Positions 1 to 64,000 of a stretch of DNA of 64,000 bases are shown here, one piece after another (the stretch's first letter is position 1; the number at the start of each line of letters is the position of its first letter). The notes under the pieces were generated by a model. The model saw only the letters and a program-made list of their open reading frames with translations. It ran no database searches and was not told the DNA's origin. This DNA is from Deltaproteobacteria bacterium (GTDB taxonomy: Bacteria > CG2-30-53-67). The stretch covers positions 62,001 to 126,000 of the forward strand of contig JAADIO010000005.1 of the NCBI GenBank assembly GCA_013151235.1. Reading direction: 5' to 3'. A program made the position numbers and the translations under genes.

Positions 1-40
1 CCGCTCGCATGCCTATGTCCGCGACTACCGGGGGGCCCAA

Positions 41-2422
41 GTGATTCAGCATTTTCTTCCCTTTCCCCGCTTCGGATGGACCCTGGTGGCGGAGATGGAA
101 ACCGCCGAGGCCTTCCGGGAAATTAATGTCCAACTACATCGGACCCTTCTCATCGGCTTGGGCCTTTTTTCCCTTCTGATCTTCGCCGCTTTACTTATTA
201 CCCGGAACCTGACCCGCCCGATTCACGCCCTCGTCGATGCGGCGCGGCGTGTGGGGGGAGGGGATCTGAATTTCCAGGTTGCAGACACTTCCGATGACGA
301 GCTGGCCGAGCTGGCCTATGAATTCAATCGGATGACGGATAACCTGAAAGCATCCAAGAAAAAGATGGAAGAATGGAATGCAAGCATCCAGGAGGAAGTT
401 CATCACCGAACGCAGGAACTGATTAAGTCGGAAATGAAGTTTCACAAGCTGATCGAAAAGGCTAACGACGCCATCTTCATCTTTAATGCCGAGACCCGTC
501 TGTGTACTCTGGCCAACCTCAAGGCGGAGACTCTGACGGGGTTCAGCCAGAAGGAACTCCGGGAAACAACCTACACGGACCTTTTTCTGGTCGAAGACCG
601 GGAACGGGTCGAGGACAACTACACGGAAGCGCTGAAAGAGGGGGCATCGAACCTTTACAAAATCCCGTTGCGCAGAAAAGATGAACGATATGTCTTTGTC
701 GACATCAGCAACAGTCTGTTCGATTTTCAGAACCAGAAATTCATCAACGCCATTTTCCATGATGTTACGGAACAGCGCAAGATCGACCGGGAGCGGGAGG
801 TCGTCTTCGAGATCTCCGACACCATCGCCAAGTCTTCCGACCTGTCGCAGATTCTCAGCGGAGCACTGGAAAACATCCTCTACAACCTGGAGTTGGGAAT
901 GGCGGCAATATTTCTTTACGAAGCGGAAACGGAAGAGCTTGTCCTTGCCCGTGCGGCAGGTTTTTCGGAAACTTTCCAAAAGGATTTTGCCCGTCTCTCT
1001 CTTCAGGCCCCGGACAGTATTGCCACCACGGCAGCCCGTGCCCGTTCAATCCAGATCATCGACCACCCTTACCGCGATGCTATGAGCCGATATGTCGGAT
1101 CCCGCACCAACCCGGACGATCTGCAATCCGACTTCTGTCTCCCCCTGATCGCAGAGGGAACCTTGACCGGCGTACTGGAGCTGGTAACCAACCGGAAGCG
1201 GGGATTTTCCGGTGAAGACCTGATCCTTCTGGAAGCCCTTGCCAATCAACTCGCCGCCGGGATCTTCCGCATCCGGCTCGAGGCAGGAAAACATCAGGAT
1301 GACCAGTTTCTGGCCGGGATTCTCACCGATTCCGTTGACGGAATCATCAGCATGGACGCCGAAGATCGAATTACCACCTGGAACAGCGGCGCCGAAAAGA
1401 TCTTCCATTTCAGCAAAGAGGAAGTCCTGGGAACCCCCTTCCCCGCCCTGTTCCGGGAGGCGGGTCAGGTCTATCCGGACCCGGTCCGCCAGGAACTCCG
1501 GGAGAAGGGATTTATCCGGGATTACGAGATTAACAATATCACCCGTGAGGGACGGGAGGTTACCCTCCATATTTCCTTGACGGCGATCCGGGATCAGCGC
1601 CGGCAGATGATCGGGAGTTCCGCCGTCATTCGGGATATCACCGAACAGAAACAGATCCAGGAACAGATTCAGCGTTCCGAAAAACTGTCCAGCATCGGCC
1701 AGCTTGCCGCCGGCATTGCTCATGAGATCGGCACTCCTCTGAACATTATCTCCGGCAATGCAGAATACCTGATGATGGACATGGACCCGGACAATCCCCT
1801 CACGGAAGAACTTTCGATCATTCTTCAGCAAACCGACCGGATCACGCAACTGATTCAACAGTTGATGGATTTTGCCCGAGACAATCGGCCCCGTTTCGAA
1901 CCGACCGATATTAATGCCCTGGTTCTCCAGACCCTGAACCTGACCCGGCATCAGATGGAAAAAAATGCCATCATCCTGCTGGAAGATCTGGACGAAGAAG
2001 TTCCGCCGACCGTGGCCGATGCCCATCAGCTTCAGCAGGTCCTTCTGAACATCATCATCAACGCACTGCATGCCATGCCGGAGGGAGGAACGCTGCAAAT
2101 CCGGACGGCCCGGGATGAGGAACGGCAACAGGTGATCATCCGCATTCGTGATAACGGCTGCGGAATTCATCCCCAGGATTTGAAGAATATTTTTAACCCC
2201 TTCTTTACGACAAAAGAGGTCGGCCAGGGGACCGGTCTGGGACTGGCCGTCTGTCACCGAATCATGGAAAACCATCAGGGGCGGATCGAAGTGGAGAGCC
2301 GGCTCGGCGAAGGTTCGTGTTTTTCACTGCTCCTGCCTTTTCGGAGGACCGGGGAGGAAAACCCGGCCCGCGATGGAGCAATTGCTTCCCGGAAGAACCA
2401 AAAGAAATGGAGTCCGAAATGA
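41..2422 (+). CDS. Sensor histidine kinase (HAMP-PAS-GAF-PAS-HisKA-HATPase), probably 5'-truncated by the window edge
   Basis: TM then HAMP (LTRPIHALVDAARRVGGGDL); H-box AHEIGTPL; N/G boxes NIIINALHAM, DNGCGI, GTGLGL; stop overlaps the next ATG (ATGA). Confidence 0.93.
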   Translation: MIQHFLPFPRFGWTLVAEMETAEAFREINVQLHRTLLIGLGLFSLLIFAALLITRNLTRPIHALVDAARRVGGGDLNFQVADTSDDELAELAYEFNRMTDNLKASKKKMEEWNASIQEEVHHRTQELIKSEMKFHKLIEKANDAIFIFNAETRLCTLANLKAETLTGFSQKELRETTYTDLFLVEDRERVEDNYTEALKEGASNLYKIPLRRKDERYVFVDISNSLFDFQNQKFINAIFHDVTEQRKIDREREVVFEISDTIAKSSDLSQILSGALENILYNLELGMAAIFLYEAETEELVLARAAGFSETFQKDFARLSLQAPDSIATTAARARSIQIIDHPYRDAMSRYVGSRTNPDDLQSDFCLPLIAEGTLTGVLELVTNRKRGFSGEDLILLEALANQLAAGIFRIRLEAGKHQDDQFLAGILTDSVDGIISMDAEDRITTWNSGAEKIFHFSKEEVLGTPFPALFREAGQVYPDPVRQELREKGFIRDYEINNITREGREVTLHISLTAIRDQRRQMIGSSAVIRDITEQKQIQEQIQRSEKLSSIGQLAAGIAHEIGTPLNIISGNAEYLMMDMDPDNPLTEELSIILQQTDRITQLIQQLMDFARDNRPRFEPTDINALVLQTLNLTRHQMEKNAIILLEDLDEEVPPTVADAHQLQQVLLNIIINALHAMPEGGTLQIRTARDEERQQVIIRIRDNGCGIHPQDLKNIFNPFFTTKEVGQGTGLGLAVCHRIMENHQGRIEVESRLGEGSCFSLLLPFRRTGEENPARDGAIASRKNQKKWSPK

Positions 2423-3768
2423 ATCCGTCGATATCAGTCCTGATTGTCGAAGACGAGGACAGGATGCGTGAACTGCTGCACAAAATCATCGCACGGGAAG
2501 GTTACGAGGTTGAAGAGGCGGCGAACGGCAGTACAGCCCTTGCCCGGATCGAGGATCATGTGTATGACATCGTTCTCACAGACATCAAGATGCCCGGCCT
2601 CAACGGCATCGAACTACTGAAAGAAATCAAGAAAATCTCTCCCCGGACCTACGTCATCATCATGACGGCTTTCGGAACAATCAATTCCGCCGTGGAGGCC
2701 ATGAAGCAGGGAGCCTACGATTACATTTCGAAGCCTTTTAAACTGGACGAGATCCAGATCCTGATCCGGAAGATTATCGAAGAAAGGGCCCTGCGCCAGG
2801 AGGTGGATCATCTTCGCAAGGAGGTCCGCCGACGTTACCAATTCAACAACATCATCGGAAAGAGCAAAAAGATGCAGGAACTCTTCGACCTGATCGAGAA
2901 GATCGCCCGTGGAAAAAGTACCATACTCATCCATGGAAAAAGCGGAACGGGAAAAGAGTTGGTAGCCAAGGCGATTCACTACAACAGCCCCCGGAAGAAC
3001 AAACCCTTTGTTCCCGTCAACTGCAGTGCCATTCCGGAAACCCTTCTGGAAAGTGAACTCTTCGGCCACATCAAAGGGGCCTTCACGGGCGCCGTGGCCA
3101 GTCATGCAGGACTTTTTGAGGAGGCGGACGGGGGAACCCTCTTTTTGGACGAGGTCGGAGAACTCTCCACGGCCATCCAGGTAAAATTGCTGCGGGTACT
3201 CCAGGAACGGGAGATCAAACCGGTAGGCGGAACGGAAAATCGGAAGATTGATCTCCGGCTGATCACGGCAACCAACCAGGATCTCCACCGGATGGTGGAG
3301 GAAGGGACCTTCCGTGAAGACCTCTATTACCGGCTGAACGTGATCCCGATCTACCTCCCGCCGCTCAAAATCCGGACGGAGGACATTCCCCTGCTGGTCC
3401 GCCACTTTCTCGCTCACTTCGGTGAAGAAAATCAGCGGCCGGACATTACAATCTCGCGGGAGGCACTCCAAATCCTGATGAATTACTCCTGGCCGGGCAA
3501 TGTCCGAGAACTTGAGAACATCCTGGAACGGGCGGTCATCCTCTGTAGGGGCATTGAGATTACCGCCGACGATCTCCCCCCCCATCTCATTAAGGAAAGT
3601 ACGGAAAAACGCCGGAACACCGACTTGCTTCATCTTCCCCTGCGGGAGGTCGAGATGGCACATATCAAGCGGGTTCTTGAAAGCGTGGGCGGACACAAGT
3701 TAAAGGCAGCCGAAATCCTCCAGATCGACCGTCGGACGCTTTACCGAAAATTGCAGAACAGCGACTGA
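2419..3768 (+). CDS. Sigma-54-dependent response regulator (NtrC/AtoC family)
   Basis: REC (DIKMP), Walker A GKSGTGKE, intact GAFTGA, Walker B LFLDE, Fis-type HTH; start taken at the ATGA overlap with the kinase. Confidence 0.95.
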   Translation: MNPSISVLIVEDEDRMRELLHKIIAREGYEVEEAANGSTALARIEDHVYDIVLTDIKMPGLNGIELLKEIKKISPRTYVIIMTAFGTINSAVEAMKQGAYDYISKPFKLDEIQILIRKIIEERALRQEVDHLRKEVRRRYQFNNIIGKSKKMQELFDLIEKIARGKSTILIHGKSGTGKELVAKAIHYNSPRKNKPFVPVNCSAIPETLLESELFGHIKGAFTGAVASHAGLFEEADGGTLFLDEVGELSTAIQVKLLRVLQEREIKPVGGTENRKIDLRLITATNQDLHRMVEEGTFREDLYYRLNVIPIYLPPLKIRTEDIPLLVRHFLAHFGEENQRPDITISREALQILMNYSWPGNVRELENILERAVILCRGIEITADDLPPHLIKESTEKRRNTDLLHLPLREVEMAHIKRVLESVGGHKLKAAEILQIDRRTLYRKLQNSD

Positions 3769-3848
3769 AAAAACATTTACTTTCCGGCAACAATCCGATA
3801 AAATATAATTTTCTTCCCAACAGTCAACCCGACAAAGGAGAATCCCTC

Positions 3849-4316
3849 ATGAAAGCCCATAAAATCATGAACCCGGCTCCGATCACGATCCAGGTGGATG
3901 CACCGCTTCATGAACTGATCAAGCTTTTCAATGCCCGCAAAATTGATGCTGCCTGCGTAATCGACAGAGAGAAACGGCTTGTCGGCATTGTCACGATCTA
4001 CGAACTCTTTCAGGCCTACCTCCCGGATTACGTCATGATGAAAGAGGAACTTGCTCATCTGATGCCGGAAGGATACTTTGAAGGGGTCTGCAAAAAGATC
4101 AAGGACCACCCGGTCAGTGCAATCATGCGAACGGACTTCATCACCGTTGATGAGGACGACAGCCTCATCAGCGTCCTTGCCGATCTTGTCAAATACCGGT
4201 TACAGGTCACCCCGGTCACCCGGAATGGAATCCTGATCGGGACAATTCACAGGAAGGGCCTTCTGAGCTACACGAGCAGAATCTGCCTGGCGGATACTCC
4301 CACATCCAACGACTAA
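3849..4316 (+). CDS. CBS domain pair protein
   Basis: Two CBS-like repeats (IMNPAPITI...LVGIVT; IMRTDFITV...LIGTI); AAGGAG RBS. Confidence 0.85.
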   Translation: MKAHKIMNPAPITIQVDAPLHELIKLFNARKIDAACVIDREKRLVGIVTIYELFQAYLPDYVMMKEELAHLMPEGYFEGVCKKIKDHPVSAIMRTDFITVDEDDSLISVLADLVKYRLQVTPVTRNGILIGTIHRKGLLSYTSRICLADTPTSND

Positions 4317-4344
4317 ACCAACACCGAAGGAGGAACTTGCCATC

Positions 4345-5694
4345 ATGGATCCGTTCTGGACTGGAACTCTGATTTTTATCCTGGCTTATGCCGTGATCGT
4401 TTCCGAAAAAATTCACAAGACCAAGGTTGCTCTGATCGGTGCAACCCTCATGCTTGTTCTGAAGATTCTGACACAGAGCGAGGCCTTCCACAGCGAAGAA
4501 TTCGGAATCGACTACAACGTCATCTTTCTTCTCATCGGGATGATGATTATCATCGGGATCATGAAGAAGACCGGTGCCTTTGAATACGTGGCCATAAAAT
4601 CGGCCAAGTTAGGCCGCGGGGAACCTTTCCGGATACTGACGATCTTCGCCATCATAACTGCAATCGCATCGGCGCTGCTCGACAACGTTACAACCGTCCT
4701 GCTTCTGGCGCCGGTCACCCTGCTGATCGCCGACGAACTGGATATCGATCCGATCCCGTTTCTCATCTCCGAAGCACTGGCCTCCAACATCGGAGGGACC
4801 GCCACCCTGATCGGAGACCCTCCCAACATCATGATTGCCAGCAAGGCCCGGCTCACTTTCATGGACTTCATCATTCACCTGACGCCGGTCATCATCATTA
4901 TTATGATCGTCTTTCTTTTTACGTTGAAACTGATCTTTAAAAAGAAGCTCCGGACCAGTGAGAAGCTGAAAGAGCGGATCATGAACATGAACGAGAGGGA
5001 AATGATCAAGGACGCCCCCCTGCTGAAGAAATGTCTGGTCGTCCTTTCCCTGACCGTTCTAGGTTTCGTACTCCACGGGACCCTGCATCTCGAACCGGCC
5101 ACCATCGCCCTGACCGGTGCTGCCGTCCTCTTCCTGATCTCGGGAGAGGACCCTCACACGGTTTTCATGGAGGTGGAGTGGCCGACGATCTTCTTCTTCA
5201 TAGGACTTTTCATCATTGTGGGAGGTGTGGTCAAAGTAGGACTCATCGACAAACTAAGTCAGTTTATGATCGAAATCACGCACCCGACCAAGACAAGTAT
5301 GTTCAACACCTCCATGGTCATGCTCTGGTTCTCGGCCTTTACCTCGGCCATCGTTGACAACATCCCTTTTGTAGCGACCATGAACCCTCTCATCCTCGAT
5401 ATGGCGAACACCATTTACCATGGCGGTAGTGCCGTCGCCCACGCCTTGCCGCCGGAGACAATCCATAATTCCGTACTCATGCCGGTCTGGTGGTCCCTTG
5501 CCCTCGGAGCCTGCCTGGGCGGGAACGGCACCGCCATCGGTGCCTCGGCAAACGTGATCATTGTCGGCATGGCGGAAAAATCAAAACGGCCGATCTCTTT
5601 CCTGAGATTTATGGCCTACGGATTCCCGATCATGGTGGAAACCCTCATTATCGCCATGATCTATGTTTGGGTACGGTATTACCTGCTGGCTTAG
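4345..5694 (+). CDS. ArsB/NhaD/SLC13-family ion transporter
   Basis: Polytopic membrane protein with motifs DNVTTVLL, SNIGGTATLIGDPPN, GACLGGNGTAIGASAN. Confidence 0.9.
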   Translation: MDPFWTGTLIFILAYAVIVSEKIHKTKVALIGATLMLVLKILTQSEAFHSEEFGIDYNVIFLLIGMMIIIGIMKKTGAFEYVAIKSAKLGRGEPFRILTIFAIITAIASALLDNVTTVLLLAPVTLLIADELDIDPIPFLISEALASNIGGTATLIGDPPNIMIASKARLTFMDFIIHLTPVIIIIMIVFLFTLKLIFKKKLRTSEKLKERIMNMNEREMIKDAPLLKKCLVVLSLTVLGFVLHGTLHLEPATIALTGAAVLFLISGEDPHTVFMEVEWPTIFFFIGLFIIVGGVVKVGLIDKLSQFMIEITHPTKTSMFNTSMVMLWFSAFTSAIVDNIPFVATMNPLILDMANTIYHGGSAVAHALPPETIHNSVLMPVWWSLALGACLGGNGTAIGASANVIIVGMAEKSKRPISFLRFMAYGFPIMVETLIIAMIYVWVRYYLLA

Positions 5695-5860
5695 TTATTT
5701 ATACAGGAGGGGCAGAATTTAAGACAGGGCGCTACAACTCTTCCGGATTGGCAAAGTCGTTTCCCGAGAAGAAAGGAGTCGGAAAGAAGAACTTGCTTAT
5801 AATGGATAAAAAGGGAGGGGGGGGAATCCGGAACAGAAGGCGAACCATTCCGGGTGAACA

Positions 5861-6337
5861 CTACTTCAATGCCGTATCAAGGATCTTCTCCGCCTGTTGT
5901 TCGGAGATCCCCTTGGCCTTTGAAATTTCCGAGCTGATCAGGTGCCGGGTATCACAGAGCATCTTCTTCTCCCCGAAAGAGAGTTCCTTGTTTTTTGAAA
6001 GCAGGCTGAGATTTCGAAAAACAATGGCAATCTCATAGATGGAGCCGGTCTTGATCTTTTCCATGCTCTCACGATAGCGCTTGTTCCAGTTCGGAAGAAT
6101 ACTCTTCGGCTTCTCCTTCAGTACCTTGACGACCTCTTTTACTTCGTTCGGCTGAATTACCTCCCGGATTCCGACTTTGTCAACATTCCCACAGGGGATC
6201 ATGATCCGGGTGCCCTTCTCCATAATCTTGAGGACATAAAACTTCTGTTTGGTCCCCATTACATCTTTTTCTTCGATCGCTTCAATCACACCCAGACCAT
6301 GCGAAGGATAAACAACGGTTTTTCCAATCTTATACAT
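5861..6337 (-). CDS. carD: CarD/CdnL family RNA polymerase-binding regulator
   Basis: VVYPSHGLGVI and NWNKRYR motifs; AGGAG RBS. Confidence 0.92.
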   Translation of the reverse strand: MYKIGKTVVYPSHGLGVIEAIEEKDVMGTKQKFYVLKIMEKGTRIMIPCGNVDKVGIREVIQPNEVKEVVKVLKEKPKSILPNWNKRYRESMEKIKTGSIYEIAIVFRNLSLLSKNKELSFGEKKMLCDTRHLISSEISKAKGISEQQAEKILDTALK

Positions 6338-6384
6338 CAAGATCTCCTTAGGCAGATTCATTCAGTCGACCTGGAAAGGTCTAT

Positions 6385-6413
6385 AAAATACATAAAATTA
6401 GAACCAATGTCAA
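6385..6413 (-). promoter_or_regulatory. Sigma-70-type promoter for carD
   Basis: TTGACA-17 nt-TATTTT on the minus strand. Confidence 0.5.
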
Positions 6414-6450
6414 TAAAAATCTATCAAAATCGCAAAAGACCTGAATACAC

Positions 6451-6479
6451 TTGACAAAAACAGAATGTTTGATTAGCAT
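6451..6479 (+). promoter_or_regulatory. Sigma-70-type promoter for fba
   Basis: TTGACA-17 nt-TAGCAT. Confidence 0.55.
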
Positions 6480-6549
6480 CCGGAAAGATTCTTTCCCTGT
6501 AACATACTGATAATCCGAACAATTTCACCAGGAAGGAAAGGAGATCCGC

Positions 6550-7626
6550 ATGTCCAGGAGCCTATACGATTTCATCCCCGAAAATGCCCGAAAAAACCTC
6601 GGGTCGAACAGTAAGGTCTGTATCCTCAGTTCAAAGGATGTCTTCGATATCCTGAAACCGGAGAAGGTCATCGTCATGGCCTGCAACACCCGGATCCGGC
6701 ATGTCATCCCGGGAATCATGCGGGCAGCTCAGGAACTGGATGCCGTCGTCGCCTATGAACTGGCCAAATCCGAAGGGAACCTCAAAGGAGGCTACACCGG
6801 CATGACACCGGAGACTTTCTTCGAGACAGTCGTCGGTTATGCCGAGGAAATGAACTTCACCACCCCCTTCTTCCTGCATGGCGACCACGTCACCACCAAG
6901 AGCCCCGACCCTGAGGTCGTGGGAGATTCCCGGGAGTTGATAGAGGCGGAACTTGCCGCAGGATACACCTCCATCGCCATTGACGCATCTTTCAATGAAA
7001 ACCCGGACAACGTGAAGATCTCCACGGAACTGGGGAAAATCGTCCGTGAGGCGGGAGCGGGCCTCGAGGCCGAAGTGGGAGAGGTCTTGGGCACCGGTGT
7101 GGATGCACGGATCACTTCCGTGGAAGATGCCGTTGAATTCATTGAGGGAATGAATGCAAACGGGATCGTCCCCGATCTGCTGGCCATCAACAACGGTTCC
7201 AAACACGGCAACTACAAGCCGGGAGAAGATGTCCATATCGACCTGCAGAGAACCCAGGAGATCTACGACGCCGTCCGGAAATGGAACGTGGCCATTGCCC
7301 AGCACGGCATCACCGGAACTCCGGTCCATCTTTTAGGCCGGTTCGCCGATCACGGCATCCGGAAGGGTAACGTCGGGACCTTCTGGCAGAACGTCGCGCA
7401 CGAAGGATTGCCGCCGGAGTTGATGCAGCAGATGCGGGAGTGGGCGGAGAAAGAAAAAACCGACATCAAAAAAGCCACGGTCGTCTTCAAGAAGGAGATC
7501 GACAGTATCCCCGAGGAATACCGTATCAGGATCGCAGACCAAGCTTATGAAAACGCCAAGGAGTTCATCACGAACTTCCGGGCCGAAGGCACGGCATCAA
7601 AAGTCATCAACGGGCTTACCGGCTGA
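6550..7626 (+). CDS. fba: Class II fructose-bisphosphate aldolase
   Basis: FLHGDH, AIDAS, LEAEVGEV, NGSKHG, AQHGITG, KGNVGT motifs. Confidence 0.88.
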   Translation: MSRSLYDFIPENARKNLGSNSKVCILSSKDVFDILKPEKVIVMACNTRIRHVIPGIMRAAQELDAVVAYELAKSEGNLKGGYTGMTPETFFETVVGYAEEMNFTTPFFLHGDHVTTKSPDPEVVGDSRELIEAELAAGYTSIAIDASFNENPDNVKISTELGKIVREAGAGLEAEVGEVLGTGVDARITSVEDAVEFIEGMNANGIVPDLLAINNGSKHGNYKPGEDVHIDLQRTQEIYDAVRKWNVAIAQHGITGTPVHLLGRFADHGIRKGNVGTFWQNVAHEGLPPELMQQMREWAEKEKTDIKKATVVFKKEIDSIPEEYRIRIADQAYENAKEFITNFRAEGTASKVINGLTG

Positions 7627-7634
7627 TCCTCATT

Positions 7635-9065
7635 TCAACGAACGGCCTGCCGCCCGGCGTCATCGTCTCGATGGACCGGGCGTTTTTTTTCATTCCCCGA
7701 AGACGACACCCAAAGGAGTCCGATCCCGCACGCCGCCGAGAGGAGCGACCCGGCAAAGATCCCGAACTTGGCGTAGGCGATCATGGCCGGGGTAAAAAAG
7801 GAGAGCATCGCGATGAAAAGGGACATGGTAAAACCGATCCCGCCCAGGAAACCGACCCCGGCCACATGACTCCATCGGACCCGCTCCGGCAACTCCGCCA
7901 GCCCTGACTTGACCGCCAGAAAAGAAAAAAGGGTAATCCCCAGGGGCTTTCCAAGAGTCAGCCCCGCTGCAATCCCGAGGGAAAGGGGGGCACGGAAGGC
8001 CCCGCCGAGATCGGTCCCGGCGAGGCTCAGGCCGCTGTTGACAAGGGCAAAGAGAGGGACAATGACGAATGCAACCCAGGGGGTCAGCCCATGCTCCATA
8101 CGCTGCAGGGGACTTTCCACATGGCGGCAGGCCAGTTCGATCGACTGTACCCGGTTCTGGTGCTCCTCGTTTTCAAGAATGGAAAAGCCGCACCTGCCGG
8201 AAGGACAGTCGAAACCCTCCATAAGGTAACCGACCTCCCGGACAAATTTGTCGGTACCATACGTCCCCCGGGCGGGGATGGAAAGGGCAATGATGATTCC
8301 GGCCAAAGTAGCGTGGATACCGGAACCGAGAAGAGCCAGCCAGAGACAAAACCCCAGGACCCCGTAGGGGAGCAGTCGACGCACCCCTAAACGGTTGAGT
8401 GCAACAAGAGCGGCGGTAAAGAGAAACACGAGGAGAAGAGCGGAGAAAACGATCTTTTCCGTATAAAAGAGGGCAATAACAATCACGGCACCGATATCAT
8501 CGGCAATGGCAAAGGCGGAAAGGAAGATCCTGAGCGTGGAAGGGACCCGTCTCCCCAGGACCGCGATAGCGCCGAGGGCGAAGGCGATGTCCGTGGCCAT
8601 CGGAATGCCCCACCCCTTGGCCGTGGCTGTTCCATAGTTGAAGGCAAGGAAGGTCAGAGCGGGAACGATCATCCCTCCGGCGGCCGCAGCGACGGGAAGA
8701 ACCGCCCGGCGGAAGGAGGCAAGCTCTCCCATCAGCATCTCCCGCTTGATCTCAAGCCCCACGATCAGGAAGAAGAGAACCATCAGGCCGTCGTTGATCC
8801 AGTGAAGCAGAGAGCGGGAGATCCCGAAGGGCCCCAAGGTGAGGCTCACCTCCGTATGGAGGAGATCCCGGTAGATCGCGGCAAAGGGTGAATTGGACCA
8901 GGCAAAAGCGAGCAGCGCCGCGCTGATCAGGAGGATGCTGCCGGCGGCCTCCTTCCGGAAAAATTGCTGGAAGGGCCGGATCAGGGGACCGGCAAAATCC
9001 CCCGGCGCAAGTAACACCTCTGCAACCTTCTCAAAACGGCCGGGACGCCCCCCCCTTTTTTGCAT
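7635..9065 (-). CDS. nhaA: Na+/H+ antiporter NhaA
   Basis: HWINDGLM, GLEIKRE, GWGIPMATDIAF, ADDIGA, GIGFTMSLFI motifs. Confidence 0.95.
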   Translation of the reverse strand: MQKRGGRPGRFEKVAEVLLAPGDFAGPLIRPFQQFFRKEAAGSILLISAALLAFAWSNSPFAAIYRDLLHTEVSLTLGPFGISRSLLHWINDGLMVLFFLIVGLEIKREMLMGELASFRRAVLPVAAAAGGMIVPALTFLAFNYGTATAKGWGIPMATDIAFALGAIAVLGRRVPSTLRIFLSAFAIADDIGAVIVIALFYTEKIVFSALLLVFLFTAALVALNRLGVRRLLPYGVLGFCLWLALLGSGIHATLAGIIIALSIPARGTYGTDKFVREVGYLMEGFDCPSGRCGFSILENEEHQNRVQSIELACRHVESPLQRMEHGLTPWVAFVIVPLFALVNSGLSLAGTDLGGAFRAPLSLGIAAGLTLGKPLGITLFSFLAVKSGLAELPERVRWSHVAGVGFLGGIGFTMSLFIAMLSFFTPAMIAYAKFGIFAGSLLSAACGIGLLWVSSSGNEKKRPVHRDDDAGRQAVR

Positions 9066-9252
9066 ATTCAGCCCCCTTCTCTTCCATCTCAAGAACAAGT
9101 CTCGGAATTTGTTTCAATATAACGTACAGGGCAAGGTTGCGCAACGGATACTAAAATTCTCGGATGATCCTTCCCCGGAATCGGCCAGATTCCGGGGATC
9201 TCACCATAAGACAAACCCATTTCCGAGGCTTACCCGTCCTTTTTCCCAATCC

Positions 9253-9285
9253 GTAGACAATCTGTAGGCTCACATGGGTTATTTT
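9253..9285 (+). promoter_or_regulatory. Candidate SARP/BTAD-type direct-repeat operator plus -10 box
   Basis: GTAGAC (9253) and GTAGGC (9264), 11-bp period, 10 nt upstream of TATTTT (9280). Confidence 0.35.
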
Positions 9286-9413
9286 AAGAGGAATCATGTA
9301 CGGAACCGGACACCCCCGGGGGGGCAAACGGCATCTTCAATCTGTATATCCGGCGGACCGCCCGGGAATCGTCCTGATGCTCACATTTAACATTATTTAA
9401 TAGGAGGAAGGTA

Positions 9414-10628
9414 ATGAAAAAAGGCAGGAAAAGGATGGCGGCGGCAGGAATGGCATTGCTGGTGACCTTCATGATCGGAGGCTGCCGAGTATGGGGAAGG
9501 AGTCACCATGATCATCACACCTACACCGTGGGCGGTACTGTAACCGGATTGGGTACGCCGGATACGGTGGTGCTCCAAGACAACAGCGGGGACGACCTCA
9601 GCGTCACGACGGACGGTACTTTCATCTTTGGTACGTCCATAGCGAATGGCAGCAGGTATGAGGTAACGGTCAAGACCCAGCCGACCGGTCAGACCTGCAC
9701 GGTTGCGAGCGGAAGCGGCACGGTCTCTGCGAAGAAGGTAACGGACGTGGCGGTAACCTGTGTGAACAATACCTACACTGTAGGCGGAACAGTGAGCGGG
9801 CTCTCCGGAACGGTGGTGCTGCAGGACAACGGCGGGGACGATCTCAGCGTCACGGCGAATAGCACCTTCACCTTTACCACCTCCGTCGCGCATGGAAACA
9901 CTTACGCGGTCACCGTCTCGGCCCAACCGAGCGGTCAGCTCTGCACCGTTGCAAGCGGAAGCGGCACGATGGGATCGGCCAATGTGACGGGCGTGGCCGT
10001 CACCTGTTCTTCCACCATTGCCGTCAGTGGAACGGTGGAAGATTCCGACAGCGGCAATCTCATTGCAAACGTCACGATCGCTGCAAGGGATGCTTCAGAC
10101 AACACCATGGCCACGGCTACCACGGACAGCTCCGGTGCCTTCTCCCTCAGCGTCCCGTCCGGGCAGGACTTCTACCTCCATGCCGACGGTGTATCGATCG
10201 GCAATACGACCTATGTCCCCGACAACAAGCAGATCGACAACCGCACATCGGACCTGACAGGGGTCAAGCTCTACCTGACGGACAGCATCATGGTCGCGAC
10301 CGTCGCCGGATTGATCGGCGCGGACTCAAATGCCGACGCGTTCTTCAACTGGGACGTGGAGGATACAAACGGCGCCATCGACGGCGTCACCGCCACCGCA
10401 TCCTCGCCGGAGGCTGTGATCCTCTACACGCAGACGGACGGTACCTATACCCAGACCGGACCGACCACGACCGGCGGCGGCGTAATCGGCTATCTCCCCA
10501 ATCCGGGGGAGAACAGTACCGTTACGTTCACCCAAACCCCGGATAAGGCAACCGCCGGTTACTCGGTCGATACGACCTTCAAACTACGGCTTATTCCGGG
10601 AGAGTTCAGTTCTCCTTACGAACCGTAG
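9414..10628 (+). CDS. Secreted/lipoprotein with two tandem Thr/Val/Gly-rich Ig-like repeats and a carboxypeptidase-regulatory-like beta domain
   Basis: Signal peptide with lipobox-like IGGC; repeat TYTVGGTV.GL..TVVLQDN.GDDLSVT...QP.GQ.CTVASGSGT...VAVTC occurs twice; AGGAGG RBS. Confidence 0.75.
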   Translation: MKKGRKRMAAAGMALLVTFMIGGCRVWGRSHHDHHTYTVGGTVTGLGTPDTVVLQDNSGDDLSVTTDGTFIFGTSIANGSRYEVTVKTQPTGQTCTVASGSGTVSAKKVTDVAVTCVNNTYTVGGTVSGLSGTVVLQDNGGDDLSVTANSTFTFTTSVAHGNTYAVTVSAQPSGQLCTVASGSGTMGSANVTGVAVTCSSTIAVSGTVEDSDSGNLIANVTIAARDASDNTMATATTDSSGAFSLSVPSGQDFYLHADGVSIGNTTYVPDNKQIDNRTSDLTGVKLYLTDSIMVATVAGLIGADSNADAFFNWDVEDTNGAIDGVTATASSPEAVILYTQTDGTYTQTGPTTTGGGVIGYLPNPGENSTVTFTQTPDKATAGYSVDTTFKLRLIPGEFSSPYEP

Positions 10629-10645
10629 AAAATGTATCAAACATC

Positions 10646-10684
10646 AACAGGGAGCCGGACCTTCTTTTTTGCCGGCTCCCTGTT
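10646..10684. terminator. Intrinsic terminator between convergent genes
   Basis: 13-bp inverted repeat AACAGGGAGCCGG/CCGGCTCCCTGTT. Confidence 0.7.
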
Positions 10685-10710
10685 ATGACAGCACGCAACC
10701 TGCCCATCTC

Positions 10711-13700
10711 TCACATCCGGCCGATCATGTTGAAGCAACGGGAAATCTTCCGCCGGAACTCATTCTTTTCTCCTCCTGATTCAATCGCCGCGCGGTAAAA
10801 GGCGGCGGCTTTTCCCCATTCCTTCATCCGCTCATACTGCAACCCCAGAAAGGCTGCATAATGGGCATATGCCGCCCGGAGCCGGTCACGCCGAGACAAC
10901 ACCCATGCCCCCTGTTCACCCTGCAGGAATGACCCGCGGTAGAGGACCAAGGCCTGATCAATGAACGGACAGGCCGCGGCGGTTTTCCCCGCCCGGATCC
11001 GGGCATCCGCCTTCCGGATCAGTTTCATGAATGCCAGTGCATCGACCCGGCAATATCTACCGTCGAGAGTCAGCCTTCCGTCCTGGAATGATACGGTCTC
11101 CTTCCCGATCAACCTTCTCAGGCGGATGAGGGTCACCCCGAAAGATTTGTAGGCGGCATCCCCTTCGGCATCCGGCCAGAGGATGTCGCTGATTTCCGTC
11201 CAACTTACATTGGCCCCTCCCCGGGCAATACAGACTTTGAGCATCTCTATCGGTTTTTTCGGGACCTTTCCCGTGAAATGAAGAGGCACCCCCTCCAGGA
11301 CCAGCTCGAACCGGCCCAATGTACGGATCTCAACCGGCCAGGGCCAGGCTGTGCATTCCCCTTCCGACTCATCATAGGACAGGCGCCGCCGCCGGATGAG
11401 TCCTCGGACATAGTCCTCCTCGATCCCGGAGTTCAATGCCCGGCCGCAGAGGCGCGCCATCCATCCGGGACGCCACCAGGAGAAGTTCACGTATCCCTCT
11501 TCCCTCCCGACCGCCATCGCCCTGCGAAGTTCGGTCAAACCTGATTGATCCTCCCCCCGATCAAAGGAGAAGGCCGAACGGGTCAGAAGGCCGAGGTATT
11601 CTACGGACCGGCTCTTCATTCGCCGTCCGATCCTGCAACCCGTGTCGAGATGGACCTTCGCTTCTTGACTCCGGCCCGATTCGTGCAGCAATTGGGACAT
11701 GGCAATCCGGCTCTGCGCCTGTGCGTAATGAAGACCGGTCGCATCAGCGAATTTCAAAGCCTGTTCCTGCCGAACCAGCGCACGGGGAAGGTCTCCTTCG
11801 AGAAGCGCAAGCCAGGAGTTCTCGTAATTGTAATAAAAACGGTCGAGTTCCCGCCCTTTCTCCAGGACACCTGCCATCCGTCCCAGGAGTACACGTGCAT
11901 TCTCAAGATCCCCGTCGGCGAGAAATGCCGCCACCCCCTGGATCATGAGGAGGAAATCCCAGACACGCACCCCGCTTTCCGATGCGATCCGGAGCCCTTC
12001 GTTCATCGCCTCGATGGTTTTATCACACGAACCGGAAAGCCAGGCCCATGCCTCGGCCATGTGGAGAGTAATCCGGGCCAGCGGGGACGCCTTACCCGCA
12101 AGGGCAATCTCTCCGAGCCTCTCCAGAAAGTATTCCGACTCCTGATACTCGCCCATCCACACGGCCCCGGTGTAGAGATAGAAACCGGTCAATATACGCA
12201 GGGTGGGATCAACATTCGACTCCAGGAGCCTGACGGCCTTCTCTTTCCAGAACTCGAAATATCGGTGTCCCGGTCTGCGGACAAGAAGGGCCGCAAAGAT
12301 CCGCGGCGTAACCTGCGCGGAAACCTCGGGGGACGGAAAGCCCGGGTGGCGGTTCCAGAGCCGGTTCATGACGGCAATCCAATGGTCGAGGCGCTCCAGA
12401 GCGCCCATTCCGTGCAGGTAGGTTTCCACGATGCCGGCCCAGGCGAGCATGGCACCGGTTCGATCCTTGCCGCGTCGGAATCCCGTATAGGACCGCTCTA
12501 AGAACGAACGGCTTCCGGCCAGATCAAAGTACATCCGGCATACTCCCTCCCAATAGAGGATCTGCGGTGACGATTCACGCATCTCTTCCGGGAGGGCGGC
12601 AAGCCAGCCGAGGAGTGTGCAGCTACGTCCCTGCCCGAGGAGGGAAGGCGCATACCGGGCAATCAATACGGACAGGGAGTCCCACACCCCGTTCTCAAGA
12701 AAAAGTTGAGCTGCCTCCTCTATGGCACCTTCCTCTTCAAGACATGCGGCAGCAAGACTCCGGAGCCGGATCAAATCCTTTCTTTCGAACCGGTCATGTG
12801 CGGCTTTCACCAGGAAGGAACGGAAAAGCGGATGAAACCGGTATACCACAGGACGTAGCGCATGGCGTTCCGTAAAGCAGTTCTCCCGATACAGCCGGGA
12901 AAGGATCTTCCCTGCATCCGTTCGGCCGGAGACCACGGCCGCCGACCGGAGTGAAATTTCCTTCAGCAATGCCGTCCGGCACAAAAAGTCCCGAGTCGGT
13001 TCATTCATTCCCCGGAAGATCTCTTCTGCGAAGTAATCAAAGATTTCGTCCTCCGCCTGACTGTCCGGATGTTCCTTCCGGCCCGTCTCCGGTCCGCTCC
13101 CTTCCGACAGCAGAACCAGACCGGCGGCCCATCCCTTTGTAATGTGGCAAATCCGGCCGACTTCCTCGTTCCGGATACCGGGACGTCCTCTCAGTTTTAT
13201 GAACGAGCGGCTCTCCTCCTCCGTGAACCGGAGGTCTTGCCATCCCATCCTTTGCAGTACACGGTTGGCCCTCATGCGGGACAGAAGCGGTGGGGGGGCG
13301 TCCCGGCTCACCAGGATGATATGTATATCTGCGGGAAGAACGGAAAGGGCCTCGCGCACCACATCGTAAAAAGGGGAACCGGCAGGAACCTCATGGCAAT
13401 CGTCAAATACGATGACACACGGGGTTCCAAGGATTCCGTAAAGAGTCTCGAAATAACGGCGGGTGAAGGCCGGGATATCCATCAGGTATTCACTGCCCAG
13501 AACCGGGAGGGAAACCTGTCTGCGGGAAGACACTTTTTTTGCCGCCAACCCCATGTAATAAAAGAAGGTCGCAACGTCATGATCTCCTCTGTCCACCCTG
13601 TACCAGATCGGGAGCAACCCCCGAACATCGATGTAGTTCGAAACCATTGTGGTCTTGCCGGAGCCGGGAGGGGCGGATATCCATACTGCAGGACCGTGCA

Positions 13701-13785
13701 GAAGTGAATCCAGACGGTGCAACAGGCGCTCCCGCCGGAAGACATCTCCGTAAGCCGGAAGCGTGATTTTGGTAATTGAGCTCAT
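10711..13785 (-). CDS. MalT-like STAND ATPase transcriptional activator with C-terminal wHTH/BTAD region
   Basis: Walker A APPGSGKTT, VFDDCHE, ITKGWAAGL, FHPLFRSFL; C-terminal IRTLGRFEL...LWPDAEGD...LYRGSFL. Confidence 0.85.
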   Translation of the reverse strand: MSSITKITLPAYGDVFRRERLLHRLDSLLHGPAVWISAPPGSGKTTMVSNYIDVRGLLPIWYRVDRGDHDVATFFYYMGLAAKKVSSRRQVSLPVLGSEYLMDIPAFTRRYFETLYGILGTPCVIVFDDCHEVPAGSPFYDVVREALSVLPADIHIILVSRDAPPPLLSRMRANRVLQRMGWQDLRFTEEESRSFIKLRGRPGIRNEEVGRICHITKGWAAGLVLLSEGSGPETGRKEHPDSQAEDEIFDYFAEEIFRGMNEPTRDFLCRTALLKEISLRSAAVVSGRTDAGKILSRLYRENCFTERHALRPVVYRFHPLFRSFLVKAAHDRFERKDLIRLRSLAAACLEEEGAIEEAAQLFLENGVWDSLSVLIARYAPSLLGQGRSCTLLGWLAALPEEMRESSPQILYWEGVCRMYFDLAGSRSFLERSYTGFRRGKDRTGAMLAWAGIVETYLHGMGALERLDHWIAVMNRLWNRHPGFPSPEVSAQVTPRIFAALLVRRPGHRYFEFWKEKAVRLLESNVDPTLRILTGFYLYTGAVWMGEYQESEYFLERLGEIALAGKASPLARITLHMAEAWAWLSGSCDKTIEAMNEGLRIASESGVRVWDFLLMIQGVAAFLADGDLENARVLLGRMAGVLEKGRELDRFYYNYENSWLALLEGDLPRALVRQEQALKFADATGLHYAQAQSRIAMSQLLHESGRSQEAKVHLDTGCRIGRRMKSRSVEYLGLLTRSAFSFDRGEDQSGLTELRRAMAVGREEGYVNFSWWRPGWMARLCGRALNSGIEEDYVRGLIRRRRLSYDESEGECTAWPWPVEIRTLGRFELVLEGVPLHFTGKVPKKPIEMLKVCIARGGANVSWTEISDILWPDAEGDAAYKSFGVTLIRLRRLIGKETVSFQDGRLTLDGRYCRVDALAFMKLIRKADARIRAGKTAAACPFIDQALVLYRGSFLQGEQGAWVLSRRDRLRAAYAHYAAFLGLQYERMKEWGKAAAFYRAAIESGGEKNEFRRKISRCFNMIGRM

Positions 13786-14087
13786 GTCATCATCGTCCCT
13801 GCGAACCACCCAAGGACAGCAGGAAACTGCATATTGCCCGGCTGGTTTACAAGTTGCAGGCACTGTATGTCAGAAACACGAAAAGTCGGAGAACGAATGA
13901 TCTGAGGAAAACTGTATCCGGCATCATGGTGCCCATTCTTTAGAGTAAAGTTTTGTGATAATATAGGGGAGTCTCTGCCTTGTCAATATTTTCTTCCGCG
14001 GCCCCCCCCGCAAAAGAGGTTGTCTTGCACCAACGGGACGGGTATAATATGATTCGTAAAATAAGAACAATAATGAGGATACACACA

Positions 14088-14399
14088 ATGGGAAACCAGA
14101 ACAGACTGCAGATTCAATGCCCTTCCTGTAATACGGAAATCATTATCGATCCGATCACGGGGCAGGTTCTCTATCATGAAGAAGCGAAGAGTGAAAAAGA
14201 ATCCCCTAAAGAAAAGTCGATGCAGGAGTTGTTACGGGAGTTAGAAGAAAAGAAGAAGAAGTCCGCCTCACGCTTTGAAGAGGAGAAGGAAGCGCTCAGG
14301 AATCGGCGTGCTCTCCTCGAAAAGAAGTTTAAAGAGATCAAAAAGCATGTGGATACCTCCGATCCCGGGCGGCCTCCCCATCCCTTTGATTACGACTGA
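14088..14399 (+). CDS. Small hypothetical protein (CxxC zinc-ribbon-like N-terminus, charged coiled coil)
   Basis: QCPSC motif, Lys/Glu-rich helix, GAGG RBS. Confidence 0.7.
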   Translation: MGNQNRLQIQCPSCNTEIIIDPITGQVLYHEEAKSEKESPKEKSMQELLRELEEKKKKSASRFEEEKEALRNRRALLEKKFKEIKKHVDTSDPGRPPHPFDYD

Positions 14400-14421
14400 A
14401 CTCCCTCCAAAACCATTAACC

Positions 14422-15507
14422 ATGCCTGGAAAACAGGAAAAACCAAATCTCATCGGAAAGCCCCTGAAAGAACTGACGCGGAACCTGACCGGCATGGGAA
14501 TGTCTTCTTTCCGCGGTCGGCAGGTCTTCCAGTGGATCTACAAATACCGCAGTACCTCGTTCGATGAAATGACCAATCTCTCCAGGACGGACCGAAGCCT
14601 TCTGGAAAAGAATGCCCGGATTACACGCCCCACGATCACGGAATGTCTCCGGTCTGCGGATGGGACAGAAAAATTTCTCTATCGTCTGGAGGATGGCCAC
14701 ACCGTCGAAGGGGTCCTGATCCCGGAAACAAAACGGCAGACACTCTGCGTTTCGGCCCAGGTTGGATGTGCCATGAACTGCCGTTTCTGTGCAACCGGCC
14801 GAAACGGCCTGGTCCGTAACCTGACGGCGGCGGAGATCATCGGGGAAGTTCTGTCGGCACAGGACCGGGTCCAGCCGCGGACGCTGACACACCTGGTCTT
14901 CATGGGAATGGGGGAACCGTTGGCCAACTACGATGCCGTGGTGACGGCGCTGAAAATTCTCCTCGACCCAGCTGGATGTAATTTCTCCAACCGAAAGATC
15001 ACCCTCTCCACCAGCGGACTAGTCCCCGGGATTCGGCGCTTGGGAAGGGAAGGGCTCGGGATCAATCTCGCCATCTCACTGAACGCAACTACAGATACAA
15101 CGAGGGACCACCTCATGCCGGTCAACCGTCAATACCCTCTGGAACCTCTTTTCGAAAGTCTCCGGGATTTTCCCCTTCCGAAGCGGAGAAGAATCACCTT
15201 TGAGTATGTGTTACTCCGGGGAATCAATGACAGTTCTGAAGATGCCCGTCGGATGATCCAACTCCTGGAAGGGATCCCCGCCAAAATCAATCTCATTCCC
15301 TATAATGCAGGGACGGAATCAAACTTTGCCCCTCCGGACCGGGAGTCGATGGAGGACTTCCGGGGAATTCTCCTGCGTGCGAATTATACGGTATTCATCC
15401 GGGAAAGCCGGGGAGGAGAGATCGCCGCCGCCTGCGGCCAGTTGCGAGAACGAATGTCCGGGCACCAGTTTTCAATCGATGGAGAGCCAAAGCAGAACCG
15501 GCCATAA
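14422..15507 (+). CDS. rlmN: 23S rRNA/tRNA m2A methyltransferase RlmN (radical SAM)
   Basis: CVSAQVGCAMNCRFCATG, FMGMGEPL, AACGQL. Confidence 0.96.
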   Translation: MPGKQEKPNLIGKPLKELTRNLTGMGMSSFRGRQVFQWIYKYRSTSFDEMTNLSRTDRSLLEKNARITRPTITECLRSADGTEKFLYRLEDGHTVEGVLIPETKRQTLCVSAQVGCAMNCRFCATGRNGLVRNLTAAEIIGEVLSAQDRVQPRTLTHLVFMGMGEPLANYDAVVTALKILLDPAGCNFSNRKITLSTSGLVPGIRRLGREGLGINLAISLNATTDTTRDHLMPVNRQYPLEPLFESLRDFPLPKRRRITFEYVLLRGINDSSEDARRMIQLLEGIPAKINLIPYNAGTESNFAPPDRESMEDFRGILLRANYTVFIRESRGGEIAAACGQLRERMSGHQFSIDGEPKQNRP

Positions 15508-15535
15508 CAGGGCTCTCTTCTTCTCCGGCAAGAAA

Positions 15536-15569
15536 AAACGTCCCGGCGGATATACCCGTCGGGACGTTT
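15536..15569. terminator. Bidirectional intrinsic terminator
   Basis: Hairpin AAACGTCCCGGCGG...CCGTCGGGACGTTT between convergent genes. Confidence 0.7.
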
Positions 15570-15610
15570 CATGTTCTTCTCCCTGATTTTACTGAATGCC
15601 GACGATCGCC

Positions 15611-16474
15611 CTATTTCTTCTTTTTTAACTGCGCATCGATCACTCTCCTGAAGCCGGCAATGGACCGGTCTCGCAGTCGTACACCGTTGATAAAGATCGT
15701 CGGGGTCCCCGTCACACCGACGTCAGCGCCGTCCCGGATATTCTTTGCAATCATGGCTTGCAGCTGCGGGTCTTTCAGGCTCTTCCGGAAAGCATCCATA
15801 TCGAGCCCCAGTTCACGAGCGATCTCAAGATACTTCTGGTCTGAAAGAAACCGTTGATTCTGAAACAATTTGTCATTGAACTCCCAGAACTTCCCCTGTT
15901 CCCCGGCAGCCAGGGCAGCAATAGCCGCAGGCCTGGCATTTCGGTGCATCCGGAGGGGGAAGGACTTTTTAACAAGTTTTACCTGTGTGGGATACTGCTC
16001 CAGCACCTGCCGGAGTGTCGGCTCAAGCCGCGCACAGTAGGGTCATTGATAATCATCGAAGACGGCAATCACCACCGGCGCATCGGCCGGTCCCTTGAAG
16101 GGCACTCCCTTGGCATCAATATCGTAGACAAGGTTGACATTAACGACCGACAAGGTTTTTGTCTTCCCGTTGGAGGCAAAGAGTTGATTGCCCCGGGGAG
16201 AAATAGTAATCCGGTTGATGTCGGGATCAACGGAAATGCGGCCCGACAACTTCTGATTTCTCGCATTATAGACCAGCACTTCCCCCCTCGTCAGGACGAA
16301 GAGAAGTTTCCCATCGACCGTCGCCGTCATATCGAGAACTCTCTTCCCGATATGCAGTGTCTTTACAAGAGACGACTCCACCGCCGCCTGGGTCGTGATA
16401 ACGCCCGAAGGCAACAGCAAAAAAGAGACGATCCAGAAGATCCGGAGTAGCCTTTTGCACCCTTTCGTCATCAT
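15611..16474 (-). CDS. DsbA/thioredoxin-fold selenoprotein (UPYC active site), 287 aa, with signal peptide and N-terminal beta-rich domain
   Basis: Track ORFs 16043-16561 and 15611-16006 are in the same frame, separated only by TGA 16043-16045: ...KGPADAPVVIAVFDDYQ-U-PYCARLEPTLRQVLEQYP...GVTGTPTIFING; SECIS-like hairpins follow; ATG 16474 with GGAGG RBS. Confidence 0.88.
15998..16035 (-). promoter_or_regulatory. Candidate bacterial SECIS
   Basis: After the UGA: GUG-CG-CGGC(UUGA)GCCG-A-CAC and CUCCGGC(AGGU)GCUGGAG hairpins. Confidence 0.6.
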
Positions 16475-16522
16475 TGCACCTCCGTTTTTGTGAATTTTTA
16501 CAGCCTCTTTACGCATTTTTTT

Positions 16523-16745
16523 GTAACTGCTCAGGTTGCTTCTATGTTTCCCGCAGAACAAGGCGTGAGGAGCGCAAAACCGGAGGCGTATTTTTCATAC
16601 GTTGAGGATTTGAGCACCGCAACACCCCAAGATACCTTATTCATCAGAGCCGCTGAAAGCGGCAAAGATAAATCTAAAGCGGGGCACGCCGAAGGCGTAA
16701 CCCGTCATGCGGGAAAAGAAAAAGAGGGGTGACCTGAGTAGTTAC
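16523..16745. mobile_element. MITE family B, copy 1
   Basis: TIRs GTAACTGCTCAGGT/ACCTGAGTAGTTAC; 8-bp direct repeat ATTTTTTT on both flanks; inverted homolog at 63644-63786. Confidence 0.85.
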
Positions 16746-16791
16746 ATTTTTTTACTCTATCCCGGTCACAATCCCTTCGTCAAGAAGAAAT

Positions 16792-17775
16792 TCATTCTTC
16801 CGCGGCGGGTTCCACATGCCCGCCGAATTTGTAGCGCATGGCCGACAGAAGTTTCTCTCCGAAAGTATGCTCCCGCCTCGACCGGAACCGCGCATGAAGC
16901 GCTGCGGAAAGGACATCGGCCGGAACGGCCTCTTCGATAGCCGCCATCATCGTCCAGCGTCCTTCACCGGAATCCTCAACAAACCCGGAATACCGATCGA
17001 GGTGCGGATCCTCCAGGAGGGCCATGGCCGTCAGGTCCAGAAGCCAGGAGCCGATCACACTCCCCCGCCGCCAGACCTCGGCGATCTCGGCGAAGTCAAG
17101 TTCGTAGCGACGCTCTTTCGGCACTGACTCGGAGGCTGCATTCCGAAGAATGTCAAACCCCTCGGCATAGGCCTGCATCAGGCCGTATTCAATGCCGTTG
17201 TGGACCATCTTAACGAAATGTCCTGCCCCGCTCGGACCGCAGTAGAGGTACCCCTCTTCCGCCGTCCCTCCCTCGCCTTCACGACCGGGCGTCCGGGAGA
17301 TATCCCCCCGGCCGGGCGCAAGCGTTCTGAAGATCGGGTCAAGCGCCTCAACGGTCTTCCGGTCCCCTCCGATCATCATGCAATATCCCCGGTCAACACC
17401 CCAGACTCCCCCGCTGGTCCCCACATCAAGATAATAAATACCTTTTTCCTTTAACATCGCCGCACGACGCAGATCATCCTTGAAATAACTGTTCCCCCCG
17501 TCGATCACACGGTCGTCCGGCTCCAATTCCCCGGCCAGCATCTGTACGGTCGACTCCGTGGGATTGCCCGCCGGGACCATGATCCAGACGGACCGGGGCG
17601 GCGTCAGCGCCGCAACAAATTCCTTCAGGCTCCCCGCACCGCTTGCCCCTTCCGCAGCCAAAGCCTTTACATTCTCCGGATTCAGATCAAAGACGACACA
17701 CTCATGGCCGTCACGCATCAGGCGCCGAACGATATTGGCGCCCATCCTTCCCAGACCGATCATTCCTAATTGCAT
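16792..17775 (-). CDS. gnd: 6-phosphogluconate dehydrogenase, decarboxylating (short YqeC-type)
   Basis: [40 protein letters not shown]. Confidence 0.93.
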
Positions 17776-18373
17776 CGGATGACTCCTTTCTTTCTTTCTC
17801 GAAATAGCCCCCTAACCCGCAGGGTCGGCACAATACCCGGCCGTTCACCTTCACTTCTTTCATATCCTGAACCCATTCGCCGCAGGACTCGCAACGCACC
17901 CGCTGCACGGGCCGGCCCGGCATATCCTGTACGGGGATCGTGACGCGGACCTCGGTGATCTCGAACAATTCCTCTTCCGGCATCACCTTGTAGGCCTCGC
18001 TTTGGCGGAGATATTTCTCTTCCACGTCCGGTGCATACCGGACGGCAAGCGCCCGTGAAGACTCCCTGGCACGAACCCGGACGGCCCGGCCGGTTTCCAG
18101 ATTGACAAATGTCGCAGCCATGATCCCGTAATCCATGATCTTCAGGGTCCGTTTCCCGATCCGGCATCCGGTGACCGCCATCACAGCGTCGGCGGCACAC
18201 CGGTCCATTTCAACATAGACGATGATTTTCTTCCGTTCCCCTTCGGAACGGGGATGCTCCAGCCCGATTTCACGACAGCCGATCATGGCCATTCGCGTTC
18301 CGATCACCTGGCCGGGGCACTCCTCCCCGTGAAAGGATACGGCTTCCCGCAGAGACTCCTCGAATGATTTCAC
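17711..18373 (-). CDS. FmdE/FwdE-family protein with C-terminal zinc finger
   Basis: [31 protein letters not shown]...CRPC; GTG start inferred. Confidence 0.85.
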
Positions 18374-18395
18374 TGAGACCTCTCTTTCCTGCAAT

Positions 18396-19421
18396 CTATT
18401 TTCCAAAGGGACAGACCGGGAAACGGCATTCCGGACAGTTGATGCAGAACCCGCCGTGGCCGAGAGCTGCAATCTGCTCCCGGCCGATACGTTCTCCGGC
18501 AAGAATCCGGGGGAAGAGCAGATCGAAAAGGGTGATGGAGTGGAACATGGCGCAGGCGGGGATTCCGATCACGGGAACCTCCCCGATGTAGGCGACCATC
18601 AGCATCGCCCCAGGGAGGACCGACGCCCCGTAGATGACCGGATCGGCCCCGGCATCCTCTATCGCGTGACAAGTCACGTCGTCGGGATCAACGGACATCC
18701 CGCCGGTCGCCAGGATCAGGTCCGCCCCCTGATCCAGAAGGTCCCGGACCGACTGTGCAATGGCCTCTCTTCTGTCGGGCACGTAGCGGACATCGACAAC
18801 CTCAGAACCGAGCTCCTCCACCTTCCCTTCCACAACGGGACGGAACCGATCCCGGATCCTTCCGGAATAGACCTCATTGCCCGTGATGACAACTCCCACA
18901 TGGGCCTTTCGCAGCGGCAACACTTTCAGAATACCGCCGGCCCCCCGGCAGATCGATTCGGCCTGTTCCACCCGGCCCAGCGGGATCACGAGAGAAATCG
19001 CCCGGGTCCCCGCCACCCGGTCGCCTTTCTTAACCACCGTGTTGTCGTGCCGGGTGGCGCACATGACATCGCCTAAAAGATTAAACCGGTAGAGGGCCGC
19101 CACATCAATCTTCAAAAGTCCGTTATCGGCCGCCCGCAGCTCCACCTTCCCCTCTTTCGGAGAACAGTCGTGTTCAATGCCATCTCCCGCGAGGGCAGAG
19201 GCCAGGCGGAGGGCCGCTTCGTCCTCATGCAGTTCAATGTCGCTGATCTTGAGAACATAGAGGTGTTCCTTCCCGAGATCGCGGAGATGATCAATATCCG
19301 CCCGGGTCACCACATGACCTTTTCTGAAGGCGCGGCCTTTGAAGCGGCCCGGCACAATCTCCGTAATGTCATGGGCCAGAACGGTCCCGATCGCCGCCTG
19401 TAAGGGTAAGACATGAACCAT
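18396..19421 (-). CDS. Molybdopterin-binding (MoeA-like/MoCF_biosynth) protein
   Basis: LAHDITEI, TGNEV, TGGMSVDPDD, LPGAML, C-terminal CxxCxxCxFPxCPFG. Confidence 0.85.
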   Translation of the reverse strand: MVHVLPLQAAIGTVLAHDITEIVPGRFKGRAFRKGHVVTRADIDHLRDLGKEHLYVLKISDIELHEDEAALRLASALAGDGIEHDCSPKEGKVELRAADNGLLKIDVAALYRFNLLGDVMCATRHDNTVVKKGDRVAGTRAISLVIPLGRVEQAESICRGAGGILKVLPLRKAHVGVVITGNEVYSGRIRDRFRPVVEGKVEELGSEVVDVRYVPDRREAIAQSVRDLLDQGADLILATGGMSVDPDDVTCHAIEDAGADPVIYGASVLPGAMLMVAYIGEVPVIGIPACAMFHSITLFDLLFPRILAGERIGREQIAALGHGGFCINCPECRFPVCPFGK

Positions 19422-19512
19422 AATGGTTCTCCTCCCCAATGTTCCCCGGCTTCCTCATGATCAACCATTTCGTGAAAAGACACTGTTCCCTTCCCGGCAA
19501 GGCCGGTCGATT

Positions 19513-20634
19513 TTAACCGGACTTCAGCGAACCGATACACCGGGAACAGGTCTTTCCGGGAATCCCGATAAAAGGTTCCCCGCAAACGCTGCAATACCGC
19601 GCGGAAACCTCGGCAAGCAGGCGCTCCTTTCTCTGCAGCCAGGACGCCAAAGAGATCTGTTCCGAAAAGGTGATCGCCTTGGGGAGACAGGCCTCCCCGC
19701 AAATCCGGCAGCCGACGCAGCCGGAAGGGGTAAGATACAACCGGACGGAGTCCTCTTGCTCCTCCCGCCGGAGCGCCCCGGTCGGGCAGAGGGTCTCGCA
19801 GACATTACACCCGACACAGTTTTCCGAGATCTTCAGATCGAGCGTCGGAAGTATTCCGCCCGGAATCGGTCCCTCCCGCACGGTCCCTAACTGCGCCAAG
19901 AGGGTGAGGAGGAAGAGACGTCGGGGATCTCCTTTTCCTTCCCAGCGCACCTTCCGCGCTTCCCCGACGGTGTCGGGGAACAGGTTCAAGGCGGTCTCCA
20001 TCGTCCGCCTGCGAAAGAGGCCGAAGAACTCTCTCCGCCCCATTCCTTCCGTAACCACGGGGCGAGACTCCCTCTCTGCAAACTTCACAAAGGATTCGAC
20101 CTCAACGATCTCCCCGCCCCAATCCGGAAACCGGGAAAGAAGTTGACACACCTGTTGCAGGGTTTGTCGATACTGTGCCATGGCCGGTTCCAAAGGACAT
20201 TCCCGGCAGTCGATCCGTTTGATCTCGACCCGCCCGCTCCCCCAGACAAAGGGCGCAACCAGAAAGGACGGAGGAAGCCCCGCCAGACAGGGAAGCACCT
20301 GTACCCCTTCGCCGTTCTTCTGCAGATCCATGGCACAGGTGAACCGTACTGATGGACGTCCCGCTGCCTGTTGCTGCAGCAAGGTCCGACGCTTCCGCTC
20401 CCGAACGGAAGAGCATGAAAAAACTCCCGTGGGACAGGCAACCAGGCAGGCCTCGCAACCGGCACAATTCTCCCGGAGAATCACCCGATCCCCCTGAACA
20501 TCCACGGCCTGAACGGGGCAGATGTCGGCACAGACACGGCACTCGCCCCGGGGATAACGGGCACGGATACAACGATGGGACTCCACCCGGAGATCTTGTG
20601 CCGCAACCAGTTTTTCAAACATACGATGGATCAT
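19513..20634 (-). CDS. Multi-[4Fe-4S] ferredoxin-like protein
   Basis: CRVCADICP, CAGCEACLVACP, CVGCNVCETLCP, CVGCRICGEACL. Confidence 0.85.
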   Translation of the reverse strand: MIHRMFEKLVAAQDLRVESHRCIRARYPRGECRVCADICPVQAVDVQGDRVILRENCAGCEACLVACPTGVFSCSSVRERKRRTLLQQQAAGRPSVRFTCAMDLQKNGEGVQVLPCLAGLPPSFLVAPFVWGSGRVEIKRIDCRECPLEPAMAQYRQTLQQVCQLLSRFPDWGGEIVEVESFVKFAERESRPVVTEGMGRREFFGLFRRRTMETALNLFPDTVGEARKVRWEGKGDPRRLFLLTLLAQLGTVREGPIPGGILPTLDLKISENCVGCNVCETLCPTGALRREEQEDSVRLYLTPSGCVGCRICGEACLPKAITFSEQISLASWLQRKERLLAEVSARYCSVCGEPFIGIPGKTCSRCIGSLKSG

Positions 20635-20838
20635 CTTATATCAGACCATGGCCGGAGATAGACAATCGATGAAAAATCAACCGCCGAATTCCCGATCAAA
20701 GTGTAGACAAAGGGAAAGAAAATTGCAAGTCCTCTTCCGAGTCCTGGAATAAGGATAGGAGGGGCCACTCCACAGATTGCGGTATGGGGCAAATCCCTTG
20801 CAACAGGCTTACGACGCCCGAAAGAGATGAAGACCTGC

Positions 20839-22896
20839 TCAGCCTCTCTCCGGACCGTCCGGAATCGGCTGGTAGAGATACATGCGGTTCTTCCCGTTTT
20901 CCTTCGAACGGTAGAGTGCCTGATCGGCTGCATGGATCAGGGCTTTCACCTTTCGGGCATCCTCGGGATAGGTAGCAAGACCGATGCTGATCGTGAATTT
21001 CCCGAGCGGCTGATTCTCTTCGTAAGGGAAATAAAATTTCTCGACTTCCATTAACAGGCGCTCTCCGATGACAACCGCTTCCCGTTTGGAGGTCTGGGGG
21101 AGAACCACCGTAAACTCTTCCCCTCCGTAACGGGCGACGAAGTCTATATTCCGGATGGTATCCCGCAGCAGGGCCGCTACACTTTTCAAGGCATCATCCC
21201 CGGCAAGGTGCCCATTCTGATCGTTATACCACTTGAAGTCATCCACATCAATCATCATCAGAGACAGCGGATAGCTGTGGCGCTCGGCCCGGGTGATCTC
21301 CTCGGTCACCCGTTCAAAAAAATAGCGCCGGTTGAGAAGGCCCGTCAGATGGTCCGTAATGAGGACCTGTTCCATTTCCTTGGAACGTTCATAGAGTTTC
21401 GTCCGTTCAAGGGCAATCACCGCCTGGGAGGCAAAGATCTTGATGATTTTCAGATCGTCTTCATTGAAAACCTCGCCGCTGATCTTGTCGGTAATATTCA
21501 AGACGCCGATCGGCTCATCCTTCAGGACCAGGGGAATGCTGATAAACGACTTCGTCTTGTAACGCATCTTCTTATGCAGCCCGAGCCTCGGATCCTTTTC
21601 AATGTCCGTCACCAGCAACGGCACGGCCTTTTCCAGCACTTTTCCGGCCACACCCTCCCCTTTTTTGAGATGCAGCGTGCGCGTAAGATATTCGGGGACC
21701 CCCTTGCTCGCCTTGATCGTCAGTTCTTTGGTGACCTCATCGAGGATCATGAGCGAAGCCTGTTCCGCTTTGACCATCTCCGTAGAACGGTTCAGAATCA
21801 GTTGGAACAGGCCGTCCAGTTCCCGGGTCTTCCCCACCTCACGAGTCATCAAACCAAGATTGCTGATTTCCAGGACCCGATTGTCCAGATTCTTGCGAAG
21901 GTCTACATTCTGGATCGCCATCACGGCCAGGTTGCAGAAGGCACGGATCATCGGGATCTCATCTTCGGAAAGGGACGAATTATAAATATTGATCACCCCC
22001 CCGATCTTCCGGCCAAAATGGAGGGGAAAGGTATAGACCTGTTCAATCTTCTCATTAAATCCCGAGCGGGCAATCTGGAAACGATCCCGGGTATAGACAG
22101 GCTTGTGCTCGCGGAAGGCCCGGGCGATAATCCCCTGATCGATGGGCGTGCGGAAATGGGGAAGGTCCCAGGATTCCGGGCCGAAAAAAGACTGCGTCAC
22201 AAGCGACGCCTCCTGTGAGCCGAGAAGCATCAGCGAACACCCCTTCAGATCAAAAAGAATAGAAAGCGAGTTGATGATCAGGCCATAGAGTTCCTGACTG
22301 TCCCGGACCAGGTTCAGATCGTTTCCCAAATGGAAGAGAGTGAGCAGGCGGGAGACATTCCGTCCGAACCGGCGCATCCGGACCGCCGGGGCAATCAGTG
22401 CCTCTCCGAGTAAGGCAAGATATTTCATCGCCTCCCTCAGTTCCTGCATCTTCCCGATTCGCAGCTCTCCGATCGCCTTGAACATCTCTGCATGATCAAG
22501 CTGAAAGGTGTCGGCCATCTTTACGTAACGGGAAATCACCGGCGCATCGGTCAGGATCTTGCCGCCGAAGATCGCTCCGATCACTTCTCCCTGCCGTTTG
22601 AGCGGAACGGAAAAACAGTACAGACCGGCATAACAGCTAAAAAGTTCCGTCCTTCCAGATCGCAGGGACCGGGCGATCCTGCGCCCACAGTGCGCCCGGC
22701 AGCGGGCCAACCCCTTTTGCGACCGGCGGATCAAACGGCAGAGATTCCGCTCCACCATCGGCGGGCCGATCAGCATCCCGTCCGCGCCGATACATTTGAC
22801 CGTCAATCCTGAAATGTGGGCAAACCCCTCGATTGATCTCCTCCAGCTTTCAGAGGTCATCCATTGCTGATAGGTTTTCAGGTTCCGGGAGTCCAT
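20839..22896 (-). CDS. Diguanylate cyclase (PocR-GAF-GAF-GGDEF)
   Basis: PocR-like cysteines (LCRLIR..RCRAHC..CYAGL), GGEEF with RNID I-site. Confidence 0.9.
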   Translation of the reverse strand: MDSRNLKTYQQWMTSESWRRSIEGFAHISGLTVKCIGADGMLIGPPMVERNLCRLIRRSQKGLARCRAHCGRRIARSLRSGRTELFSCYAGLYCFSVPLKRQGEVIGAIFGGKILTDAPVISRYVKMADTFQLDHAEMFKAIGELRIGKMQELREAMKYLALLGEALIAPAVRMRRFGRNVSRLLTLFHLGNDLNLVRDSQELYGLIINSLSILFDLKGCSLMLLGSQEASLVTQSFFGPESWDLPHFRTPIDQGIIARAFREHKPVYTRDRFQIARSGFNEKIEQVYTFPLHFGRKIGGVINIYNSSLSEDEIPMIRAFCNLAVMAIQNVDLRKNLDNRVLEISNLGLMTREVGKTRELDGLFQLILNRSTEMVKAEQASLMILDEVTKELTIKASKGVPEYLTRTLHLKKGEGVAGKVLEKAVPLLVTDIEKDPRLGLHKKMRYKTKSFISIPLVLKDEPIGVLNITDKISGEVFNEDDLKIIKIFASQAVIALERTKLYERSKEMEQVLITDHLTGLLNRRYFFERVTEEITRAERHSYPLSLMMIDVDDFKWYNDQNGHLAGDDALKSVAALLRDTIRNIDFVARYGGEEFTVVLPQTSKREAVVIGERLLMEVEKFYFPYEENQPLGKFTISIGLATYPEDARKVKALIHAADQALYRSKENGKNRMYLYQPIPDGPERG

Positions 22897-23185
22897 AAAA
22901 ATCCTTCATTCAACTTCTACACAGAAGAACACACTTGTTTTTTATGCAAATCTCATGCTAATTCAAGCTATTTTTTCGAAAAAGGCTCTATTTTACTTAT
23001 TGTATCGTAAGTTGTCGTTTTTCATACTGAAATCCATATCTTTGGCACAATATATTTGCGACACACAAAACCATTTTATCTGTCATTTGCAACAATGGAA
23101 AAATATTTCCTATAATATGTACTTTTTTTCCACAAAAGATACATTTTTTTCCCATTTCCGACCACTCCCTCATTGGCAAAGACCC

Positions 23186-23220
23186 AAAAAAAAACCCGCC
23201 AGAAGTATTCCTCTGTCGGG
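23186..23220 (-). terminator. Intrinsic terminator
   Basis: CCCGACAGAG...CTTCTGGCGGG followed by a T run on the minus strand. Confidence 0.7.
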
Positions 23221-23268
23221 ATTGATCCAACGGAATCCAGTACCGGGAAAAAGCCTGTCATGCCACCT

Positions 23269-23481
23269 TCAAAACTTGTACAGAAGGAAATGAATCCGGT
23301 CTTTGGCAAAGAGTTTTTCCTTCTGCAATTTTTTCTTTGCAACTTCCTCTTCCACTGTCAGATATTTCAAGCGGTTTAACCCCTCCAGCTTGACCTCCAG
23401 TTCAGAATGTAGATCAACCCACTTTCTAAAATCCTGGTCGGTCCTTTTCAGGTGATCGAAGTGCCTTTCCTTGTCGAACAT
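23269..23481 (-). CDS. YdcH/DUF465-like small coiled-coil protein
   Basis: HSELE...LTVEEEVAKKKLQKEKLFAKDRI; GGAGG RBS. Confidence 0.75.
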   Translation of the reverse strand: MFDKERHFDHLKRTDQDFRKWVDLHSELEVKLEGLNRLKYLTVEEEVAKKKLQKEKLFAKDRIHFLLYKF

Positions 23482-23625
23482 GGCAATCCCTCCATACGGA
23501 AAATATCCTTTCCCATGTGAAAGATGGGAACAGACCTCTGTTGTAATGGAAAGAAGAAAAACGGCAAGAACGACTACATCCATGTTTGTTGATATACCAT
23601 AAAACGGCGTCAAATTCAACTTTCG

Positions 23626-24084
23626 TCAATGTTCGGCCAGAGGCATCCGCATCACCAGTGCATCTTCACTCGTATCCGAATAGTAGCCTTTTCGGACGGA
23701 GACGGTAGAAAAATTCATTTTTTCATAAAGCCTTATCGCCGGTTCATTCCCTTTCCGAACCTCCAGAAAGAGTTGTTTCACCCCTTCGATTGAGGCCCTT
23801 TCTATAAGATTATTTAATAACATTTTCCCGACCCCCCTCCGGCGTCTCCGCTGAACCACAAAAAGATTGGTTAAACAGGCCTCGTCCAGAACCCGGAAGG
23901 CCGTAAGATAGCCGATCAGACCGGAACGATCCTCCGCAACCCGGTTGAGCCCCATCGGGTCCCGGAGCGCCTTCTCAAATGCCTCAAGAGACCAGGAGGT
24001 CAGGAAGGGGGAGCACTCCAACCGGCAAATCCTTCCCGGATCCCCTTGCTCCATCTTGCGGATCTTCAGAGTTTCTTCCTGCAT
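23626..24084 (-). CDS. rimI: Ribosomal-protein-alanine N-acetyltransferase RimI
   Basis: RRRGVG, LFLEVRKGNEPAIRLY, RKGYY, EDALVM; follows tsaB. Confidence 0.9.
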   Translation of the reverse strand: MQEETLKIRKMEQGDPGRICRLECSPFLTSWSLEAFEKALRDPMGLNRVAEDRSGLIGYLTAFRVLDEACLTNLFVVQRRRRRGVGKMLLNNLIERASIEGVKQLFLEVRKGNEPAIRLYEKMNFSTVSVRKGYYSDTSEDALVMRMPLAEH

Positions 24085-24773
24085 AGCCACTTCCGGTTCC
24101 ATTGCAGTTCCGCCTCGGAACGGCGAAGGTAGCGGGGTGTCAGCTCGGCCGGGGTCAGGGTCCTGCCTTCCCGAAATGCGGCGTAGCCGATCTCGGCAAT
24201 GGATGCCGCCGAGAGATGATTCAGGCTTCCTTCGACAAAAACTGCCTTTGAAACAAGGACCTCCTCCAAAAACGACCGATACCGCAGGGCTCCTTCGCCG
24301 ACGAAGAGTGTCTCTTCCCTCACTTCACGACAAAGATCCTCCGGACGGATCACCCGTTCCTCGGTTTCGGCATAGAGAACCCCATCCCGGTTACGAAAAC
24401 GGGCGGCATAAACCTCGCCTTTACGGGCATCCAGCAGGGCATAGAGGGGAAGTTTGACCGCCGGGAAATGATACGCCAACCCTTCCAGTGAAGAAACGGG
24501 GATCACCGGCTTCTCCCAGGCACGGACAAGACCCTTGGCAGTGGAGACCGCCACGCGCAGCCCGGTAAAAGAACCCGGCCCGACCGAAATCGCCACACCG
24601 GTCAGATCCTCCCCGGAGAGGTTTGTATCGCGAAGAATCGTCTCAATGGCAGGCAACAGTCGCTCACTGTGGGTCCGGCGCAAAACCAGGGAATACTCTG
24701 CAATCAACCCCTCCGAACCGAGGAGCGCAACACTGCTCACCGGGGTGGAGGCTTCAATTCCAAGGATCAACAT
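24066..24773 (-). CDS. tsaB: tRNA t6A biosynthesis protein TsaB
   Basis: LGIEAST, HSERLLP, GPGSFTGLR, DARKGEVY, PRYLR. Confidence 0.95.
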   Translation of the reverse strand: MLILGIEASTPVSSVALLGSEGLIAEYSLVLRRTHSERLLPAIETILRDTNLSGEDLTGVAISVGPGSFTGLRVAVSTAKGLVRAWEKPVIPVSSLEGLAYHFPAVKLPLYALLDARKGEVYAARFRNRDGVLYAETEERVIRPEDLCREVREETLFVGEGALRYRSFLEEVLVSKAVFVEGSLNHLSAASIAEIGYAAFREGRTLTPAELTPRYLRRSEAELQWNRKWLCRKKL

Positions 24774-24851
24774 CTGATGTTCCCTTCGGGAATTCCCGCA
24801 CTGGCTGTCTCCCGCATTCCCCTGCGAAATCGCTGCCTGTCATAGAACCAT

Positions 24852-25547
24852 TCATTTTTTTCGACGCCTCTTCCATCGGTGCTTCGGGGAGAAGAACCGG
24901 TAGATCGACTGATAGAGTGTACTGCACCGTTCCATGATATTCCGCCGTTCAAGGCTTTCAAGGTCTTCCGCATCGGGGTCTCCCCGGGAAAATCGACGCC
25001 GGATTTTTGAAACCGCCCTCCGATCGATCTCCAGAAACTGTCCGTAGAACCACCGATTGAGCAGGTTCCACCTCGGCCCCCGGATCAGTGAGGCACCGAA
25101 ATCGACCAGGTAGGGTTTGAAATCGGCAGTCACGAGGATATTCTTTTTGTGTTTCAAATCCGAGTGAACCACTCCCCGGACATGAATCTTTTCCACTAAT
25201 TCATTCAGCGTATTAAAAAATGAGGCCGGAAGAGGGGCGTTCCGGGCAAAGGAAGAGAGGGGCTCCCCTGCAATATATTCGCAGAGAAAACCGTCCCGGT
25301 CCAATTTTTTATAGAGGGCGGGAATTCCTTCAAGACCCTGAAGTTTGCGGTAGATCCGATACTCCCGTGCCAACATCCAGCGCCCAAGGAGTATGCGGTA
25401 GATCAGATTTCGTCCGGCAATATCCTTAATGACCGCCGTCTTTCCATTGACCCGGATTCGACGGACCGTCCCCTGATTCCCTCCCCCGATCCGGTCGGTC
25501 TGAAACTGACGGAGATTTCCCCGGTGGACCGAGCTAAAGGCATCCAT
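24852..25547 (-). CDS. Atypical kinase (RIO/Bud32/Kdo-like fold)
   Basis: Gly loop GGGNQG, VIKD, HSDLKHKKN, LVDFG. Confidence 0.75.
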   Translation of the reverse strand: MDAFSSVHRGNLRQFQTDRIGGGNQGTVRRIRVNGKTAVIKDIAGRNLIYRILLGRWMLAREYRIYRKLQGLEGIPALYKKLDRDGFLCEYIAGEPLSSFARNAPLPASFFNTLNELVEKIHVRGVVHSDLKHKKNILVTADFKPYLVDFGASLIRGPRWNLLNRWFYGQFLEIDRRAVSKIRRRFSRGDPDAEDLESLERRNIMERCSTLYQSIYRFFSPKHRWKRRRKK

Positions 25548-25586
25548 GATGTTTCGGCTCCAGGACGCAACGCTCCTTTCGATAGA

Positions 25587-26564
25587 TCATCGATTCCAGA
25601 AAAAACCTTTCTTTCTGCGCTTCTCTTCGAGGAGAATCGGCTCTTCAATCTCGACAGACGGCGCATGTTCCGCGAAGACCCCACCGAGTTTTTCCCGGAT
25701 TTCCAGAAGAAGATTTTCGACCGTTTCATCCCGGGATAACAGGCGATCAAGTTGGGCCTCCATTTTCTGGATCCGGTTCTCGATCTGCAGGACCGAAGCC
25801 GTCAGGGAGTCATCTCCCGCCGGCGGAGCAGCTCTGCCACCGGCTCCGGGGTTCTTCTCGTCCCAACCCACCGGCGAAACCGCCCCTGTACCGGAAGGAT
25901 CGGGAGCCGCTTGATCAACATCCCGCTGCACGGTCTCCATGGGCACGGGTTGTTGCTCCGCTGCCGTCCCGTCCACATCGTGTTTGGAACGAAGAGACTG
26001 CATCAGTTCCCGCGTCACCAGCTTGAACGTTTCCAGAACGCCTTCCCCGGTCAGGGCCACAGCCGTATGGGTCGGTACATTTCTGTTATTAAGCATATGA
26101 TCAAGCTCTTCCACCTCCATGACGTTTGCCAGATCCCGTTTGTTGTACTGAATAACCAGGGGAATCGTCTGAGGATCAAGGCCGTTGGCCAGCAGATTCT
26201 CGCTTAGGTTCTCCAGACTTTCTACATTTTTGTCCGCCATCTCTTTCTGAGAGTCGGCGACAAAGACCACGGCATCCGCCCCTTTCAGGACCAGCCGGCG
26301 CGTTGCATTATAATAGACCTGTCCCGGGACGGTGTAGAGCTGAAATCGGACATTGAACCCCCGGATCTTTCCAAGCTGCACCGGGAGAAAATCAAAAAAC
26401 AGGGTTCGGTCCGTCTCCGTAGCGAGAGAGAGGAGTTTACCGCGCGTATTGGGATTCATCTTGCTGTGGATGTACTGCAGGTTGGTCGTCTTCCCGCAGA
26501 GTCCCGGACCGTAAAAAACGACCTTGGCCGTGATCTCCTTCACCGCATAATTAAAGAGTACCAT
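25587..26564 (-). CDS. mglA: MglA-family Ras-like GTPase with ~130-aa C-terminal extension
   Basis: YGPGLCGKTTNL, ETDRTLFFDFLP, LYTVPGQ, NKRD motifs; may be a paralog rather than the core mglA. Confidence 0.85.
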   Translation of the reverse strand: MVLFNYAVKEITAKVVFYGPGLCGKTTNLQYIHSKMNPNTRGKLLSLATETDRTLFFDFLPVQLGKIRGFNVRFQLYTVPGQVYYNATRRLVLKGADAVVFVADSQKEMADKNVESLENLSENLLANGLDPQTIPLVIQYNKRDLANVMEVEELDHMLNNRNVPTHTAVALTGEGVLETFKLVTRELMQSLRSKHDVDGTAAEQQPVPMETVQRDVDQAAPDPSGTGAVSPVGWDEKNPGAGGRAAPPAGDDSLTASVLQIENRIQKMEAQLDRLLSRDETVENLLLEIREKLGGVFAEHAPSVEIEEPILLEEKRRKKGFFWNR

Positions 26565-26579
26565 GATCTGCTCCTGTCC

Positions 26580-27404
26580 TTAATGGGTTTGCATCGCACG
26601 TTCCCGGCCCCCCTCCCGGATCAAGGCAACGGCTTCTTTTTCCCGACCCAGCCAGCGGTAAACGGAGACCAGATGGGACCGGATCTCCTCCTGTGCCGGC
26701 GCCCGGCCAAGCGCATTCTGCAACAGTTGAATGGAGCGGTCGAAAACACCCCGTTTGAAATAGATCCATCCCAGGGTATCGAGAAAGACAGGATTCCCCG
26801 GCTCCGCCTTCAGCGCCTCCTTCGCCATCTTCAGCGACTCATTCAGATATTCATTCGATTCCGCATAGGCGAAGGCAAGGTTGTTGTAAAAGAGGGGAAA
26901 GTCTCCCTGAATATCGATCGCCTTACGGAAATGATTCACCCCTTCCTTGATTCGTCCCTGCCTGAGTTCGCAGACCCCCAGCCCGTTCCGAATGTCCGCA
27001 TCATCCCGGTAGGCCTTCAAGATCTCCAGGAACTCCGCATAGGCCTCTTTCGTCTTCCTGCTCCTTAATAATAACACAGCCAGATTCACTCTGGCAATGA
27101 CATAGCCCGGGTTGAGCTCCAGCGCTTTCTCATAGGCACTTTGGGCGGCATCCGGGTCGCCTTCCTTCAGATAGACATTGCCTAAATTATTGAAGACCCT
27201 GGGATTTCGGGAAAACTTCTTCGATAATCGGAGGAGTCCTTCCCCCGCCGCCTTGTAGTTCCCATCGGCATAGAACCGGTTGGCCTCTGCAAAGAGCCGT
27301 GCCGGCTCTGATGCATCGGATACCCCGAAGGCACATCCGCCCAAAAGAACGCCCAGGAGAAGAAACAGGGCCAAACAGACTTTTTTTCCCGACATCCACA
27401 TCAT
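26580..27404 (-). CDS. TPR lipoprotein
   Basis: Lipobox LGGC; TPR repeats (NNLGNVY, NNLAFAY, DTLGWIYF). Confidence 0.85.
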   Translation of the reverse strand: MMWMSGKKVCLALFLLLGVLLGGCAFGVSDASEPARLFAEANRFYADGNYKAAGEGLLRLSKKFSRNPRVFNNLGNVYLKEGDPDAAQSAYEKALELNPGYVIARVNLAVLLLRSRKTKEAYAEFLEILKAYRDDADIRNGLGVCELRQGRIKEGVNHFRKAIDIQGDFPLFYNNLAFAYAESNEYLNESLKMAKEALKAEPGNPVFLDTLGWIYFKRGVFDRSIQLLQNALGRAPAQEEIRSHLVSVYRWLGREKEAVALIREGGRERAMQTH

Positions 27405-27405
27405 C

Positions 27406-28701
27406 CTACCGAACCTCAATTCTCTTCTTCAGGACTTTGCGGTTCCCCACTGAATCCTCGGCCACGATCCGAACGACAGCGTCCGGCTGTATTCCGGAGA
27501 GCATATATTTGAAACGCCCCATCTTATCGGGATGAACTCCGGTTCCGTTAATCGTGACCAGCGCCTTCGCCTCCGTTTCTCCACTGACCTGTGCCTTCAA
27601 CGTTCCCGCAACCTTCAGGAGGATGATGTCGTCCAACCGGATGAAGGGAGGAGTCTTGTCGATGGTCACCTTGAAAACCCGGTAATCCGAGAAGTCCCCT
27701 TCCCTTCCTTCGGAGGTAATCGTATTCACCCGCCAGTAATAGATCCCACTCTTTAATCCCTGAATGACGACACCCGGTTCGGACAATCCGGTCCTGACAA
27801 TCACAAAATCAGTAAAAAACGGATCCAGGGCCACCTGAAGCCGATACTTTACATTTTTGGGCACCGGACGCCATTTCAAAACGGTTTTCATACCATTCAA
27901 GCTCTTGAAAAAGAACTCCGCCAGGTTTTCCGGATGGTCCAGCACAGGCGGTGGCGGAAGGTCCTTGATCTCTTCCACCCGGCTGTCATGGCTGATAGTG
28001 ACCGATTGATTCTCCGTAATCTCCACCTTGTCCGTCCCTACCTGCAGGGCAACGGTTCCTTTGAAGACTTTCATCCGGCTCTCTTTCTCTTTGGTCACCC
28101 GGATGGCCACCTTGGCTTCCGAGATAGTTGCATGAGCTGTCGGGGTAACGATTACAAATTCCGAACCGGCCACCTTCGGTCGTCGGATCGTAGCTTCCAC
28201 GTCACTCTGCTGGAGATTAATGGAAGACTTCTTAATCTTCGTGAATCGATTCTGCTTCATGGCCCGTATCACCACATAAGAGTCCGGCTTGATCATCAGC
28301 CGGTTGCCGTCATCAAAGGTGACCTCGGCATAACCGCCCGAGTAGGTGCGGATACTGTCTCCTTCGTGGAGGATCCGCCCCCTTTTCGCCCGGCGGAAAC
28401 GGAGTTCCTGCTTGGACTTGACGGTAACATTCCCTTTGACGAAAATCAGTTTTGCCGATCTGGATTCAATCACACTTCCCTGCGAATCGTCGGAAACCTC
28501 CAAAGCGGAATGATAAATCCCGAGAATCCCGCCCACACGCGCCAGGAAGGGGACCTCGTCCGCCTTCAGCTTAACGGCAATGACCAACCCGGACAAAAGG
28601 GATACTACAATGAAGAGGACCAGCAGGAAGCGGACCCAGGCGCGCGGAATCCGGATCAATCGCCAGTCGAACAATTTTCGTCTTTCTTTCTGCATCAGCA
28701 T
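27406..28701 (-). CDS. Membrane-anchored FecR-domain protein with FN3/Ig-like domains
   Basis: TM helix; GDSIRT...AEVTFDDG...IVTPTA...VFKGTV (FecR-like); YRLQVALDPFF, GIYYWRV, DKTPP. Confidence 0.8.
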   Translation of the reverse strand: MLMQKERRKLFDWRLIRIPRAWVRFLLVLFIVVSLLSGLVIAVKLKADEVPFLARVGGILGIYHSALEVSDDSQGSVIESRSAKLIFVKGNVTVKSKQELRFRRAKRGRILHEGDSIRTYSGGYAEVTFDDGNRLMIKPDSYVVIRAMKQNRFTKIKKSSINLQQSDVEATIRRPKVAGSEFVIVTPTAHATISEAKVAIRVTKEKESRMKVFKGTVALQVGTDKVEITENQSVTISHDSRVEEIKDLPPPPVLDHPENLAEFFFKSLNGMKTVLKWRPVPKNVKYRLQVALDPFFTDFVIVRTGLSEPGVVIQGLKSGIYYWRVNTITSEGREGDFSDYRVFKVTIDKTPPFIRLDDIILLKVAGTLKAQVSGETEAKALVTINGTGVHPDKMGRFKYMLSGIQPDAVVRIVAEDSVGNRKVLKKRIEVR

Positions 28702-28835
28702 TCCTGTTTCTTCAATGGCTTTATTTATCAATATACAGAGCTGTCTTCGTACGGATGAACGTAAATGACCGACCATACGCACTGAAAGGAACCGGGACCC
28801 CTCACTGCCTCACAATAAATGCCATACAGGGCTCA

Positions 28836-30605
28836 TCAGGCTGAAGGTGTCTCCAGCTTCAGGACTTCGGCGGGAACCCGGTCCTCCATCGTCCGGCATT
28901 TCCATCCCTTGATCCGGCCCTTACTGTAGGCCCGGGCAAAGGCCTCGCAAACGACGGGGTCGTAGCGACTTCCGGCCCAGGATTTTAAATTTTCTACGAC
29001 CGACAACTCGGACTGGGCCGCCTGATAGGGCCGGTCGGAGGTCATGGCATCGAAGGTATCGGCTACGGAAATGATCCGGGCCGCCAAAGGTATATCATAT
29101 CCGCTCAGGCCGTCGGGATAGCCGGCACCGTCATAACGTTCATGATGGTGGCGCATGGCGGGAATGATCTTTTTCAACTGTTTGATGGGCGCCATGATAT
29201 TCGCTCCCTTCTCCGGATGTTCCTGGATCTGCCGGAACTCCTCGTCCGTCAGCTTTGCCGGTTTCCGCAAGACACTGTCGTCAATACCGATCTTGCCGAT
29301 ATCATGGAGCAGAGCCGCCAACTGGACCTCTTCTTTGACCTTCGGGTCGAGCCCCATCTCATCGGCAATCGCCATGCTGTACTCCGTCACCCGTTCCGAG
29401 TGTCCCCGGGTATAAGGATCCCGTTCATCAATAGCGGCCGCCAGGGAGGCAATGGCGCTCATGAAGAGGTCCCGCATATTCTGATCGTAAAGATCCAGTT
29501 GGTTCGCCATGAAATTGAAGGTTTCCGCCAACTGACCGATCTCGTTATTGGATCTGATTTTGATTTTCTCCTTGAAATTTCCCTGGGCGATCCGCAAGGC
29601 ACTCCGGGTAAAATCCATGATGGGAACACTGATTCTGCGGGCAAAGAAGAGACCGATGATTGAGACCAGAATCGAGGTCACCACCCCCCAGAAGATGATC
29701 TGCTCTTTCATCTCCGCCACGACACTGTAGGCATCCTTACGAGGCTCCTGGACCACCACCCCCCACCCTTCCAGGCTGAGGGGGGCATAGGCGCCGAGCA
29801 TTTCCCGCCCCCCCTTGTCGACAAAGGGCAGCGCCCCTCCGGTATTCCCCAGCGCCAGATATTTCCCGACAATCTCCTCACCTTTCATGCTTTCCTGACG
29901 AACGGCACGCTGACGATCCTTATGCGCGATGAGCCGCCCCTGCCGATCCACGAGATAGGCCTCGCCGGAACGGCGGATCGTAATCCGTCCGATGATCTTC
30001 CAGATCCGCTCCAGCGACATATCCGCCAGCAGGACCCCCCCCACGTGATTTCCTTCAATGATCGGAAGCCCAATCATCAAAAGAGAAGCATTTTTCTCCG
30101 GTATGCCCAAGGGATCCGACACATAGACTTTCCCCTCCATCGCCTCGGAAATCACCGATTTCCGGAGCGCTGCACGCTCTTTCCGGCGCACACTGCCGAG
30201 TCCCGGACGGATCACCTCGGCCTGCGTAGCTCCCTTCTCATCGAGAAGAGAAATACTGATCAGGTCTTTGTATTGCTCGAGAAAGAAAACCAGAAGCTGA
30301 TAGTTCTGCTGTTCGGAAAAGGACCGGGTCAACGGCTGCAAGCGGGCAACAATCTCCAGTTTTTCAATCGTGTTGTCCAGATAGGAGGAAACCTCCTCGG
30401 CCGTCTGACGGGCACGAGTGGCATGTGATCCCAACAGATCATTTTCCAGATATTCTTCATTGAGTTTCACCAGGTTGCTGTCGGAAATCACGAGAGGCGC
30501 CAACGAGATCAGCAGCATGATCAAGATCAACTGGAACATCAGGCGTCGCTTAGGGCGGACCTTTTTCACTTTTGTCTCCTCCGGAGGAGGACCCCCGCGA
30601 TCCAT
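28836..30605 (-). CDS. Cache-HAMP-HD-GYP cyclic dinucleotide phosphodiesterase
   Basis: Two TMs flanking a Cache-like region; HAMP; YTRGHSERV, LHDIGKIG, HHERYDGAGYP. Confidence 0.92.
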   Translation of the reverse strand: MDRGGPPPEETKVKKVRPKRRLMFQLILIMLLISLAPLVISDSNLVKLNEEYLENDLLGSHATRARQTAEEVSSYLDNTIEKLEIVARLQPLTRSFSEQQNYQLLVFFLEQYKDLISISLLDEKGATQAEVIRPGLGSVRRKERAALRKSVISEAMEGKVYVSDPLGIPEKNASLLMIGLPIIEGNHVGGVLLADMSLERIWKIIGRITIRRSGEAYLVDRQGRLIAHKDRQRAVRQESMKGEEIVGKYLALGNTGGALPFVDKGGREMLGAYAPLSLEGWGVVVQEPRKDAYSVVAEMKEQIIFWGVVTSILVSIIGLFFARRISVPIMDFTRSALRIAQGNFKEKIKIRSNNEIGQLAETFNFMANQLDLYDQNMRDLFMSAIASLAAAIDERDPYTRGHSERVTEYSMAIADEMGLDPKVKEEVQLAALLHDIGKIGIDDSVLRKPAKLTDEEFRQIQEHPEKGANIMAPIKQLKKIIPAMRHHHERYDGAGYPDGLSGYDIPLAARIISVADTFDAMTSDRPYQAAQSELSVVENLKSWAGSRYDPVVCEAFARAYSKGRIKGWKCRTMEDRVPAEVLKLETPSA

Positions 30606-30632
30606 TCCGGCTTCCAAGCACCGGCAGGGGGA

Positions 30633-32069
30633 TTACCCTTCCGGAAACTCCCGTGACAGGGAACTGCCTTCCTTCCCGATCATGAAGACGGCATTCCGCG
30701 TGGCATCCTTGGCCCGATACATCGACTGGTCCGCCAACTGGATCAGTTCATTTTTATCCTTCACATGGTTCGGATAGGCGGCAATCCCGAAGCTGGCCGT
30801 CAGATGAAAGGCCTCGCCCGTATCGGCATGGAAGGTATAACTCTCCACGGTTGTCCGGAGCCGCTCCGCCGTTCCGAAAGCCGATTGCGGACCTGTCTCC
30901 GGCAAGACGACAATAAACTCATCCCCGCCATACCGGCAGATCACATCCATCGGACGAAGACTCCGACGCAGGATATCCCCTACCTCCACCAGGGCCTGAC
31001 TCCCCACAAGGTGACCGAACCTGTCATTGACCTTTTTGAAGTAATCGAGATCCAGGAAGATGAGGGAAACCTCTGTTCGGTACCGGTTGGACCGGGAAAT
31101 CTCGACATCAAGTGCCTGGTGGAGATAGCGAAAATTGTAGAGCTGCGTCACTCCGTCGGTAATGGCCAGTTCCGTCGCCTTCCGATAGAGGAGGGAGTTC
31201 TCAATCGCAATGGATGCCTGATCAACAAGGGTGAGAACGAGATCAAGGTCCTTCTGGCCGAAAGATTTTCCATCAATGCGGTTGATCACTTCCAGTACCC
31301 CCAGAATTTTTCCTTTGCTTTTCAGGGGAATACAGAGAATGGACCGGGTCCGGAAATGTAGGGAATCATCAATCCGGTTACAGAAACGGGGATCCGTGGC
31401 TACATCTTCCACGATGATCGGTTCTCCATGCTGGGCAACCCATCCGGCGATTCCTTCCCCGACCTTAAGCCGGAAACGCTTCAGGTCATTCTTCTTTTCT
31501 CCCTCGGTCAGTTCAAAATAGAGTTCATGCGTCTCCTCATCAAGCAGAAGGACCGACCCCGCTTCGGCCTTGACCAACTCACTCGTCTTTTCCATGATGA
31601 TATTGAGGATGCTTCCGGTGTCAAGAGTGGAGGTCAGTGCCTTTCCGACATTGATAAAATAGGACAATTCCTCCGTGGTCTGGTCGAGTTCCCGGGTGGT
31701 GTGAAGCAGGCGCTCCACCTGCACCTTCCGGTCCACCGCCTTTTCCAACGCAAAGAGGAGACGTTTGGCATTGAGGGGGAGGATGAGATAATCATCAATA
31801 CGGGTCGTCGCCGAAGGCAGGAAGGAATCCAGATCTTTTTCCGTTAACGTGAGCAGGACCTGACAGGCGGGGTTCCCCCGACGCAGTGCTTCCACCTGCT
31901 CCGGGTTCCACGACTCTTTTCCCAGGATCAGAATCGGATCCGGTTCCGGCAGGGTCTCGCCCGGCGTACAACAGACCGGCTCAAAGGAAGTGCCGAGGAT
32001 CTGAGAACGGAACGCCTCCTGAACCTCCGATACCAGACCATATAGATAGATTCGTGTTACCGCGTCCAT
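30633..32069 (-). CDS. Diguanylate cyclase (degenerate REC-like, GAF, GGDEF)
   Basis: GEGIAGWV GAF; GGDEF with RPMD I-site. Confidence 0.9.
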   Translation of the reverse strand: MDAVTRIYLYGLVSEVQEAFRSQILGTSFEPVCCTPGETLPEPDPILILGKESWNPEQVEALRRGNPACQVLLTLTEKDLDSFLPSATTRIDDYLILPLNAKRLLFALEKAVDRKVQVERLLHTTRELDQTTEELSYFINVGKALTSTLDTGSILNIIMEKTSELVKAEAGSVLLLDEETHELYFELTEGEKKNDLKRFRLKVGEGIAGWVAQHGEPIIVEDVATDPRFCNRIDDSLHFRTRSILCIPLKSKGKILGVLEVINRIDGKSFGQKDLDLVLTLVDQASIAIENSLLYRKATELAITDGVTQLYNFRYLHQALDVEISRSNRYRTEVSLIFLDLDYFKKVNDRFGHLVGSQALVEVGDILRRSLRPMDVICRYGGDEFIVVLPETGPQSAFGTAERLRTTVESYTFHADTGEAFHLTASFGIAAYPNHVKDKNELIQLADQSMYRAKDATRNAVFMIGKEGSSLSREFPEG

Positions 32070-32079
32070 GAACTCTCAC

Positions 32080-32741
32080 TCAAGATCCGGAAGCCTGCGG
32101 TCCCGAAGAAACGGCCTCTTCCATACGCCGAACAAGGTTCCGGCTTGCCGCTGCAGGATCCGCCGCCGCCGTCACGGCGGAAAGTACGGCCACACCCGCC
32201 GCGCCGCGGCGGCAGACGTCCGCCACATTATTTTCCGAAATCCCGCCGATCCCCAGGACCGGCAGGCTGCTGCCCCGGACAAATGATTCCAGCCGATCAA
32301 GCCCGACCACTGCGACACCCGCCTTGGTGGCACTTGGAAAGACCGCACCAAACCCGAGATAGTCCGCCCCGTCCGCCTCGGCCGCCTTCCCCTCCTCGGA
32401 CGTATGGGCCGTCGCACCGATCAGGATTCCGGCACCCAACATACGACGTACCGCCGGCAGTGGAAGGTCCGCTGTCCCGAGGTGGACCCCGTCGGCTCCG
32501 GAAAGCAACGCAATATCGGGCCGGTCATTGATCACGAGCGTCGCACCATGTTTCCGGGTGATCGCACGCAGTTCCCGTGCTTCCCGGAGCTGTACCGCCG
32601 AGGTTTTTCCCTTGCCCCGGTACTGGATGAACCGGGCACCGCCCTTGAGGGCGGCCCGGACGACCCCGGCAGGATTCTTTTCTCCACCGACAATCACACA
32701 GAGCCCAAGGTCCCGTTCTTCCGGGGAAGTGCGCAACGCCA

Positions 32742-32742
<1 letters not shown>
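32080..32742 (-). CDS. thiE: Thiamine-phosphate synthase
   Basis: QYRGK, INDRPD, DGVHLG, GIGGI. Confidence 0.92.
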
Positions 32743-34079
<1,337 letters not shown>

Positions 34080-34081
34080 CT

Positions 34082-34561
34082 TTACACCACCGATTCCAGG
34101 ACAAAGAGCGGTTCACCGAACTCGACCGGGTCCTTGTCTTCTTTCAGTATCTGCACGATCCTGCCCTTCCGCTCCGCCTCGATCTCATTCATCAATTTCA
34201 TCGCCTCGATAATGCAGAGCGGCCGGCCCGGCTCCACCTCCGTTCCGACCTCGACGAAGGGCGGGGCCCCCTGAGACGGTGCACGATAGAAGGTCCCCAC
34301 CATGGGAGAGGTCACCAGGACCTGTCCGGGAGCCATTTCCGGCATACCTGGCTCGGCGGAAGACTCCTGAGACATTCGGACCGGTTCCCCTGCAACGGCA
34401 GACTCGACTTTCTCAACGGCAAAGGCCGGCCCTTCGGGACGAACGGATGTGGACGCCCCCCTCCGGATACGGGTCCGGAATCCCTCCCGCTCCACTTCAA
34501 TCTCCGAGATGTCCGTTCCCTGGATCATCTCGATCAGCTCCTTGATTTCCTTCAGGTTCAT
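34082..34561 (-). CDS. accB: Biotin carboxyl carrier protein
   Basis: [17 protein letters not shown]. Confidence 0.97.
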
Positions 34562-35127
34562 TGATCCCCCTTGACCCGTTCAATAAACTCACCTGTTCTC
34601 GTGTCGATTTTGACCCGCTCTCCCTCGTTCATGTAGAAGGGAACCTTGACCACAATCCCCGTCTCCAGGGTGGCCGGTTTGGATCCGCCCGAGGCCGTAT
34701 CCCCCTTGAACCCCGGTTCGGTCTCGGCAACCTTCAGAATCACGAAGTTCGGCAATTCCATACCGATCGGCGTCCCATTGTGAAAGAGAACCTTTACCTT
34801 CACATTTTCCTGGAGATACCCTTCGGAATCACCCAGCATCTCCCGGGAGAGAAAGGTCTGCTCATAATTTTCGGAATCCATAAAACAATACTGTCCTTCC
34901 GAGACGTAGAGGTACTCCATCTCCCGTTCGTCCAGATCCGGTTTGTCCACCTTCTCTCCTGAACGGAAGGTCTTGTCGAGCACCGCTCCGGAACGGAGGC
35001 TTTTCAGCTTTGTCCGGACAAAAGCCCCCCCCTTACCCGGTTTTACGTGCTGAAACTCGACCATGATAAAAGGCTCCCCATTCATCTCAATCTTTAAACC
35101 GTTTCGAAAATCCGCTGTAGAATACAC
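34558..35127 (-). CDS. efp: Elongation factor P
   Basis: HVKPGKGGAF, PGFKGDTA, KIDTRTG. Confidence 0.97.
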   Translation of the reverse strand: MYSTADFRNGLKIEMNGEPFIMVEFQHVKPGKGGAFVRTKLKSLRSGAVLDKTFRSGEKVDKPDLDEREMEYLYVSEGQYCFMDSENYEQTFLSREMLGDSEGYLQENVKVKVLFHNGTPIGMELPNFVILKVAETEPGFKGDTASGGSKPATLETGIVVKVPFYMNEGERVKIDTRTGEFIERVKGDQ

Positions 35128-35298
35128 CCGGTTCCTCCTGCAAAAAATATCAATCCATTCCCGCCAAAAGAGCTCTCAAATGATCGAAGACTTGAAATTA
35201 TCGAATTATATTTATTTTATAATGGAACGCAAGGAAATTCCAATACTTTCCCCCTCCCCCCAAGCGGATGAACTTGTAGACGGATTTTTCCGCGGACA

Positions 35299-36372
35299 TC
35301 AGATCTCCCACCCTCGGGGAAGCCCTGTCAGAAGACGGCATCCATCACCCGTGGCCAGAACCATATCCTCGATGCGGACCCCCCCCAACCCGGGAAGATA
35401 AATCCCCGGCTCAATGGTAAAAACCATCCCCTCCTGAACAATCTGTTCATTCTTCGGGGTCACCCCCGGCAATTCATGCACCTCCAACCCGATGCCGTGG
35501 CCCGTGCCATGGCCGAAGAAGGGGCCGTATCCCGCCTTCGCAATCCGATTCCGGGCGGCTTGATCAATCTCTCGGAAAGAAATGCCGGGACGGATGATAT
35601 CAATAGCCGACTGCTGTGCAGCCCGCACAACATCAAAAATCTCCCGTTTTTTTCCGGTGAGTCTCCGCCCCACATAGAAGGTACGGGTCATGTCCGAAAA
35701 ATAGCCGTTACATTCCGCTCCGAAATCGACGATGACCAGATCTCCTGCGGCAATCTTCCTGAAAGAAGCAATCCCGTGCGGCATGGCGGAACGGACGCCG
35801 GAAGCAACAATGGTATCAAAGGCAACCTTTGCGGCACCCTGCTTCCGCATGGCATGTTCGAGGGCCAGCGCAATTTCATTTTCTCCGCTGCCGGGACGGA
35901 TCATCTTTTTCACTCGCTTAAAGGCCTGCTCCGCACGACGGACGGCCGTCTGCAATGCGTCCAGTTCCTGCACCGTTTTGATCATCCGTAGGGCTTCCAC
36001 ACCCGGACGAATCGGGACCCAAGAACAGAACCGCAGGGATTTTTTCAGTGCATGAAAAGCATCCACCCGAAGATCCCCGCTCTCAAACCCGACGCGACGA
36101 TAACGCCGGGTCCGGATCAGGCGGGCAATCCCTTCCACCATTTCTTCACCCCGCCGCAGGATCTGCACGGAAAAACCGTCCACTTCCTTCTCGGATTGCA
36201 CGGCATAACGGGAATCGGTCAGAACAACGCCCCCCCGTCTCGTCACCAGGAGTACCGCTGTCGAACCGGTAAACCCGGAAAGATACCGAACATTTTCCAT
36301 CCGGGTCACCAGAAAAGCATCGACCCGGTGCTGTTTCATCTGTGAATGGAGGATCGTACCGGTGGACTTCAT
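35299..36372 (-). CDS. Xaa-Pro peptidase (M24)
   Basis: [44 protein letters not shown]. Confidence 0.93.
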
Positions 36373-36821
36373 GAGGAAGGTTCCGATCCGGCAGCGGCGA
36401 GAGATACGGCTGCCCGGAGGCCCAGCAGATAACTCTCCATCCCGAAACCGCTGATCTGCCCGGCGGCCACCGGAGCGATGAAGGAGTTTCGCCGAAACGA
36501 TTCCCGTGCATGGATATTCGACAGATGCACCTCAACAGTGGGAATCCCCGTCGCTGCGATGGCGTCCCGGATAGCAACACTGGTGTGGGTAAAGGCCGCC
36601 GGGTTGATCACCAGGGCAGCGAAGACACCGCACGCTTCATGAATCCAGTCGAGAATCTTTCCCTCTTCATGGGTCTGACGGCATTCCACCTCGACCTGAA
36701 GGGTTTTTGCCGTTGCGGCGATTTCCTGATTGATCCGGCCCAGGGTCAGCCGACCGTAGATCTCAGGTTCCCGCGTCCCTAAAAGATTCAGATTGGGACC
36801 GTGGATGACAAGAATCTTCAT
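36369..36821 (-). CDS. aroQ: Type II 3-dehydroquinate dehydratase
   Basis: [35 protein letters not shown]. Confidence 0.96.
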
Positions 36822-36990
36822 AGCCGACTCTCCTTTCGAAACCGCAGGATGTGGTCCGGTTCCAATCGGCACCACAATCGAAATATGATATTTGCAGGAT
36901 AAGAATTGTTGGAAAATTGTAATCTAAGAAGTGTTGATGGGGAGGGCCCGCCTTTCCCTCGGGTACGAACTCCTGCCCGCCCACCCGGCA

Positions 36991-37347
36991 CTATTCGAAT
37001 TCTCTGGAGATTCGGGGGACCATGACGCGCATCCGGAAGCGCCCCTTACCAAGGTTCCCGTTTCCATTCAACACCAGGACAAGAAAATATTCTTCATTGA
37101 TCTTGCGCACAAGAGTCGTCTTGTTTTCATTGACCATCAGAAACTCGCCGAGAGTACCGGTTTCCATCGATTGCGCGGCACGGTTCAGCTCTTTCAGAAT
37201 CGAGGAAACCTCGATCCCGATCAATTGCAGGTCTTCCTCGGGACGCACACAAAATTCATCAATCGGGATTCCATCCATCCCCATAAGGATCGATCCCACA
37301 GCCCCATCGACGGATTGCACCAGATCACTCAGGAATTCCTTAAACAT
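36991..37347 (-). CDS. mglC: Roadblock/LC7 protein, MglC-like
   Basis: GAVGSILMGMDGIPID...YFLVLVLNGNGNLGKGRF resembles myxobacterial MglC as I recall it; efp-accB-accC neighbourhood. Confidence 0.75.
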   Translation of the reverse strand: MFKEFLSDLVQSVDGAVGSILMGMDGIPIDEFCVRPEEDLQLIGIEVSSILKELNRAAQSMETGTLGEFLMVNENKTTLVRKINEEYFLVLVLNGNGNLGKGRFRMRVMVPRISREFE

Positions 37348-38138
37348 CGCCTCTCCTTCTCGGCCTGGATCCGGGCCAGCCAGTTTTCCAGACGCCGGGT
37401 CGTCTCCGTCCCGGATTCTCCGGACAATTCCTCCCACTCCTCGATCCCGGCCGCCTCAGCCGGAAGTGTCGCTCCGGCGGTTCGTTCTTTCTCCCGCAAT
37501 CCTTCCAGCTCCGTTCGAATCTCCATATCTTCGGGATGGTCCCGGACGAGCCGGTCATAGATCTCGATCGCCTGAGCGTAATGCCCCTGATCGGCATAGA
37601 GACCCGCCAGCGTCCTCGTATTCAGAACCTCTTCGTCCCCTTTTTCTCCACCGGCCTCTTCCGTCGAAGAAGAAACCGCAACCTCGGGGGTGTTCGACCG
37701 GTCGCCCGTCCCTTCGTCCCCGGTCGGACCGCCCATCTCCCGTCCGATCAATTCCCCCAGGAAGAGTTCATCTTCCTGGACGAAGGCCTCCTCCGGTTCA
37801 ACCGGAGCCCCCTCCCGCCGAAGCGATTCCGTCTCGGCCGGCTCCCCGGCGGGAGGGGACGTCAGAGAGTCAACCTCCAACGGTTCACCTTCCGGCGGAA
37901 GGTAGTCCACCTCCTCCAGGAAGGCATCCTCCACTTCGGTCTCCATCGCATCCGGATCAATGACATCGACCACCACTTCAAATTCGTCGGCATCCGGAAG
38001 GGTCATGGAAGCTTCCCCCATGGATGAATCCGGTGCAGACGTCGTGTCGGCATCCGTCTCCCGGAATATTTCCCGATCGACCTTATCCTGGATCTCCTGG
38101 AAAAGATCCGAGCCTTCCTGTCCTTCATACTTTTCCAT
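37329..38138 (-). CDS. Acidic low-complexity protein with C-terminal TPR-like motif
   Basis: Very Glu/Asp-rich; TLAGLYADQGHYAQAIEIY; LENWLARI. Confidence 0.7.
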   Translation of the reverse strand: MEKYEGQEGSDLFQEIQDKVDREIFRETDADTTSAPDSSMGEASMTLPDADEFEVVVDVIDPDAMETEVEDAFLEEVDYLPPEGEPLEVDSLTSPPAGEPAETESLRREGAPVEPEEAFVQEDELFLGELIGREMGGPTGDEGTGDRSNTPEVAVSSSTEEAGGEKGDEEVLNTRTLAGLYADQGHYAQAIEIYDRLVRDHPEDMEIRTELEGLREKERTAGATLPAEAAGIEEWEELSGESGTETTRRLENWLARIQAEKERRCLRNS

Positions 38139-38447
38139 CTCGCCGACTCCCGGAAGAATCCATCTCCGAACAAGATCTTCTCCGACAGACGAAAGAAAAA
38201 CCCTGTTCTTCCCGGAGGGAAAGAAACATCCGACAGGTTATTAGTCGCTTTCGTCGCATTTTTTGTATTTTTTCAACAAAAAAGCCGGATTACTGCTTGA
38301 ATATTTCGACCTAAGTAATTAAATTTTAACAAAAAACGGCCAAAAGTCAAGGTTAAATTTTTCCTTGATTTTCATCACACAGGGTGCTAATTTGTCATAA
38401 TATTGTTTCGTGAAAAACATCATTAAAGAGCCCATGGAGAGGAATCG

Positions 38448-39803
38448 ATGGAAACCCGAAAAATATTAGTGGCCGACGACGACCATATCGAAAAGGAATC
38501 GCTGGCAACGATCCTGCAACGGGAGGGATACGAAACCATCACCGCCGGGGACGGAAAGGAGGCTCTCGAAAAAATTGAATCCACTCTTCCGGACCTCGTC
38601 CTCACCGACCTGAAAATGCCCTACCTGAACGGATTGGAACTCTTGACGGAGATCAAGTCAAAATATCCCGACATCGAGGTGATCATTATCACAGGCTATG
38701 CCACGGTCGAGTCGGCCATCAATGCCATGAAGGTCGGAGCAATCGATTATATCTCCAAACCCTTTAACGTGGAAGAAGTCAAAATCATCATCCGGAAGAC
38801 CCTCGAGCAAAAGGGACTCCGTGAAGAAAATGCACAGCTCAAAAAACAGTTGAAAGAACATTACGAGTTCCGGAACATTATCGGCAGCAGCCACGAAATC
38901 CAGGAAATCATTCGGGTCCTGAAAAAGGTCGTGGGCGGAATGAGTTCCGTCATGATTACCGGAGAAGAGGGAACGGGGAAAGAGCTGCTGGCCAAGACCC
39001 TTCACTTCAACAGCCCCCGGAAAGACCGCCGTTTCGTGACCCTCAACTGCGGCGCTTTCGAGGCGGAACAATTAGACGAACAGATCTTCGGTTCTCCCCG
39101 CGTAAAAGGGGCGATGGAGCAGGCCAACCGGGGCACTCTCTTCATGGACGAGATTGAAAATCTTCCTCTCAGCATCCAGGTCAAACTGCTGAAATGCATC
39201 AAAGACAAGGAACTGAGAATCCCCTGGAAAAACAAGGTGGTTCCTCTGGACATCCGGTTCGTCACCGCCACCACGGAAGATCTCGGACGGGAAACGGAAA
39301 CGGGGCGATTTCGGGAAGACCTCTATTATCGATTAACGGTCATCCCGATCCATATCCCTCCCTTGCGGGAACGACTGGAGGATATTCCCCTTCTGGTCAA
39401 TCATTTCATTCATACCCTGAATGAAGAGCACGGGAAGAATATTCATTCATTCTCTTCCGAAGCCCTCGATTTTCTAATGAAATACAACTGGCAGGGGAAT
39501 ATTACGGAATTACATAATGTCATGGAGCGGGCCGTGATCCTGACGGAGGGGGATGAGATCACGATCGACGTCTTCCCGGTCAGGCTCAACGAGGTTCGGG
39601 AAGAAGAGATCCTTGCCATCCCGAAGATCCCCAATGCAGGGATTCATCTTAAGGAAGAGGTGGAGAAATTCGAAACCAAGTTGATCAATCACGCACTCAA
39701 GCGCACCAACGGGGTGATTACCCTGGCGGCTGAAATGCTGAAACTCAAGCGGACGACCCTTGTGGAAAAGACGAAGCGCCTGAAGGATGTGATCCGGGTT
39801 TGA
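38448..39803 (+). CDS. NtrC-like response regulator lacking GAFTGA
   Basis: REC DLKMP; Walker A GEEGTGKE; QIFGSPRVKGAMEQ in place of the GAFTGA loop; HTH ending RTTLVEK. Confidence 0.88.
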   Translation: METRKILVADDDHIEKESLATILQREGYETITAGDGKEALEKIESTLPDLVLTDLKMPYLNGLELLTEIKSKYPDIEVIIITGYATVESAINAMKVGAIDYISKPFNVEEVKIIIRKTLEQKGLREENAQLKKQLKEHYEFRNIIGSSHEIQEIIRVLKKVVGGMSSVMITGEEGTGKELLAKTLHFNSPRKDRRFVTLNCGAFEAEQLDEQIFGSPRVKGAMEQANRGTLFMDEIENLPLSIQVKLLKCIKDKELRIPWKNKVVPLDIRFVTATTEDLGRETETGRFREDLYYRLTVIPIHIPPLRERLEDIPLLVNHFIHTLNEEHGKNIHSFSSEALDFLMKYNWQGNITELHNVMERAVILTEGDEITIDVFPVRLNEVREEEILAIPKIPNAGIHLKEEVEKFETKLINHALKRTNGVITLAAEMLKLKRTTLVEKTKRLKDVIRV

Positions 39804-39834
39804 AAGTCCGTCATGATTTGGAAAGGATAAAACG

Positions 39835-40848
39835 GTGATGAAAGAACAATTCCAGATATCCGATATTATCGGAGAAACACGGGGAATCAAACTGGCCCGA
39901 CGGCTCGTCACCCAGGCGTCCAAAACGGAAACACCCGTGTTGCTCCAGGGAGAAAACGGGACGGGGAAGGGGCTGATCAGCAAGATCATTCACCACAACA
40001 GCAGCCGATCCAACAAACCTCTGGTGACACTGAACTGTGCCGGATGTAACGAGGAAACCCTACAGCAGGAACTTTTTTGTGAAGATGAGGAATTCAGGAA
40101 TGTTTTTCAACGGGCAGAAGGAGGCACCCTCTACCTGCAGGAAATCGATGCGATTCCCCTTTCCCTGCAGATTCAACTGTTGAACAGGATCAAAAAAGAC
40201 CCCTTCCGCAACAGCAGCAGTATCACCCGAATGATTCACCAGGCACGCCTGATCACCTCCACTGAGAAAGATCTGGAAAAACTGATCCGGAAGAAAAAAT
40301 TCCGGGAAGATCTCTATTATCAATTGAACGTCATCCAGATCTATCTTCCTCCGTTACGAAAACGGATCAAGGACTTTCCGATCCTGGCTGAGTATTTTCT
40401 CAACCAGGCCTGTGCCGGTCTCGGCAAAGCCCCTCCCAAAATCTCCGACGACCTTTATCCAACCCTCCGCTCCTATGAATGGATCGGCAACATTCAGGAG
40501 TTTGCCAATGCCATCGAGTTTGCAGCCAACATCGTCCCGGAAGGAGGAGAAATCACACCGGAGGACCTCCCGGAACATATTATTAATGCCAAGGGATATG
40601 ATATCGCCAACGAAATTCTCTTCCCCCAAAAAGGGATCGACCTGAAGAATGCCGTTAAAAAATTTGAACGGAACCTGATCCTCCAGGCCCTCGACCAAGC
40701 TGACGGGATCATCAGCAACGCCGCCGAGATTCTTCATGTCAAACGAACCACCCTGGTGGAAAAGATCAAAAGAGAAAAGATCAACTCCGAACGATTCAAG
40801 AAACGGCGCCGTCTTCGAAAGACCCTGAAAAAAAGGAAAATCTTCTGA
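39835..40848 (+). CDS. Degenerate AAA+-HTH enhancer-binding-like protein, no REC domain
   Basis: GENGTGKG; no GAFTGA; Walker B YLQE; DLYYQL; HTH RTTLVEK. Confidence 0.82.
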   Translation: MMKEQFQISDIIGETRGIKLARRLVTQASKTETPVLLQGENGTGKGLISKIIHHNSSRSNKPLVTLNCAGCNEETLQQELFCEDEEFRNVFQRAEGGTLYLQEIDAIPLSLQIQLLNRIKKDPFRNSSSITRMIHQARLITSTEKDLEKLIRKKKFREDLYYQLNVIQIYLPPLRKRIKDFPILAEYFLNQACAGLGKAPPKISDDLYPTLRSYEWIGNIQEFANAIEFAANIVPEGGEITPEDLPEHIINAKGYDIANEILFPQKGIDLKNAVKKFERNLILQALDQADGIISNAAEILHVKRTTLVEKIKREKINSERFKKRRRLRKTLKKRKIF

Positions 40849-40861
40849 TGGGGATCAAGAA

Positions 40862-41061
40862 GATGGTGTCGTAAAAAGTCACGAAGCCCTTCGGCTGGCT
40901 CAGGACCGGCCCTTCGACATACTCAGGAGAGCCGTGCTCAGGGCGAACGATGTAAGTTGTTGATATTCCGTTCGTGTGTTTCGGAAAGTTTAATGGACCG
41001 TTCGTGGTGAGCCTGTCGAACCATGAACGGAATTCGGAAAACGACTTTTTACGACTTCATC
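40862..41061. mobile_element. MITE/REP-like family A, copy 1
   Basis: TIR GATGGTGTCGTAAAAAGTC/GACTTTTTACGACTTCATC (17/19); homolog at 47354-47485. Confidence 0.8.
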
Positions 41062-41159
41062 AAAGAAGGCCCCCGAAATAGTCAGGAACCTTCTTTCGCT
41101 TCCCTACATCTCAACTTCCTTCCAGTCCACACTGGGTAGCTAAACAGCAGTCCGGTGCT

Positions 41160-41456
41160 TCAAACCGCTCTATGATTTCGTTCCAGAATACGGGCGATTG
41201 CATCCTCCTCACTCGATGCGGAGACGATTCCCATCTCACGGATCTTTGCAGAGCAACCCGGACGCTGCTGCCCGTCAAGCACCCATTGCGGAACAACCTT
41301 GCCCCGATCGGTCAGTTTCTTTTCCAGAAGCCGGAGGACCTCCGGCGAATGGCGAAAACCTCAACCGGAGAAATTCTGTTGCATGCTCCGGGCAAGGATG
41401 AAATAAACACCGCCGTAGAGAAGACCGACAGCAAGAATGATATAGAGCAATAACAT
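41160..41456 (-). CDS. Candidate small membrane-anchored selenoprotein, 98 aa, U at residue 32
   Basis: GGAGG RBS and ATG 3 nt after the upstream stop; MLLLYIILAVGLLYGGVYFILARSMQQNFSG-U-GFRHSPEVLRLLEKKLTDRGKVVPQWVLDGQQRPGCSAKIREMGIVSASSEEDAIARILERNHRAV; TGA 41361-41363 followed by a SECIS-like hairpin. Confidence 0.65.
41330..41346 (-). promoter_or_regulatory. Candidate bacterial SECIS
   Basis: GCCGGAG-GUC-CUCCGGC perfect 7-bp stem starting 15 nt after the UGA; apical AGGUC as in the E. coli fdhF SECIS. Confidence 0.65.
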
Positions 41457-41459
41457 GAT

Positions 41460-42149
41460 TCAGACCTCCATGGTTTCTCCGAATGTCAGGGAGCGGACCG
41501 TGATTCCCACGGACTCGGCCTCCCTCCGAAACAGGTCGGAATTCTCCGTCAGGACCGGAAAGGTCCCGTAATGCATGGGAATCACCAGCCCCGCTTTCAG
41601 AAAGCGGGCGGCATGGAGGGCATCCTCCTCTCCCATCGTATAATTTCCGCCGATCGGCAGCAGAGCCACATCGATCCGGTTCAGCTCTCCCAGGAGTTTC
41701 ATCTCCATCGAAAGCCCGGTATCCCCGGCATGATAAATCGTCTTTCCCTCCATTTCGATCAGGAACCCGCAGGGATTCCCGGTGTAGATCATCCCTTTGG
41801 AATCCGGAAAGCCCGACCCGTGAAGAGCGGACGTCAGTTTCACCAACCCGAAGGGGAAATTGAAACTCCCGCCGATATGCATCGTATGGACCTGCTCCGC
41901 ACCCTGCCGTTCACAGAAGAGCCCCAATTCAAAGGGGGCGATGATCGTCGCCCGGTTCCGGGCGGCAATCTCCACGGCATCCCCCAAGTGATCGGGGTGC
42001 CCGTGGGTGACCAGGACAAAATCGACCTTAACCGCCTCCGGAGCGATCGGCGCATTCGGATTGTCCCGCAGAAAGGGATCGACAATCAGTCGGGAGCCGC
42101 CCCCTTCAATGAGGAAACAGGAATGGGAAAGATAGGTCAATTGAATCAT
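41460..42149 (-). CDS. Metallo-beta-lactamase-fold hydrolase (UPF0173-like)
   Basis: SHSCF, THGHPDH, YHAGDT, LPIGGNYTM, IPMHYGTF. Confidence 0.9.
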   Translation of the reverse strand: MIQLTYLSHSCFLIEGGGSRLIVDPFLRDNPNAPIAPEAVKVDFVLVTHGHPDHLGDAVEIAARNRATIIAPFELGLFCERQGAEQVHTMHIGGSFNFPFGLVKLTSALHGSGFPDSKGMIYTGNPCGFLIEMEGKTIYHAGDTGLSMEMKLLGELNRIDVALLPIGGNYTMGEEDALHAARFLKAGLVIPMHYGTFPVLTENSDLFRREAESVGITVRSLTFGETMEV

Positions 42150-42164
42150 CGTCCACCTTTCGGA

Positions 42165-42653
42165 TTACGCCGTTGCCGTCAGAGTCAGAATCTGGTGAAG
42201 GGCATCCCGAGATCTCAGTTTTCCCTCCGATCGATTTTCAATCAATCCCGAAAGTTTCTGAACCATGGAAACCGTGGGTGACCAGGTGAACTCGTTCTGG
42301 AAACGCCGTTCCTTGAACCGCTTCGCCGCATCAATGACGTTTTCCTTCTCCTCACCCGGCAGAGGACGGACGGACGCCAGTTCAGCCGTCAATTGTTTTC
42401 GCTTCTCCCGAAATTTCGGATCGAGAGATCCCTGCGGTGTCAACTGACAACGTCGGAATTCGATGGCACGCACCTTCTCCGGCCTGGCTTTCCGAAAATG
42501 CAGATGGACAATCGCAATCCGGATGATCCGTCCTCCCAACTCCGGGAAGGCCTTCGAATCTTCTTCAGACAGAAACCGTTCATAAGTGTCGGCATCTACC
42601 TCGGAAAAAAGTCCTTCTTCATTCAACCGGAAAACCCATTTTCTGTTTTTCAT
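42165..42653 (-). CDS. Hypothetical protein
   Basis: 162-aa ORF with GGAGG RBS, co-oriented with downstream genes. Confidence 0.65.
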   Translation of the reverse strand: MKNRKWVFRLNEEGLFSEVDADTYERFLSEEDSKAFPELGGRIIRIAIVHLHFRKARPEKVRAIEFRRCQLTPQGSLDPKFREKRKQLTAELASVRPLPGEEKENVIDAAKRFKERRFQNEFTWSPTVSMVQKLSGLIENRSEGKLRSRDALHQILTLTATA

Positions 42654-42837
42654 TCATTCCTCCCGCCGCATAATCGCCATTATACCTTTTTCAGCAATAA
42701 GATCAAGTCAGCTTTTGGGTTGCCATTAATTCGGGAAATGCCTATGCTGTCAACAACGGTTTCACGGGGTCAAGAACGCTCCTGGACCGGAAAACTTGTA
42801 ACGACCGGGGAATCATTTAATGAAGAGAGGAGTTTAG

Positions 42838-44046
42838 ATGTTGCTTCCCGTCGGAGACACCCCCAACCCCAGGGGAACCCCCTACGTCAATTATCTCCTC
42901 ATCGGTATCAATATCGCCGTCTACCTTCTGGTGACCCTTCCCCTTTCAGCGGCCCGCCCGAACCCGACCGACCCGGTCCTGCTGGAATACGTCCGTGCCA
43001 TTCCCCAATACTGGAATCTCCCGGTGTCGGAACTGCTCCGCCACATCTCCTCCTATGATCTTTTCATCTTCACCCATGGTTTCAAACCGGCAGATCCCTC
43101 GGTGATGGATCTCTTCGGTTCCATGTTTCTCCATGCCGGATTTTTCCACTTGGCCGGAAACATGCTCTTTCTCTGGATCTACGGCGATAACGTGGAACAT
43201 CGCCTCGGGTCCCTCAATTATCTCTTTGTTTACCTCGCCACCGGGATGGCCGCTACCCTCTTCTTCATGCTGTTTCAACTCAGATCGACAACCCCCATGA
43301 TCGGGGCCTCCGGCGCCATCTCGGGGGTGCTGGGTCTCTACTTCCTCTGGTTCCCGAGAAATAAGGTCCGCGTCTTCGCCCTCCTCTTTCCCTTTTTCAT
43401 GGATATCATCCTCCTCCCCGCCCGGTGGGTACTGGGCTTTTTTCTCATCATTGACAACCTCCTCCCCTTTCTTTTTGCCTCCGGCGGGGGCAGCGGGGTC
43501 GCACACGGCGCCCACATCGGCGGTTTCCTGGCCGGTCTCGGAATCGCCTATACACTGGACCGATTCCCGGACATTCTGCGCCGTTCGAAACGGCGGTCCG
43601 GGCGTGCCCCGGCAGCGGAGCGCCCGGACCCCGGTGGTGAAGAAGAACTCTCACCGGAAGAACGGATCCATACAGCCCTCCTGCAGAATGACCGGAAAGG
43701 TGCGGCTTCCCTTTACCTGTCAATTCGGAACCGTGTCCAGCACAAAGAGATCGATCCTGCCGATCGTCTGGAGATCGGCCGTTACCTCTTGCGTGAAGGG
43801 AACTATCCGGCAGCCCTCTCCGTGTTCCGACAGTATATCTCGGACTTCCAGAACGGCCCGGACCTGGATCAGGCCTGCCTCGGCGCCGGGATTGCTCTCT
43901 ACCAAGCAGAGGGACAAATGACGGCATCTTACCAGTATTTCCTGATGGTTCTCGACGTCACGACCTCCCCGGCCATCGAAGCTGAGGCACGGCGTTACTT
44001 GCAGACCATCGAGACCATGCAGAAGACACGAATCAAAAAGGAATAA
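42838..44046 (+). CDS. Rhomboid intramembrane serine protease with C-terminal TPR-like domain
   Basis: HLAGNMLFLW, GDNVE, GASGAISG, AHIGGF. Confidence 0.92.
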   Translation: MLLPVGDTPNPRGTPYVNYLLIGINIAVYLLVTLPLSAARPNPTDPVLLEYVRAIPQYWNLPVSELLRHISSYDLFIFTHGFKPADPSVMDLFGSMFLHAGFFHLAGNMLFLWIYGDNVEHRLGSLNYLFVYLATGMAATLFFMLFQLRSTTPMIGASGAISGVLGLYFLWFPRNKVRVFALLFPFFMDIILLPARWVLGFFLIIDNLLPFLFASGGGSGVAHGAHIGGFLAGLGIAYTLDRFPDILRRSKRRSGRAPAAERPDPGGEEELSPEERIHTALLQNDRKGAASLYLSIRNRVQHKEIDPADRLEIGRYLLREGNYPAALSVFRQYISDFQNGPDLDQACLGAGIALYQAEGQMTASYQYFLMVLDVTTSPAIEAEARRYLQTIETMQKTRIKKE

Positions 44047-44078
44047 GGCTCCTGCGGAAAAATTGCAGGAGCCTTATT
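44042..44078. terminator. Bidirectional terminator
   Basis: 14-bp inverted repeat AATAAGGCTCCTGC/GCAGGAGCCTTATT. Confidence 0.75.
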
Positions 44079-44079
44079 T

Positions 44080-44298
44080 TTACTGGTTGCCGAAATTCCG
44101 GATCGCCCCGCAATCCGGACAGGTCCAAGTGATCTGGTTGCAGCTCATCCCCCAGAGGTTCTCCCGCATACAGTCAGGACACATGGCAAAACCGCACGCG
44201 CAGTTCCAGCAGAAGGCAAAAGTCCGCCGGCAGGCGACACATGTATATTCCTGCTTGCCCCTTCTCCGTCGTTGTCTTTTTCGTTTTACATCCGTCAT
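44080..44298 (-). CDS. Small Cys-rich (10 Cys) basic protein, probable zinc binder
   Basis: CVAC, CWNCAC and two CPDC motifs; Arg/Lys-rich N-terminus. Confidence 0.65.
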   Translation of the reverse strand: MTDVKRKRQRRRRGKQEYTCVACRRTFAFCWNCACGFAMCPDCMRENLWGMSCNQITWTCPDCGAIRNFGNQ

Positions 44299-44475
44299 GA
44301 CGGCTTTGTTCCCTCGATTCCTTCCTTAACGATAGCAAAACCTCACTTCATGTCAAGCAATTCGCCAAACCCCTGAAGCGGTCGGAACAATAGCGGACTT
44401 TCAAAAAGCATGCTATAGTTGAGTCGTTGATCCGTGATCAGCTGAGGGGGGGAGATTTGTGGAAGGTCAAAAATC

Positions 44476-44709
44476 ATGATTATCGACGGAAGAGGAATGG
44501 ACGATTCCATTCCCTATGGGAAGCTCGAGTCCCTTCTGACGAAGGAGGGGTGCATATTGGAGGATGAGATTGGGGTCCGCGTAGACCGGAAGAAGTCCGC
44601 GGAACGAATCAGAATCCTGGCCACACTGATCGGTTATGAAACCGTTCTGGAGGAAGAGGAAAAAGGTTGGCTCCTGAAAGTCGACACTCGCAAACGGCGG
44701 TGTCCGTAA
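44476..44709 (+). CDS. Small TusA/SirA-like protein (divergent)
   Basis: IDGRGM start and overall length resemble TusA; CPxP absent; ends in RRCP. Confidence 0.5.
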   Translation: MIIDGRGMDDSIPYGKLESLLTKEGCILEDEIGVRVDRKKSAERIRILATLIGYETVLEEEEKGWLLKVDTRKRRCP

Positions 44710-44748
44710 AGAGCGGATTCGGAATTTACTCAACGAGGGGAGGGTGGA

Positions 44749-45039
44749 ATGGAAAAACGGCAAGGCACACGAAGAAAGTCCTGTTTCAGAATGCAATATC
44801 TTCCACTTGATGCGGAAGGCAACTTCCGGCCAAAGGATGCCACGATAGTCGATCTCAGCATCGGCGGTGTCCGTTGCGAATCAGCGGAAAAGCTCCACGT
44901 CGGCACTCGGCTCGAACTGCACTTCCCCGATGCCCCAGCGGAAAACCGGAAGTCTCTAAAGGACGTCGGCATCGTCGTCTGGTGCATCCAGCCAACCCCA
45001 CAAGACCCGCTCTACCGGATGGGAATCAAATACCTTTAA
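44749..45039 (+). CDS. Stand-alone PilZ-domain protein
   Basis: RQGTR (RxxxR) and DLSIGG (DxSxxG) motifs. Confidence 0.85.
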   Translation: MEKRQGTRRKSCFRMQYLPLDAEGNFRPKDATIVDLSIGGVRCESAEKLHVGTRLELHFPDAPAENRKSLKDVGIVVWCIQPTPQDPLYRMGIKYL

Positions 45040-45061
45040 AAACCCTGAATCGCGCAAATGG

Positions 45062-45500
45062 CTAAAAGGAGTGTACTTCCAGGTTTCCACAACTCCGATC
45101 CCTCGCAAAAATACAGGGAAGAACCTCTCCCTGCACGGTGATCGCAATCTTGCCTTTCCAGCAGGTTCGAAGCACCGCAGTCGTCTGAAACAGATGCCAA
45201 GGAGTTACAGGCGCCATTTTCCGCATCCACTTCTCCATTCCGTCCAGGCTGTTTTGGTTTCTGCACATGAGAACCCCCGCAATACGGAATGAAACTCCTG
45301 TGCGATTCAACTTTTCAAGAGATGATTCCGTGACCCGAAAACTCCCCGGAACCCTGGTGATGGAATCGTAGATCTCCGCCCAGTCGGAATCAACCAACAC
45401 GGCAAGGTGAACACGGTTTTCCTGAAAGCACCGAATCTGATCTTTCCCGGCTAATGCCGCATTGGTGAAGACCTCGAGAAATTCATACCCGATCTCTCTT
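45062..45500 (-). pseudogene. Radical SAM/SPASM-domain remnant
   Basis: EVFTNA, YDSITRVPGSF, CWKGKIAITVQGEVLPCIFARD..GNL; no CxxxCxxC seen; SPASM truncated; upstream boundary approximate. Confidence 0.6.
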
Positions 45501-45670
45501 GCCTCCTGAATGAACCCGAAACGTAAGTGGAGATAAACACAATATATATGATTCCGGCAAGGAATGTATTCCGAATAGAATATATCCCCCCCATCGTACA
45601 ATAGTCCTTGGAATTCATCCCGATATGTGATAAAAAAGCAATAGACAAGGTTCATTTTACGGAGTTTCCG

Positions 45671-46324
45671 ATGCCGTTGCGCCCGCTGGAAAAACAGTTC
45701 GAGCTGAAAAAAGTTGAGGAGATCCGAAAACTGGCGGAAGAGTTCCATCAGCTCCGTGAACGGATGAAAGGAGAATCAGCCGGATACATGATTTCCGGGA
45801 TTCACCGCTGTCTGGAAACGGGCATCCTCTTGGGGGCATTGAGTATCTCCCTCTCCCTCCTCGACATGTTTGTTCACGACATGGTCATCCTCTATGAGAA
45901 AGAGAAGGACCGGGACGGAAACCACAGCAAGGACGCATTGCCCCCCCTCAAGACCGGTCATCCAAGACTCCCCTTTGAAGAGGAGATCGCCGGATTTATG
46001 GAGAACCGATGGATCGACCCGCAGGACGGCCGGACCCTTCTGAAGATGTACAGGAAAATCGGGATCCCCCTTCATCACGTGCTGTCACGACGCATCGGCC
46101 CATTTTCCAAGATGATGATTATGGGGGAAGATCGTCTTCTCGATCGTTTTCTGACGCGCAGCTTCGGAGATATCCACCACATCGAGGAGATGATCGAAGA
46201 CAATGCGACGGAATGTATGAAAGTGATCGTCTCTTTCCTGAGAAAATATCATATCCAGGAACCGGTCATGAGCCTGCAGGAGTCCGGAAACCTGCACGAC
46301 GATCTCCGGGAACTCGATTCTTAG
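45671..46324 (+). CDS. Hypothetical protein
   Basis: 217-aa ORF, GGAG RBS; stop lies in the flank of MITE family C. Confidence 0.7.
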   Translation: MPLRPLEKQFELKKVEEIRKLAEEFHQLRERMKGESAGYMISGIHRCLETGILLGALSISLSLLDMFVHDMVILYEKEKDRDGNHSKDALPPLKTGHPRLPFEEEIAGFMENRWIDPQDGRTLLKMYRKIGIPLHHVLSRRIGPFSKMMIMGEDRLLDRFLTRSFGDIHHIEEMIEDNATECMKVIVSFLRKYHIQEPVMSLQESGNLHDDLRELDS

Positions 46325-46485
46325 TGGTCCTGTTCGTAAATACTGTGACGCACCGAGAGGGTTGCAGGGCGGTCTCATCAAGGCGCGCGATTGAGGCGTA
46401 CCCCTTGTGGTACGGCGCAGGGAGCGCAACGCAGAGGAGGCCGCTCTGCGGCACTCAAATGCCACCGTATTTACGAACAGGACCA
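46325..46485. mobile_element. MITE family C
   Basis: Perfect 19-bp TIR TGGTCCTGTTCGTAAATAC; CTTAG direct repeat on both flanks (46320-46324, 46486-46490). Confidence 0.8.
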
Positions 46486-46529
46486 CTTAGGCTGCCCCAT
46501 CCGTACCTATCCGGTGCGCCATCACATAC

Positions 46530-47276
46530 CTATAATTCCAGACGTTTCACCGCCTTGCCCCCCAGGAAGAAAAGAATCCCTGCATAGAGGAGTAATATGA
46601 GAAGAGAGATCCGGGGGACTCCGTTTCCGGCGACAATGCTTCGAAGGGAAAGCGCCGCATGGGTCAGGGGATAGATCATGACGAGGCTGGAAAAGGGTTC
46701 GGGCAAGCGGTCGGGAGGGAAAAAGGTCCCCGAAAGAAAGGCCATGGGAAGGATCACGAAATTGGTAAAGTTGGTCATATCCTCGTGGGAGCGGGCCAGC
46801 ATGGCCGCCAGGACCCCGAGGGACGCGAAGACAAAACAGGTCAAAAACAGGATCAGGAAAAAGGTGGGCGTGTAGACAATCTTTACATGAAGATAGAGAC
46901 TGATGCCGATGAGCAACCCTGCGGAAAAAAGCCCCTTGAAACATCCCGCCAGCGCACGACCGAAGGCAATCGACCAAGGACCTACCGGAGAGACAAGGAT
47001 CTCCTCGATGGTCCGGTAGTAAAGTTTGCTGATATTGAGCGTGATGGCCACACCGGAGAAGCTGTTGTTCATCGCGGAAAGTGCAATGATTCCCGGAAGG
47101 ACAAAGATGAGGTAATCGAGGCCCTGGACATGCATTCCCCGCCCCAGTCCCCACCCGAAGGTCACCAGATAGAGCGCCGGCATGACCAGACTTCCGGCGA
47201 AAAATTTTATGAATTTTTTCCGGATGGAGAGCATCTCCCGCCAGAAGATCGTATAGAATCCGGGCACGCGGATCAT
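46530..47276 (-). CDS. ABC-2 type transporter permease
   Basis: Multiple TM helices; FVLPGIIAL, EEILVSP, FLSGTFFP. Confidence 0.9.
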   Translation of the reverse strand: MIRVPGFYTIFWREMLSIRKKFIKFFAGSLVMPALYLVTFGWGLGRGMHVQGLDYLIFVLPGIIALSAMNNSFSGVAITLNISKLYYRTIEEILVSPVGPWSIAFGRALAGCFKGLFSAGLLIGISLYLHVKIVYTPTFFLILFLTCFVFASLGVLAAMLARSHEDMTNFTNFVILPMAFLSGTFFPPDRLPEPFSSLVMIYPLTHAALSLRSIVAGNGVPRISLLILLLYAGILFFLGGKAVKRLEL

Positions 47277-47353
47277 CCCATCCTCCTGCCCGCAGAGAAC
47301 TCCAAAAATGATCCCGACGGATTGCTCCTCCAGAAAAATACAGCGCAACATTT

Positions 47354-47485
47354 GATGGTGTCGTAAAAAGTCACGAAGCCCTTCGACAAGCCCAGGACGA
47401 ACGGTGTAAGTGATTGATATTCCGTTCGTGGTGAGCTTGTCGAACCATGAACGAAATCCGGAAAACGACTTTTTACGACTTCATC
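47354..47485. mobile_element. MITE/REP-like family A, copy 2, inside the ABC operon
   Basis: Same TIRs as 40862-41061, shorter interior. Confidence 0.8.
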
Positions 47486-47489
47486 ACAT

Positions 47490-48329
47490 TTAGTCAAGAA
47501 TCTTTTCCCCCGTAAGGTTTAAAAAAACATCTTCCAGATTGGTATGGCGGATCGTGACATCGATCCGCAACCGACCGGCATAGGCGACGGCCTCCTCCCG
47601 GGTCCGGCAGAAATGGATTTCGCAGCCGTTTTTATTGTTGCATTCCACGACATAGGCCCCGACCTTCTCCTTCAGCCGGCCCGGAGAATCGAGGGCGATC
47701 ATCTTTCCTTTCCGCAGGATCCCGACCCGTTCACAGAGGGCTTCGGCCTCTTCAATGTAGTGCGTGGTGAGAAGGACGGTGATCCCCCGGCTCTTCAGCT
47801 CCTCGATGAGCCCCCAGATCTTCCGCCGGATCTGCGGATCGAGTCCAACCGTCGGCTCATCCAGAAAGAGAACACGGGGATCATGCATCAAGGCCCGTGC
47901 AATCAGGAGGCGCCGCTTCATCCCGCCGGAGAAGTGATCGACCTGTACTTTCGCTTTTGCCTCCAGATCGGAAAAATTCAACAACTCGGAGATCCGCCGC
48001 CGCCGTTCACGGCGTGGCATTTGATGAAGTCTCCCGTGGTATTCAAGATTCTCTTCCGCCGTCAATTCAATCTCCAGGTTCAACCCCTGCGGGGCCACTC
48101 CGATCAACCGCTTCACCCCGATCGGCTCTTGTGCGACGTCAAGGCCATCGATCACGGCCCGGCCTTCGGTAATCTTCGCAAGGGTCGTCAACATTCGAAT
48201 CGTTGTCGTTTTCCCGGCTCCGTTCGGCCCGAGAAGACCGAAGATTTCCCCTTTCGGAACGGAGAGGTTCAGCCGGTCTACGGCAGTCAGACGTCCAAAA
48301 CATTTCGTGAGATTCTCAGTCCGGATCAT
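47490..48329 (-). CDS. ABC transporter ATP-binding protein (DrrA/NodI-like)
   Basis: GPNGAGKTT, FSGGMKRR, LDEPT, TTHY. Confidence 0.93.
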   Translation of the reverse strand: MIRTENLTKCFGRLTAVDRLNLSVPKGEIFGLLGPNGAGKTTTIRMLTTLAKITEGRAVIDGLDVAQEPIGVKRLIGVAPQGLNLEIELTAEENLEYHGRLHQMPRRERRRRISELLNFSDLEAKAKVQVDHFSGGMKRRLLIARALMHDPRVLFLDEPTVGLDPQIRRKIWGLIEELKSRGITVLLTTHYIEEAEALCERVGILRKGKMIALDSPGRLKEKVGAYVVECNNKNGCEIHFCRTREEAVAYAGRLRIDVTIRHTNLEDVFLNLTGEKILD

Positions 48330-48369
48330 TGAACAATTCAGGGTTGGTGAATGGCAGAAAAGTCATGAG

Positions 48370-48442
48370 ATGATAACAACCGGCGGAAAAGGTGTCAAGA
48401 AAAACGACTGCAATTGCCCCGAACAGGGGGATATGCTATATT
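48370..48442. promoter_or_regulatory. Divergent sigma-70-type promoters
   Basis: Minus strand TTGACA-17-TATCAT; plus strand TTGCCC-17-TATATT with extended TG. Confidence 0.5.
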
Positions 48443-48586
48443 GAGGACACAAGAGAGGGAAGAATGAAGGCGGTATCGGTAAACTTCCGGCCACGAAGAA
48501 CACGAATAGACACCAATCATGTAATATTCCGGTTCGTGCATTATTTGTAAGATTCGCGGCAAAAGAGTTCCAAAGAAAGGAAACAG

Positions 48587-49183
48587 ATGAAATACAATGA
48601 AACCTTGCAGAAAGTAATAGAATTTCACGGCCATATCTGTCCCGGTCTTGCGTACGGGTATCGAACCGCCGCTGCAGCCCTTGCACACTTGGGGAAGCGG
48701 GCCGTGGACGAAGAGATCGTCGCCGTGGTGGAGAACAATTCCTGTGCTGTAGATGCTATACAGGTGATGACGGGCTGTACCTTTGGCAAAGGGAACCTGA
48801 TCTTTAACGACTACGGCAAACAGGTCTATACCTTCTTCAGCCGGGCCACCGGGGAAGGGTTCCGGGTTTCCGTTCATTTCGAGCGGCAGGAGTCTCCGGA
48901 AGAGAAAAAGGTATGGGAACAATCCCGCCGTGAAGAAAAAAACCCCGAAACGGACGAAACAGTCCGGGACATAAAAACCCGAAAAGTAGAGGCCATTCTG
49001 TCGGCCGATGAAGCGGACGTCCTGACGGTACAGGCCGTCACGCTCCCACTCCCGCCCCGGGCACAAATCTATCCGACTCTTCGATGCGACAAGTGCGGAG
49101 AGAAAACCATGGAACCCCGGATCATGGAAAAAGGGGGAATGCATCTCTGCATCCCCTGCGCTGAGGCGGAAAAGAAGAAATAG
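48587..49183 (+). CDS. FmdE/FwdE-family protein with zinc finger
   Basis: FHGHICPG, ENNSCAVDAIQ, GCTFGKGNL, CDKC...CIPC. Confidence 0.92.
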   Translation: MKYNETLQKVIEFHGHICPGLAYGYRTAAAALAHLGKRAVDEEIVAVVENNSCAVDAIQVMTGCTFGKGNLIFNDYGKQVYTFFSRATGEGFRVSVHFERQESPEEKKVWEQSRREEKNPETDETVRDIKTRKVEAILSADEADVLTVQAVTLPLPPRAQIYPTLRCDKCGEKTMEPRIMEKGGMHLCIPCAEAEKKK

Positions 49184-49287
49184 AGCCTTCCCCTGCGGGA
49201 TGAGTTGAAAAAATCGGAAAGTGCGTTATAGTTCCATACAGGGCAACATAACCTTGAACCCCGACCGAGATTGCAAGGAGGTGTCCC

Positions 49288-49689
49288 ATGTTGGAACGCA
49301 TCAAGCAAAGTCTGGATGAGGCCTATCAAGGGATCCGGAAAAGAACGTCCAAGATTACCTTGCGGGCGGAAGAGAAGGCCAAGCTCACCCGAATCAGCAT
49401 GCAGGTGAAATCTCTGCAAAAAGAGTTGGACGGGATCTTAAGACGGCTCGGAAACCGCATCTACAATTTCCGGGAGGAACGGCGGGAAGGCGATCTCCTC
49501 CAGGACGCCATCATCCAGGAGATTCTCAAGGAGGCTGACCGGGTCCACGGTGACATGCTGCAATGCCGGATGGAAATGGACAAAATTCGTGAGGATTTTG
49601 AATCCAGAATCCAGGCCGTCACGCCCATCAAAACGAAGGAAGGGGAAGCAAAAGAGGCGGAAAAGACCGTCGAGGCCGGACGGAAATAA
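49288..49689 (+). CDS. Coiled-coil hypothetical protein
   Basis: AGGAGG RBS; helical, charged sequence. Confidence 0.7.
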   Translation: MLERIKQSLDEAYQGIRKRTSKITLRAEEKAKLTRISMQVKSLQKELDGILRRLGNRIYNFREERREGDLLQDAIIQEILKEADRVHGDMLQCRMEMDKIREDFESRIQAVTPIKTKEGEAKEAEKTVEAGRK

Positions 49690-49831
49690 CTCCTCTCCCG
49701 GACGACAGGGGAAAGAGCTGCATCCGTAGCGGAAGGGCTCTCAGAATCCTGCCCGCAAATGCTGTGGTGGCACACCGATGGATGCAGAGGACAGGACTGG
49801 ATACTCCGGTAAATTCTGAAAGGCGGACCTC

Positions 49832-50218
49832 ATGCATCGTTACAGGGACGGGGGAGTGTTGTTTTTGCGTCTCGGTTTGGGGATCGCCTTTCTCTTTCAC
49901 GGCATCCCGAAAATCACCGGAGGGCCGGAGAAGTGGGCCGAACTGGGCAGCGCCATGGGATCAATGGGGATCACTCTCTATCCCGTTCTCTGGGGCTTCT
50001 TAGCTGCCCTTTCCGAAACCGTGGGGGGAATGCTTCTCATTCTGGGTCTCTACTTCCGGACGGCCTGCCTCTTCCTGGCCATGACCATGGCCGTGGCCCT
50101 GCAGATGCATATCCGAAAAGGGGATCCCTTTGCCGTCTACTCCCATGCACTGGAAGATGGAATTGTTTTTCTGGCCCTGTTGTTGATCGGACCGGGGAAA
50201 TATGTTCTGAAGAAATGA
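49832..50218 (+). CDS. DoxX family membrane protein
   Basis: LRLGLG...HGIPKI...ETVGG...GPGKY. Confidence 0.88.
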   Translation: MHRYRDGGVLFLRLGLGIAFLFHGIPKITGGPEKWAELGSAMGSMGITLYPVLWGFLAALSETVGGMLLILGLYFRTACLFLAMTMAVALQMHIRKGDPFAVYSHALEDGIVFLALLLIGPGKYVLKK

Positions 50219-50245
50219 CTCCAGGCCCCGCCATGCAGGGTGAAC

Positions 50246-51151
50246 TCATTGCATAAGATAGAAGATCCCGTTAAAGGCTTCTCCCTTGACCAGCTGAAAA
50301 ACCTTTCGTAACGTCCCTTTGGCCACATAGTCCAGCCAGGAGGGACCGGCCTTTCTTTCATAAATTAACCGCGGCTTCCCCCGGATACCGGACATCCCGG
50401 CCAGAAGATCGACCGCATCCTGGAAGGACCCGAGCTTGTCAACAAGCCCAAGGCCCAGGGCCTGCCGGCCGGAGAAGATACTGCCGTCGGCAATTTTTTT
50501 CACCTTTGCAACATCCATCTTGCGACCGCTGGCTACATCCTCGACAAACTGCATATAAATATCATTGATCACACCCTGGATTAACCGATGCTCCCGTTCG
50601 GTCATCGGGCGTGTCATATTACCGATATCCTTGAATTCCCCGCTTTTAATCACATAACTGTCGATCCCGATCTTGTCGAGGAGTTCCCGGATGTTCGTCA
50701 TCTCCATGATCACACCGATACTGCCGGTCAGACTGCCCGGGTTCGCAACAATCCGATCCGCAGCGGATGCCACATAGTAGGCCCCCGAAGCCGCCACATT
50801 CCCGAAGGAGGCAACAACCTTCTTTTTGCCTTCCTTGTGGATCTTCCGAATCTCGTCATAGATCTCCTGGGACGGCGCCACAGCGCCGCCGGGGCTGTCA
50901 ATCCGGAGGAGGATCCCCTTCACGTTCCGGTCATCCACGTAACGATTCAGCGTTTTCAGGATATGTTCGGAGTTCAGGATCACCCCTTTGATTTCCACAA
51001 CACCGATCTTGTCCCCCCCCAGGGAGACGGAGCTTTCCCGATCACGGCCGAAGAATGAAGTCAGCAGATATACCGACAGAAAGGCAAAGAGAGCGAGACC
51101 GGTGAGAAATACGATAAACCTTGCAGGAGAGGAAGTTCGCAAATCAGGCAT
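50246..51151 (-). CDS. sppA: Signal peptide peptidase SppA
   Basis: RIDSPGG, AASGAYY, GSIGV, KSGEFKD. Confidence 0.94.
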   Translation of the reverse strand: MPDLRTSSPARFIVFLTGLALFAFLSVYLLTSFFGRDRESSVSLGGDKIGVVEIKGVILNSEHILKTLNRYVDDRNVKGILLRIDSPGGAVAPSQEIYDEIRKIHKEGKKKVVASFGNVAASGAYYVASAADRIVANPGSLTGSIGVIMEMTNIRELLDKIGIDSYVIKSGEFKDIGNMTRPMTEREHRLIQGVINDIYMQFVEDVASGRKMDVAKVKKIADGSIFSGRQALGLGLVDKLGSFQDAVDLLAGMSGIRGKPRLIYERKAGPSWLDYVAKGTLRKVFQLVKGEAFNGIFYLMQ

Positions 51152-51265
51152 CGTTGCACCTCCTTTCAAAGAGACGCAATCGCTTCAGAATATTCCCAAC
51201 AGAGGATGGGGGAGATGCTCAGGGAGCCGGGGGTGGATCCCTGAGCCACGGTTCTTGATTCCATA

Positions 51266-53089
51266 TTATGCAGATCCGTCAGGGTCCGTTCCTTCCGGCT
51301 CCGGATCGGATGTTTCATCGGCCGCAGGGGTCTCCTCGACAACGGGAGCGCCCGGCTGACCGGCAATCAGATCACCCATTTTCGTCCGCATCGATTCCTG
51401 CTCACTCAAATATTGATTCAGGTCCGCTTCTTCCAGACCTTCAAGATACTTCTTAATGGAGAGACCGATCTTTCGCTCTTCCTGATCGATCTTGGAGATT
51501 ACGGCCTTGACCTCACTATTGATGGCCAGCACATCTTCGATCTTCACGGAGGGATCCAGGGAAACCTCCGTCACATGAATCAAACCTTCAATCCCGTTTT
51601 CCAGAGCAACAAAGACGCCGAAATCCGTGATTTTGACCACCCGGCCGGTCACCACCGATCCCACTGGAAACTTTTCATGGATCCCGATCCAGGGATCTTC
51701 GTTCAACTGTTTCAGCCCCAGGGAGAGACGCTCTTTCCGTTTGTCGACATGAAGAACCACGGCTTCCACTTCGTCCCCTTTTTTGAGGATTTCCGACGGA
51801 TGTTTTATCCGGCGTGTCCACGACATATCCGAGATATGAACCAGACCGTCGATCCCCTCTTCCAGACCGATGAAGGCGCCGAAGTCGGTCAGGTTCCTGA
51901 CCACGCCCTTGATCCGGCTCCCGACGGGGTAGGTCTGCTCGACCAGATCCCAGGGGTTCGATTCCACCTGTTTCATTCCGAGGGAGATCCGCTTGTTGGA
52001 GACATCAAGGTTCAGGACGACCGCTTCAATGATATCGCCCACCGATACAATCTTGGCCGGATTCCGGACCTTCTGGGTCCAGGACATCTCCGACACATGA
52101 ACCAAGCCTTCCACCCCTTCTTCCAGTTCCACGAAGGCACCGTAATCGGTGAGACTCACGACCTTCCCTTGCACGCGGCTGCTGACGGGATATTTTTCTT
52201 CCGCCTTGTTCCAGGGGTTTTCCGTCTTCTGCTTATAGCCCAGTGAAACCCGTTCCCGTTCCCGGTCGAATTTCAGGACCACGACCTCCACCTCATCCCC
52301 GAAGGAAAAAAGCTCCGAGGGATGATGGACACGTCCCCAGGACATATCGGTGATATGGAGCAGGCCGTCGATGCCGCCGAGATCGATAAAGGCACCGTAC
52401 TCGGTAATATTCTTGACGATCCCCTTGAGGATCTTTCCTTCCTCCAGGTTCTGCAGGGTTTCCGCTTTCAGGAGTTTCCGCTCCTCTTCAAGAAGAATCC
52501 GCCGGGAAAGGACGATATTCCCCCGCTTCTGATTCATCTTGATGATCATCATCTCCAGCTTCTTCCCGATATACTTGTCGAGATTCCGTACCGGATGGAT
52601 ATCCACCTGGGAACCGGGAAGAAAGGCGCGGATTCCGATATCCACGGAGAGACCGCCCTTGATCCGGGAAACCACCACCCCTTCCACACTTCGTTCTTCC
52701 GCATAGGCCTTGGAAATCTCCTCCCAAACCCGGATACGGTCGGCCTTCTCCTTCGACAGGACCACCTGGCCTTCGCTGTCTTCCACCTGTTCCAGGAGCA
52801 CTTCCACCTCGTCTCCGGCCTGGATATTCAAATCTCCTTGGGTCCTGAATTCCTCCACAGGAATGACGCCCTCGGATTTAAAGCCGACATCAACGACGAC
52901 AAAATCCTTCGTCACCTTAAGGACCTTCCCCTTGATCACGGATCCTTCCTTGGCATTCTGGAAGGTCTCATCATAGAGCTGAGACATGGCTTCATGACTC
53001 AGCATCTCATCGTCCTGTACCTCCTCCGGCACATTCTGATTTTCCATGACCTCCTTCGTTTCCACCTGTTCTTCGTTCTGTTCATTCAT
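51266..53089 (-). CDS. rpsA: 30S ribosomal protein S1
   Basis: Six S1 repeats (FLPGSQVD, DGLLHITDMSW, EGLVHVSEMSW, etc.). Confidence 0.97.
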   Translation of the reverse strand: MNEQNEEQVETKEVMENQNVPEEVQDDEMLSHEAMSQLYDETFQNAKEGSVIKGKVLKVTKDFVVVDVGFKSEGVIPVEEFRTQGDLNIQAGDEVEVLLEQVEDSEGQVVLSKEKADRIRVWEEISKAYAEERSVEGVVVSRIKGGLSVDIGIRAFLPGSQVDIHPVRNLDKYIGKKLEMMIIKMNQKRGNIVLSRRILLEEERKLLKAETLQNLEEGKILKGIVKNITEYGAFIDLGGIDGLLHITDMSWGRVHHPSELFSFGDEVEVVVLKFDRERERVSLGYKQKTENPWNKAEEKYPVSSRVQGKVVSLTDYGAFVELEEGVEGLVHVSEMSWTQKVRNPAKIVSVGDIIEAVVLNLDVSNKRISLGMKQVESNPWDLVEQTYPVGSRIKGVVRNLTDFGAFIGLEEGIDGLVHISDMSWTRRIKHPSEILKKGDEVEAVVLHVDKRKERLSLGLKQLNEDPWIGIHEKFPVGSVVTGRVVKITDFGVFVALENGIEGLIHVTEVSLDPSVKIEDVLAINSEVKAVISKIDQEERKIGLSIKKYLEGLEEADLNQYLSEQESMRTKMGDLIAGQPGAPVVEETPAADETSDPEPEGTDPDGSA

Positions 53090-53211
53090 AATCAATCCAG
53101 ACCTCCTGAGTTTTTTTCGGATCCCGGCAGGCCTCCCGCTCGGGATTCACCGTCCGCGCAGTGCCGTCCGGTGCTGAACTTTGCAAGAATAGAATGATTG
53201 CGGCTGATTTG

Positions 53212-54072
53212 TCAATCTTTAATTTGGCCTTCTCCATCCGATAGATCATGGAGTTTGTCAACAACTTCCCGGATGATCCATTCCGGCGTCGAGGCGCCTG
53301 CCGTAATTCCGACCTTCTCCACCCCTGCGAGCCAGGCCGGATCCACCTCCTTCACCGTCTCCAGATGAAGCGTTCGTGTTCCCGTCTCCCGGCAGAGTTC
53401 GGCCAGACGTGTCGTATTTCCGCTGTTCCGCCCTCCCACAACCAGCATCAGGTCGACCTTTCGGGCAATGGACTGGGCCTCTTCCTGCCGGACCCGGGTG
53501 GCATCACAAATGGTATTGAAAACCTTGACCTCTCCGGCAATCTCCAGGCATCGGCCGACCACGCGCTGGAACCGCTCGAGGGGAATCGTCGTCTGGGCAA
53601 TCACACCGATTCGGCGGACCTTCCCCAGTCCCCGAAGGTCCTCTGCATCCACCGTCACAGAGGCCCGCTCCCCGGCATAGGCCATGATTCCCTGGACTTC
53701 GGGGTGATTCCGGTCGCCCACGATGACCACCCGGTAGCCTTCCTTGCGCAGCAGGCTTGCATAATCCTGAGCATTCTTGACGAAGGGACAAGTGGCATCG
53801 ACCAGACGGACCCCGGCCCCTTCCGCCTCTTCATACACGGAGGGAGGGACACCATGGGAACGAATGATCAGGGTCTCCCCCTGAAATTCCTTCACTCCTT
53901 CCACGGGATGGACCCCCATCTCCTCCAGACGGGCCACTACCTGGGGATTGTGAATCAGCGGACCGATCGTCCCCACCTCCCCATCGTTTTCCCGGGCCGT
54001 ATCATAGGTCATTTTGATGGCGCGTTTGACCCCGAAACAGAATCCGGCCTGCGCCGCAAGAAGGATCTCCAT
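53212..54072 (-). CDS. ispH: 4-hydroxy-3-methylbut-2-enyl diphosphate reductase
   Basis: GFCFGV, DATCP, HPEV, TICDAT, TAGASTP. Confidence 0.96.
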   Translation of the reverse strand: MEILLAAQAGFCFGVKRAIKMTYDTARENDGEVGTIGPLIHNPQVVARLEEMGVHPVEGVKEFQGETLIIRSHGVPPSVYEEAEGAGVRLVDATCPFVKNAQDYASLLRKEGYRVVIVGDRNHPEVQGIMAYAGERASVTVDAEDLRGLGKVRRIGVIAQTTIPLERFQRVVGRCLEIAGEVKVFNTICDATRVRQEEAQSIARKVDLMLVVGGRNSGNTTRLAELCRETGTRTLHLETVKEVDPAWLAGVEKVGITAGASTPEWIIREVVDKLHDLSDGEGQIKD

Positions 54073-54755
54073 TATCCGCCCTCCGCCCCCTTTTTCCGGA
54101 CGACCATCAATATCTGGTTGACCACTTCGTTAAGGGTCATGGAGGTGGTGTCGATCTCCAGTGCATCCTTCGCCTTTCGTAAAGGAGCCAGTTCACGGTC
54201 TCGGTCGTGGGCATCCCTGCGGGCGAGATCCTGCTGAATCACATTACAATCGACCTGCTCGCCCCGCAGCTTGAGTTCTTCGGTCCGGCGACGGGCCCGC
54301 TCTTGCAGGGAGGCGGTGAGAAAGATCTTGACCTCGGCATCCGGAAAGACCACCGTCCCCATGTCCCGCCCCTCCAGGACGGTTTTTCCTTCCGACCCCA
54401 GAGCCCGCTGAAGGGTGGAGAGCCATGTACGCACGGAACCGATCGCGGAGATATCGGAGGCAACCATCCCCATCTCCGCCGTCCGGATCCGGTCGGTCAG
54501 GTCACGACCGTTTACGATAAGAGCCGTCCGGCCGTCCCGCTCTTCAAAAGAAAGCCGCGCCGTCTCCAGAAGGGCCGTCAGTTCCGGTCCTTCCCGGAAG
54601 GGAACCTTCTGTTCCCGGGCCAGCCAGCCGATCCCCCGGTACATCGCTCCCGTATCAATATAGCGATATCCGAGCCGTTCCGACACGGTCCGGGCCACCG
54701 TACTCTTTCCCGAACCGGACGGACCGTCAATCGTCACAATCGGTCCTTTTTTCAT
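54072..54755 (-). CDS. cmk: Cytidylate kinase
   Basis: IDGPSGSGKST, DTGAMYR, EGRDMGTVVFPDA. Confidence 0.96.
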   Translation of the reverse strand: MKKGPIVTIDGPSGSGKSTVARTVSERLGYRYIDTGAMYRGIGWLAREQKVPFREGPELTALLETARLSFEERDGRTALIVNGRDLTDRIRTAEMGMVASDISAIGSVRTWLSTLQRALGSEGKTVLEGRDMGTVVFPDAEVKIFLTASLQERARRRTEELKLRGEQVDCNVIQQDLARRDAHDRDRELAPLRKAKDALEIDTTSMTLNEVVNQILMVVRKKGAEGG

Positions 54756-56043
54756 CCCTGCTCCCGACTGACGGATTGCAGCATCTTCCAGAACCCGGGG
54801 AAAGACGTCTGAATGCAGGAGACATCTTCGATCGTTGTTCCCCGGTCACACCGCAGTCCCGCCACGGCCATGGCCATGGCCACCCTGTGATCACCGAAAC
54901 TGCTGCAAAGCCCCCCCCGTAATGTGTCCCGCCCCCGGACGGCAAGGCCATCATCATATTCTTCCACCTCCGCTCCGATGGTGCGAAGGTTCTCGACCAT
55001 CGCATGAATCCGGTCGGTCTCTTTCACCCGCAGTTCGGCGGCGCCGGTAATCTTCGTCTCCCCCCGGGCAAAGGCCGCAGCAACACAGAGGATGGGGAAC
55101 TCATCAATCGTGGAGGGAATCTCTTCCGGCCGGACGGTCGTCCCTTCAAGGTCCGCATCTTCCACGTACAGATCGGCGATCGGTTCTTCTCCCCCCGCCT
55201 TCTCTTCGACCCGGATCCGCGCGCCCATCCGCTTAAGGATCTTCAACAAACCCACGCGGGTCGGATTGATCCCCACATCACGCAGGACAATCTGCGACCC
55301 TCCGATCAGGGAGGCGGCTACCAGGAAAAAAGCCGCCGAAGAAAAATCGGAAGGAACATCAACCGTACAAGCGGAAAGCATCCCCCCCCCTGCACCGACA
55401 CCGTCGTCCCCTCCCGTTCCACGGCATAACCGAACTGTCGCAGCATCCGCTCCGTGTGATCCCTCGACAAGGTCGGTTCGGTAACCGACGTCCGGCCCGA
55501 GGCACTGAGCCCGGCAAAGAGAAGGGACGATTTCACCTGGGCGCTGGAAACGGGCGAGACATACTCCATGCCCTGTAGCCCTCCACCGCGAACGGCCAGC
55601 GGAGCCAGGCGGGCCTCCTCCCTTCCAAGGATGGAGGCGCCCATCATCCGGAGTGGACGGGTGACCCGCCCCATGGGACGCCGACAGAGATATTCATCCC
55701 CCGTCAGGACGGCAAAAAAATCCCGTCCCGCGAGCAAGCCGACTAAAAGACGCATCCCCGTTCCGGAGTTGCCCATATCGAGAACCCCTTCCGGTTCCTG
55801 CAACCCGGAAAGACCCTTACCCCGAAGGATGATCCGTTCCCCTTCGTCCCGGATGGCGACACCCATTTTCCGGAAGGCCCGCAGGGTATTCAGGGAATCC
55901 TCTCCCCGAAGCAACCCCCGGATTTCCGTCTCCCCTTCCGCGATCGACCCTAAGATGACGGCCCGGTGAGAGATCGATTTATCTCCCGGCACCCGGAGTT
56001 CTCCCTTTAATGAACCCGATTTTTTTACGACCTGTCGTTTCAT
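54752..56043 (-). CDS. aroA: EPSP synthase, frameshifted at a G9 run (55382-55390)
   Basis: N-half [21 protein letters not shown]-half [28 protein letters not shown]; one extra G restores the frame. Confidence 0.92.
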
Positions 56044-56044
56044 A

Positions 56045-56914
56045 TCAGAGTTTCTTTCGAAGGTTCTTTGCTTCCTGAAAGGTCCGGCTCAACGTTTCAA
56101 AATGGTCCCCCCGGATCTGCAACTTGATCTTTTCCAGCACCGCCTCGTACTGTTCGATCATTTCCACGATTTTCTTCCGGTTCATCCGGCAGATGTCCCG
56201 CCACATCTCCGGATGACTCGCCGCAATGCGGGTCATATCCCGAAAACCGCCTGCCGCATAATCGGTAATATCGGGATAGTCCTCCGTCATTTCCATCAAT
56301 GTCCCGGCCAGGGCATAGGCAACCATATGAGGCAGATGGCTCACCGCGGCAAGAATCGTATCGTGTGCGTCGGCCTCCATCTCAACCACAAGGGAGCCGA
56401 CCGATTCCCACATTGCATGGACCCGGGCCAACGCCTCGGAATCCGTCCGCCGGGTCGGCGTCAGGATGGTCCGGCGATGCAGAAAGAGGTCCTCCCGTGC
56501 AGCGGAAGCCCCCGACGCTTCACTCCCGGCAATGGGGTGTCCCCCCACGAAACACACACCCGCCGGAAGGCCGGACTCCAGTTCCTTCACCAGCTCTTCT
56601 TTCACACTCCCCACATCGGTCAGGAGGGTCCCCTCCTCTAACAGGGGGGCGATTTCCTTCCCGATCGTCACGATACCCTGGACCGGTGTGGCCAGCACAA
56701 CAAGATCCGCGCCGGGCAGGGCTTTTCCAGGATCATGAAAGTATACATCGACAGCGCCCCGTTCCCGGGCCTGCTCCAGGTTCTCCCGGCCTCGTCCGAC
56801 ACCGACGACCTTACCGAAGATCCCTTTCGCTTTCCCGGCCAGGCCGAGGGACCCTCCGATCAGGCCGACGCCGATGATCACCACTTTTTCAAACCAACAC
56901 TTTTGCATCATCAA
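56045..56914 (-). CDS. tyrA: Prephenate dehydrogenase
   Basis: [35 protein letters not shown]. Confidence 0.94.
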
Positions 56915-56963
56915 GGCTCCATGCCGGCACGCTTTTCAAATTTCTATGGCTACGGGGTCCTGT

Positions 56964-58043
56964 TCATCCGGCGGAAAGGACCTTCGTCAAGGCGGTCACC
57001 AGTCGTTGATTCTCTTCCGGAAGGCCGATGGTGATCCGCAGGTATCCTCCCCCCATGGGACGAACAATCACCCCTTCCCGCAGCAACGCCTCATGCAAAC
57101 CCCTTCCATCCCGTCCGGTGTCAATCCAGATGAAATTGGCCTCCGTCGGTGTAAAAGCAAGGCCGAGGCCCTTGAGTGCCCGGTAGAGAAAGTTCCTTCC
57201 TTCACGGTTGACGGCAAGGCTTTTGCCCACATGCGAATCATCTCCCAGCGCGGCGAGGGCCGCCGCCTGCGCCAGCGACCCCGTATTGAAAGGCTCCCGC
57301 ACCCGGTTTAAGGCATCGATGATTTCCGGATGGGCAAATCCGTAACCGATCCGGAGCCCGGCCAGACCGTAGATCTTGGAAAAGGTCCGAAGGACCATGA
57401 CATTCCGTCCCGCCTTCAAAAACTCCAGACCGTCGGGGTAATCGGGCGACTCCACGTATTCGAAGTAGGCCTCATCCATGACAACCAGTGTCTCCGCAGG
57501 GATCGCGGCAAAAAAACGGTCGAGGGCCTCCCGGGTGACGATCGTCCCCGTCGGGTTGTTGGGATTGGCGATAAAAACGCAGAGGGTCCGCTCATCCACC
57601 CGCTCCGCAAGGGCATCGAGATCATAGGTCTCCGCCTTCATCGGAGCGGCACGGTACTCCCCTCCCACCGCCTGCGTCACCAAGGGATAGACGACAAAGG
57701 ACTTTTCCGAGGAGACGGTATTCATCCCCGGTTGGTAGAAGGTCCTGACGATCAGTTCCAGCAGCTCATTCGACCCGTTACCGAGAATGATCTCCTGCGG
57801 CGTCACGTCAAACCGTTCGGCCAGGGTCCCTTTCAGATAATAGCCGTTTCCGTCGGGATAACGATGAAGATCATGCAGATGCCTCGACACGGCGTCGAGG
57901 GCTTTCGGTGAAGGGCCGAGAGGGTTTTCATTGGAGGCAAGCTTGACGGTCTTTTTCAGTCCGAGTTCCCGTTCTACCTCGTCGATCGGTTTCCCCGGCA
58001 CGTAGGGAGTCAGCTTGCGGATATGCTCCGGCACGCGGGTCAT
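56964..58043 (-). CDS. hisC: Histidinol-phosphate aminotransferase
   Basis: KLASNENP, NPNNPTG, DEAY, RTFSKIYGLAGLRIG. Confidence 0.95.
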   Translation of the reverse strand: MTRVPEHIRKLTPYVPGKPIDEVERELGLKKTVKLASNENPLGPSPKALDAVSRHLHDLHRYPDGNGYYLKGTLAERFDVTPQEIILGNGSNELLELIVRTFYQPGMNTVSSEKSFVVYPLVTQAVGGEYRAAPMKAETYDLDALAERVDERTLCVFIANPNNPTGTIVTREALDRFFAAIPAETLVVMDEAYFEYVESPDYPDGLEFLKAGRNVMVLRTFSKIYGLAGLRIGYGFAHPEIIDALNRVREPFNTGSLAQAAALAALGDDSHVGKSLAVNREGRNFLYRALKGLGLAFTPTEANFIWIDTGRDGRGLHEALLREGVIVRPMGGGYLRITIGLPEENQRLVTALTKVLSAG

Positions 58044-58055
58044 CCCGTCTCCCCC

Positions 58056-59126
58056 CTACGCCCGGGCCCGGGGATAGGAACCAAGGACCTTCAGGAAGAA
58101 GGCGTCCTTTCCCAGCCGGTCCAGGGCTTTGCGTATCGGCGGGTCCTGCTCGTGACCTTCCAGATCGACGAAAAAGACATACTCCCAGGCCTTCTGGCCC
58201 GAAGGACGGGATTCAATCTTGGTCAGGTTGATCCCCTCCTCGGCAAAGGGCTGCAGGAACCGGAACAGGGCGCCCGGCTCATTCCTGAAGGCAAACACGA
58301 CCGAAGTCTTGTCATCACCGGTCGGCTGCGCCGGCTCTTTTGCAATCGTCAGGAAACGGGTAACGTTGTCGGTATTGTCTTCTATCCTTTTCTCGATCAC
58401 TTTCAATCCATAGTGCCGGGCCGCGGCATCGCCGGCAATGGCGGCCGCCTCGGGATCTTCCGAGGCCCGCTGTGCCGCTCCGGCCGTACTCTCCATATCG
58501 ATGATCGGCAGATGGGGGATATGCTGCTCGATCCAACGGCGGCACTGGGCCGTCGGTTGCGGAAACGAGTAGACCTTGCGGACCTTCTCCATCTCCCCGG
58601 AAAGGCTGAGGAGAGAATGAGAGATCGGAAGCAGGATCTCGGAGGTGATCTTGAGTTCAGACCTCATGAAGTTATCCAGGGCATTGTTGACCACCCCTTC
58701 GATCGAGTTTTCAATGGGAACCACACCATAGTGTACACGACCCCGTTCCACCTCATCGAAGACCTCGCTGAAACTGCGCACCGGGATCAGGCAGGCGGAA
58801 CTCCCGTAATTTTTCAGACAAGCCAGATGAGAGAAGGTCCCTTCCGGACCGAGATAGGCCACCTTGACCGGTTCCTCGAGCGCCAGGGATGCGGACATGA
58901 TCTCCCGGTAGATTGCCTCCAGAGCCTCGTTCGACAACGGCCCGGGATTCAACTTCCCGATTCGCTCCAGGACCGCCTTCTCGCGGGAAGGAGCATGAAA
59001 ATTCCGGTTCTCCCGGCTCTTCAACTCCCCGATCCGCCGGGCAATCGAAGCCCGTTCGTTCAGCCCTTTGAGGAGGGCCTCATCGATGGAATCGATTTTC
59101 CTGCGAAGGTCTTCCAATGAAGTCAT
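58056..59126 (-). CDS. pheA: Chorismate mutase/prephenate dehydratase
   Basis: LRRKIDSID, YLGPEGTFS, PIENSIEG, NVTRF, TKIESRP. Confidence 0.95.
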   Translation of the reverse strand: MTSLEDLRRKIDSIDEALLKGLNERASIARRIGELKSRENRNFHAPSREKAVLERIGKLNPGPLSNEALEAIYREIMSASLALEEPVKVAYLGPEGTFSHLACLKNYGSSACLIPVRSFSEVFDEVERGRVHYGVVPIENSIEGVVNNALDNFMRSELKITSEILLPISHSLLSLSGEMEKVRKVYSFPQPTAQCRRWIEQHIPHLPIIDMESTAGAAQRASEDPEAAAIAGDAAARHYGLKVIEKRIEDNTDNVTRFLTIAKEPAQPTGDDKTSVVFAFRNEPGALFRFLQPFAEEGINLTKIESRPSGQKAWEYVFFVDLEGHEQDPPIRKALDRLGKDAFFLKVLGSYPRARA

Positions 59127-59260
59127 TGCGAAACAGTTTTCCTTTCCTGGGGCCGCACCAGAAAATCGGGTTCAGGAATTTGCAGTTTAACGGACTCTCC
59201 CGAACGAATCAATCAATTTCTGAAACAGGAGCAGAACTGCGGGAAGGGGCGGCGGGCCTT

Positions 59261-59707
59261 CTATTCGGGCGGACGCACGGTCAGGACCGGACAGGAGGCG
59301 CTTCGAACCAGTTTCTCCGTTGTACTCCCGAGCAGAAAACGGGAGAGTCCTTTGCGGCCATGGGTCCCCACCACGACAAGATCGACATGCTCCTCACGAA
59401 TCACCTCAAGCAGTTCATGAATCACATCGCCGATCTTCATAATTTTCTTGACGGAAACACCCTGGTTGATTATTTCAGCCGCATGTTGATCCAACGCCTT
59501 GGTCACCTGTTCCCGGATCAGCTCCTCCATCTGTGTCGCGGCATGGACCTCGCTGTAGGCATCATACATTTCATACCGGATATCGACGATGGAAACGAGA
59601 ACGACCTCCGCCTGAAGTGCCCGGCAAAGATTCACGGCATACTCAAGGGCATAATGAGAATATTCGGAACCATCCGTGGGAATCAGGATTCTTTTGATAA
59701 AGGACAT
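59261..59707 (-). CDS. Universal stress protein
   Basis: ILIPTDGS, VVGTHGRKG, LLGSTTE, CPVLTV. Confidence 0.92.
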   Translation of the reverse strand: MSFIKRILIPTDGSEYSHYALEYAVNLCRALQAEVVLVSIVDIRYEMYDAYSEVHAATQMEELIREQVTKALDQHAAEIINQGVSVKKIMKIGDVIHELLEVIREEHVDLVVVGTHGRKGLSRFLLGSTTEKLVRSASCPVLTVRPPE

Positions 59708-59744
59708 GGCTGCACCTCCCTCTCTAATTTACCGGACCGACGGC

Positions 59745-60266
59745 TTATTCCCCGCCGCATTCTCCTTCGTCCCCCCGGATCTTATCCAGGGCATGCGGAA
59801 GGGCGGGAAGGAGAACGGCAAGGTTTTCCCTGACCCCCCGGGGACTGCCGGGAAGATTCACGATCAACGTTTCCTTCCGGATCCCGCAGACGGCCCTCGA
59901 AATCATGGCATGGGGGGTCTTCTTCAGGGAGGCCGCCCGCATCGCTTCGGCCATCCCCGGCAGTTTCCGGTCGAGGACCCGCAGGGTTGCATCCGGTGTC
60001 ACATCCCGGGGAGAAACGCCGGTTCCTCCCGTGGTCAGAATCAGATCGACTTCTCTACTGTCCGACAACCGACGCAGAACCGCCTCAATCTCCGGCTGTT
60101 CATCGGGAAGAATCTCCTGGAACACCACCTTCGCGGAAAGGGAAAGAATCATCTCCCGCAGAACCCCGCCGCTGACATCCTCCCGTTCCCCCCGGGCCCC
60201 CTTGTCACTCAACGTCAGCAGAGCCACCCGGTAGAACCTGTTTCGTTCCTGCCCTTTTTCCACCAC
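59745..60266 (-). CDS. mog: Molybdopterin adenylyltransferase (Mog/MoaB)
   Basis: LSDKG...EDVSG, TTGGTGVSPRDVTPDA, NLPGSP; GTG start inferred from GGAGG RBS. Confidence 0.9.
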   Translation of the reverse strand: MVEKGQERNRFYRVALLTLSDKGARGEREDVSGGVLREMILSLSAKVVFQEILPDEQPEIEAVLRRLSDSREVDLILTTGGTGVSPRDVTPDATLRVLDRKLPGMAEAMRAASLKKTPHAMISRAVCGIRKETLIVNLPGSPRGVRENLAVLLPALPHALDKIRGDEGECGGE

Positions 60267-60267
60267 T

Positions 60268-60720
60268 TCAGCGGTCCTCCCCCGACTCCAGCACCGTAAG
60301 GAGATCTCCCGGCCGGACCACACCCCCGCGTAAGACCCGCACAAAAATCCCCTCCTTCGGCATCACGCAATCACCGGCCTGACGGTAGACGGCACAGCGA
60401 CTGCCGTGGCACTCCTTCCCGATCTGCGTCACCTCGATTTCAATCTCTTCCCCGATCGAAAGTTGTGTCCCCACCGGGAGACTCAGCAAGTCCATCCCCT
60501 CGGTCGTCAAATTCTCCGCAAAATCTCCGGGACCGACATCAAGTCCTTTCTCCTGCATTCCGGCGATACTCTCAATGGCCAGCAGGGAGATCTGCCGGTG
60601 CCACTTCCCGGCATGGGCATCCGATTCGATCCCGTAACCCGCTCTCACCTCGGCCGAGGGAACGCTCTTTTTCTTCTCTCCCTTTTCGGCGCTGACATTG
60701 ACGGAAACAATTCGTCCCAA
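60268..60720 (-). CDS. MOSC domain protein
   Basis: DAHAGKWHRQISLL, GDFAENL, QIGKECH, CVMPKEG; TTG start inferred. Confidence 0.9.
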   Translation of the reverse strand: MGRIVSVNVSAEKGEKKKSVPSAEVRAGYGIESDAHAGKWHRQISLLAIESIAGMQEKGLDVGPGDFAENLTTEGMDLLSLPVGTQLSIGEEIEIEVTQIGKECHGSRCAVYRQAGDCVMPKEGIFVRVLRGGVVRPGDLLTVLESGEDR

Positions 60721-60787
60721 CTCTCTTTTCTCCTTCAGAGATCCAACGTCAAAAAAGGGCCCGGCAAACGGATGAGAGTCTCTCAAG

Positions 60788-60843
60788 ATAAAACTTGGAA
60801 AGTACCGCGTTTGTCGGCGGTCCGCACGAGCGACTGGTTGGAC
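60788..60843 (-). mobile_element. Degenerate/partial attC-like site after the antitoxin
   Basis: GTCCAAC (perfect RYYYAAC) then CAGTCGCTCGTGCGGAC, 11 nt after the antitoxin stop; right half poorly conserved. Confidence 0.45.
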
Positions 60844-60854
60844 CGTCCAGCTGC

Positions 60855-61151
60855 TTACACCGTTGCTTCCGCATGCAACTTCAAACCAAGCGCTTTCAAT
60901 ACCTTAAGGATCGTATCAAAATTAGGGGTTCTTTCACCGGAGAGCGCCTTGTAAAGACTTTCACGCGACAGGCCGGCATCACGAGCCACTTGCGACATAC
61001 CTTTGGCACGGGCAATATCACCTAAGGCTTTAGCAATGAATGCAGCATCACCATTTGCCTCTTCAAGACAAGCCTCAAAATAGGTGGCCATCTCTTCCGG
61101 AGTACGAAGATACTCGGCGACATCGTATCGGGTAGTGATGGTTTTCGCCAT
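60855..61151 (-). CDS. HTH antitoxin (addiction-module antidote, HigA-like)
   Basis: ALGDIARAKGMSQVARDAGLSRESLYKALSGERTP. Confidence 0.92.
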   Translation of the reverse strand: MAKTITTRYDVAEYLRTPEEMATYFEACLEEANGDAAFIAKALGDIARAKGMSQVARDAGLSRESLYKALSGERTPNFDTILKVLKALGLKLHAEATV

Positions 61152-61160
61152 GATATACTC

Positions 61161-61450
61161 CTATAAATTTTGCGCCAGGCGCAAGGCAGTCCTGATATCT
61201 TCGGCCTGGCTGTTTTTGTCACCACCGGCCAGCAAAACAACCAAGGTCCTCCTGTGCTGTTTGTAATAAACCCGATAACCAAGTCCGTAGTCAATTTGCA
61301 CCTCTGAGATGCCTGCACTGACAGGCCTGGCATCTCCTGGATTTTGGCTGCCGACCGTTTAACTCGCACCAGAATACGAGCACGGGCCCGAATGTCCCTT
61401 AAACCGTTGAACCATTTTGCAAAAACCTCCGTCTTGCGAATCTCAACCAT
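61161..61450 (-). pseudogene. RelE/HigB-like toxin with a 1-nt deletion
   Basis: MVEIRKTEVFAKWFNGLRDIRARARILVRVKRSAA then frameshift near 61345 to NPGDARPVSAGISEVQIDYGLGYRVYY...LLAGGDKNSQAEDIRTALRLAQNL; 290 nt. Confidence 0.85.
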
Positions 61451-61456
61451 GGCCAC

Positions 61457-61485
61457 ACTGTAGCCCAAAGGATACACAATGTCAA
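61457..61485 (-). promoter_or_regulatory. TA promoter with overlapping palindromic operator
   Basis: TTGACA-17-TACAGT, 6 nt before the ATG (near-leaderless); imperfect palindrome TGTAGCC-CAAA-GGATACA. Confidence 0.6.
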
Positions 61486-61578
61486 TAGACAATTGTTAAT
61501 ACCATGGCAGGAGCTTGGGGTCATGCCCTCGAGAGCAGTCCTCTTGGGATCTTTAATCTTTTGGGGTCTTTAATTCTT

Positions 61579-61598
61579 GATGGTCTCGTAAAAAATCC
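61579..61598. repeat. Solitary end of MITE family A
   Basis: GATGGTCTCGTAAAAAATCC resembles the family A TIR. Confidence 0.5.
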
Positions 61599-61611
61599 AA
61601 GACCCTTTCAT

Positions 61612-61827
61612 CTATAGCGCATGCGGAGGTGGCGGGATCACTATCCCTTGACCTGGCGACGGTGGTGGAACCTGCCCCGGAGGTGGCGGAGGCGTTGTTT
61701 GCCCATATCCAGGGTCAGATGGCGTACCCAGCAAAGGTGTTTTGTCTTGTGCGTTTGCTATGGCCATTCCTTCCACCAACAGTAATGTTAGTACTAGCGG
61801 AACTACGATCAGTCGAAAATTAGTCAT
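61612..61827 (-). CDS. Small secreted proline-rich protein (71 aa)
   Basis: AGGAG RBS, signal peptide ending ANA, mature part rich in PPPP. Confidence 0.6.
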   Translation of the reverse strand: MTNFRLIVVPLVLTLLLVEGMAIANAQDKTPLLGTPSDPGYGQTTPPPPPGQVPPPSPGQGIVIPPPPHAL

Positions 61828-62069
61828 TATAGTTCTCCTTTTGTTTTGTATTTTTTTATCTCTTTTTCCAATGCTCCAAGTCTGGCGCCCATAGCAACCA
61901 GCTCGTGCCAGACGAAATATCCAACAACGGAGATCAACACCCATGACAATATACCCGTGCCGCCTGGGCCAACTATGGGTGGCATTGGACCGACTAAAGC
62001 ACATCCGGACAATGACACAATGACCGTCGTCACGCTGATGAGGAAAACTAGTCTTGGTACATGTTTCAT
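61827..62069 (-). CDS. Small lipoprotein/membrane protein (80 aa)
   Basis: Lipobox LSGC, second hydrophobic helix; TAATG coupling to the next gene; starts 26 nt after the attC. Confidence 0.6.
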   Translation of the reverse strand: MKHVPRLVFLISVTTVIVSLSGCALVGPMPPIVGPGGTGILSWVLISVVGYFVWHELVAMGARLGALEKEIKKYKTKGEL

Positions 62070-62095
62070 GAAATCTTCCTCTTTTTATTTCTTAC

Positions 62096-62166
62096 GTGTA
62101 ACGATTGAAAACATCGGCGCTAGACAGCACAGCTGTTTGGCGTCCGGGTGCCTTGATTGGTGAGCC
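62096..62166 (-). mobile_element. attC-like integron recombination site
   Basis: GGCTCAC...CCGGAC-GCCAAACAGC-TGT-GCTGTCTAGCGCC...CGTTACAC; 71-nt imperfect palindrome with a GTT core. Confidence 0.6.
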
Positions 62167-62179
62167 AATTAGTAACACT

Positions 62180-62304
62180 TATAAAAAATCGTTTTACACA
62201 ATGACAAATAGGTCTGCTCGATACGGCGGCTGTAATGGCGGGAACGCAGGGCCTCCAATAACCCGGTCGAGACGTCTCGGCTTTTGGGGTCGTGGCCGCT
62301 GCAT
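62180..62304 (-). pseudogene. intI: Integron integrase 5' remnant
   Basis: KPRRLDRV / EALRSRHYSRRIEQTY / CHCVKRFF across frameshifts matches the IntI N-terminal pattern LLDRVREALRxRHYSxRTEQxYxxWxKRF. Confidence 0.7.
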
Positions 62305-62439
62305 GGCAAAAACGCTAAGGGGGGAGGCACAAACGATCGGAGGAGAAATAGTATCCAACATTTTGCACCTATTTTTCAGGATGAATATACGTGATACTAT
62401 ATTTTGGACTTTCTTCTGTCAAGGCCTTTTTAGCGACAT

Positions 62440-62595
62440 CCGCCGAGGGTAAACCCCGGCGCTGCAAGACTTTTGCTTTTGACCTTTCAAATTCCCCCAT
62501 CCCCCCTTTAGCTAAAAAGGGGGAGCACAAGGCCGTGGTCCATCGCTCTTGATCCTTGTCTTTTCCCCGTGACACCCCGTGTCCCCCGTGGTTAA
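62440..62595. repeat. Cluster of short REP-like palindromes
   Basis: CGCCGAGGGTAAACCCCGGCG; CCCCCCTTTAGCTAAAAAGGGGGAG; CCGTG-repeating tract. Confidence 0.4.
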
Positions 62596-62694
62596 ATGCT
62601 TCCGACTTTGATCTTGCCCTTGCCTAAGCTCGATGATCTCCGCTTCACCTGTCTCCTGCAAAACCGGGGGAAGTCCCGGTGCGGAAGCCCGGTG

Positions 62695-63582
62695 TCAGAG
62701 CAGTTGAGGATTCCGGAAGGTCCCCTGAATCCGGAAGGAATAATAACCCTTCGAATCCGGCGTTTTGTGAAAGAACCGAGCCACCCCCTTCAGGTTGATC
62801 GGATCATCCGCCTGCGCCTTGAGATGTGCCGTCAGGTTGAGTGGGCTCTCCCGTATATCCCGTGCATCAAGTCGGACTTCACCGTCGATTTCCGCCAGCA
62901 GGATGTCGCTGGCAACATGACATTTCCGAATCCTGAGAACCCCTTCCCTCAGGTCGGTCTTCACCTCGATGGCCTGGAAGTTGAAATCGGGAAGATCGAG
63001 CCCCTGAATCAGGATATTCCGGACACTCCCGTTCTTCAGGGATGCCGTAATTTTGCCCGTTGCCTTGAGATATCTCCCCTCCTCCGGCACCCGAATTGTC
63101 CCTTCACCGCTCAGTCGTCCATCAATTTTAAAGTCCCGCAGATAAAAGGGGGACAGCACATCCTCGATCCGGAGCTGCGCCACTTGGAGGAAATATTTCC
63201 CCGCCCCTGAAGAAAAGGGGCGCCGGATCCGGACGCTGCCGGAGAGTGTCCCGCCGTATCCTTTCCCCTGAAAATCCGCACGGACTCTGCCTCGGAACAG
63301 AGACCAGGGGGAGACCCGGAGGGAAAGCAAATTGCCCCGGTAGATCGGGATTTGTCCGTCCCCATTGGGCAGCAGAATCTCTACGGGCTGGAATGAACAA
63401 CGCAGCGGCAGGTGAAAATCGAAGTGATCATAACGCATTGTGATCTTTCGCTCTTCACTGAAGCGGTGGATCAGGCTTTCAGCCAAGCGGCCGTAAGGAA
63501 AGAAGATCAGCAGCAGAAGGCAGAACAAAAACAGTCCGTAGAGAACGTACAGGATCGAAAAACCTCCGTGATTCCCTTTCAT
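62695..63582 (-). CDS. Type II secretion system protein GspN-like
   Basis: N-terminal TM ending FFPY, SPWSLF, YGGTLSG, C-terminal IQGTFRNP. Confidence 0.65.
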   Translation of the reverse strand: MKGNHGGFSILYVLYGLFLFCLLLLIFFPYGRLAESLIHRFSEERKITMRYDHFDFHLPLRCSFQPVEILLPNGDGQIPIYRGNLLSLRVSPWSLFRGRVRADFQGKGYGGTLSGSVRIRRPFSSGAGKYFLQVAQLRIEDVLSPFYLRDFKIDGRLSGEGTIRVPEEGRYLKATGKITASLKNGSVRNILIQGLDLPDFNFQAIEVKTDLREGVLRIRKCHVASDILLAEIDGEVRLDARDIRESPLNLTAHLKAQADDPINLKGVARFFHKTPDSKGYYSFRIQGTFRNPQLL

Positions 63583-63643
63583 CGGTTCTCCCCGTGAATG
63601 AATAATTCTTGTCGAAAGCCTTTGTTTTTTGATAAGTTAAATG

Positions 63644-63786
63644 GTAACTACTCAGGTCACCTCTCTTTTTCCGTATGACTGCGTTGTTGCGGTGCTCAAA
63701 TCCTCAACGTATGAAAAATACGCCGAAGGTGTCCGCGCTCCTCACGCCTTGTCCTGCAGGAAAATAGAAGCAACCTGAGCAGTTAC
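63644..63786. mobile_element. MITE family B, copy 2 (inverted)
   Basis: TIR GTAACTACTCAGGT/ACCTGAGCAGTTAC; flanks GTTAAATG/GTTAAGTG (7/8 TSD). Confidence 0.85.
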
Positions 63787-63821
63787 GTTAAGTGAATTAA
63801 CCTAACGAGGGAAGGAAAGCA

Positions 63822-64000
63822 ATGTCAAGAAGAAAGTTGGCGCTGGAATGTTCGCTGGTTACGCTTTTTCTCTTTCTCTTTGTGGCAGCGCTCCATCTTC
63901 TGCCCCTGCCCTCCGGGCTTCTCCGTTTCGGGAATGCGCTACTCACCCCCGGCTGGATCCTCCTCCCCTGGATTCTGCTGACCCTTCACGGAGAACCGTT
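63822..64000 (+). CDS. Membrane protein, 3'-truncated by the window edge
   Basis: MSRRKLALECSLVTLFLFLFVAALHLLP..., open to the end of the window; AAGGA RBS. Confidence 0.55.
   Translation, partial: MSRRKLALECSLVTLFLFLFVAALHLLPLPSGLLRFGNALLTPGWILLPWILLTLHGEP

Follow-up and report, generated by a model that had tools for sequence, protein, structure and literature searches.

The window analyzed here is one continuous stretch of 64,000 nucleotides, and all coordinates refer to positions within it. On its minus strand, a putative three-gene operon extends from a promoter-like sequence to a short reading frame which is interrupted once by an in-frame TGA and which, in our reading, encodes a predicted selenoprotein. 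The elements of this operon are the following:

42679 to 42706, minus strand: sigma-70-like promoter match TTGATC-16-TATAAT (10 of 12 positions; a consensus match only)
42165 to 42653, minus strand: 162-aa protein, first gene of the putative operon, no Pfam match
41460 to 42149, minus strand: MBL-fold hydrolase of 229 aa, upstream operon partner (PF13483, E 2.4e-34)
41465 to 41469, minus strand: GGAGG Shine-Dalgarno-like site, read directly, 8 nt 5' of the ATG and within the final codons of the MBL-fold hydrolase
41160 to 41456, minus strand: predicted selenoprotein coding sequence, 98 codons plus the terminal TGA (41160-41162), with orthologues that share both the frame and the column of the TGA
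41361 to 41363, minus strand: in-frame UGA, predicted to be read as selenocysteine (Sec, U32); TGA column in 34 genomes, Cys in the homologues L066 and P0004

The hydrolase ORF terminates at a TGA (41462-41460), and 3 nt beyond it the ATG at 41456-41454 opens a frame of 31 sense codons, which is followed by the TGA at 41363-41361, a further 66 sense codons and the stop TGA at 41162-41160. With the first TGA read as U, the product comprises 98 residues (M1...U32...V98), among which Cys68 (41255-41253) is the sole cysteine. The location of the GGAGG site inside the last hydrolase codons suggests translational coupling with the start of the selenoprotein. The initial annotation of this DNA had proposed a hidden candidate selenoprotein at this place, and the features on which it relied, the frame with its TGA and 66 downstream sense codons, the GGAGG site and the ATG 3 nt past the hydrolase stop, are all present in the sequence. 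The same is true of three further features that it had pointed out, namely an N-terminal hydrophobic helix (Kyte-Doolittle mean of 2.33 over 19 residues from residue 2), a perfect hairpin downstream of the UGA (41346-41330, its first base being the 15th nucleotide after the UGA) and an open antisense frame (41172-41453, 93 aa). A single locus of this kind, taken alone, lies within chance, as 66 open codons past a stop are not rare. Its significance arises because the TGA column is the same in 34 genomes and because coding conservation is found on both sides of the TGA. The proposed selenoprotein reading has been upheld, and we consider it very probable that positions 41456-41160 (minus strand) represent a real gene for a predicted selenoprotein of 98 residues.

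The distribution of the frame was followed in several sets of genomes. A six-frame search with the read-through protein covered 60 relatives and recovered an intact copy with one in-frame TGA in six of the nine genomes of the window's GTDB family (the host genome G000, which is counted here, and G001, G002, G003, G005 and G008), with identities from 78% down to 49% and with matches that span both sides of the TGA. In a seventh genome of this family (G004), only residues 37-96 are found, behind a new AT-rich upstream region; this truncated copy is without the helix and the TGA, and its frame is intact from MEEKL.... The six-frame search gave no match in the remaining two, G006 and G007. Two further Nitrospirota MAGs encode a shorter form of 75-81 aa and 37-40% identity with the TGA in the same column, so that all eight aligned sequences, six of the window's family and these two, carry it there. 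When 401 sampled Nitrospirota genomes were searched with a profile, 31 matches were obtained at E<=1e-3, 30 of them readable, and in 28 of these 30 the Sec column holds a TGA. The other two are L066 (genome G314), which has Cys in this column, and L067, a decayed copy with several stops. Three of the 28 TGA carriers depart from the usual form, L040 by a frameshift in its tail, L055 by the lack of the Cys and L056 by an internal stop. Counted together with the six genomes of the window's family, 34 species-level genomes thus contain this frame and a TGA at the identical place in the alignment. Furthermore, a metagenome scan run with the eight-row alignment added nine loci, eight with the TGA and a ninth cut by the contig end. 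Where the initial annotation had seen one gene, there is a family spread across Nitrospirota, mostly as the shorter form, which has some 64-70 aa. Homologues that end at residue 31 or carry Trp, Arg or Gly there, which had been named beforehand as evidence against selenocysteine, were not seen; the position holds TGA in 34 genomes and Cys in two sequences. A read error, which had been a second stated objection, is ruled out by the recurrence of the TGA in assemblies that are independent of each other.

The locus might nevertheless have been misread as a whole, if the true gene were the antisense ORF (41172 to 41453, plus strand) or if the place were a pseudogene or an assembly error. The antisense frame is indeed open across its 93 codons. 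However, among the six sequences of the window's family which were used for all codon statistics, the third positions of the minus frame are variable in 57 of the 65 downstream codons, and positions 1 and 2 in 34 and 31. These variable third positions are the first positions of the antisense frame, and the in-register antisense ORF is therefore ruled out by the concentration of variation at minus-frame third positions. A pseudogene or an assembly error, in turn, fits poorly with a TGA that 34 independent genomes have in common and that metagenome contigs contain as well, and we assign this whole group of explanations next to no probability.

The selenoprotein reading implies that translation continues past the TGA, and the codon statistics bear on this directly. 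In downstream codons 46-98, positions 1, 2 and 3 are variable in 32, 29 and 50 of 52 codons, and pooled pN/pS is 0.48 upstream of the TGA and 0.43 in codons 46-98; in the closest pair, the part downstream of the TGA has a pS of 0.63 and a pN of 0.10. These statistics show selection at the protein level on either side of the TGA, and the coding conservation downstream of the TGA for which the initial annotation had asked is thus found. Conservation is highest in G-x-R-H-S-P-E-V-L-R-L-L-E-K-K-L, a stretch that begins with the very codon that follows the TGA, and no in-frame start codon separates the TGA from the G-x-R-H-S-P-E-V-L block.

If the TGA were an ordinary stop, the locus would encode a hydrophobic peptide of 31 residues, and the conserved stretch behind it would have to be a small gene of its own or an RNA with a regulatory role. 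Gene callers do stop at this TGA, and public protein sets hold C-terminal fragments (P0002, P0003 and P0005-P0007); the truncated form of G004, with its frame intact from MEEKL..., persists as well. A profile search of 1.84 billion representative proteins gave only seven matches, six of which are fragments starting downstream of the TGA, and a word-indexed search among proteins of similar length gave no match. These six fragments are most plausibly C-terminal pieces called by gene finders. A separate downstream gene is difficult to reconcile with a region that has no in-frame start after the TGA and yet is most conserved in the residues just behind it, and the third-position-biased variation runs on across the TGA. 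The seventh match, P0004 (73 aa), is full-length and consists of one continuous ORF with Cys in the Sec column; with L066 it makes up the only two Cys homologues found, against Sec forms in 34 genomes, and both argue against an ordinary stop, as does the fact that presence of the gene tracks SelA (28 of 28 carriers). We therefore regard an ordinary stop as very improbable and retain the reading of one continuous selenoprotein frame.

A selenoprotein gene depends on a host that can decode it, and the Sec machinery of the host, which the initial annotation had proposed to look for, is complete: SelA (533 bits), SelB (423 bits), SelD (370 bits; its gene carries one in-frame TGA itself) and tRNA-Sec are all found in G000. 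SelA is found in all 28 Nitrospirota genomes that carry the TGA form, as compared to 193 of the 401 sampled genomes overall. The decayed copy (in G213) and a marginal match (in G305) belong to SelA-negative genomes. An intact gene always co-occurs with the Sec machinery. SelB is also present in G314, the genome with the Cys form, and in G004, G006 and G007, in which the gene is truncated or not found; the gene is therefore dispensable, since these three have SelB and yet no intact copy. TGA is the commonest ordinary stop in carrier genomes (65 of 114 long ORFs), from which it follows that the genetic code is the standard one.

The second element expected for selenocysteine insertion is a bSECIS-like hairpin directly 3' of the UGA:

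41330 to 41346, minus strand: candidate bSECIS-like hairpin GCCGGAG-GUC-CUCCGGC, 7-bp stem, -11.5 kcal/mol, near-identical in the window's family

The AGGUC apical sequence is presumably common to the E. coli fdhF element and the hairpin here. The 17 nt of the hairpin are identical in five of the six UGA-bearing copies of the window's family, and in the sixth (G003), as in the truncated G004 copy, the third base of the loop alone differs (C to T). Within this family, pS is 0.39 over codons 33-45 and 0.68-0.71 in the flanks, and this lowered value indicates an RNA constraint which would be added to the coding constraint. Taken on its own, the 86-nt segment that includes the site folds with a z-score of -1.24 only. 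In other clades, the same place is occupied by different, compensated stems with G/U-containing loops, such as UCGCCGG-AGGUC-CUGGCGA, GCCAAG-GGU-CUUGGC, CCCCUG-AGGU-CAGGGG and CCUC-CGUGA-GAGG. RNAalifold recovers the 7-bp helix from eight sequences and finds no consensus pairs in 34 post-UGA segments, because the stems shift register between clades. The SECIS loop of the host SelD gene is UUC, unlike the GUC of the window hairpin, and the one Cys-form locus considered (n=1) is without a family-type hairpin.

The bSECIS rule, as given in a 2026 review (PMC13188914), asks for a distance of 16-37 nt between UGA and loop and for a G in the first two loop positions. The window hairpin agrees with this rule in position and loop (7-bp stem, loop GUC, 21 nt between UGA and loop). 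A scan of 34 sequences for a perfect stem of -5 kcal/mol or better within the bSECIS distance of 16-37 nt found such a hairpin in 19 of them; among 1020 control segments taken from these loci, the share was 11.2%. Under this strict rule, 15 of the 34 sequences fall short of -5 kcal/mol and four of the 34 are without a hairpin. The hairpin is thus weak or irregular in part of the family.

These poor hairpins in several members would be compatible with a different kind of decoding, in which UGA32 is read through without Sec, by near-cognate Trp, Cys or Arg or by other recoding, the hairpin acting as a generic stimulator; moreover, sequence analysis cannot tell which residue is inserted. Such decoding would, however, have to be squared with a genome that contains the full Sec machinery and with carriers that are exclusively SelA-positive. 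Cys is the only sense alternative among the homologues, the place and G/U loop of the hairpin fit the bSECIS rule, and the code is standard, with TGA as the commonest stop. Read-through without Sec accordingly has, in our estimate, a very slight chance of being correct, and the following paragraphs proceed from U32 as the predicted selenocysteine.

The predicted protein can be divided into the following parts:

41391 to 41453, minus strand: predicted N-terminal transmembrane helix, residues ~2-22, in which Tyr14 is invariant (Kyte-Doolittle mean 2.33; AF2 helix)
41283 to 41303, minus strand: most conserved motif, G52-K-x-V-P56-x-W58 (G52, P56 and W58 invariant in 33 of 33; pLDDT 94-95)
41253 to 41255, minus strand: Cys68, near-invariant, candidate partner of U32 (at least 90% of alignment A7)
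41163 to 41252, minus strand: C-terminal extension of ~30 residues with two predicted helices (alignments; AF2 helices 68-75 and 83-96)

Alignment A7 comprises 33 sequences, 31 Sec forms and two Cys forms, in all of which Y14, U/C32, G52, P56 and W58 are invariant, and at least 90% of which share G33, P38 and C68. The C-terminal extension is specific to the window's family; most members have 58-74 residues and end at or shortly past Cys68, which is the C-terminal residue in most short-form homologues. The initial annotation had suggested that this cysteine could be the resolving residue, and its near-invariance speaks for the suggestion, whereas its replacement by Ser in a close relative (G008) weakens it; the exceptions are Ser in G008/L005 and the absence of the residue in L055. 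In the many short forms that end in Cys-TGA, a second Sec (a C-terminal 'CU') was considered and rejected, since no conserved hairpin or peptide follows that TGA and TGA is already the ordinary stop in 65 of 114 cases.

The motif around the Sec which is shared by the whole family is only [L/G/P/A]-U-G, which in the window protein reads S-G-U-G. In line with what had been claimed for it, the window protein has no thioredoxin CxxU motif, as the sequence is S-G-U-G-F and no Cys lies within three residues of the Sec. The protein also falls outside the thioredoxin-fold class on the features looked for, with neither CxxU nor UxxC, an all-helical AF2 model and no match to a Pfam family of the Trx type. 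AF2 on A7 gave a mean pLDDT of 82.8 and a pTM of 0.45, with helices at residues 2-32 (pLDDT 97), 38-50, 57-63, 68-75 and 83-96. In 32 of the 33 sequences more K/R residues lie after the membrane helix than before it (means 2.4 and 0.15). By the positive-inside rule, the K/R-rich flank of a membrane helix is cytoplasmic, and the Sec domain is therefore predicted to be cytoplasmic. From this we infer an N-out/C-in topology.

These features can be combined into the most likely route by which the protein is made and inserted, and into a possible function. The selenoprotein would be translated as the last gene of an operon made up of the 162-aa protein, the MBL-fold hydrolase and the selenoprotein itself, with its start coupled to the hydrolase stop. 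At codon 32 the ribosome would reach the UGA, the hairpin at 41346-41330 would recruit SelB with Sec-tRNA(Sec), selenocysteine would be inserted and 66 further codons would then be translated. The signal-anchor helix (residues ~2-22) would place the N-terminus outside and the remainder in the cytoplasm, with U32 about ten residues past the membrane surface, where the uninterrupted helix ends. There, U32 might cycle with Cys68 via a selenenylsulfide, the target being a membrane-proximal oxidant or a partner protein. Searches for relatives by fold or sequence which would point to a chemistry found none, and an obligatory U-C couple is weakened by the sequences in which Cys68 is Ser (G008) or missing (L055). 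A redox mechanism based on U32 and C68 as a membrane-tethered selenol/thiol pair is thus a tentative proposal, which we regard as possible but somewhat doubtful.

The same two exceptions, which show that Cys68 is not strictly required, would also suit a selenoprotein in which the selenol, alone or together with Cys68, serves to bind metals or metalloids or to carry S/Se at the membrane, or which acts as a redox sensor for a partner. The absence of a CxxU/UxxC motif and of a thioredoxin fold is compatible with such functions, the invariant G52/P56/W58 patch resembles a docking surface, and Table 1 of PMC13188914 names several metal-binding selenoproteins. However, no metal-handling genes recur beside the gene, and msrA or msrAB genes are recurrent neighbours (nine loci in three lineages), which suggests oxidative-damage repair. 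A function in metal binding, transfer or sensing is in our view less likely than not, though a serious alternative.

The neighbourhood of the gene varies by lineage, with the MBL-fold hydrolase in the window, and periplasmic msrA plus a small outer-membrane-like protein, or glgC, elsewhere. The order of 162-aa protein, MBL-fold hydrolase and selenoprotein is found in five of the six loci of the window's family. Seven related genomes (L048-L054) encode, immediately upstream and on the same strand, an MsrA with a signal peptide, and in G005 and L065 an MsrAB fusion is divergent from the selenoprotein gene. At about ten loci, the next gene encodes a small outer-membrane-like protein, which has a signal peptide, a CxxxxxxC pair and ...IIF at its C-terminus; glgC genes lie nearby in two genomes. 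No msrA was found within ~7 kb in the other 20 extended loci, and in G000 msrA lies ~100 kb from the selenoprotein gene, so that the link to msrA is lineage-specific. This link is suggestive of a role in oxidative-damage repair but is not general; as it recurs with secreted methionine-sulfoxide reductases, it provides a lead to the function that can be tested.

The initial annotation had recognised no family for this protein, and this holds across the resources searched. A Pfam scan of the window protein at E<=10 returned nothing except a faint match to PF11524, and none of the 33 members matched Pfam at E<=0.1. NCBIfam release 20 gave no match for the 33 members at E<=0.1 or for six members at E<=1. 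A profile search of the PDB returned only a chance match (3dd4, E 0.46), Foldseek matched no PDB structure at E<=0.001 and the ESM Atlas yielded no score of 0.9 or above. The 2026 review (PMC13188914) catalogues in its Table 1 119 families and subfamilies of prokaryotic selenoproteins, all of them tied to a model identifier (Pfam, NCBIfam, cd or PTHR); none of these entries fits the window protein, which is unrelated to the families listed there. Nothing comparable was found in the passages considered from Haft and Gwadz (bioRxiv 10.1101/2022.07.06.499078), deep-Sep (PMC12013277) and BSepDB (PMC13326102), and full-text literature searches returned no description of such a family. On these comparisons, the window gene is rated as the founding example of an undescribed selenoprotein family, which would be made via the known bacterial recoding mechanism.

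Several circumstances explain why such a family has been overlooked: the protein has fewer than 100 residues, the gene call ends after 31 codons, Cys homologues are few and the hosts are uncultured Nitrospirota. The catalogue of bacterial selenoproteins has been built mainly from homology to Cys relatives and from annotated proteins, and the window family escapes both. Public protein sets mostly hold its C-terminal fragments, and recognition of the family corrects the annotation of dozens of genomes. Its predicted architecture, in which one membrane-spanning anchor is combined with a Sec at the surface of the membrane and both the thioredoxin fold and CxxU are absent, is unlisted for bacteria, and at 64-98 residues these proteins provide a small, tractable model for the near-exclusive use of Sec at some positions.

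Among known systems, several show a partial likeness. The selenobacteriocin or selenobiotic precursor TIGR04081, for which the table in PMC13188914 lists the motif SGUG and two Sec, shares with the window protein the S-G-U-G around the Sec and the small size, and differs in its two listed Sec as compared to one here. The TIGR04081 model matched none of the 33 members, and no radical-SAM maturase was seen adjoining the selenoprotein gene. The faint match to PF11524 (SeleniumBinding, Methanococcus-type) covers residues 71-93 with E 0.23 and 12.2 bits, far below the Pfam gathering cut-off of 27.9 bits; it falls in the lineage-specific C-terminal extension and concerns one member only. With the selenoprotein genes that are decoded via bSECIS and SelB, of which E. 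coli fdhF is the prototype, the window gene has in common the in-frame UGA, the 3' hairpin with a small G/U loop, the selA, selB, selD and tRNA-Sec genes in the genome, and the existence of Cys homologues. It differs from these in that its Sec forms greatly outnumber the Cys forms (34 genomes as compared to two sequences).

A further likeness concerns eukaryotes. SELENOK and SELENOS are small single-pass proteins with an N-terminal anchor and a cytosol-facing tail of little globular structure, and in SELENOS the Sec forms a selenenylsulfide with a Cys that is remote from it. The family described here could be a small Nitrospirota-wide membrane selenoprotein that nearly always has Sec in place of Cys, and a bacterial functional counterpart of SELENOK/S, acting as an inner-membrane selenol redox relay that is tied to the repair of oxidative damage in the envelope. 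This proposal leans on the co-operonic secreted MsrA/MsrAB and the small two-Cys outer-membrane-like protein of several lineages, and it envisages a selenol at the cytoplasmic face, held there by a helix with an invariant mid-membrane Tyr; we consider it speculative and, as a whole, unlikely. If true, it would represent a new coupling of selenium chemistry to the membrane and to envelope protection in anaerobes. No Pfam family of SELENOK or SELENOS was matched by the window protein at E<=10 or by the 33 members at E<=0.1, and the two eukaryotic proteins differ from it in domain of life and in SECIS type, so that the resemblance is architectural only. It consists of the small size, the one N-terminal anchor and the predicted cytosolic tail, with the order of the reactive residues reversed, as the window protein has its Sec by the membrane helix and its family the Cys at or near the C-terminus. 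Within these bounds, SELENOK and SELENOS may be the nearest analogue for a possible way of working of the predicted selenoprotein.

Among the Cys-ending short-form homologues of the selenoprotein, the terminal Cys is followed immediately by TGA in 17 of 19 cases, compared with a TGA share of 57% among ordinary stops. Because neither a hairpin nor a conserved peptide was found downstream of this TGA, it is regarded as a normal stop despite this excess.

Several family members are truncated or decaying, including one derivative in genome G004:

L008 (G004:C134), about 1440-1700: truncated derivative of the selenoprotein family, protein P0005

Here, AT-rich sequence takes the place of the TM helix and the Sec codon. 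The last 54 codons, which start MEEKL..., are kept intact, as is the hairpin, whose GGAGG is now located 13 nt upstream of the ATG of MEEKL.... Public protein sets contain a nearly identical 54-aa protein. In the decaying copy L067 (G213:C69), TAA/TAG occupies the Sec column and more stops occur elsewhere; the genome that carries this copy lacks SelA. In the L055/L056 lineage, both copies are decaying, L056 with an internal TAA and L055 with loss of the Cys. At L040 (G279:C19), the selenoprotein frame is open for 259 codons and extends through to the outer-membrane-like gene downstream, which probably reflects a frameshift or an assembly error near the GQKK...C end.

In other genomes, two kinds of neighbour recur beside the selenoprotein gene:

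L048-L054 (L049:837-1481); L015:1180-2283; L065:340-1434: MsrA/MsrAB
L016:4165-4767; L051:896-1423; L046:950-1558; others: conserved protein of ~175-200 aa, encoded directly downstream

The methionine-sulfoxide reductases, which adjoin the gene in three lineages, carry an N-terminal signal peptide and are presumably periplasmic. The downstream protein, found in several loci, combines a signal peptide, a conserved C-x7-C pair and an aromatic C-terminal end (...AIIF); it has no match in Pfam and may be a small outer-membrane beta-barrel.

Within the window, the selenoprotein operon is flanked by the following genes:

38448-39803, plus strand: sigma-54 activator, response-regulator type
39835-40848, plus strand: sigma-54 activator with AAA+ and HTH_8 domains, lacking a receiver domain
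42838-44046, plus strand: rhomboid-family membrane protease, 402 aa, with a long C-terminal extension

The two adjacent activator genes are convergent on the operon, and the protease gene is divergent from it.

Outside the window, the same genome (G000) encodes a further selenoprotein:

C53:16238-17158 (locus L027): SelD

A single in-frame TGA lies at codon 11 of the SelD match, with a hairpin, GUCC-UUC-GGAC, downstream of it.
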